A DNA stretch of 64,000 bases, taken from an archaeon. Lineage in GTDB: Archaea > Nanobdellota > Nanobdellia > Woesearchaeales > GW2011-AR9. The position numbers were made by a program, and so were the translations under genes. The notes under the pieces are model-generated. The model saw only the letters and a program-made list of their open reading frames with translations. It was not told the DNA's origin and did no database searches. The stretch is taken from contig NZCK01000007.1 in the NCBI GenBank assembly GCA_002688265.1, positions 104,739 through 168,738 of the forward strand, given 5' to 3'. Shown piece after piece: positions 1-64,000 of this stretch. Each line of letters begins with the position of its first letter. Within the stretch, counting starts at the first letter, position 1.

Positions 1-182
1 GTTCAAACTCTTGCTATTATATAAAGATTTCTGCTTGATTGTTACTTTCCAGTAGTTCTTATTTGCTTCTTGAAATGTGTTTGAATGTGAATTAATATGA
101 ATAATAGGATGTTTTTACCTCATTTTAAGTTTGAAAAAGAAAAAAAAAAGAAAAAAAGCAAAGAGGGTTGTTTTTTGGTAAT

Positions 183-1232
183 TTATTCAGTCTCCAAAGA
201 TACATCAACAATTTCTGGTGGCATGTTTACATCCACTACAGTAATTGTAACGCTTTCTTCAACTAAATCTTTACCATCATCTACTGTAACAGTTACTGTA
301 TATTCGCCGTTTTCAGTAAATCCAATCTCCCAAACTCCGTCGTCTCCAACTGGATCACTAATTGTAACCACAACTTCGTCTCCATCAAGGTCTTCGATGT
401 TTAGATCTAAAGTCACAGTCTCTCCTTCAGACACTTCTAAGTCTTCTAGGCCACTGATTATCGGTAGAACATTCACATCTTCAATGCTTAAGGTGAAAGT
501 TTGAGATGTCTCTAATTCTCCGTCACTAGCAGTTACGGTAATCTCATACTCCCCTGCACTGGTGTGATCAGTTTCAAACACCCCGTCTTCTAAAGGTGCA
601 GAGATTGTGATGACCATTGAATCCCCATTAGGATCATCTACACTTGGTTCAAAGACAATTTCGTCTCCTTCTGCGTAAGATAGACTAGTAAGTGTATCAA
701 TAACTGGTGCCACATTTACTCTGTTTACAACCAATAAAACTAATTGTTCTACAGTAAAGACACTATCAGTTGCAGTTAAGGTAACTTCATATTCTCCAGC
801 ATCCCCATAATTGGTTTGCCAAACTCCCTCATCACTTAGCGGTTCGCTAAAGTAATAGGTTACTTCATCTTCATCAGGATCAGTAATAATAGCAGTTAAA
901 TCCACTAATTCACTTTCATCCACTTCAATTGTGATTGCATCAGATAAGTCAGTTGTAGTTTCTTCAACAACTTCTTCTACCACTTCTTCAGCTGCTTCTT
1001 CAACTACTTCCTCTGCTTCAACTGTTTCTTCTAAATCTTCAGCTTCTTCAGTATCTTCAACTTCTTCTGCAGTCCCTTCAACTGTTTCCTCTTCTCCTAC
1101 GTCTGCATCGACATCAGCTAATTCATCGTCAACTAATTCTACTTCTTCAGCTGGTGCATCATAAGTTACACAGCTTGCTAGAAGTAATGACATGATGATT
1201 AGCGCTCCGAGCAGCATTACTTTTATTTTCAT
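183..1232 (-). CDS. secreted, very acidic lipoprotein-like protein with three Ig/cadherin-like repeats
   Basis: ORF 183..1265. I prefer the ATG at 1232: MKIKVMLLGALIIMSLLLASC is a signal peptide plus lipobox-like Cys, with an AGGGGG SD about 8 nt upstream. An E/D/V-rich linker follows, then three ~90-aa repeats closed by VNVAPVI, VNVLPII and VNMPPEI. Confidence 0.6.
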   Translation of the reverse strand: MKIKVMLLGALIIMSLLLASCVTYDAPAEEVELVDDELADVDADVGEEETVEGTAEEVEDTEEAEDLEETVEAEEVVEEAAEEVVEEVVEETTTDLSDAITIEVDESELVDLTAIITDPDEDEVTYYFSEPLSDEGVWQTNYGDAGEYEVTLTATDSVFTVEQLVLLVVNRVNVAPVIDTLTSLSYAEGDEIVFEPSVDDPNGDSMVITISAPLEDGVFETDHTSAGEYEITVTASDGELETSQTFTLSIEDVNVLPIISGLEDLEVSEGETVTLDLNIEDLDGDEVVVTISDPVGDDGVWEIGFTENGEYTVTVTVDDGKDLVEESVTITVVDVNMPPEIVDVSLETE

Positions 1233-1412
1233 GTTTAATTCCCCCTCTTTGCTTGTAATAAGCATATTTGTCCTGTTTTAGGAGAAAAAATCCCTTTTAA
1301 ACATTTGGAGACTGCAATGTATAGAATTAAGTGTGTTCAGTAGAGAGTATATACTTTAGAGAGTTGATCAAAAAGAAAATTTAAAAGAAAAATAATTAAT
1401 TTAGAAAATGAG

Positions 1413-1528
1413 TGGCCCCGCCGTGATTTGAACACGGGACCACCCGATTTCAGTCACTAACGTTCCGAACAGTTTTCGGTGCCGCCAATGTATCAGTCGG
1501 GCACTCTACCAGACTAAGCCACGGGGCC
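1413..1528 (-). tRNA. tRNA-Ile(GAU) with a ~42-nt intron at the canonical 37/38 position
   Basis: The reverse complement reads GGCCCCG-UG-GCUU..GAGU-G-CCCGA-CUGAUA[intron]A-UCGGG-UGGUC-CCGUG-UUCAAAU-CACGG-CGGGGCC-A. The cloverleaf is complete once 42 nt are removed. The intron contains a CCGAA/UUCGG hairpin. Confidence 0.75.
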
Positions 1529-1659
1529 ATAGGATTGGTTAATGATTGGAAGTTATTTTTAAAGCTTTCTGATGATGTTAGTCAAAGAAAGTTCAAAAAC
1601 ACTTGGTTTTTGTAAGTTACTGAAATTTAAGGAAAAAAAAGTGGGGAGAAAAAAGAAGC

Positions 1660-3849
1660 CTAAGCCCCAAGTGCATTCTCACTTAATCCTTTACGCTGCA
1701 CAATCTTCTTTCGAACATCAGCCTGCAATTCCATTGGTAACTTCTCAAACCTCTGAGAGATCAAAGAAGAAGTTCCACGGCCACCAGTTGCACTCCTCAG
1801 ATCATTACTCCAACCAAATAATTCTCCAACAGGCAATAGTGCAGTTACAATATTGAGTTCACCTTCTTGCTGCATATCTTGAAGTTGACCACGACGAGAA
1901 GAAATTAACTTACTAACTTCACCAACGTAACTATCAGGTGCTTCAATTCTAGTCATCTGCAATGGTTCATACAGAACTGGCCCTGCACCCATAACAGCAC
2001 CACGGATACCATCACGAACAGCAGGATACATCTGAGAAGGACCACGGTGTATAGCGTCTTCATGCAACTTACAATCCATCAAAGTGATTTTCATGTTTAC
2101 ACATGGTTCCTTTGCAAGTGGACCTGCTTTCATTACATCCTGAAACATGTCTAAAACTAATTCCATGATTTCATTAATCTGAACAATTCCACGAGTTCCA
2201 TCGATAAACATGTTTCCTTCAAAAATCCCACGAACATTGCTCGCTTCTTTAGTATCCCAACCACATTCATCACGAAGAACTGCAACCATATCGTTGTCTT
2301 TCTTTTTGTATCTACCAGGATTGATTTTACTGTCTCGAATTGCAGCAGCAGCTTCTTCATCCAAAGGTTCAGCTACAAAATACAAACGGTTGTGCTTGTT
2401 AGGAGACTTTCCTTCTGCTTCAGCACTTTCTTTAGTTACAGCTTCCCGATATACTACAATAGGTGGACTTGTTTTTACCTCTACACCTTTCTCTGATTTA
2501 ATCCGGTTCTCAATAACTTCAAGATGGAGTTCTCCCATCCCATGCATTAAATGCTCTCCTGTCTCTTCATTAATTTCAATCTGAACTGTTGGATCTTCCT
2601 TCTGAACTTGTCTTAAAACTTCAATTAACTTTGGTAAATCACTTGGTTTTTTTGCTTCAATTGCTTTACTCACAACTGGATCGAAAACGTGAGTGATTTT
2701 CTCAAACGGTTCAGCAGGACCACCACTAGTAATTGTTTCTCCTGGGATTGCTGCTTTACAACCAGCAATTCCAATAATATTCCCACTAGGAACGTTGTCT
2801 ACAATTTCTCGCTTAGCCCCATTGTAAATGAATACTTGCTGAACACGAGAAGGCATTTTTGCTTGATTCAAATATACTTGTTCTCCTTTTCTCATTGTTC
2901 CTGAGAAAAGACGACCAGCAGCTATTTCACCTGCTTGTGGATCAACTACCACTTTGGTTACAACGAAAAACATTTTTCCATTTGGATCACATTTTAACAA
3001 AGATTTTCCATCAGTACTTTCTTCGTCTCCATGCCAAATTTTCGGAACACGATACTCTTGAGCCACATCCGGACTAGGATGATGACCAACTACCATATCT
3101 AAAACTACTTCATGGAGTGGAGCTTTTTTTGCGAGAGCCTTGTAAGCATGATCATCGTCGCTAGAATAAGCGTCAATTACTTCTTTAAAACTAATCCCAT
3201 GCTTTTGCATGTAAGGAATACTCAAAGCCCAGTTATGAAAAGCAGAACCAAAAGCTACTGTTCCATCTGCAACATTAACTGTCCACTTCTCTTTGTCAGC
3301 TCCAGGAGTTAATCCACGGATAATTTTGTTAACATTAGAAATCTGTTTTACAAACCGATCTTGCATTTGCTGCGGAGTTAACTGTAATTCCTTAATTAAA
3401 CGATCTACTTTGTTAATGAACAAAACAGGTTTTACTCTCTCCCTTAATGCTTGTCTTAAAACAGTTTCAGTTTGAGGCATAACTCCTTCTGAAGCACAAG
3501 TTAGAGTGATTGCCCCATCTACTGCTCGCATAGCTCGAGTTACATCTCCACCAAAGTCTACGTGACCAGGTGTATCAATTAAGTTAATTAGAAATTCTTT
3601 TTCATCTATTGTGTGAACCATAGATACTGATGCACTATCAATTGTGATTCCTCTTTCCTGCTCATCTTCATGAAAATCAAGTTGCCGAGCTTTTCCAGCT
3701 AGTTCATCACTCATCATTCCAGCACCACTTAATAGGTTGTCTGAGAAAGTTGTTTTACCATGATCAATATGAGCACAGATTGCAATATTACGAATGTTTT
3801 TTTGATCCTTCATGATCCGCATTACACGGTCCACCATTTTTTCTGCCAT
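1660..3849 (-). CDS. fusA: translation elongation factor 2 (aEF-2)
   Basis: 729 aa. GTPase motifs AHIDHGKTT and DTPGHVDF, with full-length EF-2/EF-G architecture. Confidence 0.95.
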   Translation of the reverse strand: MAEKMVDRVMRIMKDQKNIRNIAICAHIDHGKTTFSDNLLSGAGMMSDELAGKARQLDFHEDEQERGITIDSASVSMVHTIDEKEFLINLIDTPGHVDFGGDVTRAMRAVDGAITLTCASEGVMPQTETVLRQALRERVKPVLFINKVDRLIKELQLTPQQMQDRFVKQISNVNKIIRGLTPGADKEKWTVNVADGTVAFGSAFHNWALSIPYMQKHGISFKEVIDAYSSDDDHAYKALAKKAPLHEVVLDMVVGHHPSPDVAQEYRVPKIWHGDEESTDGKSLLKCDPNGKMFFVVTKVVVDPQAGEIAAGRLFSGTMRKGEQVYLNQAKMPSRVQQVFIYNGAKREIVDNVPSGNIIGIAGCKAAIPGETITSGGPAEPFEKITHVFDPVVSKAIEAKKPSDLPKLIEVLRQVQKEDPTVQIEINEETGEHLMHGMGELHLEVIENRIKSEKGVEVKTSPPIVVYREAVTKESAEAEGKSPNKHNRLYFVAEPLDEEAAAAIRDSKINPGRYKKKDNDMVAVLRDECGWDTKEASNVRGIFEGNMFIDGTRGIVQINEIMELVLDMFQDVMKAGPLAKEPCVNMKITLMDCKLHEDAIHRGPSQMYPAVRDGIRGAVMGAGPVLYEPLQMTRIEAPDSYVGEVSKLISSRRGQLQDMQQEGELNIVTALLPVGELFGWSNDLRSATGGRGTSSLISQRFEKLPMELQADVRKKIVQRKGLSENALGA

Positions 3850-4138
3850 AGTTTTGATTCCTCGTGTTTGTTTTATCTTGTTTATTATAATATAATCAGA
3901 GTATCTTAAACACCCTGTAATAGACGAATTTTCAGTTGAGGTTTATATAAATCTTACGTAAATTTCTGTGAAATTTACGAACTTCATAAGCCAACACCTT
4001 ATGTAAGTTACGTAAAATCTTGGGGATTTTACTCACTTTGTAGATAGTTGTCCCAATAATTTCCTTAATAGAAGGTCTTAAAAAAAGGAAAAATGAAAAA
4101 AATAATATCATAAAAAGAAAAAAGAAAAGAAAAAATAT

Positions 4139-4714
4139 TTACTCTACCATTCGATAAATTAATTCTTCGTCAACACGAGGGTATTGATATAATTCGCTTT
4201 CACTAAACCATAACTTAATCTCTCTTGCTGCAGTTTCAGGTGCATCACTAGCATGAATTAAATTTTGAATTGGTCTATTTGCTTTGTCAGCTAAAGCATA
4301 ACTATCAATACTAAAGTCACCACGAATAGTTCCAGGTGCTGAAAATAAAGGTGCAGTATCACCAGTAATTGCTCTAACTTTATTTATTGCACCATGTCCT
4401 TCAAAAACAATAGCAATGGTTGGAGACATACTCAAATAAGATTTAAGTTGATTACGAATCCTAACACCAATCTCTCGTTCAGTTTCATCACTTGTTTTAC
4501 CTAACTTCACATACCCTGCTTTGGCTTTTTTTCCAACACTCATATACCAATCTTCATCATCTGCATAATGTTGGTTTACTAAATCTTCACTTGCATGAAC
4601 TAATTTCATTCCCACGATTTTTAATGTGGCTTTTTCAAATCTAGTGATTATTTCTCCACAAATTGAACGCTGCACAGAATCTGGTTTTAATAGAACTAAG
4701 GTTCTTTCAATCAT
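4139..4714 (-). CDS. ndk: nucleoside diphosphate kinase (long form with an internal insertion)
   Basis: N-terminus ERTLVLLKPD, later IRGDF and NLIHASD (catalytic His). It is the last gene of the conserved archaeal rpl7ae-rps28e-rpl24e-ndk cluster. Confidence 0.85.
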   Translation of the reverse strand: MIERTLVLLKPDSVQRSICGEIITRFEKATLKIVGMKLVHASEDLVNQHYADDEDWYMSVGKKAKAGYVKLGKTSDETEREIGVRIRNQLKSYLSMSPTIAIVFEGHGAINKVRAITGDTAPLFSAPGTIRGDFSIDSYALADKANRPIQNLIHASDAPETAAREIKLWFSESELYQYPRVDEELIYRMVE

Positions 4715-4723
4715 TTTTATTTA

Positions 4724-4839
4724 CCTCCAAATGGTTACGCGTAATCTCGAGCAAGCTCTCCTGACTTTGTTCCTCACGTCACAAAGCATTTGATACGCAA
4801 CGTGAGGCATGTGCTCCTTTTAGTCGCGTAGCCCCACAC
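4724..4839 (-). repeat. L1: G+C-rich structured leader repeat abutting the ndk start (copy 1 of 2)
   Basis: About 98% identical to 5802..5916 (2 substitutions and 2 small indels). On the minus strand it ends in GGAGG just upstream of the ndk ATG. Predicted helices are GGCUACGCG/CGCGUAACC, GAGCA/UGCUC and CCUCACGU/ACGUGAGG. Confidence 0.8.
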
Positions 4840-4910
4840 CACCACATTGTTTATTGTTTGTTTTTATAGTTGATTTAAAAAAAAAAATAATATTAATTTT
4901 AAAAAAAAAA

Positions 4911-5123
4911 TTATTTTTTTGTCTTTGACTTACTCTTACTGCGTTTAGCTTTCTCGTCTTGATAAAACTTAGTCCACTTAGTTGCAAGCGGTTTACGTTT
5001 TAGTTTGAGATAGTTTTTTTCACATTTAGAGTTCTTGAAATAGAGTACAGTACCGTCTTTCTTGACATACATTTTACCGGTACCCGGCTCCATTCTTTCT
5101 CCTGAAAAGCTACATGTTGGCAT
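4911..5123 (-). CDS. rpl24e: 50S ribosomal protein L24e
   Basis: MPTCSFSGERMEPGTGKMYVKKDGTVLYFKNSKCEKN is a typical L24e N-terminus. Position in the operon fits. Confidence 0.9.
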   Translation of the reverse strand: MPTCSFSGERMEPGTGKMYVKKDGTVLYFKNSKCEKNYLKLKRKPLATKWTKFYQDEKAKRSKSKSKTKK

Positions 5124-5151
5124 TGTTTTTCACCTGTTATAATAGTTTAGC

Positions 5152-5448
5152 TTAACGCTTCTTCCCTCGACGTCCGCCGCCAATTTTCTGCGCTTCAATT
5201 TCAGTATCTAACAACATTAAGATGTCTCCAACTCGAACTGGACCTTTTACATTCCTACGAATTGCTTTGTTCTTATCACGGCCATCTTGAATTAATGCCA
5301 TTACAGTTGTGAGTCCCCCACGGCTACCAGCACGCCCAAGGATTTCTTTAACTTCAGCAGGAGTAGCACTTGCAAAACTTGCATCGCTACTACTTCCAGA
5401 GTCTTTTCCTTTTTTAGTGCCTCTTGTGTTTCTTTCTTCTCTTGCCAT
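5152..5448 (-). CDS. rps28e: 30S ribosomal protein S28e (with an N-terminal extension)
   Basis: Core [44 protein letters not shown] matches S28e. It lies between L7Ae and L24e. Confidence 0.85.
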
Positions 5449-5462
5449 TTTGGTTTCTTCAC

Positions 5463-5792
5463 CTACTCTGCTTTAGATGCTTCGTTAATTTCTTTAATGA
5501 GTGCTTTTGCATCTCCTTCTTTGGTTACTGCAACTGCTGCACAACCAACTGATAAACCTACTGCTGCGCCCAGAGAATCTTTTTGAGGGATCTCTACACA
5601 AACAATTCCTTTTTCTTTAGCTAAAAGAGGTAAGTGCATTACAATTTCTTTTGGTGATACATCACCTGCGAATGCAACTAGTTTTGCAGTTCCACGTTCT
5701 AACGCTTTAGTTGCTTCATTACTTCCTTTACAAATTTTTCCGGTGCTTCGAGCAATTTCAATTGCTTCTAAGACTTTTGCTTCATCAGCCAT
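5463..5792 (-). CDS. rpl7ae: 50S ribosomal protein L7Ae (K-turn binding protein)
   Basis: Motifs [18 protein letters not shown] and [26 protein letters not shown]. Confidence 0.9.
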
Positions 5793-5801
5793 ATTACATT
5801 T

Positions 5802-5916
5802 CCTCCCAAATGGTTACGCGTAATCTCGAGCAAGCTCTCCTGACTTTGTTCCTCACGTCACAAAGCATTTGATACGCAATGTGCGGCATGTGCTCCTTTT
5901 AGTCGCGTAGCCACAC
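5802..5916 (-). repeat. L2: G+C-rich structured leader repeat abutting the rpl7ae start (copy 2 of 2)
   Basis: Near-identical to 4724..4839. On the minus strand it ends GGGAGGAAAUGUAAUAUG, where the final AUG is the L7Ae start codon. Confidence 0.8.
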
Positions 5917-6117
5917 TAAACCATTCATCATTGAAAATTGCACTTTTTTTTGCTTAGAAGTTGAAAACAGAATTTCAACCTCGTTGCAATGCAACTCATT
6001 GGTTCTTATTTGGCTTTTGCTGTGAGTTCTTTATAAATGTTTGGTAGGTTGTGAGCTGCGTTCCTAACTACAGTTCCAGAAGATTCTTAAACGATTTTTG
6101 TAGTGAAGTTGTTTGGT

Positions 6118-7947
6118 ATGTGTGGGATAACAGCATATGTAGGTGATGGGCAAGCTTACCCTTACCTTCTAAAAGGACTTGAACGGCTAGAATATCGAGG
6201 CTATGACTCAGCTGGCGTGGCTACTGTGAACAATGGCCAAGTGCAACTACACAAAACACCAGGCAAAGTCGAACAATTAAAATCAACAGTTTTGCCAGGA
6301 AAAATAGGAATTTCTCATACAAGATGGGCCACTCACGGGCCACCCACAAAAGATAATGCCCACCCCCATCTCTGTCAAACAAATTCTATCGCCCTTGTTC
6401 ATAATGGAATTATTGAAAACTATGCACAGCTGAGGGGACAATTACAAGAAAAAGGATACACTTTCAAAAGTGATACTGACACAGAAGTGTTAGTTCAACT
6501 AATGAATTATTATTACGGCAAAACCTACAACATGGAAATGGCCCTACGAAAAGCATTACATGATGTAGTGGGAGCCTATGGGATTGTAGCGTTTCACAAA
6601 GATGACCCAAGATTATATGCTGCACGCAAAGGAAGCCCCCTTGTAGTTGGAATTGGAGACAATGAAAATTTTGTAGCATCAGATCCTGCTGCATTTTTGG
6701 ATTCAACACGCAGAGTATTGTATTTAGAAGATGAAGACATAGCAGTTGTTTCTAAGAACGATTATGAAATCAAAAGTTTGTGTGTAGGTGAAGAAGAGTG
6801 CGTACACCGAACTGAAGAAAGTATTGATTGGGATTTGTCGTCTGTTGAAAAGAACGGCTTTGAACATTTCATGCTCAAAGAAATCATGGAACAACCTGAA
6901 AGTTTGAAACACTGTTTAGCTGGACGAATAGACTTAACAACGGGTGGGATCAAAGTTACAATTGATTTGCCAGAACATTTTGTCAAACGTTTGTCAAAAA
7001 TAAGCATCGTTGCTTGTGGAACCTCTTCTTATGCAGCTTACGTTGGAAAATATTTGATTGAGAAATATTCTAGGATTCCTGTTGAAGTTGATGTCGCATC
7101 AGAATGGCGTTACAAAAACCCAATCGTGGGGCCTGAAGATCTCGTGATTGTAATTAGCCAAAGTGGAGAAACTGCAGATACACTAGCTGCATTGCGTGAG
7201 GCAAAAAAACAGGGGGCACGAAGTCTTGGAGTGATAAATGTTGTAGGTTCTTCAATGGCACGCGAGGTTGACTCAGGTATTTACATTCACGCTGGACCAG
7301 AGATAGGAGTGGCATCAACTAAAGCATTCACAGGACAAGTTGTGGCTTTGAATTTTTTGGCGTTGCGCTTGGCTGAAATGCGTAAAGATCTGAGGCACGA
7401 AGAAGTTCTTTTGGCAATACAAGAGTTAGAAAAAACACCTGAGTTGGTTACTAGCTGTTTGAAAGAAGCACCTGAGATAAAAGAAGTTGCTTCGCAGATT
7501 AAAGACGCTAAATCTGTATTCTTTATTGGGAGAGGGGTTAATTTGGCAACAGCCATGGAAGGAGCTCTTAAGTTAAAAGAAATAAGTTATATTCATAGCG
7601 AATTTTTTCCTGCTGGTGAAATGAAACACGGACCAATTGCATTACTTGAACCAGGATTTCCCGTCGTTACATTTGTAAATAAAAATGATCCAATGTATGA
7701 GAAAAATTTAAGTTCGATTCAAGAAGCAAAGGCACGCGGGGCGTTTATTATTGCAGTGGCTGACCATGTGGATGCTGTACTGACTTCAAACGCTGATGCG
7801 ATACTGCATGTGCCAACTGTGCCAGATATTTTGCAACCAATAATTAATGTAATTCCTTTGCAATTACTTGCTTATTATGTAGCTTTGGCTCGCGGGTGTG
7901 AAATTGATCAACCTCGGAATTTGGCTAAGTCAGTTACGGTGGAGTGA
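6118..7947 (+). CDS. glmS: glutamine--fructose-6-phosphate aminotransferase (isomerizing)
   Basis: MCGI N-terminus with the catalytic Cys2, so I prefer the ATG at 6118 over the ORF-track start at 6103. Two SIS domains; C-terminal KSVTVE. Confidence 0.92.
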   Translation: MCGITAYVGDGQAYPYLLKGLERLEYRGYDSAGVATVNNGQVQLHKTPGKVEQLKSTVLPGKIGISHTRWATHGPPTKDNAHPHLCQTNSIALVHNGIIENYAQLRGQLQEKGYTFKSDTDTEVLVQLMNYYYGKTYNMEMALRKALHDVVGAYGIVAFHKDDPRLYAARKGSPLVVGIGDNENFVASDPAAFLDSTRRVLYLEDEDIAVVSKNDYEIKSLCVGEEECVHRTEESIDWDLSSVEKNGFEHFMLKEIMEQPESLKHCLAGRIDLTTGGIKVTIDLPEHFVKRLSKISIVACGTSSYAAYVGKYLIEKYSRIPVEVDVASEWRYKNPIVGPEDLVIVISQSGETADTLAALREAKKQGARSLGVINVVGSSMAREVDSGIYIHAGPEIGVASTKAFTGQVVALNFLALRLAEMRKDLRHEEVLLAIQELEKTPELVTSCLKEAPEIKEVASQIKDAKSVFFIGRGVNLATAMEGALKLKEISYIHSEFFPAGEMKHGPIALLEPGFPVVTFVNKNDPMYEKNLSSIQEAKARGAFIIAVADHVDAVLTSNADAILHVPTVPDILQPIINVIPLQLLAYYVALARGCEIDQPRNLAKSVTVE

Positions 7948-7961
7948 AGGCTCCTACGACC

Positions 7962-9143
7962 TTAACCTAAAATATTCTGTTCTCTTAGAAATTCCCCTAG
8001 TGTAATTTGATTATTCTTCCGATGAATAACCTGAGCTTTGATTTGTAAATCATTACAGAAATTCTTAATTTTATCTAAGACAGCTTGAAGTTTTTTTAGA
8101 TCTTTCTTCTCTTGGGTGTGAGAATAAACTTTTTTCTCAAGCATTAGCCCTATTTTCTCTTGATAGATTTCTGCGTTGGCAGCCATACTTTGAAAAGTAG
8201 GATGGTTAAACCCAAACCGTTCCATGAACTCTGACAAATAAGTTTCTCTTTGCTCTTTTGGAGGATCAAAAATTATCTCAAAGAACTTATCCGCTAACCC
8301 TTCCACCCTACGGAATAAAGATTGTTCATGATCTTTTTGACCAGCTCCAATCTTTTCAGCTAGCGCAGTAAATAATCTTGCCCAACCAAGATAATTATTT
8401 TGAGTAGCTTTTTGTTTTAACCGCCATTTCTCCTTTGGTGTTAAAAAATGAGATTTTTCAATAAAGGTAATTGTACTAGAAAATTCTGTTCCTTCAAACC
8501 AACCCCTGCCACCACCAGTAGTTACAGGATAACCTTTATTTTTTAGACGCTTACTAACAGCAGAAAGAAGAGTTTCTTCTTTTGGATAAGGAATAACCTT
8601 TGCTCTTCCAGACAAAGCTTCAAACTCTTGGTTTTTTGAGAAATATTCTTCTTCAGGAACTAAAATTTCAGCAGTTTTTGGAAGAGACAATTGTCCAATG
8701 ATCCAAGTGTCAACAGGGTTTAAACTAACTATTCTTTTTTTCATATCAATAAAAGGAACCAAAATAGCGTATTTACAACTCCATCTAAAAAACTTCCCAG
8801 CATTAACAACCCCTTTAACGGCATAATTTAAAGTGAAATGAACTGTCATTCGAGGATATTTAAGTTTAGAATCTTCAATTATTGCTTGCGCAGAAGAACT
8901 ATTAATGTTAAATAAATAATGGCCTGTCGGTTTGATTACTCCTCTTTTAGGAAAAGTGTTTGTTGAATGAATGGCCATTAGCATCCGATCATCCAAATTC
9001 TCAATGAAATATTCTAACATCGCAGCCTGATGTTTCTCTGCTTGCACTTCTTCAGATATTGCTTTTCTTCGTATTAACTCCTGCTGCTCTTCATGTTTAG
9101 CTAGATTGAAGAATTCTCTCATCTCTTTTCTGGTTAGAGTCAT
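7962..9143 (-). CDS. hypothetical protein (393 aa)
   Basis: Long clean ORF with no motif I recognise. Confidence 0.5.
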   Translation of the reverse strand: MTLTRKEMREFFNLAKHEEQQELIRRKAISEEVQAEKHQAAMLEYFIENLDDRMLMAIHSTNTFPKRGVIKPTGHYLFNINSSSAQAIIEDSKLKYPRMTVHFTLNYAVKGVVNAGKFFRWSCKYAILVPFIDMKKRIVSLNPVDTWIIGQLSLPKTAEILVPEEEYFSKNQEFEALSGRAKVIPYPKEETLLSAVSKRLKNKGYPVTTGGGRGWFEGTEFSSTITFIEKSHFLTPKEKWRLKQKATQNNYLGWARLFTALAEKIGAGQKDHEQSLFRRVEGLADKFFEIIFDPPKEQRETYLSEFMERFGFNHPTFQSMAANAEIYQEKIGLMLEKKVYSHTQEKKDLKKLQAVLDKIKNFCNDLQIKAQVIHRKNNQITLGEFLREQNILG

Positions 9144-9481
9144 CTGGTAAGAAAAAGAATAAACTGAGCTATTTTAATTATCCCTTTTTAGATTTTGTAA
9201 AGAAAAAGAAATGGGCCGAGGTAGGGCCCAGAATATTTTTTTGTTTTTTAGAGGTGGTTTGAAGTATACTCAAGATAAGAGGTATGAAGTCAACTTGAGT
9301 ATAGTAATAAGGTAGCGCTCATCATTTATAAATAAGGTCAAAGCATAGTATAGAGTCTAGAACCATAAACCTTTTAAAGAGAAAATTAGTTTTTGAGTGT
9401 TACTTACAAGTAGCATTAATATTATAGTGGTGATTTTTGGAATTTAACAGTTACTTGTTACAAATTTAGGGGGAATCATAG

Positions 9482-10234
9482 ATGTTTACTTTATTCGAAA
9501 CACCAACTTGGTTTGCAGGATTTGATTTAGTGCTAGACACTATTGCATTAATTATTACTTTGATCATTAGCAGTTACAGTTACAAACTGTTCAAATTAAG
9601 TAGTAATCGCAAATTCGGATATTTTAGTTTAGCATTCGCTTTAATGAGTTTAGCATTTCTCTTTAAATTAGCAACTTACACAGTAGTGTACTTTTCAACT
9701 TCAAGGGCACTAGCTGGAGCAACAGTAGTCGCAGTAACAGGATTAACAGGATTAGAAACAGTTAATGTTTCCCTAAGAGATCTGATCTATCGATTTGGAT
9801 TCTTTGTACAAATGGCATCTACACTTGGTGCTTTGCTATTGCTTTATTTGGTTTCACAAAAATCTCGAGACAGATTAAAGAAATTTTATGAAGTTAGTCA
9901 GATTACACTCTTTACTTATTTTGTTATCTTAATCAGTATTGTGGCAACTTTCAAATACACAGTATTTTACCTAACCAGTTTTGTCTTACTAGCATTAATT
10001 GTCCTTAATTATTATCAGAATTATCTGCATAAAAAAACTACCAACAGCAAAAGAGTATTAACAGCATTCATTTGTTTGTTTTTAGCACAACTGTTTTTTG
10101 TGTTTATCTTTGCTGCTAACTGGTTTTACTTCATTGCAGAAATATTAACCTTAGCAAGCTTTGCCATTATAGCTTATGTTTACATGCAAGTAAGTCGCAA
10201 ACAAAAGCCTAGATCTGTTGAGGTGAAAACATAA
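9482..10234 (+). CDS. integral membrane protein (about 7 predicted TM segments)
   Basis: Hydrophobic segments run throughout. GGGGGA SD upstream. The stop overlaps the next start (ATAATG). Confidence 0.6.
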   Translation: MFTLFETPTWFAGFDLVLDTIALIITLIISSYSYKLFKLSSNRKFGYFSLAFALMSLAFLFKLATYTVVYFSTSRALAGATVVAVTGLTGLETVNVSLRDLIYRFGFFVQMASTLGALLLLYLVSQKSRDRLKKFYEVSQITLFTYFVILISIVATFKYTVFYLTSFVLLALIVLNYYQNYLHKKTTNSKRVLTAFICLFLAQLFFVFIFAANWFYFIAEILTLASFAIIAYVYMQVSRKQKPRSVEVKT

Positions 10235-10521
10235 TGGCAGGTGGACGCAGGTCACGATTAGAATTAGTTTTTGATATTTTAGCTGCAATCCAAAACAAAG
10301 GTGGCAGAATCAAACCAACACACTTAATGTACAAATCAAATCTTTCACATAAATTGTTGAATAATTATTTGGAAGAATTGCTTGAGAAAGAGATGGTAGA
10401 AGTACACGAAATTCAACAAAAGAAAACTTTATCCAAAATGATTCATATCACAGACAAAGGTCTTGGATTTGTGGAAGAATTCCGTCGAATGAGGGAATTT
10501 ACAGACGCGTTTGGATTGTAG
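10234..10521 (+). CDS. small winged-helix DNA-binding protein
   Basis: RSRLELVFDILAAIQNKGGRIKPTHLMYKSNLSHKLLNNYLEELLEKEMVE has the pattern of archaeal wHTH proteins. Translationally coupled to the membrane protein upstream. Confidence 0.5.
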   Translation: MAGGRRSRLELVFDILAAIQNKGGRIKPTHLMYKSNLSHKLLNNYLEELLEKEMVEVHEIQQKKTLSKMIHITDKGLGFVEEFRRMREFTDAFGL

Positions 10522-10583
10522 AATTTTAGTTTTAATATTTTTCTTGCTTAATATATTTAAAGTATTGATGATTGAGTGTTGTT

Positions 10584-11255
10584 ATGGTATCTAAGATCTT
10601 GGTAGGTGTGGATGAAGCCGGTCGAGGGCCAATAATTGGGCCACTAGTCATGGCAGCGGCAGCTATCCGTGAAGAAGATCTCAAAAAGTTACAATACTTA
10701 GGGGTTAAAGACAGTAAACTGCTTTCCAAAGAAGCACGCGAAGAAATGTTTGAAAGGTTGCACGAAATTCTACTTGATTTTCGAATTGAATTAATTGAAC
10801 CAGATGCAGTGGATAGTGCACTTGGAGATCCTACATCAAATTTGAACTGGTTAGAGGCTGAAACTTCTGCTCGCCTTGTGAGCCAATTAAACCCATCAAT
10901 TGTGTATGTGGATTGCCCTAGCCGTAACATTCAAGCTTATACAGATTATTTTAAGAATAAATTGTCTGCAGGCGTCGCCGAAGCCTGCGAAATTGTCATG
11001 GAACACAAAGCCGATGAAAATTATCCCATTGCTGCTGCTGCTTCCATTTTAGCTAAAGTAATTCGAGATCGAGCAATTGAACATTTGAAGACTGAAATTG
11101 GTGAAGATTTTGGATCAGGATATTTAGGTGATGAAAAAACACGTAAATTCTTAGAAAAGAATTATGAGAAATACCCAGATATCTTTCGTAAATCTTGGAA
11201 ACCTTATGCAGATTTGGTTGAAGATAAAAGACAAAGGAGATTAGGAGAGTTTTAG
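10584..11255 (+). CDS. rnhB: ribonuclease HII
   Basis: GVDEAGRGPIIGPLVMAA, then DSKLL and AAASILAK. I prefer the ATG at 10584 over the TTG at 10572. Confidence 0.88.
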   Translation: MVSKILVGVDEAGRGPIIGPLVMAAAAIREEDLKKLQYLGVKDSKLLSKEAREEMFERLHEILLDFRIELIEPDAVDSALGDPTSNLNWLEAETSARLVSQLNPSIVYVDCPSRNIQAYTDYFKNKLSAGVAEACEIVMEHKADENYPIAAAASILAKVIRDRAIEHLKTEIGEDFGSGYLGDEKTRKFLEKNYEKYPDIFRKSWKPYADLVEDKRQRRLGEF

Positions 11256-11270
11256 ATTTCTACTACTAAA

Positions 11271-11425
11271 GGTTAGGTGAGGGCGAACGCGCGGCCCTAC
11301 GCTAAAGCAGATAATAAAACTTTGATTTCGACCTGAGCCACACAAAGTTTGGCGAAGTTGAGAAGTGGAACTTAAGCCCGGCCGCGTTCCGAGGAGCACG
11401 TAAGTGCAACGATGCCTCACCTAAC
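11271..11425 (+). rRNA. putative divergent 5S rRNA (expanded beta domain, truncated gamma domain)
   Basis: Terminal helix GGTTAGGTGAGG/CCTCACCTAAC and helix II CGCGGCC/GGCCGCG. The segment GGAACTTAAGCCCGGCCGCGTTCCGAGGAGCAC resembles the canonical 5S stretch GGAAGUUAAGCCC..GCG.UCC as I recall it. The island is about 35 nt longer than a normal 5S. Confidence 0.5.
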
Positions 11426-11478
11426 TTAATCAGAATTTTACCCGCAAACTTTAAAACCCCAAAAAAGTTTGTTTAGTT

Positions 11479-12303
11479 ATGGTTGTATTTACAGGGGTGG
11501 AATATGCAGATATTTCTTTTTTGTTAAAAAAAGGATTTGTTGAAACTAATCCAAAAACTATTCACGAAATAACTCGCTTTAACAAAGGAGTTAAGAAAAA
11601 AGTGATAGGTATATTGTATGAATCAGGAAAATTCTTCATCCAAGGAGATGCTGACTGGGTTGAAAAAACTGCACATTATCTTCGTAGTAAAAAAATTGGA
11701 TCTGAAGTTAAACCAATTAAGTTTCGTGAAGAACTAGGTAGAGTAATTGGCTCAGATGAAAGTTTGAAAGGAGATACTTTTGGCGGAATTGTAATTGCAG
11801 CAGTCAAAGGTGATGATGAAATCCGTGAGAAGTTACTTGCAATAGGAGTTGCTGATTCTAAAAAATTTGCAGACAAAGAGATTTTACGAATGGCTGAAGA
11901 AATCAAAAAAGTGGCACACTGTTTTGTGATTAACATTTACCCAGAAGATTACAACCAAGAAAATTCTGTAACTGAAATTTTGAATCGCTTACACAAACAA
12001 GCAGCATTGGAACTGTACCCTGGCTACCATGTAGTTGATAAGTATCCTGGCTGCAGAGTAGGAGATTTTGCAGAAACTAAAGCCGAAAGCAAATGGGTAG
12101 AAGTTGCCGCAGCATCAGTTTTGGCCCGAGCTGTAGCAGTTAAACAACTGAACTCTCTTTCTGGAAAAGCAGGATTTACATTACCTAAAGGTTCAACCCA
12201 TGTAGCATGGGCCTTGCAGGAGTTGAAAGAGCGAGGATTGGAACCAGAAGAATTTGTGAAACTGCATTTTAAGAATGTCAAAGATTATTTCAATAATCTT
12301 TGA
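11479..12303 (+). CDS. RNase HIII-like ribonuclease (RNase HII/HIII superfamily with an N-terminal extra domain)
   Basis: GSDESLKGDTFGGIVIAAV resembles the RNase HIII motif GSDESGKGDYFGPL. ADSKKF and AAASVLAR also fit. An N-terminal domain of about 85 aa precedes the catalytic core. Confidence 0.6.
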   Translation: MVVFTGVEYADISFLLKKGFVETNPKTIHEITRFNKGVKKKVIGILYESGKFFIQGDADWVEKTAHYLRSKKIGSEVKPIKFREELGRVIGSDESLKGDTFGGIVIAAVKGDDEIREKLLAIGVADSKKFADKEILRMAEEIKKVAHCFVINIYPEDYNQENSVTEILNRLHKQAALELYPGYHVVDKYPGCRVGDFAETKAESKWVEVAAASVLARAVAVKQLNSLSGKAGFTLPKGSTHVAWALQELKERGLEPEEFVKLHFKNVKDYFNNL

Positions 12304-12374
12304 CGTCTAGAAATCTTGATTTCTTTGAATGTGCAAACTTTTTTAAAGGATTAATTTCGTTCTCGTACGTTGTG

Positions 12375-12749
12375 ATGGATATTACTTATTTAGAAGACGA
12401 AGAGACTGTCGCCGAGACTGTAACAGAAGCTCTGCGCTGCGTAGGATATAACCCATTTCATGAAAGGTGTGCTCAAGCTTTACTGGATAGAGTGAGTTGT
12501 GGAGTTGATCCTGGAGCTTGTTATTTATTAGATGAATTAAATAATGTAGAAACTAACCCAGACAATGTAACAGGTAGTCAAGTTGCTCTGGAATTAATGG
12601 CACAAGACTCAAGTGCTAGAATCGTTATAGGAACTGGTTGCAGTATTGATGAACTGCCACCAGAAGTACAAGAAGCAATTAATCATGGGAAAATCACTTA
12701 TCTTCGAAAACCATTTCGCATGGCAGAGTTGGCAGGCATGTATGATTGA
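12375..12749 (+). CDS. receiver (REC)-like domain protein, degenerate
   Basis: From the ATG at 12375: ITYLEDEETVAE..., with a C-terminal ITYLRKPFRMAEL resembling the KPF end of CheY-like receivers. The acidic pocket is not clearly conserved. Confidence 0.4.
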   Translation: MDITYLEDEETVAETVTEALRCVGYNPFHERCAQALLDRVSCGVDPGACYLLDELNNVETNPDNVTGSQVALELMAQDSSARIVIGTGCSIDELPPEVQEAINHGKITYLRKPFRMAELAGMYD

Positions 12750-12755
12750 AGGTGT

Positions 12756-13640
12756 TCAAAGGTTCAATGCCGCAGTTTGCCTGGCAATCTGCACCAAATA
12801 TTCTGCTAAAGTTTTCATGTTAAAGCGAAGCTCAGTATCTTTTATTTTTTCAAACCACTTAAAGTGCGGCTGTAATTCTGCTATTTCTACAAATTCTTCA
12901 TTAGAGTAATTCACATACAAGGAATGAACGTTTGCTATTAATATTGGTATTTTGGAAAATTCTTTTTGAACTTCTTTTTCAATTTTTATTTTCCTCTTCT
13001 CTCTTTCAATATATCTTCGAATGTATTCAATGTGATTTGCAGCAAGTTCTAAGAATACAACAACCATATATGAATAATGAGGATATTTATAACCTGTCCG
13101 ATTAATTACTCGTTTACAAAACATAGTGTATTTGTTAATAGAAAATTCTAAATTTTGAATCTCTTTTAGACGAGAAAAATCTCTTTTCTGCAATATTTCA
13201 TTCATAATAATACCCATCTGAGAGAGGATATGAAAACATCTCTGTAATATTATTGGAAACTCAGTGTCAAGTTGTTTACTGATTGATTTAATTAGTAATT
13301 TGTTTTTTTGAGTTTCAACAATCTCAAAACCCAACATCCAAGGCATGCACCCTTGAATTGTTGCCAAAGTTTTGGGATCTTTGTAAGTTAATTCTAATTC
13401 ATCGTAACCAGAAGTGTAAGCTGGTTGCAACATTCTCCAAACTAGTTCAATTGATGATGAAGAAAGATGAATAGACGTTTTTTTCTCATAAATTTCTTTG
13501 TTAGATCTTAAAACTAAAGTATTCTCGACTTCTGAGAAGTTTACTTGATCACCTTTATTGAGATTATGCCTCTTTATCCATTTACTAGGAATGGTCACCA
13601 TTAAAGTGTGTTTACCCATTTGAACTAGTTTTCTTTGCAT
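12756..13640 (-). CDS. AbrB/SpoVT-domain plus PhoU-like regulator
   Basis: The N-terminus KLVQMGKHTLMVTIPSKWIKRHNLNKGDQV is an AbrB/SpoVT swapped hairpin. The rest is helical, as in archaeal PhoU-like regulators. Confidence 0.6.
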   Translation of the reverse strand: MQRKLVQMGKHTLMVTIPSKWIKRHNLNKGDQVNFSEVENTLVLRSNKEIYEKKTSIHLSSSSIELVWRMLQPAYTSGYDELELTYKDPKTLATIQGCMPWMLGFEIVETQKNKLLIKSISKQLDTEFPIILQRCFHILSQMGIIMNEILQKRDFSRLKEIQNLEFSINKYTMFCKRVINRTGYKYPHYSYMVVVFLELAANHIEYIRRYIEREKRKIKIEKEVQKEFSKIPILIANVHSLYVNYSNEEFVEIAELQPHFKWFEKIKDTELRFNMKTLAEYLVQIARQTAALNL

Positions 13641-13735
13641 TATTTGGAAAAATGGCTTTTTCTTTATAAACTTGCTGAAAAAAACTTATACTTTTAAGCT
13701 AAAAGTTTAAGTTTAAAATAGTTTCTTGTGATATT

Positions 13736-14080
13736 ATGAAACTTTTTGACATAGAAGCAATTGAAGGAATGAAAAAGGTTTGTAGCCTCAAAGAAGGTTC
13801 GCCACTTAAGATTTATCGAATTACTTACCCAAGGATTTGGAATGGAGATGATTGGCATTTTCACCCCCAAGGATATGAATATTACATCCCACTAACTGGA
13901 CAGATAACAGTCTTAGTTGAAAGTAAAGAAGTAATTGTTTGCGCAGGAGAAATGCTTTGCGTTTATCCCGGGGAAAAACATCGAGTTGTGGGTGGAAGCT
14001 CAGATCAAGACACAATTGTTATTCGTCAAGAATTTTTGAAAAATGACAAAGTGATTGTTGAGGAAAAAAAGAATGATTAA
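13736..14080 (+). CDS. cupin-domain protein
   Basis: HFHPQGYEYY..G and PGEKHRV match the two cupin motifs. Confidence 0.6.
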   Translation: MKLFDIEAIEGMKKVCSLKEGSPLKIYRITYPRIWNGDDWHFHPQGYEYYIPLTGQITVLVESKEVIVCAGEMLCVYPGEKHRVVGGSSDQDTIVIRQEFLKNDKVIVEEKKND

Positions 14081-14735
14081 AGCAATAATATTTGATATGG
14101 ACGGAGTCCTCATTGATTCGCCGAAGTATAACTGGGAAGCATTTAATCAGATACTACAAAAGAAATATGGCGTACAGATCCCCATGCAGAAGAAAAAAGA
14201 AAGGTATCTAGGAAGAAGTTTAAAGGAACAATTAGAAATGATTCGCTACGATTATAACATTAATGAAGAAATTAATGTTTCAGAATTTTCTAAAGAAGCA
14301 AGAACTATTCAAGAACAATTGATGAAAAATATATTAGTTCCGAACCCAAACATCTTGAATCTTATTTCAGAAGCCAAAAAACAAGGAATTAAAGTTGCTG
14401 TAGCTACATCTAGTTCTAAAGACAGAGCAATTATGATATTAAGTAAAACAGCAGTCTATGAGAAATTAGATGTATTTGTTAATTGCGAAGATGTTAAACA
14501 ACACAAACCACACCCTGCATTATATTTAGAAGCTGCAACACAATTAGAAATTGATCCAAAACAATGCTTAGTGTTTGAAGACGCTTACAGTGGAATTTCT
14601 GCTGCGCAAGCTGCAGGAATGAAAGTAGTGGGTCTGGTGACTGATTTTCATAGCGCAGAAGAATTAGAACATACTGATTTAGTTATTTCTAATTTTGCAG
14701 AAATTTCAGTGGACAAATTACAGCAATTGTATTGA
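14073..14735 (+). CDS. HAD-superfamily hydrolase (beta-phosphoglucomutase-like subfamily IA)
   Basis: IIFDMDGVLIDS (motif I), ATSS (motif II), and FEDAYSGISAAQAAGM (motifs III/IV). ATG at 14073. Confidence 0.8.
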   Translation: MIKAIIFDMDGVLIDSPKYNWEAFNQILQKKYGVQIPMQKKKERYLGRSLKEQLEMIRYDYNINEEINVSEFSKEARTIQEQLMKNILVPNPNILNLISEAKKQGIKVAVATSSSKDRAIMILSKTAVYEKLDVFVNCEDVKQHKPHPALYLEAATQLEIDPKQCLVFEDAYSGISAAQAAGMKVVGLVTDFHSAEELEHTDLVISNFAEISVDKLQQLY

Positions 14736-14746
14736 TAAATTAGAAC

Positions 14747-16561
14747 TTAATGCACTGAACTTACACCACTCCTTTTCTCTACATTAAGGATATGGTTTAC
14801 AAAACCCTCCATCATAGCTTCGTGTGAAACTATAAGAATCTGTTTGAGACCAATGGTTTCTAAACAATCCCTTAATCGTTGAAGTTGTTCCGCTGAAAAA
14901 CCATCAGTTGGCTCGTCAAGAATTAACAGTTCTTTAGTATTGATTTGTTGCATAACATGATTAATCGCTTTGGTGAGGGCTAAACGGTACGCTAGAGAAG
15001 CTGCTGTGCGTTCTCCACCAGAGAGATAGGCAAAAGCAATTTCATGACCTTGCTGCTCGATAATTGGTGCGAAACCAGAATCTAAGCTAGCAGAAAGTTC
15101 ACTCCCTTCAGTTAAAATCTCAAACCACTCACTAAACAATTCATTACAATAATGATATATCTTTAACATTATTTCTCTTTCAATATGCTGGGTTAAAGGA
15201 ATGAACTTTCCGTCGATCCACCTAGCCAATTCTTTGGTTTTTAGTAAATTTGTTTTGATTTTCCGTAATTGCTGTAGTTCTACTTGCAGATTATCTAAGA
15301 TTTGCTTTTGATGAAGCACTATTTGATCTTGCTTTGAAAGTCCAATTTTCTTTGATTCAAGATTATTACGCGCTAATTCTAAAGAATTCTCAAATTCTAA
15401 AAGTCTTTTTGCATCATCTGGCAAAGTTTGAAGATTTGTTTCAATATTTTTTAGTGTAATTAATTGGCCAGAGAATTTTTGATTCAATGTTGATTGTTCT
15501 ATAGTTAATTCAGATACCTGATTTTTTAACTGAACCGCAAGCAAAGTCTGTTCTTTTCTGTTTTGCAAAGAAGCTATTCTTTTCTGAAGATCTTCACGCA
15601 GAGGAAGCTTTAAACTTAAGAATTCTTGAAATTTATCCATTAAAGAATTATTTTCTATTACTTTTTCTTTAAGTTTGGAGTTACTTTGCTCGTGGTGTGA
15701 GACAAAGGCTTTCAAAGAAGCTTGTTCTTGAAGTAATTTATTCTGGGTTTCTTGAATCTGTTTTAACTCTCGCAGCCTAGTTAGAACTGATTTTATACTC
15801 ACTTGTGCTGCTTGTTCTTGATTAATTAACTGGTCTTTTGTTTGCTGTAACTTTTGAGTATCCTCACTAATCTGCTGCTTTATCTTATTGCAATGATCTT
15901 CTGGCACTGATTGCTCACAAGTTGGACACTTAGTTAAAAATTCAATCTTTTGTTTTTTCTGAGTAAGATCATATAATTGGTTTTGGCAAGTGGCTTTTTT
16001 TAGTTGGATTGAATTTGTTTCTTGATCTAAATTCTCTTTTTCTTTTTCTAAGCTTTCTTGAGTTGCTAAGACAGGCTTATTTGCTTTTATTTGATCATTG
16101 ATTGCACTAAGCTTGTTTTGTGATTCTTTGGATTTAGTTATTTCAACTTGCAATTCTTTGATCTGAGATTGTAATTGCGCACTTGTGCTCTCAAAATGAT
16201 GTTTTTCTACAGTTATTTGATCCAATTGAGAGTGAACAGAATCTGCCTCTTGATTAATCATCTCAATAGAATAAGAATCATCGATTAATAGTGCTTTTCG
16301 CTTAGAATCTACTTGCTTTATCTTTTCTGCTAATCTCGTTTGTTGCTCGGCCAAATCTGTTTGAGATCTTTGAATTACTATCTTTTCGTGTTGAAGTTTT
16401 TGGCGAGTTTGATTAGACTTCTTTATCTGGTCAACTAATTTTTGCTGTTTCTCAAACACCAACTGCAATTCCTGTTTGATCTTAATTAATTCTTGTTGCT
16501 CTCTTTGACTTGTTGAAAGTGCATCTTGTGCTACTAACAACTCTTTTTCTTTTTGAGGCAA
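14747..16561 (-). CDS. rad50: Rad50/SbcC-type ATPase, coiled-coil + zinc hook + C-terminal ABC half (downstream fragment)
   Basis: Long Q/E/K-rich coiled coil, CPTC zinc hook, LSGGERTAASLAYRLAL signature and LILDEPT Walker B. It is in the same frame as 16610..17161, separated by a single TAA. Confidence 0.75.
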   Translation of the reverse strand: MPQKEKELLVAQDALSTSQREQQELIKIKQELQLVFEKQQKLVDQIKKSNQTRQKLQHEKIVIQRSQTDLAEQQTRLAEKIKQVDSKRKALLIDDSYSIEMINQEADSVHSQLDQITVEKHHFESTSAQLQSQIKELQVEITKSKESQNKLSAINDQIKANKPVLATQESLEKEKENLDQETNSIQLKKATCQNQLYDLTQKKQKIEFLTKCPTCEQSVPEDHCNKIKQQISEDTQKLQQTKDQLINQEQAAQVSIKSVLTRLRELKQIQETQNKLLQEQASLKAFVSHHEQSNSKLKEKVIENNSLMDKFQEFLSLKLPLREDLQKRIASLQNRKEQTLLAVQLKNQVSELTIEQSTLNQKFSGQLITLKNIETNLQTLPDDAKRLLEFENSLELARNNLESKKIGLSKQDQIVLHQKQILDNLQVELQQLRKIKTNLLKTKELARWIDGKFIPLTQHIEREIMLKIYHYCNELFSEWFEILTEGSELSASLDSGFAPIIEQQGHEIAFAYLSGGERTAASLAYRLALTKAINHVMQQINTKELLILDEPTDGFSAEQLQRLRDCLETIGLKQILIVSHEAMMEGFVNHILNVEKRSGVSSVH

Positions 16562-16609
16562 AGGCTCTGAGCGAGTCGTAAGAACAGTGATCTCTTTTCT
16601 TAAGGTTTT

Positions 16610-17161
16610 CTAATATAAAATAATATTGTCCCTGACTAATTTGTATCTTTCAACTTGAAAAATTTTTCTTAAAATGTCTAAACGATTGTCATCTGACTCT
16701 TGCAAAATTTGTTTCATCTCTTCTTGTGGACAATAAATAGTATAACGATAAACATAATTTTTTCCCTTGCTAATTAACTCTTTTGGATAGGCTAAAATTT
16801 CAATCATCTTGGCCTTAAGTTCTACGGCAGTGAGTTCGTATTTTTGATTGTTCTGAATGATGTAACCAGTTCCTTGCCTTACTCCTTGCTTGGTTTGTTG
16901 CAATGTTCGGTAGATAGTAATAGGATGATTGTTGATGTTGAAATTTAAGGTAACACTAGCTTTAGTTGCTCCTTTTCTAAGTAAAGAATCTGCAGGTAAG
17001 TCTGGTCTGGCTGCCCCAAACAAAGCAAATTCAATTGCATGAAGAATAGTAGATTTACCAGAACCAATGTCGCCTGCCAGCAAGGTGATTCCTTCTTGAA
17101 AATGGATTGTTTGCTCCTGGAAGGAGCGGATATTGTTGAGATTTATGGAGTTTAGAAGCAT
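16610..17161 (-). CDS. rad50: Rad50/SbcC-type ATPase, N-terminal Walker A half (upstream fragment)
   Basis: NNIRSF..LLAGDIGSGKSTILHAIEFALFG is the Rad50 N-terminal ABC lobe. It ends at a TAA that is in frame with the next ORF. Confidence 0.75.
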   Translation of the reverse strand: MLLNSINLNNIRSFQEQTIHFQEGITLLAGDIGSGKSTILHAIEFALFGAARPDLPADSLLRKGATKASVTLNFNINNHPITIYRTLQQTKQGVRQGTGYIIQNNQKYELTAVELKAKMIEILAYPKELISKGKNYVYRYTIYCPQEEMKQILQESDDNRLDILRKIFQVERYKLVRDNIILY

Positions 17162-17272
17162 GTGTTTTGTGAGTTCTCTTTGCCTTAAAAACGTTTATGT
17201 TGTGGGGTAGTTAAGAAAAATTAGATGATCTTGGTCACAAGCTTTATAAAACAGGACAAAGAATCAAAGAAT

Positions 17273-17686
17273 ATGAAATCTTACGATGATTTACTTTCAA
17301 AAGCGTACAGTGAACTACCTGAACTTATGCAAGGAGACGACAGATTCACTATTGAAAAAGTGAAAGGTCATCTAGAAGGAAGCAAAACAGTAATTTCTAA
17401 CTTAAAGCAAATTGCAAAAGGACTGAATCGCGATCCTGAACACTTGTTAAAATATCTATTGCGAGAAACTGCTAGTGCTGGAAAATTTCGAGGCGATAGC
17501 GCAATCTTTGCAGCAAAAATAGGCGCTGGGACTTTCAATAAGAAAATAAAGAAATATGCTAGTGAATTTGTAATCTGCAGTGAGTGTGGAAAACCAGACA
17601 GTACCCTTGATGTAGAACGAGGAGGCATTAGTTATTTGAAATGCCAAGCTTGTGGTGTGAAGAAACCAGTTAAGAGTATTAAGTGA
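17273..17686 (+). CDS. eif2b: translation initiation factor 2 subunit beta (aIF-2beta)
   Basis: YDDLLSKAY.., then a C-terminal zinc ribbon (CSECGKPDS..CQACG). ATG at 17273 preferred. Confidence 0.88.
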   Translation: MKSYDDLLSKAYSELPELMQGDDRFTIEKVKGHLEGSKTVISNLKQIAKGLNRDPEHLLKYLLRETASAGKFRGDSAIFAAKIGAGTFNKKIKKYASEFVICSECGKPDSTLDVERGGISYLKCQACGVKKPVKSIK

Positions 17687-17725
17687 GCATAGTTGTTCGA
17701 AATTAAAAAATATTTTTCTTTTACA

Positions 17726-18043
17726 ATGGAAAAAGCAAAAACCCAATCATTTACTGTAGCAATTAAATCTTCTCCGAACGGAACAGTTTTGGTGATCACT
17801 GATACTGAACTGATTGGCCAGAAATTTGAAAATGAAAGGTTACAGTTGGACCTTAGTAAAAAATTCTATGAAGGAGAACTTATGTCAAGTGAAGAACTTT
17901 CAACAAAGTTAGATGGCGCCTACGTGTTACATGTGACTGGGAAAAAAGCAGTGGAGTTTGTTTCTGAGTTAGGTCTTATTGATTCAAAGAAAGTTTTAGA
18001 GATTGCAGGAGTTCCTCATGCAGAAGTGTATTTGGGAATGTGA
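17726..18043 (+). CDS. DUF424-like conserved archaeal protein
   Basis: Small protein immediately downstream of aIF-2beta. The pattern VITDTELIGQKFE..LDLS..FYEG resembles the DUF424 family as I recall it. Confidence 0.45.
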   Translation: MEKAKTQSFTVAIKSSPNGTVLVITDTELIGQKFENERLQLDLSKKFYEGELMSSEELSTKLDGAYVLHVTGKKAVEFVSELGLIDSKKVLEIAGVPHAEVYLGM

Positions 18044-18122
18044 GAGAAGTTAAGATTGAATAAATTGTTTTTTATTTGAAAAGGAAAACAGGTCTTGGCT
18101 ATCGAAAAGATAATAAGAATCA

Positions 18123-18506
18123 GTGATTTTTGAGTATTTCATGAGATATTTAACTTTAGGTATGCGATTTCTACGATTATCAGAACATTTGTCATCTAAT
18201 AGAGAACTTAGTCAAGGAGAACTTAATCGTGTACAGCGCGCCCTTGATTACTTGATGTCTATTCAACGTGGGGCAGCTTACTTTGCTACAGGAGAAACAC
18301 CAGATAGTCTCAATGACGTTAGGGCACTTGATGAATTCCAGCAAGTGTGTCCAGAAGTCCCTGATTTAGAAACACATGTACGTATTCTTCACAGAGTATT
18401 GCAAGATAGTTCAGTCCCAGTCGGAGTTCAAAGTACAGAAGATTTCTTCACTAAGCTAAGTAGAAATTATTTCGGTGCAGATGTTTCGGGTTCTTGTTGC
18501 TATTAA
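18123..18506 (+). CDS. hypothetical protein
   Basis: ORF only. The start is uncertain (GTG at 18123 or ATG at 18141). G+C content looks higher than in neighbouring genes. Confidence 0.35.
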   Translation: MIFEYFMRYLTLGMRFLRLSEHLSSNRELSQGELNRVQRALDYLMSIQRGAAYFATGETPDSLNDVRALDEFQQVCPEVPDLETHVRILHRVLQDSSVPVGVQSTEDFFTKLSRNYFGADVSGSCCY

Positions 18507-18522
18507 GCCCACCTTAAAACAC

Positions 18523-19350
18523 TCACTTCAACACAGCTTTCAAACTAGCAATACCTACCTCTAATTGCTTATCAGATGGCTCCTTTGTTGTGATTCTTTG
18601 AAGTAAGAGGCCCGGTAAAATCAGAAGCTTAACTATAATGTTCTTCTCGAACTTGGCGGAAAGCTTGATAAGTTCAAACCCAATAGCCGAAACTACAGGG
18701 AGCAAAACAATTCTGCCAAAAAACTTCATCACAGTCCCACCAGGAATTAACATGAAAACGAGTACAGAAATTATCGCAATAAACATCAAAAAACTAGTTC
18801 CACACCTAGGATGAAACCTGGAATATTTTCTAGTGTTAGCTACTGTTAAATCTTCTTTAGCCTCATAGCAAGCAATAGTCTTATGCTCAGCACCATGATA
18901 CTGAAACAAAGTCTGAACATCTTTTAACATACTAATCAAATAAAGGTAACCTAAGAAAAATACAAAACGAAAAATCCCATCAATAATGTCAAACAAAATT
19001 GTCTCTGTTGATACTATCCATTTGGTCAAAAAGAAAGGTAGAACCACAAACAACCCGATCGCAAGCCCAAAGGAAAGAATCATAGTTAAAGCGGCTTCCT
19101 TGAAAGTGATAGCTTCGTCATCTTCGAGTTGCTGATTACTACTCCAAAGAATTGCTCGAACACCATCATAAATAGTAAACCAGAGCCCCAATGCTCCGCG
19201 AATGATCGGCCAAGAAAAATATTTAGGAAACTGTTTGGATTTCTCGGTTTTGATTTTTAAAGAATCGTCAGGTAACCTAACAGCTACAGCATACTGCTCC
19301 TTGTTACGCATCATAACGCCTTCAATCACTGCTTGTCCGCCAACGTCCAT
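18523..19350 (-). CDS. DUF1385-family membrane protein
   Basis: GGQAVIEGVMMR, YHGAEHK and HPRCGTSF are the hallmark DUF1385 motifs. Confidence 0.75.
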   Translation of the reverse strand: MDVGGQAVIEGVMMRNKEQYAVAVRLPDDSLKIKTEKSKQFPKYFSWPIIRGALGLWFTIYDGVRAILWSSNQQLEDDEAITFKEAALTMILSFGLAIGLFVVLPFFLTKWIVSTETILFDIIDGIFRFVFFLGYLYLISMLKDVQTLFQYHGAEHKTIACYEAKEDLTVANTRKYSRFHPRCGTSFLMFIAIISVLVFMLIPGGTVMKFFGRIVLLPVVSAIGFELIKLSAKFEKNIIVKLLILPGLLLQRITTKEPSDKQLEVGIASLKAVLK

Positions 19351-19416
19351 TGTAAGTCTATTTTATAGCTGCTATATAAAAAGCTTTAGAATTTATTGCA
19401 GTATAATCTTTGATGA

Positions 19417-21879
19417 TCAACTAAATCCCACCAAACCTTTCTGCGTAGCGCCATCTTTGGTTAACAACTCGTCTTCAGATCTGGCCACCACATGTAAAAT
19501 TGCTAAGAGTGCAGGAATTACTTGATGCTTCAAATAATAATCTACATCATAAGGATTATCAACATTGCTTGGTTGTCTTGCTCTGTTACGCACCAAACCA
19601 GAACCCTCTTGCACCACATACTCAACCAACATACCTTTGCTAACAGCAAGGCCAGACTCTTTCATCTGCCTCGCAACTGCCACATGAGGACCAATACTTT
19701 TGTAAGACTCCAAAGGTCTAGTTAACTGAGTTTTAATAATCATTTTCTCCAAAGGCACTTTATGATGCTGGATATCTTTGATTTGCTTTTTGAGATACTT
19801 CATACCATCTTCAATTTTATCAGTTAACACATACTCTAGAAATTTCTTCTGTAGCTCTTTAGCTATCTGACTAGTGTTACGCCTCACAGTCGCAAAGCCA
19901 GTAATTTTAATGTTTTTGTTTTCATCAATTAATGCGTACTTCTTCTTAGCTCCACCACTGTTACCCCTAGTCCCTACAAAGATGGCCCGAGGAAAGAAAC
20001 CCTCAAACTCTAACTCCATGGCTCCAGGTAAATCTTGGTTTACTCTATCCACGAATTCGTGAGCTTGCTCCTGCGTTTTATCTTTTAGCGCAATCATTAC
20101 ACTATCAGTGTCAGAATACACTACATGAAAACCAGCACTTGTTGCTTGCTTTATTACTTGCTTGATGTAGTTTCTCGCAAAAGCAGTGATAGAATCTGCG
20201 CCTTCAAAACTATACCACCTAGCACCATAAAACGCAAAGTAACCATAAAAACTGTTGGCTAAAATTTTAAGAGAGTAAAGTCTAGAATCAATGAAAGAAG
20301 TGTCTTGTTTTTCTTTGACTAATTTTTTTCTTTCTTTTTTTAACTTCACCCTAACATTAACTATATCAGCTAAAACCGTTGCCATCATAGATTTCGGTTC
20401 TTTATTTATGTAATAATTGCGTTCCGGAACTTTCCACGCTTGGTTCATTTTTTTTGGTTTATCTTTAGTCACTGTTTCTGCTCCAATATTGTGTGACACA
20501 ATTACTGTTGGATAAAGTGAAAGGAAATCAAAAACTACCATGTCTTTGTATAGTCCTGGTTTTGGTTCAAACACAAACGCTCCTTGAATATGTTTTTGGC
20601 GTCTCGCTGCAATGGCCTCATTACTTGGTTTATTAGGATTAATGATATTCATCTCTTCTCCTCTCTTTAGTAAGTAGGCCTCGACTAATCTACTAAAACG
20701 CATTCTGATTAAATCGTCAGGTGGAACTTGAACAATACTGCAAAATTCGGAGAGAACAGAAAAAATTTTTTTGGTGATTTCAAAAGTAAGTTTAGTGTCT
20801 TGTAAATTGTAATCTGTGTAATGATGTAAATTTTTGTTGTTGTTCCAATCATCTGCTAATTTGCTTAAATCAACTTTATGTTTTTTTTCTTTAAGAAGTT
20901 CATGCGCAACATTGTCCAAAGAATAACTGTCCAAACGCCAACTAGTGCCAAAAATATAACGAATAAATTTAAAGACATCAATATGTGGAATCCCTATGAT
21001 TCTTGCTCGTTGCCTGTGTCTTGGAAGTTGAATTGAAGTTTTGTTTTTTCCAACTTCAAAAGGCACACCTAATTTCTCTGCACGTTTTTTTATGTAAGGC
21101 AAATCAAAACCGTCGCCAAAATAAGTGGTTAACATGTCTGGATCGAATTGATCAATAATCTCAGCTGTGCGCTCTAACATTTCTTTTTCGCTGGAGAGGT
21201 GTTCAATGTCTAAGTTAGTTGTTTTAAATTTTTTATAGGTAAGAACTTTCTTTAGTATTTTGCCCTTGTCATCTTTTCCATAAAGTGCTATCATTAAAAT
21301 AGGATTCTTGTCCATATCAATTTGCATTACTTCATTATAAGTTTCAATATCGATTGCGAGCATTGTGGGATTGGTGTAACGCTGCTCTGTTTTGTGAATG
21401 AAAGATCCTGCTTCTGCTTGATACAAATGGAGCGTTATTTCTGTTTGGTCTTTAATTTGTTCAGCATCACATTCTAATTCTTGCAAAGGAGTGATTTGAT
21501 TATCAATTAAGAATCTTTGAACAGGATTAATGTCAACTTCAAATACTTCAACTTCCTTATTTTGTAACTCTTTTTCTAATTCTTTGATAGCAGAGTGTGT
21601 TGGAAGTGTAATTTTCAAGAATTCTTCTGTATTAGCAAATAAACGCTTTTTTACTTTCTTAGATTTAAGTTTTTTCTCTTTTAGTAAGTTTAGTAATTGT
21701 TTCTCATCAATCCCTTTTAATCTTAAAAAGCAGTAAGAATTGTGAGGGGCTTTGATGCATAATTTTTTTGTATATTTTGTTTTTTGAGTTTTTATTTCTC
21801 TTCCAAAAATATATACATAACCTTGATTATCTTGTTCAAAGTATTCAAAATCTAGTGGAAAAAAGCTTAATTTGGCCAT
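19417..21879 (-). CDS. polB: DNA polymerase, family B
   Basis: Exonuclease motifs (AIDIETY, FDLPY). Polymerase motifs FDFLSLYPTV, KILANSFYGY and YSDTDS. Confidence 0.93.
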   Translation of the reverse strand: MAKLSFFPLDFEYFEQDNQGYVYIFGREIKTQKTKYTKKLCIKAPHNSYCFLRLKGIDEKQLLNLLKEKKLKSKKVKKRLFANTEEFLKITLPTHSAIKELEKELQNKEVEVFEVDINPVQRFLIDNQITPLQELECDAEQIKDQTEITLHLYQAEAGSFIHKTEQRYTNPTMLAIDIETYNEVMQIDMDKNPILMIALYGKDDKGKILKKVLTYKKFKTTNLDIEHLSSEKEMLERTAEIIDQFDPDMLTTYFGDGFDLPYIKKRAEKLGVPFEVGKNKTSIQLPRHRQRARIIGIPHIDVFKFIRYIFGTSWRLDSYSLDNVAHELLKEKKHKVDLSKLADDWNNNKNLHHYTDYNLQDTKLTFEITKKIFSVLSEFCSIVQVPPDDLIRMRFSRLVEAYLLKRGEEMNIINPNKPSNEAIAARRQKHIQGAFVFEPKPGLYKDMVVFDFLSLYPTVIVSHNIGAETVTKDKPKKMNQAWKVPERNYYINKEPKSMMATVLADIVNVRVKLKKERKKLVKEKQDTSFIDSRLYSLKILANSFYGYFAFYGARWYSFEGADSITAFARNYIKQVIKQATSAGFHVVYSDTDSVMIALKDKTQEQAHEFVDRVNQDLPGAMELEFEGFFPRAIFVGTRGNSGGAKKKYALIDENKNIKITGFATVRRNTSQIAKELQKKFLEYVLTDKIEDGMKYLKKQIKDIQHHKVPLEKMIIKTQLTRPLESYKSIGPHVAVARQMKESGLAVSKGMLVEYVVQEGSGLVRNRARQPSNVDNPYDVDYYLKHQVIPALLAILHVVARSEDELLTKDGATQKGLVGFS

Positions 21880-22099
21880 AAAATGCTATAAGTAGTTATT
21901 GCTATTAAAGTTTGTGGGAATGTGTCCAGTGGGAGTGCGACATACAATTGTTTAAAAAAATTGATTTGTTTTTGAATTTTCTACTAAACATTTAAATAAA
22001 AACAGCTCTTCAGCCAGTTAAGAATTTGTGGTGTATTAAAGTAAATTAATAAATTGTAAGGGAAGATATCAAAAATACCACAATTAAGGAAATTTTATT

Positions 22100-23929
22100 A
22101 TGACAAATGATACACATGAAGGACTAGAATCAATGCTTTTGATAACTAGCGAGTTATTTGATAATTCTCACCTAGGTCATTTGAACCCACCAGATTATTT
22201 GCCGAGCGATGGACATTTAGATGCTATTGTCGATGATAACCTAGCTACAGATCAAGCTATTCTGATATCAGACTTTTATGATGAAATATTAGCAGGAGTT
22301 AATTCAAAAGTAAAACTTGACTCCATAAAAACCAAATATCAAGGAAGTGGTGTTGCAGGATTTGATGATTTTTTAGACAAGATGGGCTATGCTTGGTCTT
22401 GGGAAAAACGAATTGATGTACTGGAAGACTTCCAGAAAACTGTTCTGGATCAATTTAAGGTCGAAGAATCACAAACATTAACGGCATCTGAAGGATATTC
22501 TGATCTCACAGAATTGTTAGATATTTCAAATACTAATGCTTTGAAAAAAATTGAAGATAAAGGTTTTAGTTATATTGTTAATGCAGAAAAAGTCCATAGT
22601 AGATTAACTAAACTAGATAATTTCTACAATGAACAACAAACACAAATTGAAGGAATAAAAAACTCTGAAAAAAGGCTATCAAGTACTTCTGAAAATTTAG
22701 AATCCACCAAAGGTCCGAGAATAGATGTTGATAAGGCACTAGTAGAAACAAATAGAACACTAGATGCAATATTTGCTGAAACACCAGAAACATTTGAAGA
22801 AACAGTTATTCCAGAACCAGTTGAAGATGTTGTCGAACAAGATACTTTTCAAATGAGAGAATATGTTGGTGTTCCAAAGTCTCACTGGGATGTTGCTGAT
22901 GAAGTTTTTAATCTGTTTGAATACTTAGCAAGAGTTGTTAACCCAGTTGAAGAATGCAATGACTATCTTACAAAAAGATCGCGGGAATTAATAGACCTGG
23001 GATGGTCTAAAGAATCTAAACTAGGAGATTGGTACTCAGACGCATTGTCATCTGCAGTTCATTTTGCAAAACAAAGTGGGACCGTAATTAAAGATAGTTT
23101 TGCACCAAGTGGAATACGAAGGGGAGAACCAACATTTTACTCCTCAGAATTAGATTCAATTGAAACTATAACAATGGATTTTCTTGCACCAATTTTGGGT
23201 TTTGAAGAAATACGAGACTCTGAGTTAGAAGAAGAAAAGTCTTCAACGTTAACTTTGGTGCCTGGTCAAGTTGTAAGTGCTAGATTAGAAGAATTGGATA
23301 AATATGGTCCAGAAATTCCCGTTGAAAAAATATTAAAGAGAGGAACACCAAGAGTTAATTTTGGCGTAATTGGAAAAGCAGTTAATGTTGCTGCAGCAAT
23401 TCTCTCTGTAGGTATTATTGGAGCAGTAGTAGCATTTTATTTTAATGAAGTTGGGCCTCGCCTAGATGAAAGAACTATTACTCTTGAAGGCACAGAACTC
23501 TTAATGGGGAACATTAGTAATTCTGTGAATGGACATACTCCTGTTCCACCAGATACAAATCCACTTGGAGTAAGCAGCCAAGATGCAAATTATGATGAAT
23601 CGCCTGCTTACCAATTTATGGCAAGAATTGGTGAAGAAGATTTCTTGTATAATGATCTTGGAGAGATTCCTGTTGGGATGACTCAAAAAGAATTTCAAGC
23701 ACAAGGGTTTCCTGATTATGTAGTGCCACCAACAATATTTGATACTGGAATTGGTCTTGATTCAGCACAAGTTATGGATTTAGGTGAAAGAAGTTATGCT
23801 ACCCTAGCGCCTAGAGATACTGCCCAAATAGTAACAGAGAAAAAAGGTTTAGGTGTAGATGATTTTACTCTAGATTATGCTAAGATGTTAGATGAATTAG
23901 GAGACGGCGTTGTAGATATGCAGATTTGA
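22100..23929 (+). CDS. hypothetical acidic protein with one central TM helix
   Basis: 609-aa ORF with a single hydrophobic segment (AVNVAAAILSVGIIGAVVAFYF). No recognisable domain. Confidence 0.5.
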   Translation: MTNDTHEGLESMLLITSELFDNSHLGHLNPPDYLPSDGHLDAIVDDNLATDQAILISDFYDEILAGVNSKVKLDSIKTKYQGSGVAGFDDFLDKMGYAWSWEKRIDVLEDFQKTVLDQFKVEESQTLTASEGYSDLTELLDISNTNALKKIEDKGFSYIVNAEKVHSRLTKLDNFYNEQQTQIEGIKNSEKRLSSTSENLESTKGPRIDVDKALVETNRTLDAIFAETPETFEETVIPEPVEDVVEQDTFQMREYVGVPKSHWDVADEVFNLFEYLARVVNPVEECNDYLTKRSRELIDLGWSKESKLGDWYSDALSSAVHFAKQSGTVIKDSFAPSGIRRGEPTFYSSELDSIETITMDFLAPILGFEEIRDSELEEEKSSTLTLVPGQVVSARLEELDKYGPEIPVEKILKRGTPRVNFGVIGKAVNVAAAILSVGIIGAVVAFYFNEVGPRLDERTITLEGTELLMGNISNSVNGHTPVPPDTNPLGVSSQDANYDESPAYQFMARIGEEDFLYNDLGEIPVGMTQKEFQAQGFPDYVVPPTIFDTGIGLDSAQVMDLGERSYATLAPRDTAQIVTEKKGLGVDDFTLDYAKMLDELGDGVVDMQI

Positions 23930-24034
23930 TTTTATAATTAGATCTTCTGTTTTTCCGATAAATTTAAAAAGAAATCCGGCAATGATGGACTATAAACAGA
24001 AGTGGGTGGCATTTCTGATTCTCAAGGTGTCTAA

Positions 24035-24664
24035 ATGGAAAAGATGTTAAAAACAGGAACAACAACAGTTGGAATTAAATGTAAAGATGGAATCGTTCTG
24101 GCAGCAGACCGAAGAGCAACAGCTGGAAACTTAATTGTAGATAAAAGAGCACAAAAAGTTCACAAGCTTTCAGATTATTTTGCAGTTACTATCGCAGGAT
24201 CAGTCTCTGAAGCACAACTCTTAATCAAACTAATCAAAGCAGAATTGAAACTAAAAGAAATGCGAACCGGAAAATTTCCAACCGCAAAAGAAGCCGCTAA
24301 CCTCCTTGGAGGACTGTTATACTCAAGCATCCGCAGAATGAGCATGATGCCAGCTGTCGCACACTTCTTGATGGGAGCCCGCGACAAGAATGGAGTGCAC
24401 CTCTATGATCTATTCCCAGATGGTAGTGTAACTGAAGTTCCAGACTATGTTTCCTCAGGATCAGGGTCAGTATTTGCTTATGGAGTATTTGAAAGTCAAT
24501 ACAGTAAAGAAATTACTGTCAAAGAAGGGATTGCACTGGCTACAACAGCAATTAACGCTGCTTTACAACGAGACACTTATTCAGGAAATGGGATTGAAGT
24601 TGCAATAGTAAGACACGAATCTGTTGAAAAAGTAGAAGTTAGAGAATTAAAATACAGTCTTTGA
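24035..24664 (+). CDS. psmB: proteasome subunit beta
   Basis: A short propeptide, then TGTTTVGIKCKDGIVLAADRRAT with the catalytic Thr. Confidence 0.92.
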   Translation: MEKMLKTGTTTVGIKCKDGIVLAADRRATAGNLIVDKRAQKVHKLSDYFAVTIAGSVSEAQLLIKLIKAELKLKEMRTGKFPTAKEAANLLGGLLYSSIRRMSMMPAVAHFLMGARDKNGVHLYDLFPDGSVTEVPDYVSSGSGSVFAYGVFESQYSKEITVKEGIALATTAINAALQRDTYSGNGIEVAIVRHESVEKVEVRELKYSL

Positions 24665-24818
24665 AATTAAAAAAATAAAGATTGATTATAAGAATAAATT
24701 ATGGTAAGGTCATTCTTTTCTGATCTGCCTTTTGTTTCCTTTTGAAATTTAAAAAAAAAAAGGAACAAACAACGCTAGAACAGCACAAACAAAAAATTAA
24801 AACAATAGGTAAAAAACA

Positions 24819-26711
24819 ATGGGAGATATTCTAAAGGAAATTGTAGAAAAATTGCCATCAAAAATTATTTCTGAGGCAACATTTGAAGCAGCAAACATCG
24901 TACTGTACACTAAAGACAAAGAATTTTTCTTGGACAACAAAGGGAAAATTCGAGAACTGGTGAAGGAGTTTAAAAAACGAATTGAACTTCGGCCGGACCC
25001 CTCTATTTGTCTGACACAAGAAGATACTGAAATAGCTTTAAAGAAAATTATTCCAAAAGAAGCAGGATTACAAAACTTGATTTTTGATCCTCCCCGTTCC
25101 ATTGTAACTATTCACGCTGACAAACCAGGCTTAATCATAGGAAAAGCAGGAGATGTTCTCAAAAACATCAAAGAAAAAACAATGTGGGTACCTGAAGTTA
25201 AAAGAATGCCACCTATTCGCAGCAAACTTATCGAAAGCATACGTTCTGTTCTCTATGAAAACGCAGATTATCGAAAAAAATTCTTAGCCAAAACAGGCCA
25301 CAGAGTATATGACGGTTGGCTCCGTACCAAAAAACATGAATGGGTACGCTTGACTTTCTTAGGAGCTGGTAGACAAGTTGGACGAAGTTGCCTGTATCTG
25401 CAGACCCCAGAATCACGAGTAATTCTTGATTGCGGTATTGACCCTGGACAAGATGACGGACCAGAATCATACCCGTTCTTAGATGCACCAGAATTTAACA
25501 TCAGTGAATTAGATGCTGTGATTTTATCTCATTCCCACTTAGATCATAGCGGCTTAGTTCCTTATTTGTTTAAGTATGGTTATCGAGGACCAGTGTATTG
25601 CACTGCGCCAACCAGAGATGTATCTGCTTTGTTACAATTAGATATGATCAAAATTCAACGTAGTGAAGGGAAAGACGGGATCTACACTAGCGAAGATGTG
25701 AAAAATTTTGTTTTACATTGTGTTGTTGTACCATGGGAAACTGTAACTGATATTACACCAGACGTACGATTAACGTTTTACAACTCAGGGCATATTTTAG
25801 GTAGTTCTGTTACACATCTTAACATTGGAAATGGATTACATAACTTAGTTTATACAGCTGATATGAAATATGGAAAAACTAATGTTTTAGCACCAACACA
25901 TTCACAATTTCCAAGAGTTGAGACACTAATTGTAGAAGCGACTTACGGTGGGCGCAGTAATGTGATGGCTGAAAAAGATGCCAACGATATGACTGCCAAG
26001 ATAATTAAAGACACTTTTGATAGAGGTGGAAAAGTATTGATGCCAGTATTAGGTTCTGGTCGAGCTCAAGAAGTGATGGTGATTGTAGAGAAATTAATGA
26101 GTGAAGGAAAAATCCCCGCTGCACCAGTTTACATTGATGGGATGCTCTGGGATATTTCAGCTATTCACACTGCTTACCCAGAATTTCTAAACCGCGAAAT
26201 CCGAGATAGAATTTTTCACAAAGAAAACAATCCTTTCTTATCTGATATTTTTATCCGAATAGGATCCAATAAAGAGAGAAAAGAAGTAATTATGAAAGAT
26301 GAAGCTTGTTTGATTCTAGCTACTTCAGGAATGCTAACTGGAGGACCATCAGTTGAATATTTGAAGGGCCTTGCTGAAGGGAAAAAGAATAGTTTAGTGT
26401 TCTCATGTTACCAACCAAAAGGAAGTTTAGGACACCGAATTCGAGAAGGAGATAAAGAAATTAGTTTCCGTGAAAATAGCAAAATGCAAATTCTAAAAAT
26501 TAACATGGAAGTGCATAAAATTGAGATTACTAATCACAGTGATAGGCGACAATTGATGAACTACATAAAACGTTGTAAACCGCAACCACGTAAAGTAATT
26601 GTACAACATGGCGAAGTTAGTCGATGTTTAGATTTGGCATCTTCAATACATAAGCAATATCGGATTGAAACTACTGTGCCAAAGAATCTAGAAGCTATTA
26701 GGCTTAGGTAG
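24819..26711 (+). CDS. beta-CASP ribonuclease aCPSF1 (KH domains + metallo-beta-lactamase; archaeal termination factor FttA family)
   Basis: N-terminal KH-like region, HSHLDHSG, beta-CASP region, and the archaeal aCPSF1 length of about 630 aa. Confidence 0.9.
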   Translation: MGDILKEIVEKLPSKIISEATFEAANIVLYTKDKEFFLDNKGKIRELVKEFKKRIELRPDPSICLTQEDTEIALKKIIPKEAGLQNLIFDPPRSIVTIHADKPGLIIGKAGDVLKNIKEKTMWVPEVKRMPPIRSKLIESIRSVLYENADYRKKFLAKTGHRVYDGWLRTKKHEWVRLTFLGAGRQVGRSCLYLQTPESRVILDCGIDPGQDDGPESYPFLDAPEFNISELDAVILSHSHLDHSGLVPYLFKYGYRGPVYCTAPTRDVSALLQLDMIKIQRSEGKDGIYTSEDVKNFVLHCVVVPWETVTDITPDVRLTFYNSGHILGSSVTHLNIGNGLHNLVYTADMKYGKTNVLAPTHSQFPRVETLIVEATYGGRSNVMAEKDANDMTAKIIKDTFDRGGKVLMPVLGSGRAQEVMVIVEKLMSEGKIPAAPVYIDGMLWDISAIHTAYPEFLNREIRDRIFHKENNPFLSDIFIRIGSNKERKEVIMKDEACLILATSGMLTGGPSVEYLKGLAEGKKNSLVFSCYQPKGSLGHRIREGDKEISFRENSKMQILKINMEVHKIEITNHSDRRQLMNYIKRCKPQPRKVIVQHGEVSRCLDLASSIHKQYRIETTVPKNLEAIRLR

Positions 26712-26754
26712 AGTTTTTTGTTGTTGTCTTAACTTTCTTTTTATTATTATTTTC

Positions 26755-27789
26755 TTACTCTGTCTTCTTCAAAACCGTTACAGTTCCCTGATTTGTATTT
26801 ACTTCTACTAAATCACCACTCTTCAAAAGCTCTGTTGCAAACTTGGTTCCAACGATACAAGAAACATGCATCTCCCTTGATACAATCGCTGCATGACAAG
26901 TAATCCCTCCTTCATCAGTAACTATTGCAGATGCTTTTTCCATTGCTGGAACAAAATCAGGTGTAGTCATTGGACTAACAAGGATCTCCCCATCAAGTAA
27001 TTCATGGACTTGAGATTTTCTTCGGATGATTCTAACTCTTCCTTGGACGATTTTATTTTTTCCTTGTGAAGCTATTTGTCCTCTAAGAATTCCTTCTTTT
27101 TCTTCCTCATTTGGTTTTTCAATTATGAAATTATATTCTGGATTTCGCTTTGTAAACCCTTCTAAAGAGATTGTTTCTAAGAATTGTGTGGGAATGAAAA
27201 TTGACTCATTAAACCTCTGCTGAAGTGTTTCTCTTTCTGGCATCTCCTCCAAATCTTTTGTTTCAACTACTAGTTCGAAACCTTTAGCAGAAGGATGAAT
27301 ACTTGCAATTGATTGTTTGATTACTTTTTCGCAGACGTCGTATAGTTCATCATGTTCTCGCCAAGCTAAGGCCTTGTCACGAATTTCCTTTGGTGTGCGC
27401 TCATCACAAGCTGTGTAATAAAGAATTACGAATAATCTTGAAGCTTCTTTAAAATGTTTAATCATCTCTTTAAGTTCAATTAAGTTAAGTGTTCCTTTCT
27501 GCTCGAATGGATGAAGTTTTTTGTGAATTTCTTGATATTCATTTAGGCAGTTATTGAAAAATTCTGGCCCTTCTTTGTTTAGCTTCAGAAGAGAATTTTT
27601 AACCCATGCAAAAGCTGCGTCTTGTTCCCAAATTTCGTTGGCACCATCAACAATATGATAAATTAATGTTGGAGAATGGGGATTGATTAATCCAGTGGTC
27701 TTTTCTAAACCAGTATCGAATGCTGCACTCCAAACTTCTTGAACAATGAAGCCATTGTCTCTAGTCATAGTTTTTTGGTAAGTTTTCAT
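26755..27789 (-). CDS. PEP-utilizer mobile (swivelling phosphohistidine) domain protein with an unknown N-terminal domain
   Basis: The C-terminus [42 protein letters not shown] is the PEP-utilizer swivel domain. I recognise no ATP-grasp or PEP/pyruvate-binding domain. Paralogue of 59116..60609. Confidence 0.7.
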   Translation of the reverse strand: [344 protein letters not shown]

Positions 27790-27837
27790 TGTATCTTTGA
27801 TAGAGAGCAGTTTTTAATAAATTAATTGCTCCTTAAT

Positions 27838-28191
27838 CTACAACAACTTCAACTTAGCTGTCAGAAAATCAATTTTGTGTTCGTCATCTGGACCAATACC
27901 TACACAAGTCTTAGTGCCTGGTTCCACTACAGTGTGGCCAGCATCAGTGATTAAAGAAGCTGTGATACCATCATCTTTGGCTTTTTGAAAATAAGAAAGA
28001 AGTTGTTTTTCGTTGTCTACTTTCAAAACAATTTTGGCCATACCTTGGCTACGCCATTCTCTTACTATCGCTGCGTCTGATCTTAAAGTTGCTTCAACAG
28101 AGGCGTGAGCTGCCTGAGCCGCTAGTTTCCCTCGAGGGAGCTTTAAATCATTTCTTACCAAAATTACTTGTTTTAGAGTGTAGTTTGACAT
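27838..28191 (-). CDS. pth2: peptidyl-tRNA hydrolase, archaeal type (Pth2)
   Basis: LVRNDLKLPRGKLAAQAAHASV, then GHTVVEPGTKTCVGIGP. Confidence 0.9.
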   Translation of the reverse strand: MSNYTLKQVILVRNDLKLPRGKLAAQAAHASVEATLRSDAAIVREWRSQGMAKIVLKVDNEKQLLSYFQKAKDDGITASLITDAGHTVVEPGTKTCVGIGPDDEHKIDFLTAKLKLL

Positions 28192-28246
28192 GTAATATTG
28201 GTTAAGGAGAATTTGTTAATAAAGGTTTGGGGAAAATTTAAAATTT

Positions 28247-28412
28247 GTTTATTACGGCTTCGAAATTCTTTGAATTTCTCGGAACACTGCCAACTCACAC
28301 TTCACTAGAAGAATCTGACAGTCGGCCACCCTGTAAGGGACTTCCCCCGGCCTCCTTGAAAAGAGGATAATATTAGTGCTCGTTATTGGCAGTGTGTTCG
28401 CCCGTAATAAAC
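28247..28412 (+). ncRNA. X1: candidate structured ncRNA (unknown family; paralogue of X2)
   Basis: G+C-rich island with nested perfect helices (GTTTATTACGG/CCGTAATAAAC; GAACACTGCCAA/TTGGCAGtgTGTTC) and three hairpins. It shares the core ACTAGAAG..ACCC(T)GTA(A)GGG..CCCCCG with 48362..48523. The strand is tentative. Confidence 0.5.
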
Positions 28413-28449
28413 AAATAGAATAAATTTGAAATTAAAAAATAATAAAAAA

Positions 28450-29226
28450 TTACCAGTGTTGTTCAACCATAGATTGAAAGTGCTTAGCAAAATAAGGCGC
28501 CTCAACCCAAACTGCACTATCATAACTTGGATGAGTACTCTCATCAGTCATCATCATAGTCAAAGATTTGCCGTCAACAACACAATAACGTGAATCAGCA
28601 ACTTTAGTTTCTTTAACATTTGCAATTTCAGAAAAACGCTTAATTAATTTTTTATTAGTTCCAGTTGGAACAGCAATATTAATAGAAACTCCACGAGATT
28701 TAGCTTTTTTCAATTGAGTTAAAAGACTTGCTTCTTTCCTTTGCAAACCATCGCCTGTAGTCATTAAATGAACAGACTTTTTTGCTCCTTTCAATAACAT
28801 ATTCAAATGATCATATACTTTCTCTCGGCCCCTAAAAGAAGCTGATTTATCAGTTGGATCAACTAAACGTACACCAACATTATGCAAAGAATCTAACTCA
28901 GTTAGAACTTCACTATTTTTTAATTTTGATAAGGATCTGTTTTTTTGCTCAGCATCAAACATTACACGCTTTTTTACACGCTCAACTACTTCAGCTGGAG
29001 GAACGGCCAAGTACTTGATAGGTTTTCCTATTTTAACAACAATGAATCCTTTCTTCTCAAGACTCTCAAGAACATCATAGGTACGAGACCTTGGTACATT
29101 TGAAATGTCTGATAATTCTCCTGCTGTTGATACACCACGGCTAAGCAAAGCTACCCATAGTTTACTCTCATAGGAATTAAGACCAAAGTCCTTTAATTTT
29201 CCTAGTAATTCTTGTCCTACAATCAT
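28450..29226 (-). CDS. TrmB-family transcriptional regulator
   Basis: N-terminal wHTH (GLNSYESKLWVALLSRGVSTAGELSDISNVPRSRTYDVLESLEKKGFI) plus a TrmB-like C-terminal domain. Confidence 0.8.
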   Translation of the reverse strand: MIVGQELLGKLKDFGLNSYESKLWVALLSRGVSTAGELSDISNVPRSRTYDVLESLEKKGFIVVKIGKPIKYLAVPPAEVVERVKKRVMFDAEQKNRSLSKLKNSEVLTELDSLHNVGVRLVDPTDKSASFRGREKVYDHLNMLLKGAKKSVHLMTTGDGLQRKEASLLTQLKKAKSRGVSINIAVPTGTNKKLIKRFSEIANVKETKVADSRYCVVDGKSLTMMMTDESTHPSYDSAVWVEAPYFAKHFQSMVEQHW

Positions 29227-29409
29227 TTTGTAATCCTCCCGTAATATTAATGCTCAAAATCCACTGATTATTGTTATCAATACGTAATGACTACTAGGGT
29301 TTGAACTTATTTATAAATGTTTTGGTTTATTTTCTACTAAAAAGTAACAACAAATGCGCTTTGGTGTTTTCATTTATATTGAAAATTAAGAACAATTAAG
29401 GCTTTTTAC

Positions 29410-29721
29410 TCACTTATAAGGCCCATCAACTGTGAAAACCCTAGAGTTCTCGACGAGAAATAGTTTAGCTCTGGCACCAGCATCAAGCCAACCATGAGCA
29501 TAATTAATGGCAGCAAAGGCTAAAACCCAATCTTGCTTTTGGTCCCTAAAATGTAGTGCATCATTATAATAGCACTCTGCCATATTCAGAAAATCTTTTG
29601 CTAAAGCGTGTTTTTTTGGATTTTCATTATTGAGCTTGGTTTTGGCCATATCAAGACCTTCTTTAGTAATAGAGAAGTATTTGTCCAATTTTTCTTTTGT
29701 GATTTGGGTGTTTGCTGCCAT
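29410..29721 (-). CDS. DUF357-like protein
   Basis: Helical protein of about 100 aa. AINYAHGWLDAGARAKLF resembles the DUF357 signature as I recall it. Confidence 0.5.
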   Translation of the reverse strand: MAANTQITKEKLDKYFSITKEGLDMAKTKLNNENPKKHALAKDFLNMAECYYNDALHFRDQKQDWVLAFAAINYAHGWLDAGARAKLFLVENSRVFTVDGPYK

Positions 29722-29786
29722 TTTGAGTTATTTTGAATGAAAGTTAGAATGATTATTTTTTTTAAAAAAGAGAAATTAAAAGAAAT

Positions 29787-30032
29787 TTATTGACCAGGCA
29801 CTGGTCTTCTTACTGTTATTGGTAAAACTCCTTCTTGGAATTCATGCAGAGCAATTCGCACTGGATTGTACTGCAAAACTGCTAAGGCTTTTTGATCCAT
29901 TTTCAATAAAAATGGGGCGCCCATAGATAGTTGTAGAGCCCTTGACCCTACCATTCGAGCTTTCTCATATTTACTAAAGTCATCTGCATTAAAGTGATCT
30001 TCTGATTTTTTTGCTGATTTTTTTGCTGCCAT
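29787..30032 (-). CDS. rpoK: DNA-directed RNA polymerase subunit K (Rpo6)
   Basis: KYEKARMVGSRALQLSMGAP, then NPVRIALHEFQEGVLPITVRR. Confidence 0.88.
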   Translation of the reverse strand: MAAKKSAKKSEDHFNADDFSKYEKARMVGSRALQLSMGAPFLLKMDQKALAVLQYNPVRIALHEFQEGVLPITVRRPVPGQ

Positions 30033-30126
30033 AGTGATATCCTCTGTTTTGCTTGCTGTTTTTAAGCTTATTGATAATTTTGTTTAAAAAAGAAAAATAA
30101 AAAAGAAAAAATAAGGTAATAATTAC

Positions 30127-30912
30127 CTATTTCTTTTGATACGCTTTACGTAAAAAGCTAGCTTTCTCTAATGCAATATCTACCATAGCAGATACATCAT
30201 CAATAGTAATTGGTTCAGAACCACCTTTTTGCAAAGCTGAAATTATCTGCTTTGCATCAGAACCCACAGTTAGACGAGCTTCATAGGAATTCTCCTCTTC
30301 AGTTGTAGGATCAACCAAGAACTTACCGCCAACTTTGTAAACAGTTACTGCAATTGGTGCTTTAGTAAGAGGCAATTTCTTCTTTGTTGTACTCTTATAG
30401 TCAACTGCAAATGTTTCAGGATCAAAGTCACGCAAGCTAGCGTTGTTCAATGCTGCCAAAACAGCTAAAGATGCTGCGTCAAAAACATTACCAGCATCAT
30501 TAATTGATACTACATCAACACTAACAAACCAAGCAAGTTCATTCTTCTTAACACATAACTTCTTGAAATCAATTGCTTTTGCTTCACGAATTGTTCTATC
30601 AACTACACGAGAGATTTCAATTGCCTTCATCCTTGGAGGACCTGACTCATACTGAGAACTAGACATAGGTGTTAGCTCAGCATTAATCATAATCCCGCCT
30701 TCTTCAGGAGTATCAGGGTATGGCTTTTCGAGTGACATTTTTACTCCAGCAATTACAATAGTATCGCCGATTTGAACTCTAGAAGATCCTTCGGCAGTAA
30801 CAGTGATACCTGTCTCTACAGAAATTGGTCCCCTGTATTCAAGCATACCACGTCCGTCAAGACGCATGTCCTTCTTAGCTAAACTAGGAATTGCTTTGTT
30901 GTTTACTATCAT
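30127..30912 (-). CDS. rrp42: exosome complex component Rrp42
   Basis: RNase PH-like fold (RLDGRGMLEYR..). Overlaps rrp41 by 4 nt in the canonical rrp4-rrp41-rrp42 order. Confidence 0.85.
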   Translation of the reverse strand: MIVNNKAIPSLAKKDMRLDGRGMLEYRGPISVETGITVTAEGSSRVQIGDTIVIAGVKMSLEKPYPDTPEEGGIMINAELTPMSSSQYESGPPRMKAIEISRVVDRTIREAKAIDFKKLCVKKNELAWFVSVDVVSINDAGNVFDAASLAVLAALNNASLRDFDPETFAVDYKSTTKKKLPLTKAPIAVTVYKVGGKFLVDPTTEEENSYEARLTVGSDAKQIISALQKGGSEPITIDDVSAMVDIALEKASFLRKAYQKK

Positions 30913-31667
30913 TGTGATACCTCCTTAGCATCAACCTTCTTATCTGTACCAGCTCCTGGGAACCTTGCTTCCAATGCATCCTGTTGCAACTTATGAACTT
31001 TGCCACAAGCATCCTTTGCAGCTTCTAAAGACTTAATCAAATCAGCCTTAGTGATTTCTCCATCCATCTGAAGTAGAGTAATCTCTTTGCTTCCGTTAAT
31101 CATAGCAACTGGAATATCTGATACAATTGCATCGTACGCCTCTTCGTTGTAAGTTAAGTCTGCACAAATTGCACCATCAACTTGACCCATAGCAACTGAC
31201 GTCACCATATCTTTCATTCGAATTCCTGCGTCAGCTAAAGCAATGCAAGCAGCAGAAATTGCTGCACATCTACTCCCAGCGTCAGTGGATGGAAACTCTA
31301 CGAAAACGTCAACAACACTGTTAGGAAATTGACTCAAGTCCACAACAGGACTTAGAGAAAGTTCCATAACCATAGAAATTTCTTGACTTCTTCGTTTTGT
31401 TCCAGGACGAATTCTGGTTCCAGTACCAGAAAAAGGCATCATATTGTAATGACACCGGATAATTCCAGTTTTAGGGTTTTGTAAAAATCTTGGATGTAAT
31501 TCTCGTGGACCATAAACTGCAGCGTATGCCTCAGTTTTTCCAACTTTAAAATATCCAGAGCCGTCTGCATTAGGAATGTTTCCTGCTTTGGCTACCATTG
31601 GACGAAGTTCATCGAACTTACGTCCATCTAATCTTTTTGTATATGCCATTTTATTTTTTTTCCTCAT
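30909..31667 (-). CDS. rrp41: exosome complex exonuclease Rrp41
   Basis: RLDGRKFDELRP, ADGSGYFKVGKTEAYAAVYGPRE. The true start may be the MAYTKRLDG Met at 31649. Confidence 0.88.
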   Translation of the reverse strand: MRKKNKMAYTKRLDGRKFDELRPMVAKAGNIPNADGSGYFKVGKTEAYAAVYGPRELHPRFLQNPKTGIIRCHYNMMPFSGTGTRIRPGTKRRSQEISMVMELSLSPVVDLSQFPNSVVDVFVEFPSTDAGSRCAAISAACIALADAGIRMKDMVTSVAMGQVDGAICADLTYNEEAYDAIVSDIPVAMINGSKEITLLQMDGEITKADLIKSLEAAKDACGKVHKLQQDALEARFPGAGTDKKVDAKEVSQ

Positions 31668-31673
31668 TAATTA

Positions 31674-32534
31674 TTATTTCTTTTCCTCTGAACCTTTTTC
31701 ATCTACAGCCTTGTCAGTATTTTCTGTGGGTGTATCTGCATTTCTTTGTACAAAAGGTTTACTTGGTTTAGAGCTATCATCGCTTCCACGACTACGGTTG
31801 TCTCTTGGTCTGCGATCACCACTAGGTGCAGCAGTTTCTGGTACTTCACCAACAACAGATTTTAGAAAATCTTCAATTCGTTCAGTTAATCCACTCTGAT
31901 GTGCAAACTCTTCAATCATGCGAATTGCTTTTTGAGCAAGTTCTTCTCTTTCAGCGTTGCCATCAATCAGAATAGTCCCGTTTTGACCAACTACCATTTT
32001 ACAACCAGTGTAACGTTTGATTAATCCAATCATACTACCACGTTTACCAATCATTCTTGGAACTTTTTGTGGTGCAACTTGAATTACTCTTCCAGAATTG
32101 ATTTTAAATAATCCTGGTTCTTTCATGGTGATATCAATTAAATTTTGACTTGTTACATTGGTAATTTTTCCAACAACATAATCGCCAATTTCTAAAATTC
32201 GACTTAAATCTTCACCTTTTCGAACAAACCTTTGTGTTGCATCTCTCACGTTAAGCATTGCACTGTAAGGAGTTCCGGTTTGAACTCGCCATCCAGACAT
32301 TAAGATGTCGGATACTTGCGCGATGATAACATCATCCACTTTAGGAATGTAAGGCCCACTCAATGGTGTTACTTTCATGACTCTGCCATTTACATTGGCA
32401 AGCCCCAATACTTTTGAGCGAATTTGTTCGCCCTCTCTATATGTTTCTTCACCTGGTAGGTAATCCATTCCTTGCGCCAATACTTGGCCAGGGATAACTA
32501 CCGCTCGGTGTTCTACTGTTATTTCACTTGACAT
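31674..32534 (-). CDS. rrp4: exosome RNA-binding subunit Rrp4 (S1 + KH) with a low-complexity basic/acidic tail
   Basis: S1 domain (GDDVIIAQV..), KH domain (KVPRMIGKRGSMIGLIK). Position upstream of rrp41. Confidence 0.85.
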   Translation of the reverse strand: MSSEITVEHRAVVIPGQVLAQGMDYLPGEETYREGEQIRSKVLGLANVNGRVMKVTPLSGPYIPKVDDVIIAQVSDILMSGWRVQTGTPYSAMLNVRDATQRFVRKGEDLSRILEIGDYVVGKITNVTSQNLIDITMKEPGLFKINSGRVIQVAPQKVPRMIGKRGSMIGLIKRYTGCKMVVGQNGTILIDGNAEREELAQKAIRMIEEFAHQSGLTERIEDFLKSVVGEVPETAAPSGDRRPRDNRSRGSDDSSKPSKPFVQRNADTPTENTDKAVDEKGSEEKK

Positions 32535-32633
32535 TTTTCTTTTTCACCTTGTCTATTATTTTTTAAGTGTGTTTTATTTTTCATATTTTTCTTATTTGTA
32601 TTTTTTTTATTTGCTTTTTATTCTTTTATTGTT

Positions 32634-33317
32634 TTACTCTTTGAATGTTACCTGACAACTTCCTCTGGTCTTGGAATTTAAAGTATCAATTGTCCCTGGT
32701 ACTAAACCCGCTGGAACTTCAATGGTTACCTTCCAGGACCCGTCGTTAGTCCACTCTTCTTTTATGAATTTTTGACTTCTAAGATAATTATTCAATGCAC
32801 CAACATACTGGCCTTGAACTAATATTTGTAAAATTTTTACTTCAATTTTGATTGGAATGATCGGTCTTAATTTAGAGATAATTTCATCAAATTGGTCATC
32901 GATAGATTGATTATCTTTTAGATGAATTTTAGCTTCTTGTAAGGCTGCTTCAATTCTGGTCGTGGGATGTGGTAAACTGGTTTTAGGATCAACAGCTAAG
33001 CTATGAATCTTATAGATTAATTGTTTGTGCTTTTGTTCCCTTTCACTTGCTCTTTGATTTGAAGTGGATTGAATTTCACCATGCCTTAGAATTATTTCTG
33101 CAATCTGAGATTTGTTTGTTGTTTTGAAAACTTCTTCTAACTCTGCTGTGCTAGCTAGTTGTCCACGTTTAGCGTCAATGAAAATTTCATCAGAATGGAG
33201 AGCTTCAGCTAAACTGGCGTTTCCTTCCACAAATTCGACCGCTTTATTTGGATCGATGCTAAGTTCAAATGTTTTACCGCTGCGTTTAATTCGCGCGAGA
33301 ATCATAGAATCTGACAT
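32634..33317 (-). CDS. sdo1: SBDS-family ribosome maturation protein (Sdo1)
   Basis: ILARIKRSGKTFELSIDPNKA.., with three-domain SBDS length. Member of the exosome superoperon. Confidence 0.85.
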   Translation of the reverse strand: MSDSMILARIKRSGKTFELSIDPNKAVEFVEGNASLAEALHSDEIFIDAKRGQLASTAELEEVFKTTNKSQIAEIILRHGEIQSTSNQRASEREQKHKQLIYKIHSLAVDPKTSLPHPTTRIEAALQEAKIHLKDNQSIDDQFDEIISKLRPIIPIKIEVKILQILVQGQYVGALNNYLRSQKFIKEEWTNDGSWKVTIEVPAGLVPGTIDTLNSKTRGSCQVTFKE

Positions 33318-33448
33318 ATTATACCTGTTCTTTCTTTCTCTGGTTCAAAAAGCAAAATAAGCAGGTGCTTTATAAAGTTTGCTATGGTATAACAAGAGAA
33401 AATTGGAAAATAAATGAAGAAAAAAGAAAGATCAAAACAACAAGAACA

Positions 33449-34171
33449 TTACTTCACTAACTTCTTAATAACGTCACGATTTAATAATTTAACCTTCTTA
33501 TTATCTGATCGAATTACAGCTACATCACAATTGTTAATATCAAAGTCAGATTTAAGTGCTTCTTTAAGTGCATCAATACCTAATTTAACTGCTTGATCCA
33601 CAGTGATAGAAGCTTTCCACTTCTTCTCCAAAATCTGTTCAACTTCTGTATCATGCTCTCCTGTAGCAGCTGCCCGATACTGAAAATAGAGCCCATACGG
33701 TTCTGTTACAAATAATTTAATTGATCCATCTTCTTCAATTCCAGCTACAAGCATTGATACTCCAAAAGGCCTTAGGCCGGCTGACTGAGTACAGATCTGC
33801 TTTAAGTCGCACATATCTTTTACAATTGATAGCACATCAATCTTACTATTATAGGTTACAAAATGTTGTTGCGCTTTTAATTGAGACCGATCCACTAAAA
33901 CTCTAGCATCAGAAATTATTCCAGAAGCAGTGGTCACAATATGATCGTCAATTGGAAAAGTTTTTTCAATCGCGTCAGCAATCATTAATTTAGAACTTAC
34001 ACGTTTGTCTGCAACTAAAACTACACCATCTTTACAAGTGATTCCTAAAGCCGTGGATCCTTGCTTTACAGTCTTCTTTGCGTACTCAACTTGAAGTAAT
34101 CTCCCATCAGGAGAAAACATAGTGATACTTCTATCATACCCCATCCGATCTTGCATTTTCATACTACTCAT
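33449..34171 (-). CDS. psmA: proteasome subunit alpha
   Basis: YDRSITMFSPDGRLLQVEYA is the alpha-subunit signature. Confidence 0.93.
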   Translation of the reverse strand: MSSMKMQDRMGYDRSITMFSPDGRLLQVEYAKKTVKQGSTALGITCKDGVVLVADKRVSSKLMIADAIEKTFPIDDHIVTTASGIISDARVLVDRSQLKAQQHFVTYNSKIDVLSIVKDMCDLKQICTQSAGLRPFGVSMLVAGIEEDGSIKLFVTEPYGLYFQYRAAATGEHDTEVEQILEKKWKASITVDQAVKLGIDALKEALKSDFDINNCDVAVIRSDNKKVKLLNRDVIKKLVK

Positions 34172-34247
34172 TATTAATCAACTCCTCATAACTTTGATAG
34201 AAGAATAGTTTGAGCTTTGGCTTTTAAGCTTTTCTAGTGTTTATTGT

Positions 34248-34474
34248 TGGAGCCAGCACTGTGGTCGCCCCCTTGCCGAAATATCTAATCCAAAGAAGTG
34301 ATCTTTCAGGAGCACCTTTCCGGTGCAAAGAAAGCATAGCTTTCTTGCACAAGAAATCTTTGATTTCTTTGTGCCAGCAATCTTTGATTGCTATGCATTA
34401 TACTTTGTAACAAGAAGCAAAATCTGCGCTAACTTAGATGAAAGGGCACAGCTTTGGCCATCAGTAAGCTGGCT
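34248..34474 (+). ncRNA. X3: candidate structured ncRNA next to Pop5 (a very divergent RNase P RNA, or a member of the X family)
   Basis: Closing helix AGCCAGC/GCTGGCT and several long hairpins. The 3' segment TTAGATGAAAGGGCACAGCTTTGGCCATCAGTAAGCTGGCT is reminiscent of the RNase P RNA 3' end (..AGAUGAAUG..ACAGAA..GGCUUA..), but I find no GGAAAGUCC-type CR-I. It shares motifs with X1. The strand is tentative. Confidence 0.45.
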
Positions 34475-34491
34475 ATAAAAAAAATCAAAAG

Positions 34492-34833
34492 TCACATCTT
34501 AGCCTTGAGCTTCTTCAAAATACCAGAAGTTGAAATAGATTGAATGGTAACAGGCGTCTCTTTGATTTCTTTGATTAGCGCCATTGCGACCTTTAATTCA
34601 TCTGTGTATTTGTGAGAAACCTTGATGATTATTTGTTGAGTGGATTCATCAAAAGAATCTTTTACTACCATTGGACTGGCTTTGGCGAACATAAATATCC
34701 CAAAACAGTTGATCAATTGCTCTTCAATAGCATCAATTACTTCGCGCTTCCAAAACTTTTTCTCTTTTGATTCCGGTGTTATTTGGAAGAGGACATAACG
34801 TTTCTTTGGTTTCAAAGATGGTTGGAGTTTCAT
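34492..34833 (-). CDS. rnp2: RNase P protein component 2 (Pop5 homologue)
   Basis: The N-terminus LQPSLKPKKRYVLFQI matches the Pop5 LPPSLREKKRYI pattern. It is 113 aa and heads the exosome/proteasome superoperon. Confidence 0.7.
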   Translation of the reverse strand: MKLQPSLKPKKRYVLFQITPESKEKKFWKREVIDAIEEQLINCFGIFMFAKASPMVVKDSFDESTQQIIIKVSHKYTDELKVAMALIKEIKETPVTIQSISTSGILKKLKAKM

Positions 34834-34890
34834 TTTAGTTGTTAATAGTTTAGAAGAATGAAGTTATAAAGTTGTTGATATTTATGATAA

Positions 34891-35496
34891 TTATTCTCTC
34901 AAATACCTGAAATCTTGCCTTGGAGTTAACCCTGGGACCAGATTCAAATCTGAATCAACTAACATTGGGTCCATAGTTGTTCTTCCTGATTCATCAAGTG
35001 ATTGTAAAAGAATGTAAGAACCCTTAAGCATTCTAAAATCTGCTCTAATATCTTTAACACCGTCAAAGAGGCTGCTTGGAAAAACACACAATTTTATTGC
35101 CTTTGCCAAATCACGAGCAACCCTTATCTGATCCAGACCATAACTTCCTTCTAATACCCCAAAAGGAGTGTATGCTGCAAGCGGATCTTCCTCTACAAAA
35201 CTTTGGCCATCAGTACTACCAATACAATAATGTTCTTGTGGAGTAAGATAAAAGAAATGATTAAGATAACCACTTTTTTCAAGTTCCTCAAGTGCTGCTC
35301 CCACTAATTCGTTGGCACCATCAATTTGAGAGAAATCATTAGTACACCTCTTTGATACAATTGTTGCAAGCAAAATATCCTGGCCAGGAAGGGAACCATC
35401 TAAACAAGACATAACATATTGTAATGATCGACATGCTATGCTGTCTTCTGGACATATCTGAAGCATTTCATTGAATCTAGTTAAAAGATCAGCCAT
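34891..35496 (-). CDS. hypothetical protein (Cys-containing, higher G+C)
   Basis: ORF only. Divergent from the receiver-domain gene at 35695. Confidence 0.45.
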   Translation of the reverse strand: MADLLTRFNEMLQICPEDSIACRSLQYVMSCLDGSLPGQDILLATIVSKRCTNDFSQIDGANELVGAALEELEKSGYLNHFFYLTPQEHYCIGSTDGQSFVEEDPLAAYTPFGVLEGSYGLDQIRVARDLAKAIKLCVFPSSLFDGVKDIRADFRMLKGSYILLQSLDESGRTTMDPMLVDSDLNLVPGLTPRQDFRYLRE

Positions 35497-35694
35497 TAAT
35501 TTCTTGTGGACAGGTGTTATTTGTTAAGGTTATTGGTAAGTTTTATTATATTTTAGACAAGATATGTTTTACTCCATTTTATAAAAAATTATGAAAGAAA
35601 AAAAAAGAAAAAAATAACTTTCTTCGCTTGATAATAAGAACAATTTACCAAAAAGCTTTTATGAAAACTGTTTAAAATAATAATAATAATAATA

Positions 35695-36078
35695 ATGAAT
35701 GATCAAAAAATAAATTCTAGAGTTCTAATCTCTGATGATGAGGAAAGAATAGTTAGAATCTTTTCTCGAATGCTTAATGGGGAAGGATGGACAATTGATT
35801 CTGCTGCTAATGGATTAGAATTAAAAGGAAAAATTGATGCACTTTATGAAGATCCTTCACTGTATGATGTAATTCTAACTGATAACGACATGCCTGGGAA
35901 AAAAGGCATTGAATGTGTGAGACACGCAAGAAGCTTAGGAATTAAAACACCCATTTATGTGATGAGTGGCAAACCAGTAGAACAAGAAGCTTTGCAAGCA
36001 GGAGCCACAGGATTTTTCTATAAACCGTTTGATATTGAAGAAGTACTTGAAGTATTAAGTCAATACATAAGAGAGTAG
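35695..36078 (+). CDS. stand-alone response-regulator receiver domain protein (CheY-like)
   Basis: VLISDDEE, VILTDNDMPGKKG (phospho-acceptor Asp), VMSGKP, and FFYKPF. Confidence 0.8.
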   Translation: MNDQKINSRVLISDDEERIVRIFSRMLNGEGWTIDSAANGLELKGKIDALYEDPSLYDVILTDNDMPGKKGIECVRHARSLGIKTPIYVMSGKPVEQEALQAGATGFFYKPFDIEEVLEVLSQYIRE

Positions 36079-36232
36079 TCGGCGCTGTCCAGAAAGTACC
36101 TAGTAGTCAACAAATTTAAATAGCAAAGAATTCTTTATACTTCAATGGGAACACTCACAACTTATTTCATAACCGTAATTGTAGCATACATAATAGTTAT
36201 GGGAGTACTATTGTATCTTGATAAAAAACAAG

Positions 36233-37516
36233 TTATTGAACACTAATTGTAAAAGATTTGATCCTTCTAATTTTTTCTAAAACATATTTTGATTTTAAAA
36301 TCTTTTTAGTTACTGACTCCAAATCCCTTGTTTTGATAGCCACTTTTGCAAAAAGAATTCCTCCTTCAGAATAAACTTGGTTTTTGGAATTCTTATCTCT
36401 GAAATTTTGCGCAGCTTCCACCATCTTCTCTGGTGGGCCTTTCTTAACAAACCCTTTAGGTAAAATCTTTTTGGAAGTACAAATGTAAAGTTTTGCAGTT
36501 TCTTTGGGTGACCACTGCCAATCTGCTTCCCTTAACCCAAAACCAGCTAATTCAGATTTCAAATAATCAAAAACTTTGAGAAGCTTACAGCCAACAACAT
36601 CAGGTTTACCTACCAATGCAGTTAGTTCTAAATAAATTAAATTTCGTTTTTTGTTTTTAGCAATAAGTTCTGCAAATTCAACACAAAGCTCCTGATTTTT
36701 GAAAAAAGAAGAGTTTGGAGATTTAAGATACATTTTTGCGGCATTTTTGAAGCGTTGCCATTTCTCTTTGCTAAGAGCTGCAGCTGCATTACGATATTTG
36801 TCAACAGGGTCCACCACAATCAAAGGAGAATTTAATTTTGCTAAATCAATTTCCATAAAGACATCTTTGCCCTGATGATGTTTTTCTACGTCGACAACTT
36901 GTTTTATCTTCCATTTTATAGAGGCTTCTATTAATTTATGGAATGAGCCATAATAAATTGTTAAAATTTCTAAAACATACCCTGAAAAACCACCAAGATA
37001 ACTCTCTGCACCATAGCAACCCTGGGCTTTAGCAAATTGTTTAGCTAAACGAATTTGGTTTTTGATATCTTTTGGTTGCTGATTAACCCAAACAGCATGT
37101 AAAGGAGAGATGTCAGTGATGTTGACAGCCGCTAAACTTTGAGAAATCAAAAGAATTGGGACAATTTCAAATTTGTAGCTGTAGTATTCTAGTTGAAAAT
37201 AATCTCTAGAACCATGAACTCTTTGAATTTTAATTTTAGGAAAAGCTTTCTTTAAAGCCGCTTGTAATAAATCAGAAAGCTTAGCTGATTGATTGGCATA
37301 GATTTCGAAATCAAATCTCACAAAAATATCAATATCAGTTTTATTTACAAAAAAGGTGTCTTTTGCAACACTACCACCTAAAATTACTTCAGCTCCCTTT
37401 ATCCTTTTTGAGAGTGTTTTTATGAAACTGGCAGCTTTGGCATTGATATCAATAGTCTGAACTTTAGTTGGTGAAATTTTCTTAAGTACTGAAGCTTCGA
37501 TACTAGTCAATGTCAT
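36233..37516 (-). CDS. cca: CCA-adding tRNA nucleotidyltransferase (archaeal class I)
   Basis: GGSVAKDTFFVNKTDIDIFVRF is the class I nucleotidyltransferase motif. The length of 427 aa fits. Confidence 0.8.
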   Translation of the reverse strand: MTLTSIEASVLKKISPTKVQTIDINAKAASFIKTLSKRIKGAEVILGGSVAKDTFFVNKTDIDIFVRFDFEIYANQSAKLSDLLQAALKKAFPKIKIQRVHGSRDYFQLEYYSYKFEIVPILLISQSLAAVNITDISPLHAVWVNQQPKDIKNQIRLAKQFAKAQGCYGAESYLGGFSGYVLEILTIYYGSFHKLIEASIKWKIKQVVDVEKHHQGKDVFMEIDLAKLNSPLIVVDPVDKYRNAAAALSKEKWQRFKNAAKMYLKSPNSSFFKNQELCVEFAELIAKNKKRNLIYLELTALVGKPDVVGCKLLKVFDYLKSELAGFGLREADWQWSPKETAKLYICTSKKILPKGFVKKGPPEKMVEAAQNFRDKNSKNQVYSEGGILFAKVAIKTRDLESVTKKILKSKYVLEKIRRIKSFTISVQ

Positions 37517-37617
37517 TAAAGCCTTAGCAGATTTATGTCTTTATAATTGTTTTTGGGATATGGTGGCATATTTTGACTATGTGAAAAGAATATATATTAA
37601 TCACACCAAAATAAACT

Positions 37618-38136
37618 ATGCAAAAAAATCAACTTATTATGGAGAAGCTAAAACTAAAACATGAACTAGAATATTTTAAATCATATGAGAAAGATTTAGC
37701 AAATTACCTCATTCAAGATGCCTTATATAGTCAGCAATTAAGGTTATCAACTACTTTTTTATGTTTTCATAAAAATATCCTTGTAGGTTACATCACCCTC
37801 TTAGCAGATAAGATTACTCTAAAAGGAGATTTACAATTATCTTTTCGCAATAAAGGTATTCCTTATCAAACTCTTCCTGCACTAAAGATTGGTAGATTGT
37901 GTGTAGATGACTCCTTCTTAAGGAGAGGAATAGGCAGACAACTAGTTTCTTTTGCGATATTTAAGGCAGATATTATGTTCAAAGAAATTGCTGGGTGTCG
38001 GTTTTTAACTGTTGATGCTAAACATAAAAAGATTATCCCTTTTTATGAAAAAATAGGTTTTACAAAGTTATCAAAACTTAAAGTTAATAACAAAGCAATG
38101 ATTCTAGACTTAAATAAAATTAATACTTCACTTTGA
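37618..38136 (+). CDS. GNAT-family N-acetyltransferase
   Basis: LCVDDSFLRRGIGRQLV (acetyl-CoA motif A) and PFYEKIGF. Confidence 0.6.
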   Translation: MQKNQLIMEKLKLKHELEYFKSYEKDLANYLIQDALYSQQLRLSTTFLCFHKNILVGYITLLADKITLKGDLQLSFRNKGIPYQTLPALKIGRLCVDDSFLRRGIGRQLVSFAIFKADIMFKEIAGCRFLTVDAKHKKIIPFYEKIGFTKLSKLKVNNKAMILDLNKINTSL

Positions 38137-38272
38137 ATTTTGTTTTTCTTGCTTCATGCAAAAATTTTATTCTAGCTGGATTTGGATTACGTTGTTCTTC
38201 TTCCATTTGCTTCAAAAAATGAATTGCATCTTTGCCCTTCAAAATAGGAGTTGGTTCAATTGGTTTTGCCAT
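38120..38272 (-). CDS. small hypothetical protein (50 aa from the ATG at 38272)
   Basis: MAKPIEPTPILKGKDAIHFLKQMEEEQRNPNP.. Convergent with the GNAT gene and overlaps its 3' end by 17 nt. Confidence 0.35.
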   Translation of the reverse strand: MAKPIEPTPILKGKDAIHFLKQMEEEQRNPNPARIKFLHEARKTKFKVKY

Positions 38273-38393
38273 GATATTTTGGAAATAGTTTAGATTTATA
38301 TGCTTGTTGCATTTACCGATATATTCTATTTGAGTTTTTGTACCTTTGTGGCAACAAGGAATCTTTTTATACAAGTTATGTTTCTGGTTTTAC

Positions 38394-38693
38394 ATGGCAA
38401 TTTTGGACTCAAAAGTGAACTGTTACAGTTGCCAGGAAACTGTTTCAAAACGGAATACTCGTTTGTTTAATTTGTATGGCAGAGGTAATGTCTATGAGTG
38501 TTTTAGTTGCTTCAAAGGTAACAAAGGTGGAATTCCACACATATTGAGTCAATCAAAAGAGAAGCAAAAACAAGATTTATTTTGTAATCAATGTAGGTAT
38601 AAGTTTTCTAGTCGGCGGGCTGTTTGTCCTTATTGTGGCAAATCTGCTAATTTAGTGGAATCTAATGTGACTACTGTTGATTTGCTTGGGTAG
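38394..38693 (+). CDS. zinc-ribbon protein (three CxxC pairs)
   Basis: CYSC..CFSC..CNQC..CPYC. ATG at 38394 preferred. Confidence 0.5.
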   Translation: MAILDSKVNCYSCQETVSKRNTRLFNLYGRGNVYECFSCFKGNKGGIPHILSQSKEKQKQDLFCNQCRYKFSSRRAVCPYCGKSANLVESNVTTVDLLG

Positions 38694-38844
38694 GAAATTT
38701 TCTATAGATTTTTTGATGATTTAATACAGATAGAAGATTCTATTTATTTTTAGTTATTTGTTACTAAATAGTGGTTATTTTGAGGAAAAGTTTATAAGTG
38801 GGCTTTGATTCTAGGGAGTATTAAGCTTAATCGAGGAAAAAACC

Positions 38845-39222
38845 ATGAAAAGAGATATGAAACTGCAAAGATCATTTGCTAATGTGAAGGAAGATATGGC
38901 TCACCTATACAGCTATATCGATACCATGCGAAACAGAGTTGTTGAACTGGAAGACACCAATATGCGTTTGATTTCTGCAATGACTGTTCTTGGCGAAATT
39001 GTAGCAGCTGGACAGAAAAGGCAACTTGATTGTCAAAAGCATACTGTAAAAAAAGTAAGTTACAAACCAAAAGTAAGAGTTGTTGCTTCTAAAACTGGAA
39101 AGAAAGCGCATTTGAATTCTTGTGCATTTGCTAAGAATATGAAAGCAATCAACAAAAGAGAATTTAGCTCAAAGACAAGTGCTCGTAAAGCAGGTTATAA
39201 GCTTTGTAAGTGTATGAAGTAA
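38845..39222 (+). CDS. coiled-coil protein with a C-terminal Ada-like metal-binding motif
   Basis: The C-terminus KKAHLNSCAFAKNMK..NKREFSSKTSARKAGYKLCKC resembles the H-x3-C ... C-x-C Ada-type Zn-binding module. Confidence 0.4.
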   Translation: MKRDMKLQRSFANVKEDMAHLYSYIDTMRNRVVELEDTNMRLISAMTVLGEIVAAGQKRQLDCQKHTVKKVSYKPKVRVVASKTGKKAHLNSCAFAKNMKAINKREFSSKTSARKAGYKLCKCMK

Positions 39223-39279
39223 GAATTTAGAAAAATTAGTGATTAAATTAATAAAAAACGAAAGAAAATATGATATACA

Positions 39280-40461
39280 ATGGCAAAAGATGATGATAAG
39301 AATAAACCTAAATCAATTCTTGATAGAATAAAGATTCCTGGAACAGGTTTTAGTCCAGAATGGTTTAGAATTTTAAATATTGCACATGCGTTAACACCAG
39401 GAATGAGTTCAATAAATAGTGGGCACAGTGACCAAGATCAAGTTGGTGATGGTAAAGAGCCACAATATGGATTGGGCGATGGAACCAAAAAATATGAAGG
39501 TATGTTTCTTTCACAAAAATCGGTTGCAGAACCTGCTTGGAGTGATTTTGGAGGACCAATTAGAGATCACGAAGGTCGAATTTATGAGAACGAATTGCCT
39601 TTGAGTGCAGATGTTATGGAAGCTTTTGAAAGAGCAAGAATATTACAAGAACTGGGAGCTTTACAAGGAGAATTAGAACCAAACTATAGTGAAAGTAAAT
39701 TTGTTGATCCTATGATTGGTTTTGAAGATCCAAAACAGAGATGGAGAGAAGAACCAGAAGAAAAAGGGGACTTGAAATTATTATTAATTAAAAAACCAGA
39801 TAGAGAAAATTTTTCTTTTCCAATTATAAAAGATTTGTTAGGAAATCCTAACATAATCAATGAGAAAATGACTCACAAGATTCTTCCATCAGAAGAAGGA
39901 TTTAGAGATAAACGACCCTTAGGAGGTATTCCAAGTATTGAAAAACATGTGTTTGGAACAAATCTTGCTCCAACTAAATACGAATTTAAAGTAAGACCTG
40001 CTGATGCTCCTGAAGATGCACCTTATGATATAGCAGTTGTAGAACTAGCAAATGATCAAGGAAGTTATTTTTCTGGAAAATTGCCCATTAATCAACATAA
40101 AGCTCAAAAAATTTTAGAAAGATTAGGATTTGATGTTCTAGAAGAAGATAATCCAACCGATTATTTAGGAAGAAATACAAGTATAAGGCAAGAATCAATG
40201 ATTAATATTGTAAGAAATCCTGATGCAGAAAAAAGTTACTTCTTAAGAGAAAGAGTTAATGAAGAATCAGTTTCTGTGGATGAATTGAAACTTAAAAAAC
40301 TAGACACAGAATTATATGGTCCAACAGTAGATTTTGTAGATATTCCAAGAGAAGTTGGAAGCGATGAAGCTAACGTTGTTTATATTAGGGAATTATTTGT
40401 AACTGAAGCAATTCAACGCTCATATTCTGATTTTGAAATAACTATTCCAAAAAAATTCTGA
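39280..40461 (+). CDS. hypothetical protein (393 aa)
   Basis: ORF only. Confidence 0.5.
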   Translation: MAKDDDKNKPKSILDRIKIPGTGFSPEWFRILNIAHALTPGMSSINSGHSDQDQVGDGKEPQYGLGDGTKKYEGMFLSQKSVAEPAWSDFGGPIRDHEGRIYENELPLSADVMEAFERARILQELGALQGELEPNYSESKFVDPMIGFEDPKQRWREEPEEKGDLKLLLIKKPDRENFSFPIIKDLLGNPNIINEKMTHKILPSEEGFRDKRPLGGIPSIEKHVFGTNLAPTKYEFKVRPADAPEDAPYDIAVVELANDQGSYFSGKLPINQHKAQKILERLGFDVLEEDNPTDYLGRNTSIRQESMINIVRNPDAEKSYFLRERVNEESVSVDELKLKKLDTELYGPTVDFVDIPREVGSDEANVVYIRELFVTEAIQRSYSDFEITIPKKF

Positions 40462-40533
40462 AAATAAATTATTTTATTTTTATTTTATGTTTTTTCTTTC
40501 ATTTTGTTATCTTCTCTTAAGTTTTTGATTTAA

Positions 40534-40680
40534 GCAAAGTCTTAGGCGACTGCCAGGCTGGACCACTACATTTTGCTTCACAGCGATTTTGTTTCTTGCT
40601 AAGGCAAAACAAAATGTTCGCAAAAAATCGCAGTTATTTCCAACACTCCAGCAAAGAGGCAAGCGCGCCTGTGACTTTGC
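40534..40680 (+). ncRNA. Y1: candidate structured ncRNA (homologue of Y2)
   Basis: Closing helices GCAAAGTC/GACTTTGC and AGGCG/CGCCT. It shares with 46191..46316 the blocks GGCG.CTG..CAGGCT..CCACT, ATTTTGCTTC and GTTATTT.CA..CCAGCAA.G.GG..AGCGCGCC, in the same order. The strand is tentative. Confidence 0.5.
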
Positions 40681-40763
40681 TGTTTAGAATTATTGTCTCA
40701 CCCACTTTAACCACCTAAAAATAGTTAGCGATGTTTAAAAACTAGAAAAGATGTATTTTATAG

Positions 40764-42110
40764 GTGGTAGAAGCAGAGAAAGTAGACCTATTTAGAATTG
40801 AAGGAGTTACAAAAGTCTACGGACAACAATTCATTTTCAAAAATATTAGTTTTAACATCAAATCAGGAGAAATTCTAGGAATTGTTGGAAAAAGTGGATC
40901 TGGAAAAACAACATTTCTAAACATGCTCGTAGGACTTACTAACCCAGATAAAGGAAAGGTGCTTTATCGAAATATCCACCTCATTAACAAAGACGATGAT
41001 GATGCTTACAGACCAGTGGTCAGCAATAACAAAGAGTTTAAAGAAATGTACAGCTTTGCTTCACAAAAACCTTCTTTCTATCCAAACTTAACCGCAATTG
41101 AAAATCTAAGATATTTTGGATCACTTTACAACATCCAAAAAAAATCTTTAGAACACAATGCTAACAGCCTATTAGAATTAGTAGATCTTACTTCAGCTAA
41201 AGATTTGATTGCAGCTAGAATGTCAGGAGGAATGCAGAGAAGATTAGATGTTGCTTGTTCATTAATCCATGATCCAACTGTTCTAATTTTAGATGAGCCA
41301 ACCTCAGATTTGGATTTGGTTTTAAGTAACAAAATATGGGATATCCTAAGAACTATTAATCAAAAAGGTACCACTATTATCATTGTAAGCCACAACATTG
41401 CTGAACTTGAACATCTTTGTAACAGGCTAATTATTCTTAAGGATGCAAAAGTCGCTGCAATTGGAAGTCCGGCAGAGATAAAAAGCAAACACTTAGTTGA
41501 AGAAAGTATTTACATTCATTCTAAACCAGGAAATTACAAAAAAGTAATGAGTAAATTAGGAAAGAAAGTTCTAAAGAATGTGGTTAATTGGCAAATAAAT
41601 GAACCTACACTAGTGGTTGATGCTACCAATACAAGCGATGTTATCAAAGAATTGATGAAGGTTTTAGAAAAAGAGAAAGAGAAAATTATTGAAATCGAAT
41701 TACGTAAACCAAGTTTAGATAGAATTTTTGTGCAAATCGAAGAAAATCAATCCAAGACCTACTTGAAAAAGAGTGTAACAAAGAAAAAGAAAACAGTAGC
41801 TAAGAAGAAGAAGAAGAAGAAAGTTGCAAAACTAAAATCTGTTAAAAAGAAAACATCTAAGAAAAAGATAGTTAAGAATAAAACAATAAAAAAGGAAGAT
41901 GTGAAGAAAAAAGCCCTGAAAGAGACTGTAATAAAAGAGAATGAAGAAATTAAGGAAGATAAAGTTGATAAAATTGAAAAAGAATTGCCACCTAAAGTAA
42001 TAAATAAAGAAGAAAAAACCACAGAATCTGTAGAGGCAGCAGTAGAACAAAAACCAGATATTGATTATTTTCTTAGCACAGATATAAATAAAGAAGGTGA
42101 TCAGAAATGA
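40764..42110 (+). CDS. ABC transporter ATP-binding protein with a ~120-aa lysine-rich C-terminal tail
   Basis: Walker A GKSGSGKTT, signature MSGGMQRR, Walker B LILDEPTSDLD. The tail contains KKKKTVAKKKKKKKVAKLKSVKKK... Confidence 0.88.
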   Translation: MVEAEKVDLFRIEGVTKVYGQQFIFKNISFNIKSGEILGIVGKSGSGKTTFLNMLVGLTNPDKGKVLYRNIHLINKDDDDAYRPVVSNNKEFKEMYSFASQKPSFYPNLTAIENLRYFGSLYNIQKKSLEHNANSLLELVDLTSAKDLIAARMSGGMQRRLDVACSLIHDPTVLILDEPTSDLDLVLSNKIWDILRTINQKGTTIIIVSHNIAELEHLCNRLIILKDAKVAAIGSPAEIKSKHLVEESIYIHSKPGNYKKVMSKLGKKVLKNVVNWQINEPTLVVDATNTSDVIKELMKVLEKEKEKIIEIELRKPSLDRIFVQIEENQSKTYLKKSVTKKKKTVAKKKKKKKVAKLKSVKKKTSKKKIVKNKTIKKEDVKKKALKETVIKENEEIKEDKVDKIEKELPPKVINKEEKTTESVEAAVEQKPDIDYFLSTDINKEGDQK

Positions 42111-44083
42111 AATTCTTTTCTATACTACACAAAGATTTCAAATTAATCCTTCGAAGTAAATCTTCAGCTTTCACTGTTTTTATTGGTCCAGTATTAATTA
42201 TTGCATTAATCCTATTTGCATTTTCATCCTCAACAGATGAGATTAATTTCTCAATTGGAGTTGTAGATATCTCTTCCACTGAAGCCAGCACCCAAGATTT
42301 TATCCTTGAATTGGAAATTGAAGGATATACTATTATCCAATTTGAAGAATTAGATTCTTGTATTAGCCAGATGGAATCTTCAAATGTTAACCTATGTTTA
42401 GATTTTCCTAAGAATGAAACTGTAATTGACGTTGTTGATGTAGAAAATAACGAAACTGCAAGTAGTACTAAAAAACAAATCTCTTTTTATGTTGACCAAT
42501 CTAGAATCAATGTTGTTGAGTCTATTATCTTCACAGTTGGTTCTAACATTGAAGGGAAATCAGAAGAGATGACTGAAGAGAAAACCAAAGAAATTATTTC
42601 TGAGATCTCTACAAGAATCAGTATGATAAAATCTACTCAAGAAAATTCTTCTGAATTTGTAGATGTTTCTTTATCAGAGGAAATTAGTTCTACGGAAGAC
42701 CTTTCTGAATCTATTGCATCAGATGCCAGTTCAGCTAATAACGATTTAGATACTGCAAGTGATTATGGAGACACTAGCGAAGATGAAATTGGAAGCATTG
42801 ATACAGAATATACTGCTTTAGTTGCTGACTTAGATATATTAATGGAAATAATTGATGATCTAGATTTAAACGGAACTGATGAAGATGTTTACGAAGATGT
42901 GGAAGCACAAATGGATGGAAGTATTGCTACAAATATAAATGATTTAAGTGATTCAATTGACTCATTAAATGATGAAATTAACTCTGCTAGCAGTTCTACT
43001 GAAGATATCGGAGAAGACAATGCTGCCATTTTAGAAAATATAAATGAGATTGAAGAGATTATTTCAAGCCTTAGTTCTGATTTAGGTGTGATTTCAGATG
43101 AAGTAACTACTATTGCAGCCCTCACTGGACAAAATATTGAAAATGAATACGAGATTAGTATTAACGAAATTGTTTCTAGCTCAGACAAATCTTTGTTTAT
43201 GTTCCCTTATTATTTAGTGCTACTTATATTATTTGTAGGAATGATGCTTGGAAGTACACTAGTAGTTATTGAAAGACAATCCATGGCATTCTTTAGAAAT
43301 TATATTAGTCCAACTGGAAGTTTTATTCATTTAGCCTCTAGATTTACTGCTAATTTTTTGATTATTGCAATGCAAGTTGCCATAGTACTAACTGCAGTTT
43401 ATCTTTATCTTAAAATTCCATTCTTAGAAAACTATGCAGTTACTTTAACAATTTTATCTTTGACAATTGCTTTATTTGTATTTTTAGGTTATTTAATTGG
43501 TTACATCTTCAAAACACAAGAAGGAATTACAATTGCTATGATTTCATTCGGATCAATTTGTGCGTTTTTATCAAACTTAATTCTGCCAGTAGAAACTTTC
43601 TCTTCATCAATTAGAGGAGTTTTAATGTATAACCCTTACATGCTAGCAAGTGAAGTTTTGAAAAAAGCAATTGTATTTAACAGCAGTTTTATAGAATTGA
43701 ATTTAGAGATTATTACTCTCTCAAGTTACTTGCTGACTGTGTTTTTGATGGTGCTTGTTTTCCAGAGAATCTCTCTAACTAGTTTTTCTTTTAACTTAGG
43801 AAAAAAACGCGTGTTGAAAAGACCACACATTAGCCAAGATAAACACTTTGTTTTAGAAAATGGATTTGTTGTTGAAGACATTTCTAGTATGACAGAAGCA
43901 CTAAAAAGTATGGGTGCTGATGAATATCAAGAGTATGGTAGTGGTAAAAATAATGAGATTGCTCTTTGGATTAGTGATGTATTCAAAGAAAGAATACTGA
44001 CTTGGAGAATAAAAAGAGCGAAAACAAAAGCTGATGTGATAAAAGTGTTAGATACTTTTCTTGAGAAAAAGAAGAAGAAATAA
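42107..44083 (+). CDS. ABC-2-type permease with a large acidic extracytoplasmic domain
   Basis: One N-terminal TM helix, a D/E/S-rich domain of about 330 aa, a block of 5-6 TM helices, and a C-terminal soluble tail. Overlaps the ATPase gene by 4 nt. Confidence 0.7.
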   Translation: MKFFSILHKDFKLILRSKSSAFTVFIGPVLIIALILFAFSSSTDEINFSIGVVDISSTEASTQDFILELEIEGYTIIQFEELDSCISQMESSNVNLCLDFPKNETVIDVVDVENNETASSTKKQISFYVDQSRINVVESIIFTVGSNIEGKSEEMTEEKTKEIISEISTRISMIKSTQENSSEFVDVSLSEEISSTEDLSESIASDASSANNDLDTASDYGDTSEDEIGSIDTEYTALVADLDILMEIIDDLDLNGTDEDVYEDVEAQMDGSIATNINDLSDSIDSLNDEINSASSSTEDIGEDNAAILENINEIEEIISSLSSDLGVISDEVTTIAALTGQNIENEYEISINEIVSSSDKSLFMFPYYLVLLILFVGMMLGSTLVVIERQSMAFFRNYISPTGSFIHLASRFTANFLIIAMQVAIVLTAVYLYLKIPFLENYAVTLTILSLTIALFVFLGYLIGYIFKTQEGITIAMISFGSICAFLSNLILPVETFSSSIRGVLMYNPYMLASEVLKKAIVFNSSFIELNLEIITLSSYLLTVFLMVLVFQRISLTSFSFNLGKKRVLKRPHISQDKHFVLENGFVVEDISSMTEALKSMGADEYQEYGSGKNNEIALWISDVFKERILTWRIKRAKTKADVIKVLDTFLEKKKKK

Positions 44084-44488
44084 TCACTTATGATAAGGTT
44101 GATTCTTTTGTATTGAGAAAGCACGATATAATTGTTCTAAAAAAATTGCTCTAACTAACTCATTAGGGAAGGTCATATTAGATAGAGAGATTTTTTTGTG
44201 GACTTTTCTTAATGCTTCTTTTGGTATCCCGTTTGGTCCTCCGATTAAGAAAGTGATGTCTTTGTGATCCATAGTTGTTTGGTTTATGTATTTGGAGAAC
44301 TCTTCTGAGCTCAGTTGTTTGCCTGTGACTTCTAACGCTATTAAGTAGCCTTGAAGGTCTTGGTCTTTGAATTTGTCTGCGACTTTGTAATTGAATTTGC
44401 AGTGTTTTTTTAGTCTTTGAGAATAATCAGCAACTGCTGCTTTGACATATTGTTTTTTTACTTTTCCGATTGTTATAAGAGTTATCAT
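44084..44488 (-). CDS. rlmH: SPOUT methyltransferase RlmH-like
   Basis: The N-terminus ITLITIGKVKK.. and the C-terminus FLIGGPNGIP..ISLSNMTFPNELVRAIFLEQLYRA match the RlmH pattern. Confidence 0.75.
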   Translation of the reverse strand: MITLITIGKVKKQYVKAAVADYSQRLKKHCKFNYKVADKFKDQDLQGYLIALEVTGKQLSSEEFSKYINQTTMDHKDITFLIGGPNGIPKEALRKVHKKISLSNMTFPNELVRAIFLEQLYRAFSIQKNQPYHK

Positions 44489-44505
44489 TTTTGTTTAAAA
44501 GGAAG

Positions 44506-44577
44506 TGGACCTGTCGGGATTTGCACCCGAGGCCTCCGCAAAGCCAATGCAGCACTCTACTCCTGAGCTACAGGCCC
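44506..44577 (-). tRNA. tRNA-Ala(GGC)
   Basis: The reverse complement reads GGGCCUG-UA-GCUC-AGGAGUA-GAGU-G-CUGCA-UUGGCUU-UGCGG-AGGCC-UCGGG-UGCAAAU-CCCGA-CAGGUCC-A. The G3:U70 alanine identity pair is present. Confidence 0.8.
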
Positions 44578-44692
44578 ACAATGAGACTTGAAGTTTTGAA
44601 AGAGTATAAAAGGGTTTTGGGCACAAAAACACCACTGTATGCTCATTTAAGGGATAGAAACCTTTTTAAATAGGACTACGACCAAGGTGATT

Positions 44693-45235
44693 ATGGCAAG
44701 ATTACGTAAATTCGTGGGATACAGAGACTGGGAGAGACCATACACCCGTACTAGTAAATTCAACAAGAAAAATTATATTCGAGGAGGATTCCCTAACATT
44801 AAAATTGTTAAATACGAAATGGGAAACGTTCACGGAAACTTTGATACCACAGTTACACTACACTCAGATAGGAATCTGAACATCAGACACAATGCACTAG
44901 AAGCTGCTAGAATGACTAGCAACAAATACTTAGAATCTGCACTAGGAAGAAAAGGTTATCATCTAAAAATTAGAACATATCCATTCCATGTAATGAGAGA
45001 AAATCCACTTGCAAGCGGAGCTGGAGCAGACAGAATGAGCACAGGGATGAAGAAATCCTTCGGAAAAATTATTGGTGCAGCTGCACGAGTTAAAGATGGC
45101 CAAATAATCATGGAAGTTAAAGTTCCAAAAGCACATGTAAAAGTTGCTAAACAAGCTTTGAAAAGAGCATCTGCTAAATTTCCTTGTACAGGGAAAGTAC
45201 GAACTAACCCAACTAAACCTGTTGCAGCACAGTAA
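44693..45235 (+). CDS. rpl10e: 50S ribosomal protein L10e (uL16)
   Basis: MARLRKFVGYRDWERPYTR.., then RMSTGMKKSFGK. ATG at 44693. Confidence 0.9.
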   Translation: MARLRKFVGYRDWERPYTRTSKFNKKNYIRGGFPNIKIVKYEMGNVHGNFDTTVTLHSDRNLNIRHNALEAARMTSNKYLESALGRKGYHLKIRTYPFHVMRENPLASGAGADRMSTGMKKSFGKIIGAAARVKDGQIIMEVKVPKAHVKVAKQALKRASAKFPCTGKVRTNPTKPVAAQ

Positions 45236-45269
45236 AGAATTATTTCTTTTCATGTTTTATTGTTAATGA

Positions 45270-46124
45270 TTACTTTTTGATGACCTTATTTAATATTTCA
45301 TTAACATAAGAGAAATCAGAATTGTCAGTTAGAACTATATCAAAACTATTTAGATATTTATCTAATAATTCATTCTTTAATTCTGCCTTAAACTTATCAA
45401 AAAAAGCAATTGTGATTATTTCATTGTGTTCCAAACCCTCACTCATACCCAAATCACCCAAACTATCTCCTAACAATATAACATTCTTGCGATCTTTTAT
45501 GTCCGCTGCGTATTTTTTGTCTCTTAGAGCGTATTCGTTCTTACTAAATACAGTTATCAAAGGTTTGCTAAAACCAACTACTTCTTCTGATTTGTTTAAC
45601 ATAAATTGATTTGCAATTAAATGCATATTATCAAGCCACAACTTATGATGCTCTAAATGAGTCTTAATAATGTCCCCCAAACCAGAAGAAAAGACTAACA
45701 TAGGGATATTATACTCAGCTAATTTTTTTAGAAACATATCTGCATTGCTCCTTAATTGTAAACAAGGATCTATTGCTACTGCTTGCACTATCTTCATATT
45801 CATCCCATGCTCTAACATCAAACTCCAATTAGCTTCCCACCACTCTTGCATTTTTACTTTTTTTTCCTCTAAAGGAACGCAAGGATCAATTTCAATAGGG
45901 TGGTAAACATTGAATAGCCGAGATGACTCTTCAGTAAAACCACTTGAAAGATAATTTCCATCACGGATGCGAGAGTAGCTACTAGCAACTTTCTCTCCAT
46001 TGACAACCGGTTTGGTTAAAGTTCGATCAAAGTCAGAAATTACATGTAACTTAGTTGCTCCTGCTACCTGGATCTTTTGGATTTTTTCATTTACAATAGA
46101 AGGGTTGGGAATTAAAATTGCCAT
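45270..46124 (-). CDS. pyrimidine 5'-nucleotidase, eukaryotic UMPH-1/NT5C3-like (HAD superfamily)
   Basis: ISDFDRTLT, IEIDP..EEK..MQEWW, IPMLVFSSGLGD, VFSKNEYAL and ILLGDSLGDLGM parallel the NT5C3 sequence as I recall it. Confidence 0.8.
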   Translation of the reverse strand: MAILIPNPSIVNEKIQKIQVAGATKLHVISDFDRTLTKPVVNGEKVASSYSRIRDGNYLSSGFTEESSRLFNVYHPIEIDPCVPLEEKKVKMQEWWEANWSLMLEHGMNMKIVQAVAIDPCLQLRSNADMFLKKLAEYNIPMLVFSSGLGDIIKTHLEHHKLWLDNMHLIANQFMLNKSEEVVGFSKPLITVFSKNEYALRDKKYAADIKDRKNVILLGDSLGDLGMSEGLEHNEIITIAFFDKFKAELKNELLDKYLNSFDIVLTDNSDFSYVNEILNKVIKK

Positions 46125-46190
46125 GTTTCTTTATGGAAGAGAAGTTAGATATAATGTTTTTGGTGATTTTGAATGTTTTGTTTTTCTTTT

Positions 46191-46316
46191 TTGGCGCTGG
46201 TCAGGCTTAATCCACTCCAAACCAGTTCGCCTTGATTTTGCTTCTTGTTCCAAAGCAAAATACTCCTGGTTAATCAAAGTTATTTTCACTTGCCAGCAAG
46301 TGGACCAGCGCGCCAA
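46191..46316 (+). ncRNA. Y2: candidate structured ncRNA (homologue of Y1)
   Basis: Closing helix TTGGCGC-TGGTC/GACCA-gc-GCGCCAA; inner helices AACCAG/CTGGTT, ATTTTGCTT/AAGCAAAAT and CACTTGC/GCAAGTG. Block-wise similarity to 40534..40680. The strand is tentative. Confidence 0.5.
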
Positions 46317-46337
46317 TACATGAAACTTTTTAGAAAC

Positions 46338-47252
46338 CTACTTCTTTTCTTTCTTCCAAATATCTTGATGCACATCCTGCAGACTAGCTTGAATCCAATC
46401 TAACTCCTTCACAGGTATTGGATGATCACCCTCTATTCTTCTGGCTATCTTTTGCACCAAAGCAATAGCCTTGTTCTCAACCTCAGCCTTATGCATCGCA
46501 ACAAAAGGTTGATCTGGTTTTTTCCTAAACCAAGAATGTCTCTTCGCTTGCCTCGCCGTCATCTTATACAAATTTTCAAAATCTTTAGCTACACTCTCAT
46601 GCCAATCTTGATGAGATTGCTTTTTGGATCCTCTCTTCGGCTCAGGAAGATCTCTTTTTTGATCAGAAGATTGATTTGGTAAATCTAAACTAGCTAAAGC
46701 AGCATCAATAGAATCTATCTGAGACTCATAAGATTTCTGACCAGGATCACGATAACCTTTCCGCTCAATTGCATTTCTTACCCACTTATAATGTTTCTCA
46801 AACTCATTTTGGTTTTCATTCTCTGAAGATTTAACAACTTCATCTAATTTAGTCTGCTCAGCTGTGATCATCTCCTCTTTACTTTGACTCTTAGGTTTTG
46901 GACTTTTATTACTAAACTGAGGTGCAAGATCTCCTCTTAACACTCTCAACTCTTCTTCAACTTCCGCCCACTCTTTCTCATAAGACCTAGTTGTGTTTTT
47001 AGTAACTTTCTTTTCAACTTTTTTTGGCCTAGTTGGCAGAACTATAGAAGGTTCTTTTGGCTTTTCAAAAATTTTTTCTTTCAAATCTGGATGCTCAGCT
47101 TTAGGCATATCTTTGACCCTACTATGAGTCATTGCTTCATGATGTTTTTTCTGAGCATGACGAATAAATAACCAACAAAAAACCAAGATAGATAACACTA
47201 CAACATGGGCTAGAAATAAAGTAATAATTAATTGAGTTGTTGGAAGTGCCAT
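46338..47252 (-). CDS. membrane-anchored K/E-rich hypothetical protein
   Basis: One N-terminal TM helix (LIITLFLAHVVVLSILVFCWLFI), followed by a charged low-complexity region. Confidence 0.5.
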   Translation of the reverse strand: MALPTTQLIITLFLAHVVVLSILVFCWLFIRHAQKKHHEAMTHSRVKDMPKAEHPDLKEKIFEKPKEPSIVLPTRPKKVEKKVTKNTTRSYEKEWAEVEEELRVLRGDLAPQFSNKSPKPKSQSKEEMITAEQTKLDEVVKSSENENQNEFEKHYKWVRNAIERKGYRDPGQKSYESQIDSIDAALASLDLPNQSSDQKRDLPEPKRGSKKQSHQDWHESVAKDFENLYKMTARQAKRHSWFRKKPDQPFVAMHKAEVENKAIALVQKIARRIEGDHPIPVKELDWIQASLQDVHQDIWKKEKK

Positions 47253-47346
47253 CGTTCACCTTTTAGCTTATTAATAATAATATGATTAACGTACTTAAAG
47301 CTTGCGCCCAAATGGTTGAATTCAAATAATTATTATCTTAGAAAAA

Positions 47347-48309
47347 CTACCTTCTCTTACTCAAAATTTGCTCCCTTAACTTCTCAAAAGAAATAACTTC
47401 AACTTCAGGGAGAGTTTTTGAAAATTCACTAAACTGCTCCTTTGATAAGATATCTTGCTTACTCAAATAAGCAATTGTTGGCCTTTTCTTCTTTGCTTTC
47501 TGATAAAGTTTAATCTGATCTTTTAATGGAAAAGTCTCAGTGGCATCAAAAACATAAACTACTAAATTTGCTAGCTCCTCTAATACTAATTCTGCTTGAA
47601 GCTCTATTAGATTCATTTTTTCTTTCCTTGCAAGTGTTCCTGGAACATCTAAAACCTGAATTGCAGTTTCCTTCTTTGGACTTTCTCCATCCAAAAAACC
47701 ACAATTAATACTTTTTGTTGTAAAAGAATAAGCTGCAGTCTTAGCATTAGTCCCAGTTAATTTGTTAAGCAAAGTTGATTTGCCAACATTAGGAAAACCA
47801 TAAAGACAAACAGTAAAACGATCCTTAATATCAGGATAAGTTTTCATGATCTTTCGACACTCATTAAGATATTCAATATTATTTTTTATTTGCTTAAGAA
47901 CACTTGATACCCTTCCATAAAATTCCTTAGTCTGTTTTTGAATAGTTTCATATTCTCTGGCAGCACTGACTTTTTTACTGTAAGTTCTCTGAAAAAACAA
48001 AATTTTGCCTTCAGCCCAGTTTAAAGCAGCCAAAGATTTCTTTAAAGCACCAAGATCAAGAGTGAGGTCTATCAATTTTACATAGAATTCTGGTAAATGA
48101 TCAAAACTAGGAAAATCCTTCATACTCTTTCTTAGCCGAGACTGAATGTAACCTGCAGAGATGTCAATTTTTACTCTGCCTTTATCTCTTGCTCTTTCAG
48201 CAGGTTTACCCTTGAAATCTTTTTTTGTGACTTTCTCTCGCGCTTTCCTGAACGCTATATCTAACAATTCTTTTGGTGTTTCTACAGGAGGAATCTTCTC
48301 GAAGTTCAT
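47347..48309 (-). CDS. NOG1-family GTPase
   Basis: An N-terminal NOG1-type helical domain, then GFPNVGKSTLLNKLT (G1), DVPG (G3), and SKQD (G4-like). Confidence 0.7.
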   Translation of the reverse strand: MNFEKIPPVETPKELLDIAFRKAREKVTKKDFKGKPAERARDKGRVKIDISAGYIQSRLRKSMKDFPSFDHLPEFYVKLIDLTLDLGALKKSLAALNWAEGKILFFQRTYSKKVSAAREYETIQKQTKEFYGRVSSVLKQIKNNIEYLNECRKIMKTYPDIKDRFTVCLYGFPNVGKSTLLNKLTGTNAKTAAYSFTTKSINCGFLDGESPKKETAIQVLDVPGTLARKEKMNLIELQAELVLEELANLVVYVFDATETFPLKDQIKLYQKAKKKRPTIAYLSKQDILSKEQFSEFSKTLPEVEVISFEKLREQILSKRR

Positions 48310-48361
48310 AAAGGTAAGAATTGTCTGGCTGTTTTATAATGCTTCGCTTTGAAAAAAGTAA

Positions 48362-48523
48362 GAGTAGAAGAAGATCTCACCTGTGGCTCGTTCGGGGCCG
48401 GACAAAATGCTTAATAGTTAACTAGAAGGTGCTGTGACCCGTAGGGTGCGACCCCCGCAACATACTCAAAGAAATTTGTGAAGGCATTTTGAGAATTGGC
48501 CCCCTCAACATCTTTTTCTACTC
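48362..48523 (+). ncRNA. X2: candidate structured ncRNA (paralogue of X1)
   Basis: 14-bp closing helix GAGTAGAAGAAGAT/ATCTTTTTCTACTC with one G:T pair that is a wobble only on the plus strand. Nested helices GGGGCC/GGCCCC and CAAAATGC/GCATTTTG. The core ACTAGAAG..ACCCGTAGGGT..CCCCCG is shared with X1. TTTATAAT lies about 26 nt upstream. Confidence 0.5.
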
Positions 48524-48538
48524 ACCTTAATGAGAACT

Positions 48539-50251
48539 TCACAACTGCAGAGGGTGGTCATGACCTTGCTTCTTCCTCAAATGCAACTCTTTCAAATGAC
48601 GTTCCCTCTCATCAGTCAAATTGATTGTCTTCTTTCTAACTCCAGTTACAATGCTAGCAATATGTTCTCCTCCTAAAAAGTGAGGCAAGGTCACATAATC
48701 AGCTCCTGCTTTGTAAAGTTTGAGTGCATCATCAGTACTTTGAGTTGTTGCAATGATCCTAGCCTTCTTATTCACTGCTCTTGTTTTCTTAATCAACAAA
48801 AGGTTTTCTCGCATGCCAGGAACTGTGGAAATTAATAACTTGATCCCCTTCAAATTCATCTTATCAATAATCTCCTGGTCGTCAACCTCCCCATAAATAC
48901 AATGAAACCCGCGTTTCGCAGTACTGGCAATAATATCTGGATTATAATCAATAACCAAAACATTTTTTTTATGACTATGCAATTTTCTAAGAATAGAATA
49001 ACCAATCCTATTGTGACCACAAAGAACGATTTTAGGCTTGTGATCCTGTGGCATAAATTCTAACCCTTCAGTGTTATATTTATCTAAAAACTGTAGACGC
49101 TTTTCTAAAAGAGCATAAATCTCTGAATTATACTTGATTAAATAAGAGGTTACTGAAATGGAAATTAGTGAAACTAAAACTATTAATGAAAAAATCTCGC
49201 TAGTCAAATGACCTAGTAATCTTCCTTGCGCAGCAATAATTAACGCAAACTCCCCTATCTGAGTTAGATAAAGAGCAGAATAAAGTGATGGTTTTTTGGT
49301 ATAACGAAATACAGTACACAAAATTAATACCAAAATTGGCTTAAAGATAATGATAAATATAGTAAAAGCAATTAATTCAACCCAATAATTCTGAATTACT
49401 CCTAAGGATAAACTCATCCCCAAAGAAACAAAGAATAGTAAACTGAAAAAATCCCTCAATGACCGGACTCTAGCAATTATTTCTAAATGATATTGAAGGT
49501 TTCCTAAAGTTAAACCTGCAGCAAAGGCACCAATGGCTACCGAAAATCCCAAAAAGTGAAACGATAAAGAAAAGAGAAAACAAATAGCAAGTGAAGCTAC
49601 TAACAATAATTCTTGAGCACGAGCTGCGAAACTAAATAGTGCAGGGAAGACAAACCGAGTAGCAAAGTAAGCTGCAGCAATTAACGCTACAAATTTCATC
49701 ATTGCTAAAACTAAAACAGAAGGTGTAAAGTCTCCAATTGAAGTTAAAACAGAAAGAGCAAACACAGCAAAAATATCTTCCATTAAAAGAATACCTACAA
49801 TAATTCTCCCATGCAAAGTTGATAACTCTCTTCTGTCAGATAAAAATTTCATAACAATCATTGTTGAAGAAAAAGCTAACATCAAACCCACATACATCGC
49901 TTCTAAGGGAAGAAAACCTAAAACCATCGCCAAAAGAAAAGCCGTTGTAAATAAAATAACAATCTGAATTGTCCCACCAACACTGGAAATAAAAGCTACC
50001 TGTTTGAGCTTTTTTAGATCCATTTCAAGACCCACAATAAAAAGTAAAAAAGCAATACCTATAGTTGACATTGCATCAATTACTGTAGAATTGGTAATAA
50101 TCCCAAAAATAGGTGTAATTAGAACTCCAACTAAAATATATGCTAACAATTGAGGTTGCCTTGCCCATCTAAATAAAAGTGCTAAGAAGCCAGCTATAAT
50201 TACAATAATTCCTAGTTCTACAAATATATCAGAAGCTACTGCCATCCTCAT
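48539..50251 (-). CDS. cation:proton antiporter (CPA2/Kef-type) with a C-terminal RCK/TrkA-N domain
   Basis: About 12 TM helices, then IVLCGHNRIGYSILRKL (Rossmann GxGxxG-like) and a soluble domain. Confidence 0.8.
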   Translation of the reverse strand: MRMAVASDIFVELGIIVIIAGFLALLFRWARQPQLLAYILVGVLITPIFGIITNSTVIDAMSTIGIAFLLFIVGLEMDLKKLKQVAFISSVGGTIQIVILFTTAFLLAMVLGFLPLEAMYVGLMLAFSSTMIVMKFLSDRRELSTLHGRIIVGILLMEDIFAVFALSVLTSIGDFTPSVLVLAMMKFVALIAAAYFATRFVFPALFSFAARAQELLLVASLAICFLFSLSFHFLGFSVAIGAFAAGLTLGNLQYHLEIIARVRSLRDFFSLLFFVSLGMSLSLGVIQNYWVELIAFTIFIIIFKPILVLILCTVFRYTKKPSLYSALYLTQIGEFALIIAAQGRLLGHLTSEIFSLIVLVSLISISVTSYLIKYNSEIYALLEKRLQFLDKYNTEGLEFMPQDHKPKIVLCGHNRIGYSILRKLHSHKKNVLVIDYNPDIIASTAKRGFHCIYGEVDDQEIIDKMNLKGIKLLISTVPGMRENLLLIKKTRAVNKKARIIATTQSTDDALKLYKAGADYVTLPHFLGGEHIASIVTGVRKKTINLTDERERHLKELHLRKKQGHDHPLQL

Positions 50252-50326
50252 TATAAAAGAAAGAATAAGGGTTTAAAAAAGTGTTGGCAATATCGGCTTA
50301 TTTTTGAAAAGTAAATTACAAGATTT

Positions 50327-51838
50327 TCACTTAGAATCATCAGTAATTACTGGTTTCATAGTTGGAAAAAATATTACATCCCTAATTGAACTTACTCCTG
50401 TTAAAACAACAGCCATTCGATCAATTCCAAAACCTAATCCACCCGCCGGAGGCATACCGTACTCAATTGCAGTTACAAAATCAGAATCCATTGGATGGGC
50501 TTCATCTGCTCCAGCTCTTAACTGCTCTGCTTGCCCCTCCAACAATTCTCTTTGAAGAATTGGATCATTCAACTCTGAATAAGCATTACAAAGCTCCATT
50601 CCCATACAAAATGATTCAAACCTTTCAACAAGCCTTGGGTCTCCCCTTTTAGCTTTACACAAAGGAGTAGTTTCTTTTGGATGATCAATGATATGGACCG
50701 GTTGAATCAATTTGTCCTCTACTAATTCTTCGAATAACAATAATACACCAAGACCCCAACTAAACTTTCCTTTACTAGAGTCAAACTCGATTCTTTTATC
50801 ATTGATAAGATGTTGAATTTTTTCTTCAGACATTTTGGAAACGTCAATGTCTGCATATTCTTTGATAGCATCAATCATGGAAAGTCTTCGCCAAGGAGCT
50901 TTGAAATCTACTTCTACTTCTTCGCCCTTATACATCCGTTTAACCTTAGTTGAACCATTAATTGTAATACAAGCCTTCTCATAAACCTCTTCAAGATAAA
51001 CCATCATCTGCTCATAGTCAACGTAAGCCTGATATATCTCAAGCATCGTAAACTCAGGGTTATGAGTTGTATCAACGTCTTCATTTCTAAAATTTTTACA
51101 AATGGTGTAAACCTTTTCGAACCCACCAACTAACAAACGCTTTAGAAATAATTCTGGAGAGATTGACAAAAACATTGACATGTCCCAAGCATTAATATGA
51201 GTTACAAAGGGCCTCGCGTTAGCTCCCCCATACTGTGTCTGCAAAGTAGGCGTCTCTACTTCCATAAATTCTTTCTCAGAGAAATAATCCCTAACTGCCT
51301 TAATCATAGCACTACGCTTTTTGAAAATTTCTCTTGAACCTTGATTAGTAATTAAATCCAAACAACGTCTCCGATATTTCAATTCAATATCCTTAACGCC
51401 ATGAAACTTCTCTGGCATCTGAAGCATAGATTTACACAAGAAAACTGCTTCTTTTGCATGAACTGTAACTTCACCTTTCCTGGTTTTGAAGATTGTCCCA
51501 GAGACACCAATAATATCTCCAGTATCAGATTTTTTTGTGATTAACTTGTATTGGTCTTCACCTAAATCATCTCTTGTTAGATAAATTTGAAGCTTGCCTG
51601 TTTCATCTTGAATATGAAAAAAACTGGCTTTACCCATTATTCTTCTGAGCATGATTCGCCCAGCAACATTAACTTTAGTCTTCTTTTTTTCTTCTGGTTT
51701 TAAAGAAGCATGTTTCTCGTTTAAAGGTTTGGCATGATGAGTTTGATTAAAACTGTAAGGATAAGCCTGAACACCAGCTTCCCTGATCTGTTGCAACTTT
51801 CTTAGTTTGTCTTGATCCAATTCTAGTTTCTTTGCCAT
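50327..51838 (-). CDS. lysS: lysyl-tRNA synthetase, class II
   Basis: OB-fold anticodon-binding N-domain; class II motifs FRNEDVDTTHNPEFTMLE and GGLGFGIDRMAVVLTG. Confidence 0.9.
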   Translation of the reverse strand: MAKKLELDQDKLRKLQQIREAGVQAYPYSFNQTHHAKPLNEKHASLKPEEKKKTKVNVAGRIMLRRIMGKASFFHIQDETGKLQIYLTRDDLGEDQYKLITKKSDTGDIIGVSGTIFKTRKGEVTVHAKEAVFLCKSMLQMPEKFHGVKDIELKYRRRCLDLITNQGSREIFKKRSAMIKAVRDYFSEKEFMEVETPTLQTQYGGANARPFVTHINAWDMSMFLSISPELFLKRLLVGGFEKVYTICKNFRNEDVDTTHNPEFTMLEIYQAYVDYEQMMVYLEEVYEKACITINGSTKVKRMYKGEEVEVDFKAPWRRLSMIDAIKEYADIDVSKMSEEKIQHLINDKRIEFDSSKGKFSWGLGVLLLFEELVEDKLIQPVHIIDHPKETTPLCKAKRGDPRLVERFESFCMGMELCNAYSELNDPILQRELLEGQAEQLRAGADEAHPMDSDFVTAIEYGMPPAGGLGFGIDRMAVVLTGVSSIRDVIFFPTMKPVITDDSK

Positions 51839-51956
51839 GAAGATAAGATATCAATAATCATTATATAAATATTTGGAAGATGTTTCTGTTTTTTGGGGGA
51901 TTAATCCAAACTCTTAAAAATCTATTAGTATTCTTAGATACTTGAGGTTTTGGTAA

Positions 51957-52838
51957 ATGGTGATTGTAACGTGTTTGGGGAATTCGCAGAAAATTGCAAA
52001 AGGTATTGCTCGGCGGCTGAAAGCAAAATATATGAAAACTCTAGTTTCAACATTTCCTGATGGAGATCGCTACATGAAGTTCTCTAAAAAAGTTAAAGGA
52101 CAAAAAATAATCATAGTTCAATCATTCCAACCTAATCCACAACAAAGTCTTCTTAATGTTGTGTTTGCAGCAACCGGGGCTAAACAACAAGGAGCTCGAA
52201 GTGTGGTTGTTTGTGTACCATACTTAGCTTACATGCGCCAAGACAAAGCGTTCAATCCAGGTGAAGTTATTTCGAGTCGCGTGATGGCAAAGCTTCTGAA
52301 TAATTCTGTTGATCGTTTGGTAACTATAGATCCACACTTGCATCGTTATCGATCAATGAAAGAGATTTTTAAGATTAAAGCTGCGAATTTGTGTGCTAAT
52401 TCTCTAATTGGGGCCTATGTAAAAAAACATGTTAAAAATGCAGTTGTGATTGGTCCTGATTGGGAAAGTTATCAATGGGCAGAAGAAGTGGCTTCAATTG
52501 CTGGAGTTGAGTGCACAGTGTTTGAGAAAACACGTTATTCTTCAAAAAAAGTTAGCGAGAAGATGTTGAAACAAGTTGATATGAAAGGCAAAAACGTTGT
52601 AATTGTTGATGACATTATCTCTACAGGGCATACCATTGCTGAAGCCTCTAAAAAAGCAAAGTCGCTAGGTGCTAAATCTGTTATGGCAATTGGTGTGCAT
52701 GGATTGTTTGTTCTAGATGCAATTAAGTTGATGAAGAAAGCAGGCGTTTCTAAAGTAGTGAGCACAAATACTATCTCACATAAAACTAATGGAATTGACG
52801 TAACTGGGATGTTGAGTGATTGGCTTAGGAAGAATTGA
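51957..52838 (+). CDS. prs: ribose-phosphate pyrophosphokinase
   Basis: FPDGD.., DPHLH, and VVIVDDIISTGHT (PRPP-binding loop). Confidence 0.88.
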   Translation: MVIVTCLGNSQKIAKGIARRLKAKYMKTLVSTFPDGDRYMKFSKKVKGQKIIIVQSFQPNPQQSLLNVVFAATGAKQQGARSVVVCVPYLAYMRQDKAFNPGEVISSRVMAKLLNNSVDRLVTIDPHLHRYRSMKEIFKIKAANLCANSLIGAYVKKHVKNAVVIGPDWESYQWAEEVASIAGVECTVFEKTRYSSKKVSEKMLKQVDMKGKNVVIVDDIISTGHTIAEASKKAKSLGAKSVMAIGVHGLFVLDAIKLMKKAGVSKVVSTNTISHKTNGIDVTGMLSDWLRKN

Positions 52839-52846
52839 GTGGAATA

Positions 52847-53323
52847 TTATGCATCAAGAATCTTTTCTAACCTTAACTCTGCATACTCTCCCCCAACATA
52901 ATCTGGTTGCTGTTCAACTATGAATAATGCAGCTGCGCTTGAAGATTCAGTTTCGGCTATAGCACCAACAACTATTTGTCTTGGGAGAGCAGCCCATGTT
53001 CCTTGGTACAAACCAGAAAGATCTTCGCCTTCTCCATCTCTTTGCAAAACATAAAGTAAATTAGCTAAACCAGTGTCTGGAGGACATTTAAAGAAAGCGA
53101 GTGTTGCACGGCCATCCCCCACTTCAACTTTCCCCTCCATCGTTTGGTTTGGGCTTCTTGATCCGTGGTCAATTATCTCTCCTGAGAGTAATCCTTGTTC
53201 ATTTGTTGATAATCTACCTGTGAGATCTCCTTGAGTCCCAAGATATTCGTAGTGTCCAGAAATAGAGTAATCAGCCATGAGAGGTTTATGTTGAATTGCT
53301 TGAAAAAGTTTTTGTTTATCCAA
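52847..53323 (-). CDS. hypothetical protein (higher G+C, Gly-rich)
   Basis: ORF only. Confidence 0.4.
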   Translation of the reverse strand: MDKQKLFQAIQHKPLMADYSISGHYEYLGTQGDLTGRLSTNEQGLLSGEIIDHGSRSPNQTMEGKVEVGDGRATLAFFKCPPDTGLANLLYVLQRDGEGEDLSGLYQGTWAALPRQIVVGAIAETESSSAAALFIVEQQPDYVGGEYAELRLEKILDA

Positions 53324-53390
53324 TATATATTTTTGTACTCTATTGTTTAGAATATTTTAACTAAAAAAGATTAAGAAAAAATAAATAAAC

Positions 53391-53549
53391 TTACTTCTTA
53401 TTCCAGGTATACTTACGAGTTGTTGCCTGAGCACCATATCCACAACCACTACACCTTTTCTTTCTAATGTGATAACTGTGGTTTCCGCACCTACGACAGA
53501 TGATGTGAGAAGTCTTCCCACTTTTTCTACCCATACTTGCTGTACTCAT
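53391..53549 (-). CDS. rpl37e: 50S ribosomal protein L37e
   Basis: Not in the ORF track because it is under 60 aa. My translation is MSTASMGRKSGKTSHIICRRCGNHSYHIRKKRCSGCGYGAQATTRKYTWNKK, with the L37e CxxC..CxxC zinc ribbon. It lies directly downstream of the LSm gene, as in many archaea. Confidence 0.85.
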   Translation of the reverse strand: MSTASMGRKSGKTSHIICRRCGNHSYHIRKKRCSGCGYGAQATTRKYTWNKK

Positions 53550-53584
53550 TTTAGTTTACCTGTATAATTTGATTTACGCTTTAA

Positions 53585-53812
53585 TTATGCTGGAGAGATA
53601 ATGGTAATTGTATCTCCACGAATGAAAACTGTTCCAAGTTGACGCTTTACTTCGCCATCTTTGGTTTCTTTAGCTTCATCTAACACAACGTTGATATGAA
53701 TATCAAATGCCTTTAGTTTCCCAGTTAGCATAGCGCCGTTCTTTAAATTTACAATAACTTGTTTTCCTCGTGCTGCGTTTAAAGCATCTAGTGGTCTTGA
53801 ATGTTGTTCCAT
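53585..53812 (-). CDS. Sm-like archaeal protein (LSm/SmAP)
   Basis: RPLDALN..GKQVIVNLKNGAMLTGKLKAFDIHINVVLD (Sm1) and VFIRGDTITIISP (Sm2). Confidence 0.9.
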   Translation of the reverse strand: MEQHSRPLDALNAARGKQVIVNLKNGAMLTGKLKAFDIHINVVLDEAKETKDGEVKRQLGTVFIRGDTITIISPA

Positions 53813-53896
53813 TTTGAGTAATTCACCCCGAATTATAATATCCTTTCGCTAAGTAGGTCTTTTATAAATGTTGTGGTGGAAGAGCATAAAATTGCA

Positions 53897-54772
53897 TCAA
53901 CTCATTAACCATAATCCCAGTAATATCATAAACAAAAGAAGACTTTTAAGAGGTAACTTCTCTGATTTTCGAAAATATCTTGGAAAGAAAGGAAAAAGAA
54001 CTAAAGAAATTAGTAGAATATACACTGGTTGAACCCCCCCAATCACTTTAACTAATGATACAGGCCCACGACTTATTGCAAGATGTGATACAAAAATTGC
54101 TGCTACATTTAATAGTTCTGAGAATACAAAAATTGGTGCATGGTGAACATTTTTCTTAATATATGGTATAAACTTTCTTCCTTTTGAAGGATATAACATT
54201 AAAATTATTGCAGCAATAAACATTCCTAATGAAACCAATACAAAACCAGTCCAGAAATTAACTTGTAAATAGATATATTTACTCAGCACCGCTGCGAATG
54301 CAGCGCAAGAAGTTGCACCAAGCATCAACCAAAATGATTTGTGAATTGTGAATTTTTTGATATTTGTTATGGAAAAAATTAAACTCGCTGAAAATATTAA
54401 CAAAAAACCTAACCAATTTAGTCCAGATAATTTCTCTCCAAGGAAGATTAGTGCAAGAATAGCAATTAGTGCAGGACTCATTGACCACAAAGCAACAGTT
54501 ATAGATGGTCCCCTCTCTTGCAAAGTGTGAAAGTAAAACGTATATGAACCAATAATTAGTATTCCTGCAGCAATTGAGAAAGAAATAATGGTGATACTTG
54601 GAATTGTTATTGGGAAAAAGAATAAAGCAAACAAAGGAAGACTTGCAAATAGTCCAGAAATGATGGCTCCAAAAAAAGGATTCTTGTAAATGTAGCGAAG
54701 CAAATTGTCATCAAGTAAAACTACAATCGCCCAGAAAAAGGGAGCAAGTAAAGCTAAAAATATCCATTCCAT
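53897..54772 (-). CDS. EamA/DMT-family transporter
   Basis: Ten hydrophobic segments in a two-fold repeat organisation, 291 aa. Confidence 0.65.
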   Translation of the reverse strand: MEWIFLALLAPFFWAIVVLLDDNLLRYIYKNPFFGAIISGLFASLPLFALFFFPITIPSITIISFSIAAGILIIGSYTFYFHTLQERGPSITVALWSMSPALIAILALIFLGEKLSGLNWLGFLLIFSASLIFSITNIKKFTIHKSFWLMLGATSCAAFAAVLSKYIYLQVNFWTGFVLVSLGMFIAAIILMLYPSKGRKFIPYIKKNVHHAPIFVFSELLNVAAIFVSHLAISRGPVSLVKVIGGVQPVYILLISLVLFPFFPRYFRKSEKLPLKSLLLFMILLGLWLMS

Positions 54773-54856
54773 TTATTTTATAAAATCTTTATGATATTTA
54801 AAAATGGTAGTTAAAATTGCACAATCTTTATTTAAAACAGGTTAAATTTGAAAAAT

Positions 54857-55288
54857 ATGGTTCTAGCTGCAAGTCATGTGATCGGGGCACTTGGAATTAG
54901 CCTCTTAGTCTCAAGATTCCTACCAGTTTCAAATTTAGGCTATGCCCTTGCAGCATTTGGTGCCCTGATTCCAGACTTTGATTTTCTATTTGCACTGATT
55001 TTTAATGATTTAAGCTGGCATCGAGCCTACCTAAATTTCTGGTTTATTCCTTTTCTAATATTTGGAATTGGTTGTTTAATATTCCCTAAAAAACGAGTGG
55101 AAGTGTTGTTGTTCTCTCTTGGCTACCTATCACATATCATATTAGATCTTCTCTCTGCAGACTTGTTCATTTTAGGATTGATAGATGGAGTGGTGATAAC
55201 AGTAATTGTTTTCTACTTACTAATATTTTATTGGAAACAAGGTGCTAATATAACATTAAATGGAAACAGTTGTCAAAAAAATCTTTGA
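54857..55288 (+). CDS. small membrane protein, YdjM/DUF457-like putative metal-dependent hydrolase
   Basis: SHVIGALG.., IPDFDF and SHIILD are spread over 4 TM segments. Confidence 0.4.
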   Translation: MVLAASHVIGALGISLLVSRFLPVSNLGYALAAFGALIPDFDFLFALIFNDLSWHRAYLNFWFIPFLIFGIGCLIFPKKRVEVLLFSLGYLSHIILDLLSADLFILGLIDGVVITVIVFYLLIFYWKQGANITLNGNSCQKNL

Positions 55289-55331
55289 AATTAGTAAGAG
55301 ATATAAAGGTAAAGAATTTGTTTTTATGTAG

Positions 55332-55667
55332 ATGGTTTTCAAAAACATTCTCTCTAAGGCAAAATCAGCTTTGGCTGACAGAAATAAAAAAATAAAAAAT
55401 GTTCGAAAAACTAAAGAACTTCCTGCAGCAAGAATGGAGGCAATCGATGCGCCAAACCGGTTTCTACGCTTCTACTATGCAAACCGAAAAGAATTACTTG
55501 CTGAACGTAAAGAAACCTATAATCAAAAATTGAAAAAAGGAATTTGTGTTAGGTGTAATTCCAAAGCTGTTTCTGGGATAAAATATTGTGCTATGCATCG
55601 TGAGATGCAACGTGAATATAATCGGAAAGCAAGAGAGAAGCGGAAGAGAAAAGAGAATATGAGTTAA
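55332..55667 (+). CDS. small basic protein with a CxxC..CxxH motif
   Basis: CVRCNSKAVSGIKYCAMH. K/R-rich. Confidence 0.4.
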   Translation: MVFKNILSKAKSALADRNKKIKNVRKTKELPAARMEAIDAPNRFLRFYYANRKELLAERKETYNQKLKKGICVRCNSKAVSGIKYCAMHREMQREYNRKAREKRKRKENMS

Positions 55668-55749
55668 AATATTTCTTTGAATTATTTACTCTTTCATTTA
55701 TTATATTTTGATCGAGAACCTTTTTATAGAATTTAATTAATTATAGGTT

Positions 55750-56295
55750 ATGTATAGTCGAAGAGAAATTATGGGTCTAATAGGAGCAAGTTTTGCAGGA
55801 TTATTACTACCTGGAAAAGCCATCCCTTCTGAGCCTTTACGGTTTCCAGATGTTTCAGTCCATAAAGAAAATGGACAAGAAACTAGCTTACACAAATTTT
55901 ATGGAAAACCTTTAATTCTAAATGTGTGGGCAGCATTTTGTAGACCTTGTATTGAAGAAATACCTTTAGTTAACAAGTTGGCAGCGGCCCATAACTTACT
56001 TGGATTATACATGATGTCAGGTGGCACTCTTGAAGAAGAACTGTTGGGGTTGCAGACTATTAAAAGAAACCACGCAGCAGCATTCCAAAATTTAGTTGTA
56101 CCAACTGGCTCTAGCAGTATAATAAACAAAGCCTATGTCAGACATACAAGTAGTGGGTACCTTCCAGTTCCAACGTTTTTTGTCCTTGATCCCATAGGAG
56201 ATGTACAGCATATTTCTGTTGGGACGTTAGATAGAAATAATAATTATGCTAGATTAGAACAAGCAATTGTAAGATTAGAAGAACAATATAAGTAA
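55750..56295 (+). CDS. TlpA/redoxin-like thiol:disulfide oxidoreductase, exported
   Basis: SRREIMGLIGASFAGLLL is a Tat-like signal. GKPLILNVWAAFCRPC carries the thioredoxin-fold CxxC. Confidence 0.7.
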   Translation: MYSRREIMGLIGASFAGLLLPGKAIPSEPLRFPDVSVHKENGQETSLHKFYGKPLILNVWAAFCRPCIEEIPLVNKLAAAHNLLGLYMMSGGTLEEELLGLQTIKRNHAAAFQNLVVPTGSSSIINKAYVRHTSSGYLPVPTFFVLDPIGDVQHISVGTLDRNNNYARLEQAIVRLEEQYK

Positions 56296-56316
56296 AGTTA
56301 GAATATCTTAATTGTT

Positions 56317-57804
56317 TTACTTTATCAAATAAGCTTCTTGATCTATTAATATCTTCTTTGCTAAATTAAGTTTGTCTTTACTCTCGGCATACAAAGTAAA
56401 CAAAATTTCTCCCTCTTCCACCTTGTCTTTCTTCTTCTTATAAATAAAAAGTCCTGTCCCTTTATCAAAAGGAGCACCACAAGTCCTCGCTAACTTGGCT
56501 ATCGTTAAATTGTCAATTGCTTTAACTTTTCCCTTTCTGTGAGCTTTGACATTAAAACTATATTTTCCAAGACTGGGCATCTTCTGCGGACCTTGCATCT
56601 TTATGATCTCTTGCATCTTTTGCCAAGCTAAACCAGACTCCAACAAATATTTAGCACGATGATAACCTTTCCCTTTCTTAACCTTCTTCGAAAGTTCAAG
56701 CAAGATTCCTGCCATCTTCAACGATTTTTCTTTCAAGTCAGTTGGGGCATGATCTTCATTTTTCAAAATTGTAATCACATCTTTTGCTTCTAGTAGTGGA
56801 CCTACACCATTACCAATTGGCTGGCTACCATCAGTTACAATAACCTTAACTTTAATCCCCAGGGCTTTACCCAACATTACAAATTTCTTTTTTAATTTAT
56901 TAGCATCACTTCGGTTCTTGGCTTTGGTACTTGGGCCCATAGGAATATCTATTAATACAATCTTAGCACCAACAGAATGTTTTTTCGCCATAACAGAAGC
57001 TAACAATTGGCCTTCAGCATCGATTGCAAGAGGCCTTTCAATCTCAATTATTTTGTCGTCAGCTGGAGCCAAATTCACGGAACCACCATGCACCAAAGCC
57101 ACACCACATTTTTTGATCACTTTTTCTATTTTATTCTTAGGCAATTCTACCCTAGCTAAACATTCCATGGTGTCAGCAGTTCCAGCTGGACTTGTGATAG
57201 CACGACTACTAGTCTTTGGCATAATCAAACCTGCAGCAGCTATTATTGGCCCTACAATCATTGTCGTTCTGTTATTTGGAACTCCACCAATACAATGTTT
57301 GTCAAGAACTATCCCATTAAACTTGAGCTGCTCTCCAGTTTCTACCATTGCTTTGGTCATAGCAACAGTTTCTTTTACAGAAAAACCATTCATATACCCT
57401 CCCATTACAAAAGCAGTTTTCTCAATGTCAGTTAATCTATCGTTTGTAATATCATCAATTATTTGGTGAAGCTCTTTACCGCTTAATTGCTTACCATGTA
57501 ATTTTTCTTTAATATATTGCAGGGATTTAGGTTTGCCTGCAAAATGAATTGAAACCTGATCTGTTGATTTTGCATTTAAATGTTTTAACGCCTCTTGAAA
57601 TAATCCTACCTTTCCTTTAGCTAAGGTTCTAGAACTTTTAGCAATGTCTAAAATAGCAGTTATTTCTTTTCTGCCTTTTTTAATTAAAACCCTATCACCA
57701 ATATTTAGATCTAATTTTTGAGCGTCTGATTCAGTAAGTAAAGCTATAAGAATTCCACCTGTTTCAATGTTCATTGCTTTAATTAGAAATTTATTTACAA
57801 CCAT
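56317..57804 (-). CDS. deoA: AMP phosphorylase (thymidine-phosphorylase family with an N-terminal extension)
   Basis: 495 aa, with an extra N-domain of about 85 aa. DKHCIGGVPNNRTT and the rest match the family-II nucleoside phosphorylase fold typical of archaeal AMPpase. Confidence 0.7.
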   Translation of the reverse strand: MVVNKFLIKAMNIETGGILIALLTESDAQKLDLNIGDRVLIKKGRKEITAILDIAKSSRTLAKGKVGLFQEALKHLNAKSTDQVSIHFAGKPKSLQYIKEKLHGKQLSGKELHQIIDDITNDRLTDIEKTAFVMGGYMNGFSVKETVAMTKAMVETGEQLKFNGIVLDKHCIGGVPNNRTTMIVGPIIAAAGLIMPKTSSRAITSPAGTADTMECLARVELPKNKIEKVIKKCGVALVHGGSVNLAPADDKIIEIERPLAIDAEGQLLASVMAKKHSVGAKIVLIDIPMGPSTKAKNRSDANKLKKKFVMLGKALGIKVKVIVTDGSQPIGNGVGPLLEAKDVITILKNEDHAPTDLKEKSLKMAGILLELSKKVKKGKGYHRAKYLLESGLAWQKMQEIIKMQGPQKMPSLGKYSFNVKAHRKGKVKAIDNLTIAKLARTCGAPFDKGTGLFIYKKKKDKVEEGEILFTLYAESKDKLNLAKKILIDQEAYLIK

Positions 57805-58032
57805 CCTAATCTAATGAAAGTCATTTAGTGTTTTTAATGTTGTTGGTTGATGATAATGTTAAGTTTAGTGAGAAAGGAAGTGACTAATATTTGAGTGATT
57901 TAAGCAAAAAACACCTGATTTCCACAGGAAATTGTCCCATTTTTACGAAATCTATATAAATAAACTAAAGGAATACAGTTATACTCATAATCAAAAGGTA
58001 ATGAGAAAAACAACAAACCGAGGTGTTAACCC

Positions 58033-58218
58033 ATGGAAGAAATGGAATTTTATGATGTTAAATCAAAAGCTAAGTTTAAGACTACTGAATACGAAATTCG
58101 TAAAAAAGATGTAAAAGGTAAACCACGATTTTTCGCAGTTGCTGCTGCTCCTAAACCAGGAACTCACGAATGTTGGAGAGTTGTTGGCGCAGAAAAAGCT
58201 AAAGAACTTATGAAATAA
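58033..58218 (+). CDS. small basic hypothetical protein (61 aa)
   Basis: ORF with GAGGTG about 10 nt upstream. K-rich beta-strand-like pattern. No family recognised. Confidence 0.4.
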   Translation: MEEMEFYDVKSKAKFKTTEYEIRKKDVKGKPRFFAVAAAPKPGTHECWRVVGAEKAKELMK

Positions 58219-58280
58219 TTTTTATTTTATTTTTTATTGTTTTATTTTTAGATTATATTCTTCTATATCTTTTTTCAATC

Positions 58281-59033
58281 TTAATTTTTGTTTGCTTGTT
58301 CCCAAATAATTCTAAAAAATTGTTTATAACTTTCTGCTAAAGTTTTATTCTCAATTACAATCGCCATAATCTCATCTTCTATTGGAAGCAAGTTGATTAC
58401 TAGGTCACCACAGACATCAACCATGGCTTGCGATTTATACTTGTTAGAAAGATAGCGAATTTGCATACTTTTGTCATTCCACCCAGAAGCCTTGTCTTCC
58501 CTTGAAGATTCATAATAAATTACTTTTCCTTTAATCTTTCTTCTCTTACGCTCCTCATTCCACTGCTCATGCCGATGTCTGAGATATTTACGATTTAATC
58601 CAGAACCCCCCAAACCATAAATTGTAGAATTCTGTTCTAACATCATATAATAAGCCCGGAGCACTCCTTCTGGACCAAAAAATTGGAAAACTTGTTTCTG
58701 CTCTTTGGTTAAAGCAAATTCTTGTTCAAGTGTAGGTAAAACTCCTTGCAAGATCTTCTGTTTCTGTTCCAATAATGTTTGCAGCTGAGTAGGGTTTGTT
58801 GCAGAAAATATTTGCTTTTTCTCTTTTTGCAGAGAACTAATCAGGCCTTTCTCTCTTAAACGTTCTAAAACATCATAAACATTTACACGATGAACTTTGG
58901 CAGAACGAGCAATTTCAATTGCTGTAGCAGGACCCAATCCTAACAAAGCCAAATATACACGAGATTCATTCTTACTTAATCCCAGCTCCATTAATTGAAA
59001 TGTTGTCTGTTCTTTCACTTGTAGTAATAGCAA
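58281..59033 (-). CDS. TrmB-family transcriptional regulator
   Basis: MELGLSKNESRVYLALLGLGPATAIEIARSAKVHRVNVYDVLERLREKGLI is the wHTH, followed by a TrmB C-domain. The start may be the Met at 58991. Confidence 0.8.
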   Translation of the reverse strand: MLLLQVKEQTTFQLMELGLSKNESRVYLALLGLGPATAIEIARSAKVHRVNVYDVLERLREKGLISSLQKEKKQIFSATNPTQLQTLLEQKQKILQGVLPTLEQEFALTKEQKQVFQFFGPEGVLRAYYMMLEQNSTIYGLGGSGLNRKYLRHRHEQWNEERKRRKIKGKVIYYESSREDKASGWNDKSMQIRYLSNKYKSQAMVDVCGDLVINLLPIEDEIMAIVIENKTLAESYKQFFRIIWEQANKN

Positions 59034-59115
59034 TTACTACTCTTTTTTATAAATTTATTGCTACTTTTTAGTGATACATCTAGTTTATCTACCTGTTTGT
59101 CCAAGTGAAAATAAA

Positions 59116-60609
59116 ATGAAACGAGATAAAAAACTGTTTTTGAGAGAAAAAGATTTTCTATGTGCGGCTGTGAAATATCGACAACGATTTGATGCCTGCC
59201 CACACTTTATGTGGTTTCTAGGAAAAGCACATTGTTCTTTGATCTTTAAAACAAAATTTCCGTTTGGCCAACACGTTGCAGCTGCAAGATTCTCAAAAGA
59301 CAAAGCAGATTGGTACCACATTGAATCAGAATTAAAAAATTCTGCTGATGCTTTAATCCTGTCAGCAAAAAAGACTTCTGATATTGCAGAAGATATGGTT
59401 AAAAAATTTAAAAAATATGAGAAATCATTTTATTCATTGTGTCAAGAAATTGATGCAATCTCTATCTCTGATTTTAGTCTTGATGAACTGTCTTTATTGT
59501 ATAAGCGATTTGCAGAAGCATACACAAAAAAATTAATTAGTTCTGGACCAATTGATAGTTTCGCACTTTCAACCGATAGATTGATCGCTGATATGATTCA
59601 CAAGGAACTTGCTAATTCGAGAAGTAACCTTAGTTTTGCTGAAGTATTTGAAGCGCTTACTGCTCCAACATTCCTTTCATTCTTACAAGAAGAAGAATTA
59701 ATGTTTGTTAGAATGATGCAACAGATCAAAGATAATCCAGAACTTCGGGAAACATTGTTTAAACAACACCAAGAAAAATATTTTTGGATTCACAATAACT
59801 ATGTTTCAGATGCCATTCTTTCACTAGAGCATTTTGAAGATAAGTATGCGCTTTTTGCAGAAGTTGATTTACCAGCACGAGAACAAGAGTTACAAACTAT
59901 TTCCAAAAGAAATCTGAAAAACAAGGGAAAATTGATTGAAAAATTACAACTTTCTAAAAGACTACAACAATTACTACAAATAACTGATGTTTTTAGTTAT
60001 TGGCAAGATGAACGTAAAAAAGGAACTTTCTTTGCAACACACTACTTAAGTCTGATACTTGAAGCAATTGTGATACAAACCAAATACAACTTTAGACAAT
60101 TACTTTATACTATGCCAGATGAAATCTCACAAATTTTTGATGAATCACTTCCAACAGAAGAGTTAGATGTGCGTTATAAAGATTGCTTGTTAATCTGGAG
60201 AGACTCAACATGGGACATAATAACCAACAGTGTAGAAATCGAAAAAATAATCTTAGATGATACACAAATTGAAGAAGAGCATGAACTAAGAGGAATAGGG
60301 GTTTCGCTTGGAACTGCAACTGGAGTTGTACGAGTGCTCAAAAGTGTTCAAGAACTTTCCAAAGTTAAGAAAGGAGATATTATTGTTGCTGTAATGACCA
60401 GACCAGATTATGTTCCTGCAATGGAAAAAGCAGCCGCCTTCATAACAGATGAAGGAGGACTTACTTGTCATGCAGCAGTTGTTGCAAGAGAATTTGATGT
60501 GCCTTGTATTGTTGGATGCAGAACTGCAAGTAAAATTTTCAAAGATGGCGATATTGTTAAAGTTGATGCAAATCATGGGTGGGTTCGAAAAGTTGAATTC
60601 CTAGAATAA
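59116..60609 (+). CDS. PEP-utilizer mobile (phosphohistidine swivel) domain protein with a large unknown N-terminal region
   Basis: C-terminus VMTRPDYVPAMEKAAAFITDEGGLTCHAAVVAREFDVPCIVG. Paralogue of 26755..27789. Divergent from a TrmB gene. ATG at 59116 preferred. Confidence 0.7.
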   Translation: MKRDKKLFLREKDFLCAAVKYRQRFDACPHFMWFLGKAHCSLIFKTKFPFGQHVAAARFSKDKADWYHIESELKNSADALILSAKKTSDIAEDMVKKFKKYEKSFYSLCQEIDAISISDFSLDELSLLYKRFAEAYTKKLISSGPIDSFALSTDRLIADMIHKELANSRSNLSFAEVFEALTAPTFLSFLQEEELMFVRMMQQIKDNPELRETLFKQHQEKYFWIHNNYVSDAILSLEHFEDKYALFAEVDLPAREQELQTISKRNLKNKGKLIEKLQLSKRLQQLLQITDVFSYWQDERKKGTFFATHYLSLILEAIVIQTKYNFRQLLYTMPDEISQIFDESLPTEELDVRYKDCLLIWRDSTWDIITNSVEIEKIILDDTQIEEEHELRGIGVSLGTATGVVRVLKSVQELSKVKKGDIIVAVMTRPDYVPAMEKAAAFITDEGGLTCHAAVVAREFDVPCIVGCRTASKIFKDGDIVKVDANHGWVRKVEFLE

Positions 60610-60732
60610 TCAGATTATTCTTGTGAAAAAATAATGAGTGTGTTTCAAAGATTAGCGTGAGCTTTTTTTGAAACCAAAGACAAGTGAAGTAGTTGAATGT
60701 AGCGTTAGCATTAGCGTTTTAAAAATAGAAAA

Positions 60733-62169
60733 ATGATTCCAAAAAAACTAAAGGAAAAAAAAGTATTAATTCGTCGCCCACCATATGTACATAGAGGCCC
60801 TTTTAGGCAGAGGAATCAATTAATTTGGCCTTCTGTTGCAAGCAACTTAGCTGCAAGATTAGAACTCTCAGGAGTTAATACTTCATTTAGTGATGGAAAT
60901 CTTTATCCACAATTACGAAGAACTGAACTTGGACAAAAACAGTTAATGTACACATTAATTGGTTACCCTTATGTTGACGTTGTTCGAGAAGAACTACAAC
61001 TCTTACGGCAGACAGGTTATTCTGAACCAGTATTCATTGGAGGACAAGGAATTTCTAAATTAAAAAAAGAACATCAAAATTTATTGTTTTCAAACTTGGG
61101 TCCAATTATTTTTTTAGATTCGCTTGAGGACCTAATTGATCCCCCAATCCCAGATAAATTTTCAGTAGATGTTGTTCCATGGATTAAAAGAAATTTATCA
61201 ACTGCAGAGATTAGCCAATATTTAGGATACTCTTCATTAGATTCTGTTCATCCTTTTAACTTTCCATTATTTATTGCAGATGGATGCCCACAGAGATGTG
61301 ATTTCTGTTCTGCTAACAAAGGAATGGCGCAACAATGGAGAAATGAAGAAGCTTTAAGATCAGAAGTTGAATATATTAGTGAACAAACTTCTGTCCGCCA
61401 GATGCCTGGGTTGGAAGTGTACCTATCAACACTAGATGGATTTTTGCCGGGAAGACAAGACGGAAAAATAAAATATATCCATGATATTTTAGAAGAGATT
61501 AGAGACTCAAAACAACCTGAAGAAGTGGATTTTCAAATGCAAATGTTAGCTTCAACCCACATGGCTGCTCGTTATGTGAAAAACTTTGGACTTGAAAAAA
61601 TCAGAAGTCTAAAACACCTAGGTCTTCAACTAGTCGGCTTTGGTGTGGATGGAGGAAGTGAAGAAACATGGGAAGGAATTACAAAAAAACAAACTAAAGA
61701 TGATGTTTATCGAGCTTTTGATGCTTTAACTTCTTGTGGAATAAACACCCAGGCACTAATTGTTATGGGTTTTCCTCCAAAAAATTTAGGTGAAGGAAAA
61801 ATAAAGTATCTATATCGGCATTGGAAAAAGCAAGAATCAGACATTGCAATTGCTGACGATCTGATTCGCCGTTTTGGAAAAGATACAGTTGAAGTTCGCC
61901 TGTATAGGGCAACTGATCTTAAAGAAGGTGCAGTAATGGGATACTCTTCTGCTGCACAGGACTTTACTACCTTAAGAGTCTCATTCCAAAGCGAAAGATT
62001 AGAAGGAATGATCTCAAGTGTAGTTTTTTTGCGTGGACACTTAAAACACTTAATTCAAGGAACTAGTGCAGCCCTTCCTAGTTTGCCTCTTCTTTCAGGT
62101 GGTAGAATTGTGAAGGCGTATTCTCTTGTTGCAGAAACATATAATGCTTCAATTCCAGTAGATCAATGA
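60733..62169 (+). CDS. radical SAM-like protein
   Basis: ADGCPQRCDFCSANKG is a CxxxCxxC cluster motif in a 478-aa protein. The rest is unassigned. Confidence 0.55.
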   Translation: MIPKKLKEKKVLIRRPPYVHRGPFRQRNQLIWPSVASNLAARLELSGVNTSFSDGNLYPQLRRTELGQKQLMYTLIGYPYVDVVREELQLLRQTGYSEPVFIGGQGISKLKKEHQNLLFSNLGPIIFLDSLEDLIDPPIPDKFSVDVVPWIKRNLSTAEISQYLGYSSLDSVHPFNFPLFIADGCPQRCDFCSANKGMAQQWRNEEALRSEVEYISEQTSVRQMPGLEVYLSTLDGFLPGRQDGKIKYIHDILEEIRDSKQPEEVDFQMQMLASTHMAARYVKNFGLEKIRSLKHLGLQLVGFGVDGGSEETWEGITKKQTKDDVYRAFDALTSCGINTQALIVMGFPPKNLGEGKIKYLYRHWKKQESDIAIADDLIRRFGKDTVEVRLYRATDLKEGAVMGYSSAAQDFTTLRVSFQSERLEGMISSVVFLRGHLKHLIQGTSAALPSLPLLSGGRIVKAYSLVAETYNASIPVDQ

Positions 62170-62182
62170 GTTAAAGTAAAGA

Positions 62183-64000
62183 TCACTTCTCAATCAAAAC
62201 CTTCAACCCAGAACTCTCAGTTTCAACTGCGTCTTTTGAACCAACTGCATCTATAAACTTAAACTCTTTCACATGCAAAACTGCTTTAAGATCATCCAAA
62301 CAACCTTGCAAAGACTCTTGATACTTAGATTCAAGAGTTATTGAAGCTAACTCTTCTTTTAGTGAAAGCTTATTGCTACTTTTGAACTTCCTTGTTGCAT
62401 TAATAATATCTATTGCTAAATCACCGGCTTCTTCGCACCCAGGATCTATGTCTTCTAAAGTAATCTGTGGCCAATCAGTTATATGAACTGATTTGTGACC
62501 CTCTTGCTCTCTGAAAAATAATTGATAAATTTCTTCAGTAATAAAAGGAGTAATCGGAGCCATCATTCTAAGAACAGCATACAAAGATTCTCTTAGAGCC
62601 ATTTGAGCGCTGCGTCTTTCATTATCTCCTCTCTCTTCTGGTTTGTAGAGCCGATCTTTTACAATTTCTAAATACTGATCACAAAAGTTTTGCCAAAAGA
62701 ATTTCTCCACAGCAGCTTTAGCTTTAGCATACCCATAGTTATCAAAATGTTTGGTTGCTTCATCTATTGTTTTTTGAAGTTTTGTTAGAAGCCAATGATC
62801 AAACACTTCAGTTACTTTATTGTCTTTTGCCTCTACCTCAAAATCTTCTAAATGTATACAAGAAAACTTAGCTGCATTCCACAACTTGTTAACAAACTTC
62901 TGACCCGTTTTTACATCTTTTTCCTGGTAAGGTAAATCTTCTCCAAGTTTACTAGTTGCAGCCCAATACCGAATAGCATCTGAGCTGTATTTCTCTACAA
63001 CATCTTGTGGGGCAATTACATTACCTTTAGACTTAGACATCTTATTACCCTTAGGATCCAAAACAAAACCAGAGACAGTTACATCTTTCCAAGGGTTAGT
63101 CCCGTCGTGAAGAAGTCTGGTTTTAGCCATTGTGTAGAACAACCAAAAGTTAATGATGTCATGAGATTGAGGCCGAAGAGCCATTGGGAATAATTCTCCT
63201 TTACTATGCGCCTTAGTTCCTTCTAAAAGATTGATCGCTAAAAAAGGTGTTGATGCACTAGTAAACCAAGTGTCAAGTACATCCAATTCTGGAGTTAGCT
63301 CAAGGTCTTTCGGTGCGCTTAGTGGCCGATCTTTAGTTGGATCAACAGGTAATTGAGATTCATCTGGATAATATATCTTACCGTCTTTGTCATACCAAAC
63401 AGGAATTGGAATACCATAATGACGTTGCCTGCTAAAACCCCAGTCCCAATTCAAACCCTTAATCCAATTATCTAAACGGTGTTTCATATGCTCAGGGAAC
63501 CAATTCAATTCCTCGCTGGCTTTAAGGAACTCTTCCTTTCTATCTAAATATTTAATGTACCATTGCTTGGAAACAATAATCTCAACATCAGCACCTGAAC
63601 GCTCACCCACATTTACAATCTGTTCTTTCTTTTCTGTTTTGATAATGTGACCTTTGTCAATTAGATCTTTTGCAATTTTCTTTCTAGCTTCTTCTGCTAA
63701 CATTCCTTGATATTCTTCTGCTTTCTTGTTAAGCCTACCATCTTTCTCAACCAAATCAACAGGTTCAGCCTTGTGTCTCTTGATCCATTCAATATCTTCA
63801 AGTCCACCGTAACTACAAAAATAAGCTATTCCAGTTCCAAGGTCAGCTTCAACTGCTTCATCATGAGTTATTTCTACAGTTTTGTTTACAAAAGGAATTG
63901 TTGCGTGTTTTTTGATTAAATCAGACCCTTTGATTTCACCAAGTAGTTTATGTTCTGTGTCAGAGAATTTTTCTTCGAAAGTGGCTTTCCCTGTTACCCA
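62183..64000 (-). CDS. valS: valyl-tRNA synthetase (5'-truncated by the window edge)
   Basis: KMSKSKGNV, WGFSRQRHYGIPIPVWY and LRPQSHDIINFWLFY. The reading frame stays open from 63754 to position 64000 (..GTGIAYFCSYGGLEDIEWIKRH..), so the Met in the ORF track is internal. Confidence 0.85.
   Translation of the reverse strand, partial: WVTGKATFEEKFSDTEHKLLGEIKGSDLIKKHATIPFVNKTVEITHDEAVEADLGTGIAYFCSYGGLEDIEWIKRHKAEPVDLVEKDGRLNKKAEEYQGMLAEEARKKIAKDLIDKGHIIKTEKKEQIVNVGERSGADVEIIVSKQWYIKYLDRKEEFLKASEELNWFPEHMKHRLDNWIKGLNWDWGFSRQRHYGIPIPVWYDKDGKIYYPDESQLPVDPTKDRPLSAPKDLELTPELDVLDTWFTSASTPFLAINLLEGTKAHSKGELFPMALRPQSHDIINFWLFYTMAKTRLLHDGTNPWKDVTVSGFVLDPKGNKMSKSKGNVIAPQDVVEKYSSDAIRYWAATSKLGEDLPYQEKDVKTGQKFVNKLWNAAKFSCIHLEDFEVEAKDNKVTEVFDHWLLTKLQKTIDEATKHFDNYGYAKAKAAVEKFFWQNFCDQYLEIVKDRLYKPEERGDNERRSAQMALRESLYAVLRMMAPITPFITEEIYQLFFREQEGHKSVHITDWPQITLEDIDPGCEEAGDLAIDIINATRKFKSSNKLSLKEELASITLESKYQESLQGCLDDLKAVLHVKEFKFIDAVGSKDAVETESSGLKVLIEK

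Follow-up and report, generated by a model that had tools for sequence, protein, structure and literature searches.

Among the described systems close to the leaders analyzed here is that of L7Ae, which in other archaea autoregulates via a K-turn in its own 5′ UTR (PMC5539422, PMC6298567). The K-turns published for L7Ae adjoin the Shine-Dalgarno sequence, with GAU as the published bulge and, according to the quoted rules, a Watson-Crick 3b:3n pair prevents a K-turn from folding without protein (Huang, Ashraf and Lilley 2019, PMC6298567; Daume et al. 2017, PMC5539422). The locus described below involves the same gene and the same region, the rpl7ae leader, and this leader harbors a textbook K-turn hairpin (Kt-A); however, Kt-A has the bulge AAU and lies 184 nt upstream of the AUG, and the leader also contains a repeated module that is distinct from Kt-A and has no K-turn, as is also the case of its other copy, found upstream of ndk. 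Both copies were identified in the window, i.e., the whole 64-kb stretch of DNA that was analyzed. To our knowledge, cis-regulatory RNA is almost uncharted in DPANN archaea. Because these archaea cannot be grown alone, comparative sequence is the main route to such RNAs.

The genes, the module copies and the putative promoter signals are arranged as follows:

5792-5463, minus strand: rpl7ae
5448-5152, minus strand: rps28e
5123-4911, minus strand: rpl24e
4714-4139, minus strand: ndk
5806-5916, minus strand: module copy of the rpl7ae leader, long form, from GTGTGGCT to CATTTGG, with its core at 5806-5912
4727-4839, minus strand: module copy of the ndk leader, long form, with its core at 4727-4833; two positions differ from the rpl7ae copy
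6029-6037, minus strand: TATA-like box TTTATAAAG of the rpl7ae promoter, conserved
4860-4910, minus strand: T runs 3′ of rpl24e and then, shortly before the ndk copy begins, TATA-like TTTAAATC and CTATAAAAAC

A repeat search in the window detected one long family with two copies (4719-4844 and 5798-5923) that are 93% identical without gaps. MAFFT alignment and direct comparison revealed a minus-strand core of 107 nt (4727-4833 versus 5806-5912), which runs GGCTACGCG...CCATTTGG in both copies and presents 2 substitutions, G/T and A/G. Indels are confined to the edges of the repeat: the left edge reads GTGTGG-CT versus GTGTGGGGCT, and an edge indel is found in the Shine-Dalgarno sequence (GGGAGG versus GGAGG). 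Outside the core identity falls sharply, with 7/11 matches in the left flank. The high-identity core starts with the 5′ strand of a hairpin designated alpha and ends with the 3′ strand of another, beta, both described below. A first-pass annotation of this DNA had reported a near-identical duplicated leader whose copies, on the gene strand, each reach the Shine-Dalgarno sequence of the gene that follows and end there. The duplication is real, and both the rpl7ae copy and the ndk copy end in this manner.

The same annotation proposed a search for further copies. Within the 64-kb window only two exist, and neither nhmmer nor mismatch-tolerant pattern searches detected a third. Altogether, the possibility of many dispersed copies was examined in the window plus 6 kb, in 58 kb from three close relatives (L090-L092) and in 407 kb of Woesearchaeota loci; no further copies were found in the 58 kb, and the 407 kb contained no module beyond the leaders. 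Exact 20-23-mers of the core and the K-turn pattern had no match in genome, metagenome and viral contig databases. A gapped family pattern gave 1 match in viral contigs, located within a GC-rich methyltransferase ORF, which was rejected because ~0.4 matches are expected by chance. Independent assemblies of the same species, obtained from different samples, harbor identical leaders: both full leaders are base-for-base identical to those of the window in two of them (L005 and L006), and the ndk leader is identical in two more (L007 and L008), the former of which also includes the 3′ end of the rpl7ae copy. Hence, the repeat is not an assembly artefact.

AT-rich, promoter-like DNA had been described before each copy. 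The description holds for the ndk copy, which has AT-rich DNA with a T-run and a TATA-like sequence directly upstream; from general knowledge of archaeal signals, we take the 4860-4910 segment to be a terminator followed by a promoter. It does not hold for the rpl7ae copy, which is preceded by ~115 nt of further conserved leader, with the conserved TATA box at 6037-6029.

K-turns were sought in both leaders. One canonical hairpin and one hypothetical structure were recognized, both associated with rpl7ae:

5977-6004, minus strand: Kt-A, a canonical K-turn hairpin located outside the repeat and near the 5′ end of the rpl7ae leader, AACC-AAU-GA-GUUGC-AUU-GCAAC-GA-GGUU
5799-5937, minus strand: candidate second K-turn Kt-B, enclosing the rpl7ae copy, a hypothesis read from the sequence

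Kt-A lies ~60 nt upstream of the rpl7ae copy, at the above distance from the AUG (90-102 nt in L002 and L001), and is invariant except for its loop in 7/7 relatives read (L001, L002, L003, L093, L097, L098 and L099). In Kt-A, -1b:-1n is C:G and 3b:3n is G:C, the latter a Watson-Crick pair of the kind that, by the rules cited above, prevents folding in the absence of protein. No other K-turn was found when the 300 nt upstream of rpl7ae were scanned for the motif. Hand reading of the module copies (4727-4839 and 5806-5916) detected no C helix with a 3-nt bulge and tandem G:A/A:G pairs, and hand reading of the ndk leader detected neither a K-turn nor an upstream GA partner. We thus agree with the first-pass annotation that the repeat contains no canonical K-turn; Kt-A, at 6004-5977, had been missed.

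Kt-B, if real, would be made of UUUUC-AAU-GA (5937-5928), a helix formed by GAAUGGUU/AACCAUUU (5926-5919 and 5815-5808), and GG-GA-GGAAA (5807-5799), a segment that includes the Shine-Dalgarno sequence. The helix is present in the minimum-free-energy fold. The same arrangement can be drawn in L002 and L093 and not in L097, so that it is found in three closely similar leaders only. As a separate observation, two Woesearchaeota loci (L020 and L065) show UAACC-AAU-GA-loop-GA-GGUUA with the Shine-Dalgarno sequence inside the K-turn.

Comparison with relatives identifies the module as a lineage-restricted part of the rpl7ae leader in a small group of marine Woesearchaeota, located between the separate, conserved K-turn and the Shine-Dalgarno sequence, which it immediately precedes. 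A short form of ~68 nt occupies the same place in the rpl7ae leader of two other species, represented by L093 (L093-L096) and L097; in the part that comprises the upstream ORF (uORF) described below, the window and L097 are 88% identical. The rpl7ae leader of L002 retains the last hairpin (beta) only, a truncated remnant, and those of three species (L001, L003 and L099) lack the module. Because of these absences and of the truncation in L002, the module can be considered dispensable. A decayed copy is found in L001 beside a tRNA gene, 3′ of the tRNA and not in a leader. The ndk spacers of L001, L002, L003, L004 and L093-L095 are 58-91 nt long and contain no module; this comparison involves the loci of five relatives, or four species if L004 belongs to the L093 species.

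These data bear on the proposal that the element is a shared cis-regulatory leader, placing the first and last genes of the conserved rpl7ae-rps28e-rpl24e-ndk cluster under one control. Comparison of related upstream regions, also suggested in the first-pass annotation, shows that the element is not a feature of the conserved cluster: no relative examined carries the module before ndk, a location seen in the window species only, and several relatives lack the rpl7ae copy as well. The existence of homologues in the rpl7ae leaders of other species, together with some covariation, nevertheless makes a cis-regulatory reading reasonable.

On the evidence of sequence comparison, the ancestral module was the short form of ~68 nt, and the window species gained 45 nt within the beta loop. 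The long form was then copied before ndk, where relatives have a short plain leader. The added segments are:

5820-5864, minus strand: 45-nt species-specific addition TTTGTGACGTGAGGAACAAAGTCAGGAGAGCTTGCTCGAGATTAC in the beta loop of the rpl7ae copy, delimited by comparison with the short forms
4741-4785, minus strand: 45-nt addition of the ndk copy, which matches that of the rpl7ae copy

The addition amounts to exactly 15 in-frame, stop-free codons of the uORF. An origin by direct or inverted duplication of the module was not detectable, the sole match being the 8-mer ACGTGAGG in the ndk copy (p 0.04). A covariance model (R1) recovered its training sequences and weak matches only; those in L002, L098 and L001 were driven by the common Shine-Dalgarno and start-codon flank, and L076 had an E of 0.76.

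Two predicted hairpins are common across species, alpha (GUGKGGC/GCCNCAC) and beta (UCAAAUG/CAUUUGG), the latter continuing on its 3′ side into the Shine-Dalgarno sequence:

5881-5916, minus strand: hairpin alpha of the rpl7ae copy, GUGUGGC (5916-5910) paired with GCCGCAC (5887-5881), from the RNAalifold consensus
4802-4837, minus strand: hairpin alpha of the ndk copy, GUGGGGC (4837-4831) paired with GCCUCAC (4808-4802)
5806-5872, minus strand: hairpin beta of the rpl7ae copy, UCAAAUG (5872-5866) paired with CAUUUGG (5812-5806), its 3′ strand abutting the Shine-Dalgarno sequence
4727-4793, minus strand: hairpin beta of the ndk copy, UCAAAUG (4793-4787) paired with CAUUUGG (4733-4727)

The alpha loop of the rpl7ae copy contains AAGGAG and the AUG of the uORF. 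Between the rpl7ae copy and the ndk copy, a U.G pair of alpha becomes G.U; in ndk, the last two G of beta are the first two of the Shine-Dalgarno sequence GGAGG (4728-4724). In the alpha plus beta consensus, 94.5% of cells are paired (26-55% in slid controls), and two pairs are changed on both sides. One of these two, in the beta hairpin of L097, is a G-C to C-G swap whose 3′ half breaks a rival helix, P1. The level of covariation, which involves four or five independent sequences only, is reached by 43/500 shuffles. Alpha is present in the minimum-free-energy fold of 5/5 sequences, beta is absent from those of L093 and L097, and the folding energy of the gene strand is no better than that of shuffles (z -0.0 to -1.3).

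The helices proposed earlier for the leader, P1, P2 and P3, turned out not to be the conserved ones. P1 is broken twice in L097 without compensation, and P2 and P3 exist because of the 45-nt addition unique to the window species, which supplies the 3′ strands of both. The two substitutions of the ndk copy turn the P3 stem from 6/8 to 8/8 pairs, a gain obtained by 6/51039 random substitution pairs, and the bases that the ndk copy has at these two sites are never found in the other four copies (rpl7ae copy, L093, L097 and L001).

At the gathering score, Rfam detected two tRNAs only in the whole window; when the 4600-6100 region was searched at E up to 10, three matches with E ~7-9 were obtained and taken as chance. 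Additional identities for the repeat were considered and discarded. No K-turn, K-loop, C/D box or H/ACA layout could be recognized by hand reading within the repeat, which has no CUGA, no ACA after its lower stem and no bulge-plus-GA pair. A tRNA-like origin, evoked by an ...ACCA 3′ end and a T-loop-like GUAUCAAAUGC, was rejected because no Rfam tRNA match was found at E up to 10. A bulge-helix-bulge intron was discarded since the insertion boundaries do not accommodate the required 4-bp helix flanked by two 3-nt bulges.

A predicted uORF is co-extensive with the module:

5794-5889, minus strand: uORF of 31 codons, MPHIAYQMLCDVRNKVRRACSRLRVTIWEEM and stop, the stop lying 1 nt before the rpl7ae AUG (5792-5790)
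4721-4810, minus strand: uORF of 29 codons, MPHVAYQMLCDVRNKVRRACSRLRVTIWR and stop, the stop lying 6 nt before the ndk AUG (4714-4712)

The uORF begins within the loop of alpha and ends 1-6 nt short of the main AUG; both window uORFs lie wholly in the 5′ leader and read across the main Shine-Dalgarno sequence. The consensus, MPH[IVL]AYQ[MI]..RVTIWE.., summarizes MPHIAYQM..RVTIWEEM (rpl7ae) and MPHVAYQM..RVTIWR (ndk) in the window, MPHIAYQMRVTIWEE.. in L093 and MPHLAYQIRVTIWEDM in L097, and a peptide MPH[IVL]AYQ[MI]RVTIWE[ED] is thus encoded in three species. Variable sites are at third codon positions in 4/5 cases (p ~0.045), two of which form one compensatory base pair. An ORF of such length with a Shine-Dalgarno-like motif appears in 1.9% of shuffles. 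The GGAG of the uORF is only 3 nt away from its AUG, compared with 8-12 nt for genes in the window, and the Shine-Dalgarno-like motif AAGGAG is not conserved in L097, which has GGAA instead, or in the L001 copy. In L093 the stop has been lost and the uORF runs in frame into L7Ae, while the L001 copy is frameshifted. No homologue of the peptide was found by phmmer in 1.84 billion representative proteins, tblastn over all fetched loci revealed no parent gene beyond the module copies, and no known arrest motif was recognized in the peptide.

The above observations admit more than one explanation. One, which we consider rather unlikely, is that the module is a selfish or neutral element (small, non-autonomous, mobile or insertion-prone) or a product of ectopic gene conversion, devoid of regulatory role; the near-identity of the copies would then reflect recent copying or conversion. 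Consistent with this possibility, the module is patchily distributed, in disagreement with the rpl7ae tree, and occupies three kinds of sites (rpl7ae leader, ndk leader and L001 tRNA 3′ flank), the orthologous site of each being empty in other species. Furthermore, a 22-nt direct repeat flanks the L001 copy, an imperfect 9-nt terminal inverted repeat, GGCTACGCG/CGCGTAACC, is found at the ends of the module (8/9 matches in the window and L093, degraded in L097, absent from the L001 copy), and the two window copies are 98% identical, compared with ~80-90% for orthologous genes of sister species. However, copy number is very low (two in 64 kb, with no others in 58 kb from three close relatives or in 407 kb of Woesearchaeota loci), and neither a transposase nor a parent element was seen. 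No target-site duplication is found at the two window sites, and comparison of filled and empty sites gave no convincing one at either the rpl7ae or the ndk site. A-rich strings that flank the copies (AATAAACAATG / AATAAAAATG and AATGATGAATGG / AATGTAATATGG) were examined as long target-site duplications and discarded as a low-complexity coincidence, since they do not adjoin the boundaries, and those on the right are Shine-Dalgarno-to-AUG spacers of ancestral origin. Further arguments against neutrality are that four species have the module at one and the same place with respect to the rpl7ae Shine-Dalgarno sequence, with conservation above neutral-spacer expectation, and that the derived changes of the ndk copy restore pairing.

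Another explanation, put forward as speculative in the first-pass annotation, is that the repeat is an L7Ae-responsive leader that places rpl7ae and ndk under one autoregulatory control. Autoregulation of L7Ae by its own 5′-UTR K-turn in other archaea (PMC5539422, PMC6298567) and the location of the module in the rpl7ae leader would agree with this view; the flanks of the rpl7ae copy can be drawn as Kt-B, a K-turn that includes the Shine-Dalgarno sequence, and the alpha loop may form tandem G.A pairs (GCGACU/AGGAGC), as read from the sequence. We nevertheless regard it as improbable. The interior of the repeat lacks the arrangement of C-helix, 3-nt bulge and tandem G.A pairs, hence its responsiveness to L7Ae is unsupported. 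The scan upstream of rpl7ae gave Kt-A only, and because Kt-A is outside the repeat and absent from the ndk leader, a single L7Ae control of both genes is unlikely. In addition, the 5′ half of Kt-B, UUUUCAAUGA, lies outside the duplicated unit, and no relative has the element at ndk. The least probable explanation in our opinion is that the module is a small-protein gene, whose product of 16-31 residues (MPHIAYQM..RVTIWEE) would act in trans, the RNA helices being incidental. Three species, with four copies in total, keep the ORF open, the 45-nt addition leaves it in frame and stop-free, and the changes seen are either synonymous or conservative (Pro CCG/CCU/CCA, Ile/Val/Leu, Met/Ile, Thr ACC/ACG, Glu/Asp); against such a role, no homologue exists in the protein set or in any fetched locus, the ribosome-binding site is poor and unconserved, no two copies have the same C-terminus, the ORF of L093 is fused to L7Ae, two of the four coding substitutions that separate the window rpl7ae copy from L097 make up a single compensatory base pair, and the module has been lost in several species.

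The explanation that we favor, with somewhat better than even confidence, is that the two repeats are two copies of one 5′-leader module that would control translation initiation in cis. Such control is the most likely role of the module, which probably tunes the translation of rpl7ae and ndk, acting in each case on the gene behind it. One possible route is that the CAUUUGG segment pairs next to, or over, the Shine-Dalgarno sequence. Another is that ribosomes engaged on the short ORF pass over the Shine-Dalgarno sequence before terminating at the main AUG, with either coupling or occlusion as a consequence. The ndk copy would confer rpl7ae-like leader behavior minus the K-turn, and L7Ae feedback, if it exists, would be confined to rpl7ae.

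A bolder proposal, which we consider unlikely, is that the module may serve DPANN archaea as a portable cassette for translational control. It would be a leader made of two hairpins, in which a leader peptide is embedded, and its folding or translation would set the access to the Shine-Dalgarno sequence of the next gene; evolution would have moved it from the gene of a ribosomal protein to ndk and, on one occasion, to the flank of a tRNA. If this reading were true, it would provide, for archaea, the first leader-peptide-type control and the first shuffling of a regulatory 5′ leader from gene to gene. More generally, if the module controls translation, a ready-made 5′ leader can be copied between genes and fixed in a species, a simple way of rewiring expression, and the leader of an archaeal ribosomal-protein gene can have, besides a K-turn, a second layer, structured or uORF-based; two natural variants (short and long) and two contexts (rpl7ae and ndk) would then be available for direct comparison. 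If the module is neutral, it serves as a warning that two genes of a conserved cluster are not necessarily regulated together when their leaders are nearly identical.

The module can also be compared with other known systems. MITEs and small archaeal non-autonomous repeats resemble it in size (~70-115 nt), in having a short, imperfect terminal inverted repeat, in their intergenic location and in presence/absence varying between close species. Unlike them, the module is present only twice in 64 kb and has neither a target-site duplication in the window nor a parent element; it is always oriented with the flanking gene and has a fixed position in the leader of one gene in several species. With the ribosomal-protein leader families of Rfam it shares a conserved structured segment that, in a ribosomal-protein operon, directly precedes the Shine-Dalgarno sequence and contacts it through a helix. 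However, it matches no Rfam family at the gathering score, with nothing relevant at E up to 10, is found in few species, is dispensable, and has been copied to a non-ribosomal gene. Bacterial regulators based on uORF or leader-peptide coupling or occlusion (PMC12548453, PMC13285730, PMC10219788) differ in their host, which is here an archaeon (DPANN), and in the gene concerned, here a ribosomal protein gene; in addition, the ORF of the module is a predicted one, with a weak and unconserved ribosome-binding site and no known arrest motif. The likeness lies in the short ORF of the 5′ leader, with its stop a few nt from the main start, in coding over the main Shine-Dalgarno sequence, and in a peptide that is conserved in close relatives.

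The window is AT-rich DNA from the genome of a marine woesearchaeote (DPANN). Its Ndk, whose nearest named relatives are Woesearchaeota, has an identical counterpart encoded on a Tara Oceans scaffold of 209 kb. This 191-residue protein (4139-4714) has its next-best genome matches, at 39-51% identity, in many Patescibacteria (CPR) and DPANN archaea, which suggests that a long Ndk type may be common to both ultrasmall groups. The genes relevant here are the following:

From 6103, plus strand: glmS, divergent from the rpl7ae cluster
5792-5463, minus strand: rpl7ae
5448-5152, minus strand: rps28e
5123-4911, minus strand: rpl24e
4714-4139, minus strand: ndk
3849-1660, minus strand: aEF-2

A repeat search of the window returned a single long family, with two copies, at 4719-4844 and 5798-5923. 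Its core, GGCTACGCG...CCATTTGG, spans 107 nt with 2 substitutions between copies (4727-4833 vs 5806-5912), and identity drops immediately beyond it. Both leaders are identical across the independent same-species assemblies that cover them. Repeat search, alignment and assemblies thus confirm the duplicated leader that the first-pass annotation described before rpl7ae and ndk. Its suggestion to look for further copies was followed in the window with nhmmer and with mismatch-tolerant searches for either end, and no third copy was found.

Other features were also detected. At 951-1161, short periodic TTC/TTCAxC-rich direct repeats (family D1) probably reflect a low-complexity, acidic part of a minus-strand coding sequence. 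An inverted pair of 206 nt (26786-26991 and 60373-60578; 71% complementary, 33 kb apart) may represent paralogous genes in opposite orientation. A tRNA gene with a ~45-nt intron (1413-1528, minus strand) was found by Rfam (54 bits) and missed by ARAGORN; its orthologue in the related locus L002 lacks the intron.

In the related loci L001, L002, L003 and L004, Ndk is 83-88% identical to that of the window and gene order is unchanged; the rpl24e-ndk spacer is, however, 58-91 nt long, compared with 196 nt in the window. The window sequence ..AATG[module]TGGAGG.. corresponds to ..AATGGAGG.. in their ndk leaders. Comparison of the ndk spacers detected no module in these four loci, and none precedes ndk in the contigs of L093-L095, whose ndk leader matches that of L004 and which are probably one species with it. 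The copy before ndk is thus confined to the species of the window. Hence, the repeat cannot be viewed, as initially proposed, as a feature of the conserved rpl7ae-rps28e-rpl24e-ndk cluster: relatives keep the gene order without the module before ndk.

With additional rpl7ae leaders gathered by search with L7Ae, the following patterns were seen:

L093-L096 (one species): short form, GTGGGGCTACGCGACTAAAAGGAGTACATGCCACACATTGCGTATCAAATGC-GCGTAACCATTTGGGAGG
L097 (a more distant species): short form, GTGTGGCTAAGCGACAAATGGAATGCATGCCGCACCTGGCGTATCAAATCC-GCGTAACGATTTGGGAGG
L002: module reduced to its final part, GGTAAATAACGCTAACCATTTGGGAGG
L098: a diverged, longer leader
L001, L003, L099: module absent, different small hairpins at the site

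The short forms immediately precede the Shine-Dalgarno sequence of rpl7ae. A decayed, shortened 72-nt copy was also detected in L001 (7645-7761), 3' of an intron-containing tRNA gene and bordered by a 22-nt direct repeat, GGCCACCACTTTTTTCTTTTTC, that covers the tRNA 3' end and the T-rich terminator; window and L002 have no copy at this site. Altogether, sequence comparison indicates that the module belongs to the rpl7ae leader in some relatives, in a lineage-restricted manner, and that the ndk repeat is a species-specific copy of it.

The window module corresponds to the short form with an extra 45 nt between CAAATGC and GCGTAACC (5820-5864; 4741-4785). When this addition was tested as a copy of the module itself, none was detectable. 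Two helices proposed by the first-pass annotation, P2 (GAGCA/UGCUC) and P3 (CCUCACGU/ACGUGAGG), take their 3' strands from the addition and are therefore not ancestral; in the third, P1 (GGCUACGCG/CGCGUAACC), two pairs are broken in L097, uncompensated. RNAalifold analysis of the short-form alignment yielded two other helices. Hairpin alpha is formed by GUGKGGC and GCCNCAC; one of its pairs is U.G in the rpl7ae copy and G.U in the ndk copy, and all five sequences have alpha in their minimum-free-energy folds. In hairpin beta, UCAAAUG pairs with CAUUUGG, with a G-C to C-G swap in L097; this C-to-G change keeps beta but breaks P1, and thus tells the two models apart. Among the minimum-free-energy folds, only that of the L001 copy includes beta, which is A/U-rich. 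The 3' strand of beta overlaps the start of the Shine-Dalgarno sequence, whose first G residues are its last bases (G4728 and G4727 of GGAGG in the ndk copy). Alpha and beta have 94.5% of cells paired vs 26-55% in slid controls, in 4-5 independent sequences only; their covariation was reached by 43 of 500 shuffles, and module folding energies were no better than those of shuffles. Structural support is real but thin.

Both copies also carry AAGGAG, three bases and AUG, followed by an open frame (uORF):

5889-5794, minus strand: uORF of the rpl7ae copy, 31 codons, with 1 nt between its stop and the rpl7ae AUG
4810-4721, minus strand: uORF of the ndk copy, 29 codons, with 6 nt between its stop and the ndk AUG

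Exactly 15 of these codons, LCDVRNKVRRACSRL, come from the 45-nt addition. The short form encodes MPHIAYQMRVTIWEEIN in L093, in frame into L7Ae, and MPHLAYQIRVTIWEDM* in L097. Variable sites in shared codons fall at third positions in four of five cases (p about 0.045), and an ORF this long with an SD-like motif arose in 1.9% of shuffles. Several observations argue, however, against a translated, selected uORF: GGAG lies 3 nt from AUG, compared with 8-12 nt for genes here, and is not kept in L097; two coding substitutions are the partners in the compensatory pair of beta; the L001 copy has a broken frame, though alpha and beta survive there; and no peptide homologue was found among 1.84 billion representative proteins. 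The uORF is thus a possible, not an established, component of the mechanism. After the Shine-Dalgarno sequence, the rpl7ae AUG is preceded by a minimal start-stop, AUGUAA, in the window (5794-5799), L003, L097 and L099, some of which lack the module.

At the two sites that distinguish the copies, the bases of the ndk copy were seen in none of the four others (rpl7ae copy, L093, L097, L001), and the ndk copy therefore carries derived states. Both changes turn P3 mismatches into pairs (from 6/8 to 8/8), an outcome of 6 in 51039 random pairs of substitutions. One is synonymous in the uORF and preserves alpha pairing; the other changes Ile to Val. These two changes are the strongest hint that RNA folding of the ndk leader is under selection. 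The copies probably fold differently: in the predicted folds of the rpl7ae copy alpha dominates, whereas for the ndk copy alpha and P1/P3 have nearly equal energies.

The first-pass annotation could not find a canonical K-turn inside the repeat, and the repeat indeed has none. Outside it, near the 5' end of the rpl7ae leader and just 3' of a conserved TATA box (6037-6029), lies a canonical K-turn hairpin, Kt-A (AACC-AAU-GA-GUUGC-AUU-GCAAC-GA-GGUU; 6004-5977, minus strand). Kt-A is invariant in L001, L002, L003, L093, L097, L098 and L099 except for its loop (AUU, AGG, AAA or GAAGUAUGA). It is likely the L7Ae autoregulatory site, and has the same form as the published motif. That motif adjoins the Shine-Dalgarno sequence (PMC6298567), whereas Kt-A is 184 nt from the rpl7ae AUG in the window and 90-184 nt from the Shine-Dalgarno sequence overall. 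In the more distant Woesearchaeota L020 and L065, a single K-turn upstream of rpl7ae, (CG)UAACC-AAU-GA-loop-GA-GGUUA(CG), has the Shine-Dalgarno GGAGG inside, as has been described in other archaea. At its 3' side the window module ends in a sequence (GCGUAACCAUUUGGGAGG) similar to this K-turn minus its AAUGA part.

Directly after Kt-A, a second conserved hairpin (GUUGAAA-UUCUGU-UUUCAAC; 5960-5979, minus strand) shows compensatory changes in L001 (GUUAAGA/UCUUAAC). Since GUU of the Kt-A C stem is common to both, the two may be mutually exclusive. A candidate second K-turn, Kt-B, can be drawn from the module flanks (UUUUC-AAU-GA...GA-GGAAA; 5937-5799, minus strand) in the window, L002 and L093 only, three leaders too similar for a test; L097 lacks it. 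Its C helix and G.A pairs would include the rpl7ae Shine-Dalgarno sequence (3' half GG-GA-GGAAA), its non-canonical stem GAAUGGUU/AACCAUUU would hold the module at the tip, and its closing helix is part of the minimum-free-energy fold. In the ndk leader an upstream GA partner is missing, and hence no K-turn is present. Within the alpha loop (5889-5904 and 4810-4825, minus strand), GCGACU-AAA-AGGAGC could fold into a small hairpin that has tandem G.A/A.G pairs and of which the L001 copy has a shifted version (GAGC-AAA-GCGA); its layout rules out a K-turn.

We lean, by a modest degree, toward a cis-acting role of the module in translation initiation, either through pairing at the Shine-Dalgarno edge, through the short ORF, or through both. 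The main rival, a neutral or selfish DNA element prone to copying, seems distinctly less probable; on a rough rpl7ae tree, module presence is patchy. Shared L7Ae control of rpl7ae and ndk, the model initially put forward, would require an L7Ae-responsive repeat, and is improbable, as neither the repeat nor the ndk leader has a K-turn and Kt-A lies outside the repeat. A small-protein gene is a shade less probable still: the third-position bias is in line with it, and the spacing, the broken frame and the lack of homologues stand against it.

The module matched no known RNA family. Structured or uORF-bearing leaders of ribosomal-protein genes are a kind already known; what is unusual here is the duplication of such a leader onto another gene.

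Follow-up and report, generated by a model that had tools for sequence, protein, structure and literature searches.

ERIC/IRU, Correia and Rickettsia palindromic elements are bacterial imperfect palindromes of 100-170 bp that form long stem-loops when transcribed; ERIC has a conserved central region, and Correia elements duplicate TA. REP/RAYT elements and the PATEs derived from IS200/IS605 carry hairpins, either 20-40 nt long or subterminal, and move as single-stranded DNA by means of HUH (Y1) transposases, with no duplication; a conserved 5' tetranucleotide marks the short hairpins. DPANN archaea have tiny genomes, generally regarded as containing little mobile DNA.

MITEAba12 of Acinetobacter, described together with ISAba12, is an IS5-family-mobilised MITE of 113 bp; only its terminal repeats are constrained and resemble the parent insertion sequence (PMC6382973). 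Archaeal MITEs have been listed from Sulfolobus, Halobacterium, Haloquadratum and Desulfurococcus, and target-site duplications are known to wane over time in old MITE copies (PMC10969869). No DPANN MITE turned up in the literature that we searched.

Here we analyze two palindromic elements, X1 and X2, in the window, by which we mean the whole 64-kb stretch of archaeal scaffold under study. An earlier note had picked out X1 and its resemblance to X2, and had read the pair as members of a structured-RNA family that matched no known RNA. We put the probability at roughly 80% that X1 and X2 are diverged copies, their mobility probably lost, of a DPANN MITE family of IS5 type. This family, which is newly recognised in Woesearchaeota/Nanoarchaeota, is ordinary selfish DNA, albeit with an unusually conserved GC-rich centre. 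Our reading draws on the family itself, its termini and duplications, an empty site, a partner insertion sequence and covariation beside the conserved core.

X1 and X2 are long palindromes in intergenic spacers

X1 is intergenic, with pth2 (27838-28191, minus strand; PTH2 by Pfam) on one side and a TrmB-like gene (28450-29226, minus strand; TrmB by Pfam) on the other. On re-reading, the sequence and helices of X1 were as the earlier note had given them, and the pairing even extends to 28243-28416. The features of X1 are the following:

28243-28416, unstranded: whole palindrome of X1, 174 nt (the 28247-28412 of the earlier note plus ATTT/AAAT)
28243-28257, unstranded: left terminal arm, partner of 28402-28416, 15-nt perfect inverted match
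28262-28278, unstranded: small 5'-side hairpin GAAATTC-TTT-GAATTTC, from the fold
28282-28293, unstranded: inner helix P1, 5' strand GAACACTGCCAA, pairing with 28386-28399
28324-28352, plus strand: core module GGCC-A-CCCT-GTA-AGGG-ACTT-CCCCC-GGCC, enclosed by a 4-bp helix
28386-28399, unstranded: inner helix P1, 3' strand TTGGCAGTGTGTTC, from the fold
28402-28416, unstranded: right terminal arm, from the 15-nt perfect inverted match and the fold

The 11-bp closing helix of X1 pairs GTTTATTACGG (28247-28257) with CCGTAATAAAC (28402-28412). Helix P1 has 12 bp and a 2-nt bulge, and its counterpart in canonical copies of the family is GGTTACTGGC/GCCAGTAACC; the hairpin at 28262-28278 holds the position that a 5'-side bulge or small hairpin takes between the terminal helix and P1 in those copies. 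Within the core, CCCT-GTA-AGGG lies at 28329-28339 and CCCCC at 28344-28348. Since one arm of such an element repeats the other in inverted form, each of its strands folds on paper to a long near-perfect rod. The plus strand of X1 folds at -49.6 kcal/mol (z = -3.8; 0 of 200 shuffles fold equally well), the minus strand at -53.4 kcal/mol (z = -3.3), and the full palindrome forms a rod of 56 pairs at -54.1 kcal/mol. The description of X1 as ORF-free stands, since we find no plausible ORF and the stop-to-stop frames across the core measure 75-126 nt. Its description as G+C-rich is correct relative to the background (35%); the absolute G+C is 44-47%.

X2 lies in the spacer that separates two minus-strand genes, one for a Na+/H+ exchanger and one for a NOG1-type GTPase. 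It begins 15 nt past the exchanger stop codon; on the minus strand it is followed by a T6 run, which precedes the GTPase gene's TATA box. Its features are the following:

48362-48523, unstranded: complete palindrome of X2, 162 nt, 55 pairs, -50.8 kcal/mol
48362-48375, unstranded: left terminal arm GAGTAGAAGAAGAT, in which the subterminal canonical repeat GTAGAA..ATCTCAC is kept (compare GGCTCTGTAGAAAATCTCAC in L186)
48430-48462, plus strand: core module TGCTGTG-ACCC-GTA-GGGT-GCGA-CCCCC-GCAACA, from the motif and the covariance model
48510-48523, unstranded: right terminal arm ATCTTTTTCTACTC (compare the canonical CTTTTTCTACAGAGCC)

The helix that encloses the X2 core has the asymmetric 'U versus AAC' loop of the family. 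The blocks of X2 are ACTAGAAG (48421-48428), ACCCGTAGGGT (48437-48447) and CCCCC (48452-48456), so that ACCC-GTA-GGGT, GCGA and CCCCC all fall within 48437-48456.

A 20-nt core and a covarying helix define a family

About 100 rod-like elements from Woesearchaeota/Nanoarchaeota genomes and metagenomes bear at their apex a 20-nt core, CCCC-GNAK-GGGG-CGW-CCCCC, of which the centres of X1 and X2 are degenerate versions. As relatives we used 80 loci from GTDB genomes, retrieved through the pth2 protein at 56-79% identity, whose informative names are Woesearchaeota or Nanoarchaeota. A regular expression and a covariance model locate the core in L027 (two copies), L053, L061 and L063, and the pattern occurs at no fewer than 120 metagenome loci, most of them on A+T-rich to mid-GC contigs. 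The distribution is patchy, with 5 matches in 1.17 Mb from the 80 related genomes. These relatives do not conserve the literal X1/X2 motif, and a scan of viral contigs returned GC-rich noise only. A scanner for members that combined a regular expression with a helix was neither sensitive nor specific and was set aside.

The sequence that flanks the core is different in nearly every copy, yet it pairs. We tested covariation on the 6-bp helix enclosing the core in 84 sequences, against 500 shuffles. Paired cells make up 81% of this helix versus 65% in shuffles, and cells with double changes number 151 versus 67. The covariation score is 0.371 versus 0.119, a value that none of the 500 shuffles reaches and that stands far above all slid registers. 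Such strong covariation of the helix adjoining the core indicates that the family is real, and the proposal of a single family that includes X1 and X2, in which the core is conserved and the stems vary in sequence and still pair, holds generally. Covariation alone cannot separate RNA from single-stranded or cruciform DNA.

The elements are intergenic, and their orientation relative to neighbouring genes is mixed, with no bias. We find no recurrent neighbouring gene or cargo; EndA adjoins three loci only. Direct copies of an element flank an EamA transporter gene in L176 and a glucoamylase-like gene in L214, with no transposase involved. In four genomes (the window, L027, L053 and L061) a copy is found immediately upstream of pth2; these copies are of different subtypes, and random insertion does not explain the recurrence.

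A small ORF within the core was considered and rejected. Variation in the core has a 3-nt periodicity, the frames reading P-R-R-G-R-P-P on the plus strand and G-G-R-P-L-R on the minus strand, but stop-to-stop frames through it span 42-180 nt across all copies from A+T-rich genomes, with some down to 42-45 nt (402 nt in the GC-rich L053), and these frames have no consistent start codon.

We find the core in another architecture too, which we call A-type: a three-way junction with other arm sequences and termini, often arranged as convergent pairs. No duplication was found for A-type elements. The idea that an A-type element forms the terminus of an ISH3-like insertion sequence (L120/L194) was dropped, there being no supporting inverted repeat.

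Transposon ends and 9-bp duplications in intact members

Intact members of the family are palindromes of about 162-168 bp, canonical copies spanning 154-168 bp, with the ends GGCTCTGT(CCC/AGAAA)...ACAGAGCC; GGCTCTGT and ACAGAGCC are invariant across 8 aligned copies. Immediately outside the termini, perfect direct repeats of 9 bp are present in L137, L165, L173, L186, L191, L213, L138 and L024, and such repeats also flank a second element in L200 (CTGCTAACA) and the element of the contig pair L162/L171 (CCAGGAATG), giving at least 10 elements with perfect 9-bp duplications. Repeats of 7-8 bp are present in L103, L170, L172, L192 (8 of 9), L200 and L218. An automated scan of 55 elements detected a repeat of 7-10 bp in 10 of them (six perfect 9-bp repeats, in L137, L165, L173, L186, L191 and L213, and four of 7-8 bp), compared with 0 of 55 in a control with shifted flanks. 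The earlier note had excluded a transposon on the ground that X1 and X2 do not share termini; this exclusion fails, as intact members share GGCTCTGT...ACAGAGCC, 9-bp duplications and the ends of an IS5-family insertion sequence.

The same element is also found at different sites. L165 and L213 hold one element with different duplications, and near-identical elements from one sample have differing flanks in L144/L162 and in L155/L171. In a further example, the L112-type element occurs in three to four contexts, with the duplication ATTTTTGGC in L138 and the 8-of-9 duplication in L192. Two elements, L024 (CGCTTCGTC) and the second element of L200, have the same termini and 9-bp duplications around an unrelated interior that lacks the core; because such core-less MITEs exist, the transposase evidently does not need the core.

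Copies with an intact duplication are only about 61-78% identical to one another. The recently transposed copies fold as rods of 48-62 pairs (z = -5.5 to -8.1) with a nearly invariant core. That divergent recent copies keep the hairpin and the core suggests that transposition or persistence depends on this structure.

An IS5-family insertion sequence has the same ends

In the same archaeal groups we find an IS5-family insertion sequence of about 0.9 kb with the same termini (GGNTCTGTAGAAAGT) and 9-bp duplications. Its ends read GG(C/G/T)TCTGTAGAAAGT...TTCTAC(T/A)(T/A)AGCC and are of the GG-N-TCTGTAGAAAGT type. In L120, the canonical terminus GGCTCTGTAGAAAGTC stands 86 nt upstream of a 278-aa ORF that carries the Pfam domain DDE_Tnp_1 and has the IS5 family as its best NCBIfam match (E = 6e-29, below the curated cut-off); the right end of this copy was not identifiable. 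Two copies are complete: L244 runs from GGGTCTGTAGAAAGTC to TTTCTACTTAGCC with CTGAGGAAC on both sides, and L241 from GGTTCTGTAGAAAGTC to TTCTACTAAGCC with the duplication GGATTAGGC. The left end in L242 is GGCTCTGTAGAAAGT. The transposase has 439 homologues at E <= 1e-20, mostly on contigs of about 1 kb, and those that are named are transposases of Woesearchaeota, Nanoarchaeota or Nanoarchaeia. The leader of the L120 insertion sequence holds a similar motif, C3-UAGA-G3-CGUUAG-C3, inside a hairpin; the core may therefore have originated from that hairpin, which we offer as a lead only.

X1 and X2 look like old copies

To place X1 and X2 we used a profile HMM built from 8 duplication-flanked copies, with X1 and X2 left out. 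In the window this profile matches exactly X1 (28260-28391, E = 6e-4, model positions 8-142) and X2 (48375-48458, E = 4.4e-5) and nothing else. When the 20-nt core is masked, neither is detected any longer, which indicates that the arms of X1 and X2 are too diverged for detection by sequence only; their membership rests on core, architecture and size. X2 has extra support at its termini, with about 14 of 20 left-terminal nucleotides and 10 contiguous right-terminal nucleotides. The covariance model R1 scores X1 at 31.7 bits (X1 is in its training set) and X2 at 30.9 bits. X1, X2 and the canonical copies have the same helix order. Outermost is a terminal helix of 14-17 bp; next inward, on the 5' side, comes a bulge or small hairpin, then a helix of 10-14 bp and a large internal loop, and a short helix finally leads to the core.

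Three blocks had been claimed as common to X1 and X2. CCCCCG has only two occurrences on the plus strand of the 64 kb, one in X1 and one in X2; the ACTAGAAG block lies in the variable part of the family and is not significant (4 matches versus 2.7 expected). The arms of X1 and X2 have no sequence in common, and no matches to the arms as guides or antisense were found elsewhere in the window. A covariance-model search of about 82 kb, made up of the window and 18 kb of scaffold next to it, did not recover the third copy (X3) that had been postulated. No transposase was found in these roughly 82 kb.

The outermost sequences of X1 and X2 are not canonical. Both lack the GGCTCT/AGAGCC tips. In X2 the subterminal repeat GTAGAA..ATCTCAC (left) / CTTTTTCTAC (right) is as in L186, the outer 6 nt have diverged, and the tip changes CT>GA and AG>TC preserve pairing. 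The left arm of X1 occupies the position of the canonical terminal inverted repeat with a sequence unrelated to GGCTCTGT. By scan and by inspection, no direct repeat abuts the arms of either element. Absence of a duplication is as expected for old copies, though it is no proof.

In the closest relatives, L001 and L002 (pth2 identity 79% and 78%), TrmB and pth2 are likewise neighbours, and the spacer between them is short and lacks the element, so that X1 appears as a clean insertion of about 170 nt. X1 and X2 recur in 6-8 independent marine assemblies (X2 in 6) with at most one SNP each, and for this reason they are not assembly artefacts. One population SNP, T/C at 28332, falls inside the core hairpin of X1. 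Several contigs break inside or at X1 or X2, which we attribute to the inverted arms, not to copy number.

A MITE reading of X1 and X2

Set against what is usual for MITEs, which measure about 50-500 bp, the two elements are small (174 and 162 nt) and have no coding capacity. Shared terminal inverted repeats are a property of the family, of which X2 keeps the subterminal part only and X1 has a 15-bp repeat of unrelated sequence; the fixed 9-bp duplication is likewise found in the family and in neither X1 nor X2. L244 and L241 provide an autonomous partner with the same termini and duplication length, and there is both presence/absence polymorphism and occurrence of the same element at different loci.

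We propose that canonical units insert into intergenic DNA, creating a 9-bp target-site duplication, and that they would be moved in trans by the DDE transposase of the ~0.9-kb IS5-family insertion sequence. The apex of the resulting rod would be the conserved module, a short helix around CCCC-GNAK-GGGG-CGW-CCCCC. X1 would have entered the TrmB-pth2 spacer and X2 the exchanger-GTPase spacer, and both would afterwards have lost their terminal recognition nucleotides and any detectable duplication and become fixed in the marine population. Because X1 and X2 are without duplication and without terminal tips, we infer transposition as their own route of arrival from the rest of the family. Their decayed tips and missing duplications, together with the size, architecture and core of the family, suggest that they are probably immobilised old fossil copies. 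Pairing of arms and core may have been kept since active copies need it, whether for joining the ends, as a hairpin or cruciform, or for silencing read-through; it may alternatively keep insertions harmless.

Alternative explanations

The MITE reading leaves room for a further role of the core, which is conserved far beyond the transposition need of any MITE. Furthermore, the stems covary and do not simply decay, a pattern that suggests some constraint in addition to selfish spread. The core and its covarying helix might thus be a functional nucleic-acid module that MITEs carry round DPANN genomes, an idea that we regard as doubtful. In one form, the module may be a folded single-strand hairpin or cruciform signal that unites the ends of very short transposons; in another, it may be a protein-binding RNA motif, with the fixed X1 and X2 serving as small RNAs or 3'-end structures.

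X1 and X2 could also be derived from MITEs and since exapted, as a 3'-end or insulator structure, an mRNA stabiliser or a source of small RNA. Both elements lie between co-directional minus-strand genes, X2 in the place already described after the exchanger stop codon and before the T6 run and the GTPase TATA box, and their arms pair almost perfectly though the tips recognised by the transposase are gone, X2 having compensating changes there. MITE transcripts have been described as stable stem-loops and possible terminators or regulators (PMC10969869). The placement of copies upstream of pth2 in four genomes fits such a role, as does the fixed, nearly invariant state of both elements in the 6-8 marine assemblies; however, near-identity is expected within one population and is uninformative on selection, and the sole SNP, at 28332, falls in the core hairpin. 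Moreover, the closest relatives manage without X1, and termination in archaea needs T-runs, not hairpins. On balance we consider exaptation improbable.

Less probable still is the reading closest to the original proposal, in which X1 and X2 are genes of a new structured small-RNA family, with the core as a binding module, selection on the stems at the RNA level and independent transcription. A 20-nt core conserved over about 100 otherwise divergent elements, a secondary structure backed by covariation (0 of 500 shuffles) and the retention of the hairpin and the C5 run in X1 and X2 despite decayed termini all fit it, and a simple DNA palindrome would not be expected to keep asymmetric features such as the 'U versus RAC' loop and the unpaired CGW-CCCCC. 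The claim that no known RNA family matches also holds. At gathering score, the sole Rfam 15 matches in the window are two tRNAs; a search by E-value yields no match for X1 and, for X2, Spot 42 alone (E = 0.67). Scans of ten related loci (L027, L053, L061 and seven pth2 loci) return tRNAs only.

The properties specific to an RNA gene are nevertheless those that we do not find, whether in G.U pairs, orientation or promoter: we see no sign of one functional strand, of a fixed orientation or of a promoter of their own in the elements. A functional RNA strand would tolerate G.U pairs, which become A.C on the other strand; here internal G.U pairs number 117 versus 117 on the two strands, the plus strand has the stabler fold in only 30 of 86 elements, and orientation relative to the neighbours is random. 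There is no conserved promoter inside the element. A distance of about 27-30 nt separates the TATA-like boxes by X1 and X2 from the pth2 and GTPase start codons, a spacing that in archaea fits leaderless promoters of these two minus-strand genes. Intact members have transposon termini, 9-bp duplications and ends matching an insertion sequence; the distribution is patchy, with the X1 site empty in the closest relatives and only two copies in about 82 kb. The structured-RNA proposal is therefore only partly supported, since no strand-specific RNA signal was found: family, covariation and the lack of an Rfam match stand, and the transposon hallmarks speak against it. We judge an RNA-gene origin to be highly improbable.

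Known RNA classes were considered individually. RNase P, SRP, 5S, H/ACA and C/D RNAs were set aside, their defining boxes or loops being absent and Rfam being silent; the same holds for BHB-flanked circular RNA, 6S-like and Y-like RNAs, and hairpin and hammerhead ribozymes. In L121 and L203 the exact core sits within an apparently genuine hammerhead (GAAAC-helix III-GUC-helix I-CUGAUGAG). As an account of the whole family a hammerhead was rejected: the remaining members lack CUGAUGA/GAAA, and half of the members have GAC, not GUC.

Lastly, a chance resemblance between unrelated intergenic palindromes, for which the insignificant ACTAGAAG block and the dissimilar arms could be cited, is effectively refuted by the restriction of plus-strand CCCCCG to X1 and X2 in 64 kb, by an independent family profile that selects exactly these two, and by their common size and helix order.

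Comparison with known systems

If the MITE reading holds, DPANN archaea gain a MITE family that is widespread and has an IS5-type insertion sequence as its partner, and with it a tractable case of a structure-constrained MITE. It also follows that GC-richer paired intergenic islands in A+T-rich DPANN genomes can mimic RNA genes and even pass covariation tests. Such islands can be MITEs, and the termini and duplications of intact relatives should be checked before an RNA family is named. If the A-type is confirmed, the core would be a module common to otherwise unrelated elements.

Like structured small RNAs, the family has a conserved apical module and covarying stems, and its GNAG/GNAU tetraloop closed by G-C resembles SRP helix 6, which has a GNAR tetraloop. 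Unlike them, it has no K-turn, ACA or C/D boxes, Rfam match, fixed strand or promoter, and it has transposon termini and duplications. With REP and PATE elements it shares GC-rich hairpins in intergenic regions in either orientation; it differs in its size of about 165 bp, its 9-bp duplications, its terminal inverted repeats and its DDE transposase partner, and size, duplications and DDE partner contradict membership in REP/RAYT or IS200/IS605. The resemblance to ERIC, Correia and Rickettsia elements lies in the palindromic rods and patchy copy number, and for ERIC in the conserved centre as well; termini and duplications are different, the hosts are archaeal, and a comparison by Rfam shows no sequence similarity.

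The family resembles the archaeal MITEs described so far in that these are non-autonomous derivatives of insertion sequences, intergenic, with terminal inverted repeats and duplications. We know of no relation in sequence or termini to the MITEs of Sulfolobus, Halobacterium, Haloquadratum or Desulfurococcus. Like MITEAba12, our elements are small (about 165 bp versus 113 bp), ORF-free and intergenic, and their terminal inverted repeats start with GGC (GGCTTTGTTGCACAAA in MITEAba12; GGCTCTGTAGAAAGTC or GGCTCTGTCCCGAA in the family). In both cases 9-bp duplications are present in part of the copies only (PMC6382973), and the termini are common with an insertion sequence of about 1 kb that encodes a single DDE transposase. 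Unlike MITEAba12, the family has archaeal DPANN hosts, the whole element is palindromic and not its 16-bp ends alone, and the interior has a conserved GC-rich 20-nt core with covarying helices.

Core-containing elements upstream of pth2

In four genomes (the window, L027, L053 and L061), a core-containing element lies directly upstream of pth2:

Window, 28243-28416: core-containing element (X1)
L027, 5813-5832: core
L053, 9819-9838: core
L061, 9718-9737: core

The four elements differ in subtype and orientation. Within 1.17 Mb of pth2-centred loci, three of the five core-element hits fall within ~300 nt of pth2, a clustering that could reflect either an insertion hot spot or retention.

The surroundings of pth2 hold other features. 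About 300 nt upstream of the gene, L058 and L063 carry other long, GC-rich and apparently structured intergenic segments with neither an Rfam hit nor the core; that of L063 is ~280 nt long and closed by AAAAAATCGCC/GGCGATTTTTT. Several Woesearchaeota share a conserved small ORF of ~33 aa, divergent from pth2:

L061, ~9790-9890, minus strand: small ORF upstream of pth2; also in L059, L065, L069 and L076

Its consensus reads ..KG.YFEGSDKKYP...LP.WM.., and in L061 its stop codon falls within the first arm of the element. Intron-containing tRNAs of 88-168 nt adjoin pth2 in L053, L057, L058, L061 and L071. The window has a 116-nt tRNA gene, presumably with an intron:

Window, 1413-1528, minus strand: tRNA gene (Rfam, 54 bits; missed by ARAGORN)

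X1 and X2 in marine assemblies

Across eight assemblies, the 258-nt TrmB-pth2 spacer that contains X1 is polymorphic only at window position 28332 (T in four, C in four). The T-to-C change turns CCCT of the core hairpin into CCCC, which is nearer the family consensus and breaks a U-A pair. Fourteen independent contigs carry the neighbouring genes; five of them begin within X1 (L225, L229, L230) or X2 (L237, L238) or no more than ~50 nt away, probably because the inverted arms trouble the assembly graph.

Other settings of the core

Around the core hits in L105, L129, L145, L183, L195, L212, L216 and L053 we find A-type elements, in which the core sits in a three-way junction laid out as GGCGGCAGACGG-hairpin-CCCUA-helix-core; AAAAATCCAGCCAACCAWGGC and CAACAACAATGGC are examples of their arms. 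These elements often form convergent inverted pairs spaced 30-60 nt apart, the second member having a variant core (for example, CCCGTAGGGCGCATCCCC), and no target-site duplication was seen around them. An A-type element also accompanies an ISH3-family-like DDE transposase gene in L194 and in L120:

L120, 51-971 and 985-1135: transposase gene and A-type core element

The L120 gene ends ~50 nt from the core element in opposite orientation, and no inverted repeat linking the two was found.

In L161 (919-1290) the core occurs in a nested palindrome of ~350 nt: a complete core-containing element lies in the middle of an outer one whose termini are GGCTCTGTAGAAAATC, and each outer arm has a separate variant core (CCCGTAGGGAGCTTCCC). 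The exact 20-nt core also occurs within hammerhead-like sequence:

L121, 425-444 and 1108-1127: tandem copies, 683 nt apart
L203, ~571-590: core

The surrounding sequence can be read as a hammerhead ribozyme, in the order GAAAC-helix III-GUC-helix I-CUGAUGAG, and is probably an unrelated element matching the core by chance.

MITEs without the core and the insertion-sequence leader

Two further MITEs share the GGCTCTGTAGAAA termini of the core family:

L024, 11587-11739: MITE
L200, ~2285-2460: MITE

Both have perfect 9-bp duplications (CGCTTCGTC, CTGCTAACA), and their interiors bear no relation to the core family. Several MITE lineages seem to share a single transposase. In the partner IS5-type insertion sequence, the leader between left terminus and transposase start codon always contains two hairpins (L241, L242, L244, L120), differing in sequence and constant in layout. 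The second hairpin runs up to the start codon (for example, GGTGGGGA-GGCT-TCCCCCACC-ATG), an arrangement suggestive of occluded translation initiation. In L027a, one of the two copies in L027, the arms (GGTGGGGGAAAC / ATTTCCCCCACC) are similar to this start-codon hairpin.

Follow-up and report, generated by a model that had tools for sequence, protein, structure and literature searches.

A multicopy family of structured intergenic RNA elements in a marine DPANN archaeon, most likely an offshoot of 5S rRNA-like three-way-junction RNAs

Genomic setting and flanking signals

The 64-kb window, by which we mean the whole stretch of DNA that was analyzed, is part of a 209-kb TARA Oceans scaffold (G+C content, 35%). 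Its gene content is archaeal and includes a CCA-adding enzyme, the GTPase NOG1, Pop5, a proteasome alpha subunit, and an intron-bearing tRNA. The nearest named NOG1 homologues belong to Nanoarchaeota and Woesearchaeota (about 50 to 53% identity), with a small clade at 76 to 83%, and we treat the host as a marine DPANN archaeon (Nanoarchaeota/Woesearchaeota-like). Intron-bearing tRNA genes, with introns of about 20 to 45 nt, were seen in the window and at three other loci (Table 1); the one in the window escaped ARAGORN run in bacterial mode.

The window carries two complete copies of a structured element, Y1 and Y2, both intergenic, together with a partial relative, Z, and two larger elements with a three-way junction. 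A further complete copy, Y4, lies on the same scaffold, and another, Y3, on a contig of a relative. Y1 and Z are antisense to both of their neighbors, and Y4 follows a divergent gene. Nine of the 11 members of the extended family (five junction elements, Y2, Y3, Y4, and a copy in contig L036) are found shortly upstream of a co-oriented gene, the gap to the start codon being about 42 to 77 nt with the exception of Y3, which lies about 500 nt upstream of a 389-aa gene. The five members examined that have a co-oriented upstream neighbor start 16 to 39 nt past its stop codon. The downstream genes are unrelated to one another (UMPH-1, rpiB, PTH2, an RNase HII-like protein, NUDIX, and a methyltransferase). 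Furthermore, a TATA box stands between Y2 or Y4 and the downstream gene, at about -30 relative to the start codon, and these two elements are therefore outside the downstream mRNA. A preliminary description of this DNA had proposed that the orientation of the elements is independent of their neighbors and had argued against a simple UTR element. The antisense position of Y1 bears out the former, and together with the intervening TATA boxes and the unrelated downstream genes it supports the latter.

Table 1. Positions of the elements, their helices, and neighboring features (window numbering unless a locus is given)
Feature	Coordinates	Strand	Description
Y1	40534..40680	(-)	Complete element, 147 nt; rod-like, having an outer helix plus an arm that resembles helix II-III
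Y2	46190..46318	(-)	Complete element, 129 nt; Y1-type fold without outer helix
Y1 helix 5	40571..40625	(-)	UUUUGC (40620-25) with GCAAAA (40571-76); encloses terminal hairpin 40580-40617
Y2 helices	h1, 46311-15/46192-96; h2, 46303-07/46198-202; h4, 46275-80/46214-19	(-)	
Y2 helices, inner	h5, 46266-71/46220-25; terminal hairpin, 46252-63/46229-44	(-)	
TTCTAAA box	40683..40689	(-)	2-4 nt upstream of Y1, sense strand
TTCTAAAAA box	46327..46335	(-)	Upstream of Y2, sense strand; directly past the stop codon of a 304-aa gene
Y3	L045 4930-5052		Copy in the contig of a relative
Z	34250..34474	(+)	225-nt structured island; Y-like inner module at 34380-34449
W11k	11271..11425	(+)	5S-like RNA with a complete three-way junction, made of helix I, an expanded helix II-III arm, and a short gamma hairpin
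W28k	28244..28415	(-)	Three-way-junction member; motifs GGGCGAAC, GUUCCGAG, and CGAAGCC; different variable arm
L010el	L010 1451-1616		Further junction element
L032el	L032 9510-9679		Further junction element
L040el	L040 109-260		Further junction element
Extra hairpin	L010 1617-1672		About 55 nt, directly after L010el
Methyltransferase-like ORF	L032 9536-10714		As listed; real start probably 9749
393-aa ORFs	7962-9143; 39280-40461	(-); (+)	
ABC-transporter upstream stretch	40705-40770; L007 11165-11230		Strongly conserved, upstream of the ATPase gene
X pair	4722-4845; 5800-5920	(-)	Two near-identical G+C-rich structured islands
NOG1-exchanger island	48365-48515		G+C-rich structured island between the NOG1 and Na+/H+ exchanger genes
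Intron-bearing tRNA genes	1413-1528 (-); L007 7366-7458; L008 11622-11712; L010 5153-5246		

The sequence TTCTA occurs at most 20 nt upstream (sense strand) of 7 of 10 members, the background being about 6 to 9% per 30-nt stretch. The TTCTA(AA) box lies too near the first helix for an ordinary TATA box, and no consistent promoter or transcription start and no consistent oligo-T terminator were found on either strand. At the orthologous site in L007, which is element-free, the TTCTAAAAA box is also present; the element is likewise absent from the syntenic site in L006. A further outer helix formed by the flanks was considered and dropped, as the flanks pair in some copies only. Flanking target-site duplications were not found around the copies, nor conserved terminal repeats, the outer helices being different in sequence between copies or missing. 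The scanned neighboring ORFs gave no match to a transposase family and the gene tables name no transposase.

Two other features lie close to Y elements. The conserved stretch upstream of the ABC-transporter ATPase gene contains an inverted repeat, ACCACCUA...UAGGUGGU, around a TTTAAAAA box, the repeat being retained in the relative with changes on both sides. The window also holds two 393-aa ORFs, of which the one at 39280-40461 had no Pfam match and the other is listed without a Pfam family in the L049 gene table; homologues of similar length lie near Y-type elements in L045 and L008.

Homology, fold, and copies of the Y elements

Local alignment of Y1 and Y2 gave a score of 32.5, compared to 10.3 ± 1.8 (maximum, 18.5) for 2,000 dinucleotide shuffles (z = 12.4). 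The best other site in the window, on both strands, scored 19.5 for Y1 and 25.5 for Y2, the latter site being Z. Y1 and Y2 are homologous, as the preliminary description had stated, and are paralogous copies whose similarity is far past chance; the strings and coordinates that the description gave were found in the sequence as written. Both closing helices that it assigned to Y1 could be read from the sequence, the outer one formed by GCAAAGTC (40534-40541) and GACTTTGC (40673-40680), which in the minus-strand reading, taken directly from the sequence, is GCAAAGUC (40673-40680) with GACUUUGC (40534-40541), and the inner one by AGGCG (40544-40548) and CGCCT (40667-40671). The outer helix is indeed extra to Y1, Y2 having none, and TGCC/GGCA of Y1 is the counterpart of TGGTC/GACCA of Y2.

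Two details of the earlier comparison had to be revised. The 10-mer ATTTTGCTTC is present in both elements (40570-79 in Y1 and 46235-44 in Y2) and had been taken as an identical, homologous middle block. Both sequence and structure alignments place each copy opposite another sequence, the Y2 copy opposite Y1 40587-96 and the Y1 copy opposite AAACCAGTTC of Y2. Because the shared 10-mer is not homologous between the copies, the insertion of about 25 nt that had been ascribed to Y1 disappears: the cores measure 131 nt (Y1) and 129 nt (Y2) with 5 gap positions in the alignment, and the extra part of Y1 is the outer helix only.

We built a covariance model from Y1 and Y2 read on the minus strand (R2) and a four-seed Y model (R3); E values from all covariance models built here are rough, as calibration was shortened. 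Both models match Y1 at 40542-40673(-) and Y2 at full model length. R2 found Y4 about 19 kb outside the window, past its start, where the copy is flanked by an arginase gene and rpiB (81.6 bits; E = 2e-16). It also found Y3 (39.5 bits; E = 8e-7) on a JGI contig from a relative with 77% identity in NOG1. The counterpart of the Y1 outer helix in Y3 is GUGCCAUU/AAUGGCAC, and Y3 has a neighborhood like that of Y1 (SPOUT-methyltransferase/390-aa-gene). The family thus comprises at least three full copies on this scaffold plus one in a related genome, rather than the two members first described, within a scope of about 85 kb of genome and a few related contigs. Z is related to Y in part (nhmmer E = 4e-5; z = 7.5 to 8.5 with Y2; R3, 17.3 bits, E = 0.034).

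Searches with Rfam 15 returned no match for Y1 or Y2 at the gathering score or at E ≤ 10, and over the element regions and related loci they returned tRNAs and noise only at the same thresholds. The family is absent from Rfam. In the genome contig collection, a protein-based scan revealed no relative, and a pattern for the Y 3' block gave 11 matches, all bacterial and about as many as expected by chance. No Y was detected by nhmmer at the syntenic loci of relatives. Y is a multicopy family seen here in one marine DPANN clade only, and since about 42 kb from more distant relatives contained no family member, it may be confined to that clade. Readings as C/D-box, H/ACA, k-turn, or hammerhead RNA, and as tRNA-like, SRP, RNase P, or integron attC elements, were discarded by eye, the defining boxes or layouts being absent.

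On the minus strand, Y1 is predicted to fold at -54.8 kcal/mol (z = -4.3 versus shuffles) and Y2 at -43.6 kcal/mol (z = -3.6). Y3 and Y4 retain every helix of the Y-type model (h1, h2, h4, h5, and the terminal hairpin), and the four copies are 50 to 73% identical in sequence. Across them, 97.2% of the 141 cells in 37 pairs are standard pairs, and both sides have changed in 22 of the 37, in an alignment that was fitted to the covariance model; none of 500 shuffles attained these values, and sliding the partners by 1 to 3 columns lowered pairing to 35 to 42%. In helix 5, all six pairs are exchanged between UUUUGC/GCAAAA in Y1 and AACCAG/CUGGUU in Y2 with pairing retained, as had been noted more generally for the positions where the two differ. 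The compensatory changes in the four copies argue for selection on the Y fold. No open frame is conserved among the copies, most frames hold stops, and the indels are not multiples of three. Taken as a whole, Y is almost certainly a real structured-RNA family, and the covariation anticipated in the preliminary description is present.

The earlier reading had used the plus strand. Y1 and Y2 fold better than shuffles on either strand (z = -3.0 to -4.3), the minus-strand folds being about 7 kcal/mol more stable. The Y helices contain 11 G·U cells and no A·C cell when read on the minus strand, a count somewhat biased by the structure having been predicted on that strand. Because of this asymmetry, and because the homology runs that way, the window minus strand is most likely the sense strand of Y1 and Y2.

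Other structured islands were seen in the same window. Z has a very stable fold (z = -5.2), with several hairpins carrying CUUUGAU loops and no Rfam match, and its two neighbors are the Pop5/Rpp14 and proteasome alpha genes. Of the X pair, one island is, on the minus strand, directly upstream of the L7Ae gene (~5463-5792) and the other is between the L24e and NDK genes; X1(-) aligned locally with Y2(-) at z = 4.3, and the X island may be an L7Ae-related leader. The island between NOG1 and the exchanger gene showed no significant similarity to the Y or junction families, and in relatives this spacer is 55 to 106 nt long or absent.

Three-way-junction RNAs and their likeness to 5S rRNA

A scan of G+C-rich intergenic islands identified elements that have part of their sequence in common with Y, oriented oppositely in the window. 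This junction family consists of five distinct elements (W11k, W28k, L010el, L032el, and L040el), and W28k has a near-identical copy in the TARA contig L036. Their common plan is P1 - GGGCGAAC - P2 - variable arm - P2' - (G)UUCCGAG - short hairpin - CGAAG - P1'. In four of them, 88% of the cells pair and both sides have changed in 19 of 36 pairs; none of 500 shuffles attained these values, and slid partners paired at 33 to 43%. A covariance model seeded with W11k (R1) found the non-seed L010el with an E value of 6e-13. L010el is flanked by UMPH-1 and by the orthologue of the 304-aa gene; this is the syntenic site of Y2, and the orientation is identical. Scanning metagenomes with the junction pattern gave 21 matches, of which 5 were in low-GC archaeal-like contigs and the others in random GC-rich bacterial DNA, while a full-text literature search for the junction motifs returned only unrelated papers.

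Two observations concern the surroundings of these elements. L010el is followed directly by an extra hairpin, ahead of the UMPH-1 promoter. In L032, the listed methyltransferase-like ORF begins at an ATG inside the 5S-like element, and gene callers may therefore hide such RNAs in over-extended ORFs.

The Y elements lack the junction motifs GGGCGAAC, GUUCCGAG, and CGAAGCC. With filters off, the top non-seed match of R1 in the window was Y2(-), with 9.0 bits and an E value of 0.92 that is not significant alone; the match spans model positions 17-132, exactly the helix-II-closed arm (P2 to P2'). Reciprocally, the three best non-seed matches of R2 and R3 in about 195 kb, both strands, were L040el (23 bits; E = 6e-3 with R2 and 7e-4 with R3), Z (17 bits), and W11k (11282-11391, full model length; 16 bits; E = 0.07 to 0.18), the next best reaching 12 bits. 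Pairwise comparisons of Y with the junction RNAs gave z values of 2.3 to 3.3, in this orientation only. In the junction RNAs, the counterpart of the outer GGCG/CGCC of Y is GGCGAA.../...GUUCC, so that Y resembles a P2 arm on which the junction has closed. W11k and its close relative L040el thus appear to be the nearest full-length relatives of Y1 and Y2, and Y is probably related to the 5S-like junction family. Most likely, Y is not the isolated new family that had been described but a reduced offshoot of a 5S-rRNA-like three-way-junction family.

The 5S query was the Haloarcula marismortui sequence, which was 99% correct against the plasmid collection. W11k aligned with it at a score of 23 (z = 9.4; 0 of 1,000 shuffles), the best in the window and followed by 13.5. 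The aligned part is 5S nt 48-98, from helix III' to helix IV, and 40 of its 50 nt are identical. L032el and L040el reached z values of 4.4 and 4.0, and direct similarity to the Haloarcula 5S was not significant for W28k, L010el, Y1 (z = 0.9), or Y2 (z = 1.2), although 5S has the conserved loop C, helix III', loop B, helix II', and loop A sequence CGAAC ... GGAAGUUAAGCC ... GCGUUCC where Y2 has GGCGAAC...GGAUUAAGCCUGACCAGCGCC. An nhmmer profile of the junction RNAs had three true 5S genes as its top three matches (E = 0.005 to 0.011), on the correct strand and in the homologous region, at two haloarchaeal loci. The order of the three arms is also that of 5S rRNA. All five junction RNAs have the three-way junction of helix I, beta arm, and gamma arm; Y1 and Y2 are single rods without the third arm, and Y2 also lacks helix I. 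RF00001 matched none of Y1, Y2, W11k, W28k, or the related loci at the gathering score or at E ≤ 10, and R1 did not recover the haloarchaeal 5S genes. That the junction RNAs are divergent relatives of 5S rRNA is supported, if less firmly than the homology within each family, and Y1 and Y2 would be tied to 5S by chain only, via the junction RNAs.

Interpretation and comparison with known systems

We propose that Y1 and Y2 are helix II-III "mini-5S" paralogues without a gamma arm, i.e., structured RNA genes of about 130 nt on the minus strand, a reading to which we give an even chance. Y would have arisen by reduction from the three-way-junction RNAs that these genomes carry, a derivation that is supported but on weaker grounds. 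The elements would keep the arm composed of helix II, loop B, and helix III, which an additional helix and hairpin in loop C would have enlarged, and Y1 and Y3 would retain a helix-I-like outer stem; the gamma arm (helices IV/V) would have been lost and the loop-A residues closed into the GGCG/CGCC helix. In 5S rRNA, uL18 and uL5 normally bind to the helix II-III arm. The Y elements would be made as stable small RNAs and might act through this part of 5S, serving as decoys, as partners in storage or assembly, or as a scaffold for a separate RNP, rather than as a cis-acting UTR switch; by analogy with 5S, such a mode of action through the uL18/uL5-binding arm is conceivable, if rather doubtful. 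More broadly, the clade could have turned 5S rRNA into a small gene family, with at least five members in about 85 kb, that combines divergent full-length 5S-like RNAs, having a stump-like gamma arm and an enlarged beta arm, with a conserved two-domain "mini-5S" class of the Y type; we put this forward tentatively.

Several other explanations have to be weighed against the mini-5S reading. Y could belong to a new structured small-RNA family unrelated to 5S, with partners of its own for Y1 and Y2, the likeness of the larger relatives being convergence or chance. RF00001 was negative throughout, R1 misses true 5S genes, Y1 and Y2 have direct z values of about 1, and the junction strands (GCGAAC, UUCCGAG, CGAAG, and tandem G·A) are unlike the canonical loop A and helix V, all of which would fit. 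We nevertheless regard this as unlikely, given that W11k is the top match of the window to the Haloarcula 5S, that the reciprocal profile finds three real 5S genes before anything else, and that the RNAs share the arm order and place GGAAnUUAAGCC-helix-GCGUUCCG identically. Decay is a second route to the same appearance: the elements might descend from 5S-like genes that, having lost the gamma arm, became pseudogenes with no function. They do lack domains that a ribosomal 5S requires, the syntenic sites in L007 and L006 are empty, and supernumerary degenerate 5S copies are known in plastids (PMC4267664). Neutral decay at such divergence would erase helices, and we therefore disfavor such relics, to the point of finding them improbable: four copies that are 50 to 73% identical, one of them from another genome, share the same truncated architecture, with 97% of cells paired and 22 double changes. 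Since the fold is under selection across paralogues and two genomes, Y is better understood as a functional RNA.

The position of 9 of the 11 members shortly upstream of a co-oriented gene, and of five examined members just past a co-oriented stop codon, would suit a cis-acting mRNA module, whether a 3'-UTR stabilizer or processing signal, an insulator between co-directional genes, or a leader or riboswitch. The antisense copies Y1 and Z, Y4 after its divergent gene, the promoters intervening downstream of Y2 and Y4, and the lack of any functional relation among the downstream genes make this quite unlikely, and we do not read Y as a UTR switch because of the antisense copies and the intervening promoters. 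Very unlikely, in our estimate, is an RNA made from the plus strand. An oligo-T run (TTTTT) lies 3' of Y2 in that direction, a T-rich TTTAGAA lies 3' of most copies, and these folds, too, are better than shuffles; in this reading, however, the 11 G·U pairs become A·C mismatches, helix 4 is lost, and the similarity to the junction RNAs, and via them to the 5S sense strand, exists for the minus strand only. Least probable of all, and in our view remote, is a nonautonomous mobile element (MITE- or PATE-like) inserting by TTCTA(AA) and folding as single-stranded DNA or RNA. Copies are dispersed, their presence varies among relatives, the TTCTA box adjoins 7 of 10, and the element-free site in L007 still has TTTTTCTAAAA. 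Against this, no target-site duplication was seen, the scanned neighboring ORFs and the gene tables offered no transposase, an ortholog-like copy persists across species, and the copies are far from near-identical. The terminal helices are wholly different between copies and are therefore not transposase-recognized inverted repeats; because they vary freely and divergence is high, we do not consider Y a transposon.

5S rRNA is normally single, highly conserved, and easily recognized, and the standard 5S model fails on every copy here. For Nanobdellota, RF00001 has been reported to find 5S in 203 of 208 complete genomes and to miss it in 3; the undetected 5S in those few genomes could share the same cause. 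In the clade studied here, 5S appears to have diversified into several paralogues, including a shortened form with a fold selected across genomes. Should expression be borne out, this would be one of the rare instances in which a ribosomal RNA has yielded a new small-RNA class in a prokaryote, and it would offer a route to how reduced DPANN ribosomes build their central protuberance. Should the gene-family reading be true, the central-protuberance RNAs of the ribosome might be interchangeable or unusual, or a new RNP might have been built on the uL18/uL5-binding arm. The models R1, R2, and R3 can be used for annotating such genomes.

Among known systems, Y resembles MITEs and REP/ERIC/Correia-like elements in being multicopy and intergenic with long hairpins. 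Unlike them, it has neither conserved terminal repeats nor target duplications, its divergence is much higher, and it shows compensatory changes and conserved single-stranded motifs.

The likeness to 5S rRNA (RF00001) lies in the closing helix I, the helix II-III arm, and the second arm after a 2-nt joiner of W11k, L040el, and L032el, and in the GGAAnUUAAGCC-helix II'-GCGUUCCGnGGAG stretch of W11k, which is 80% identical to the Haloarcula 5S over 50 nt; Y keeps the helix II/loop B/helix III part. In contrast to 5S, Y1 and Y2 lack the gamma arm (helices IV/V and loops D/E) and Y2 lacks helix I, loop C contains an additional helix and hairpin, each genome has several divergent copies, and the Rfam model scores none of the Y or junction RNAs. 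Stepanov and Fox reportedly described in 2021 that 5S genes with insertions of 13 to 109 nt coexist with normal copies in Halobacteriales, such as Halococcus morrhuae, and in some bacteria; these expanded 5S rRNAs are said to keep the canonical core and to be detected by standard models. We know of no version without the gamma arm in that work, which to our knowledge does not cover DPANN archaea.

Deviant organelle 5S rRNAs provide a precedent for each oddity of the Y and junction RNAs (PMC4267664). In the plastid 5S of Bigelowiella, the gamma domain is shortened and has neither loop E nor helix IV; in that of gnetophytes, the base of loop C carries an additional stem-loop of about 25 nt; and supernumerary, less stable organelle copies are regarded as pseudogenes (Valach et al. 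2014, PMC4267664). Those genes, however, are organellar, with one functional copy per genome and three domains retained, whereas Y occurs in a free archaeal genome as several structurally conserved two-domain copies.
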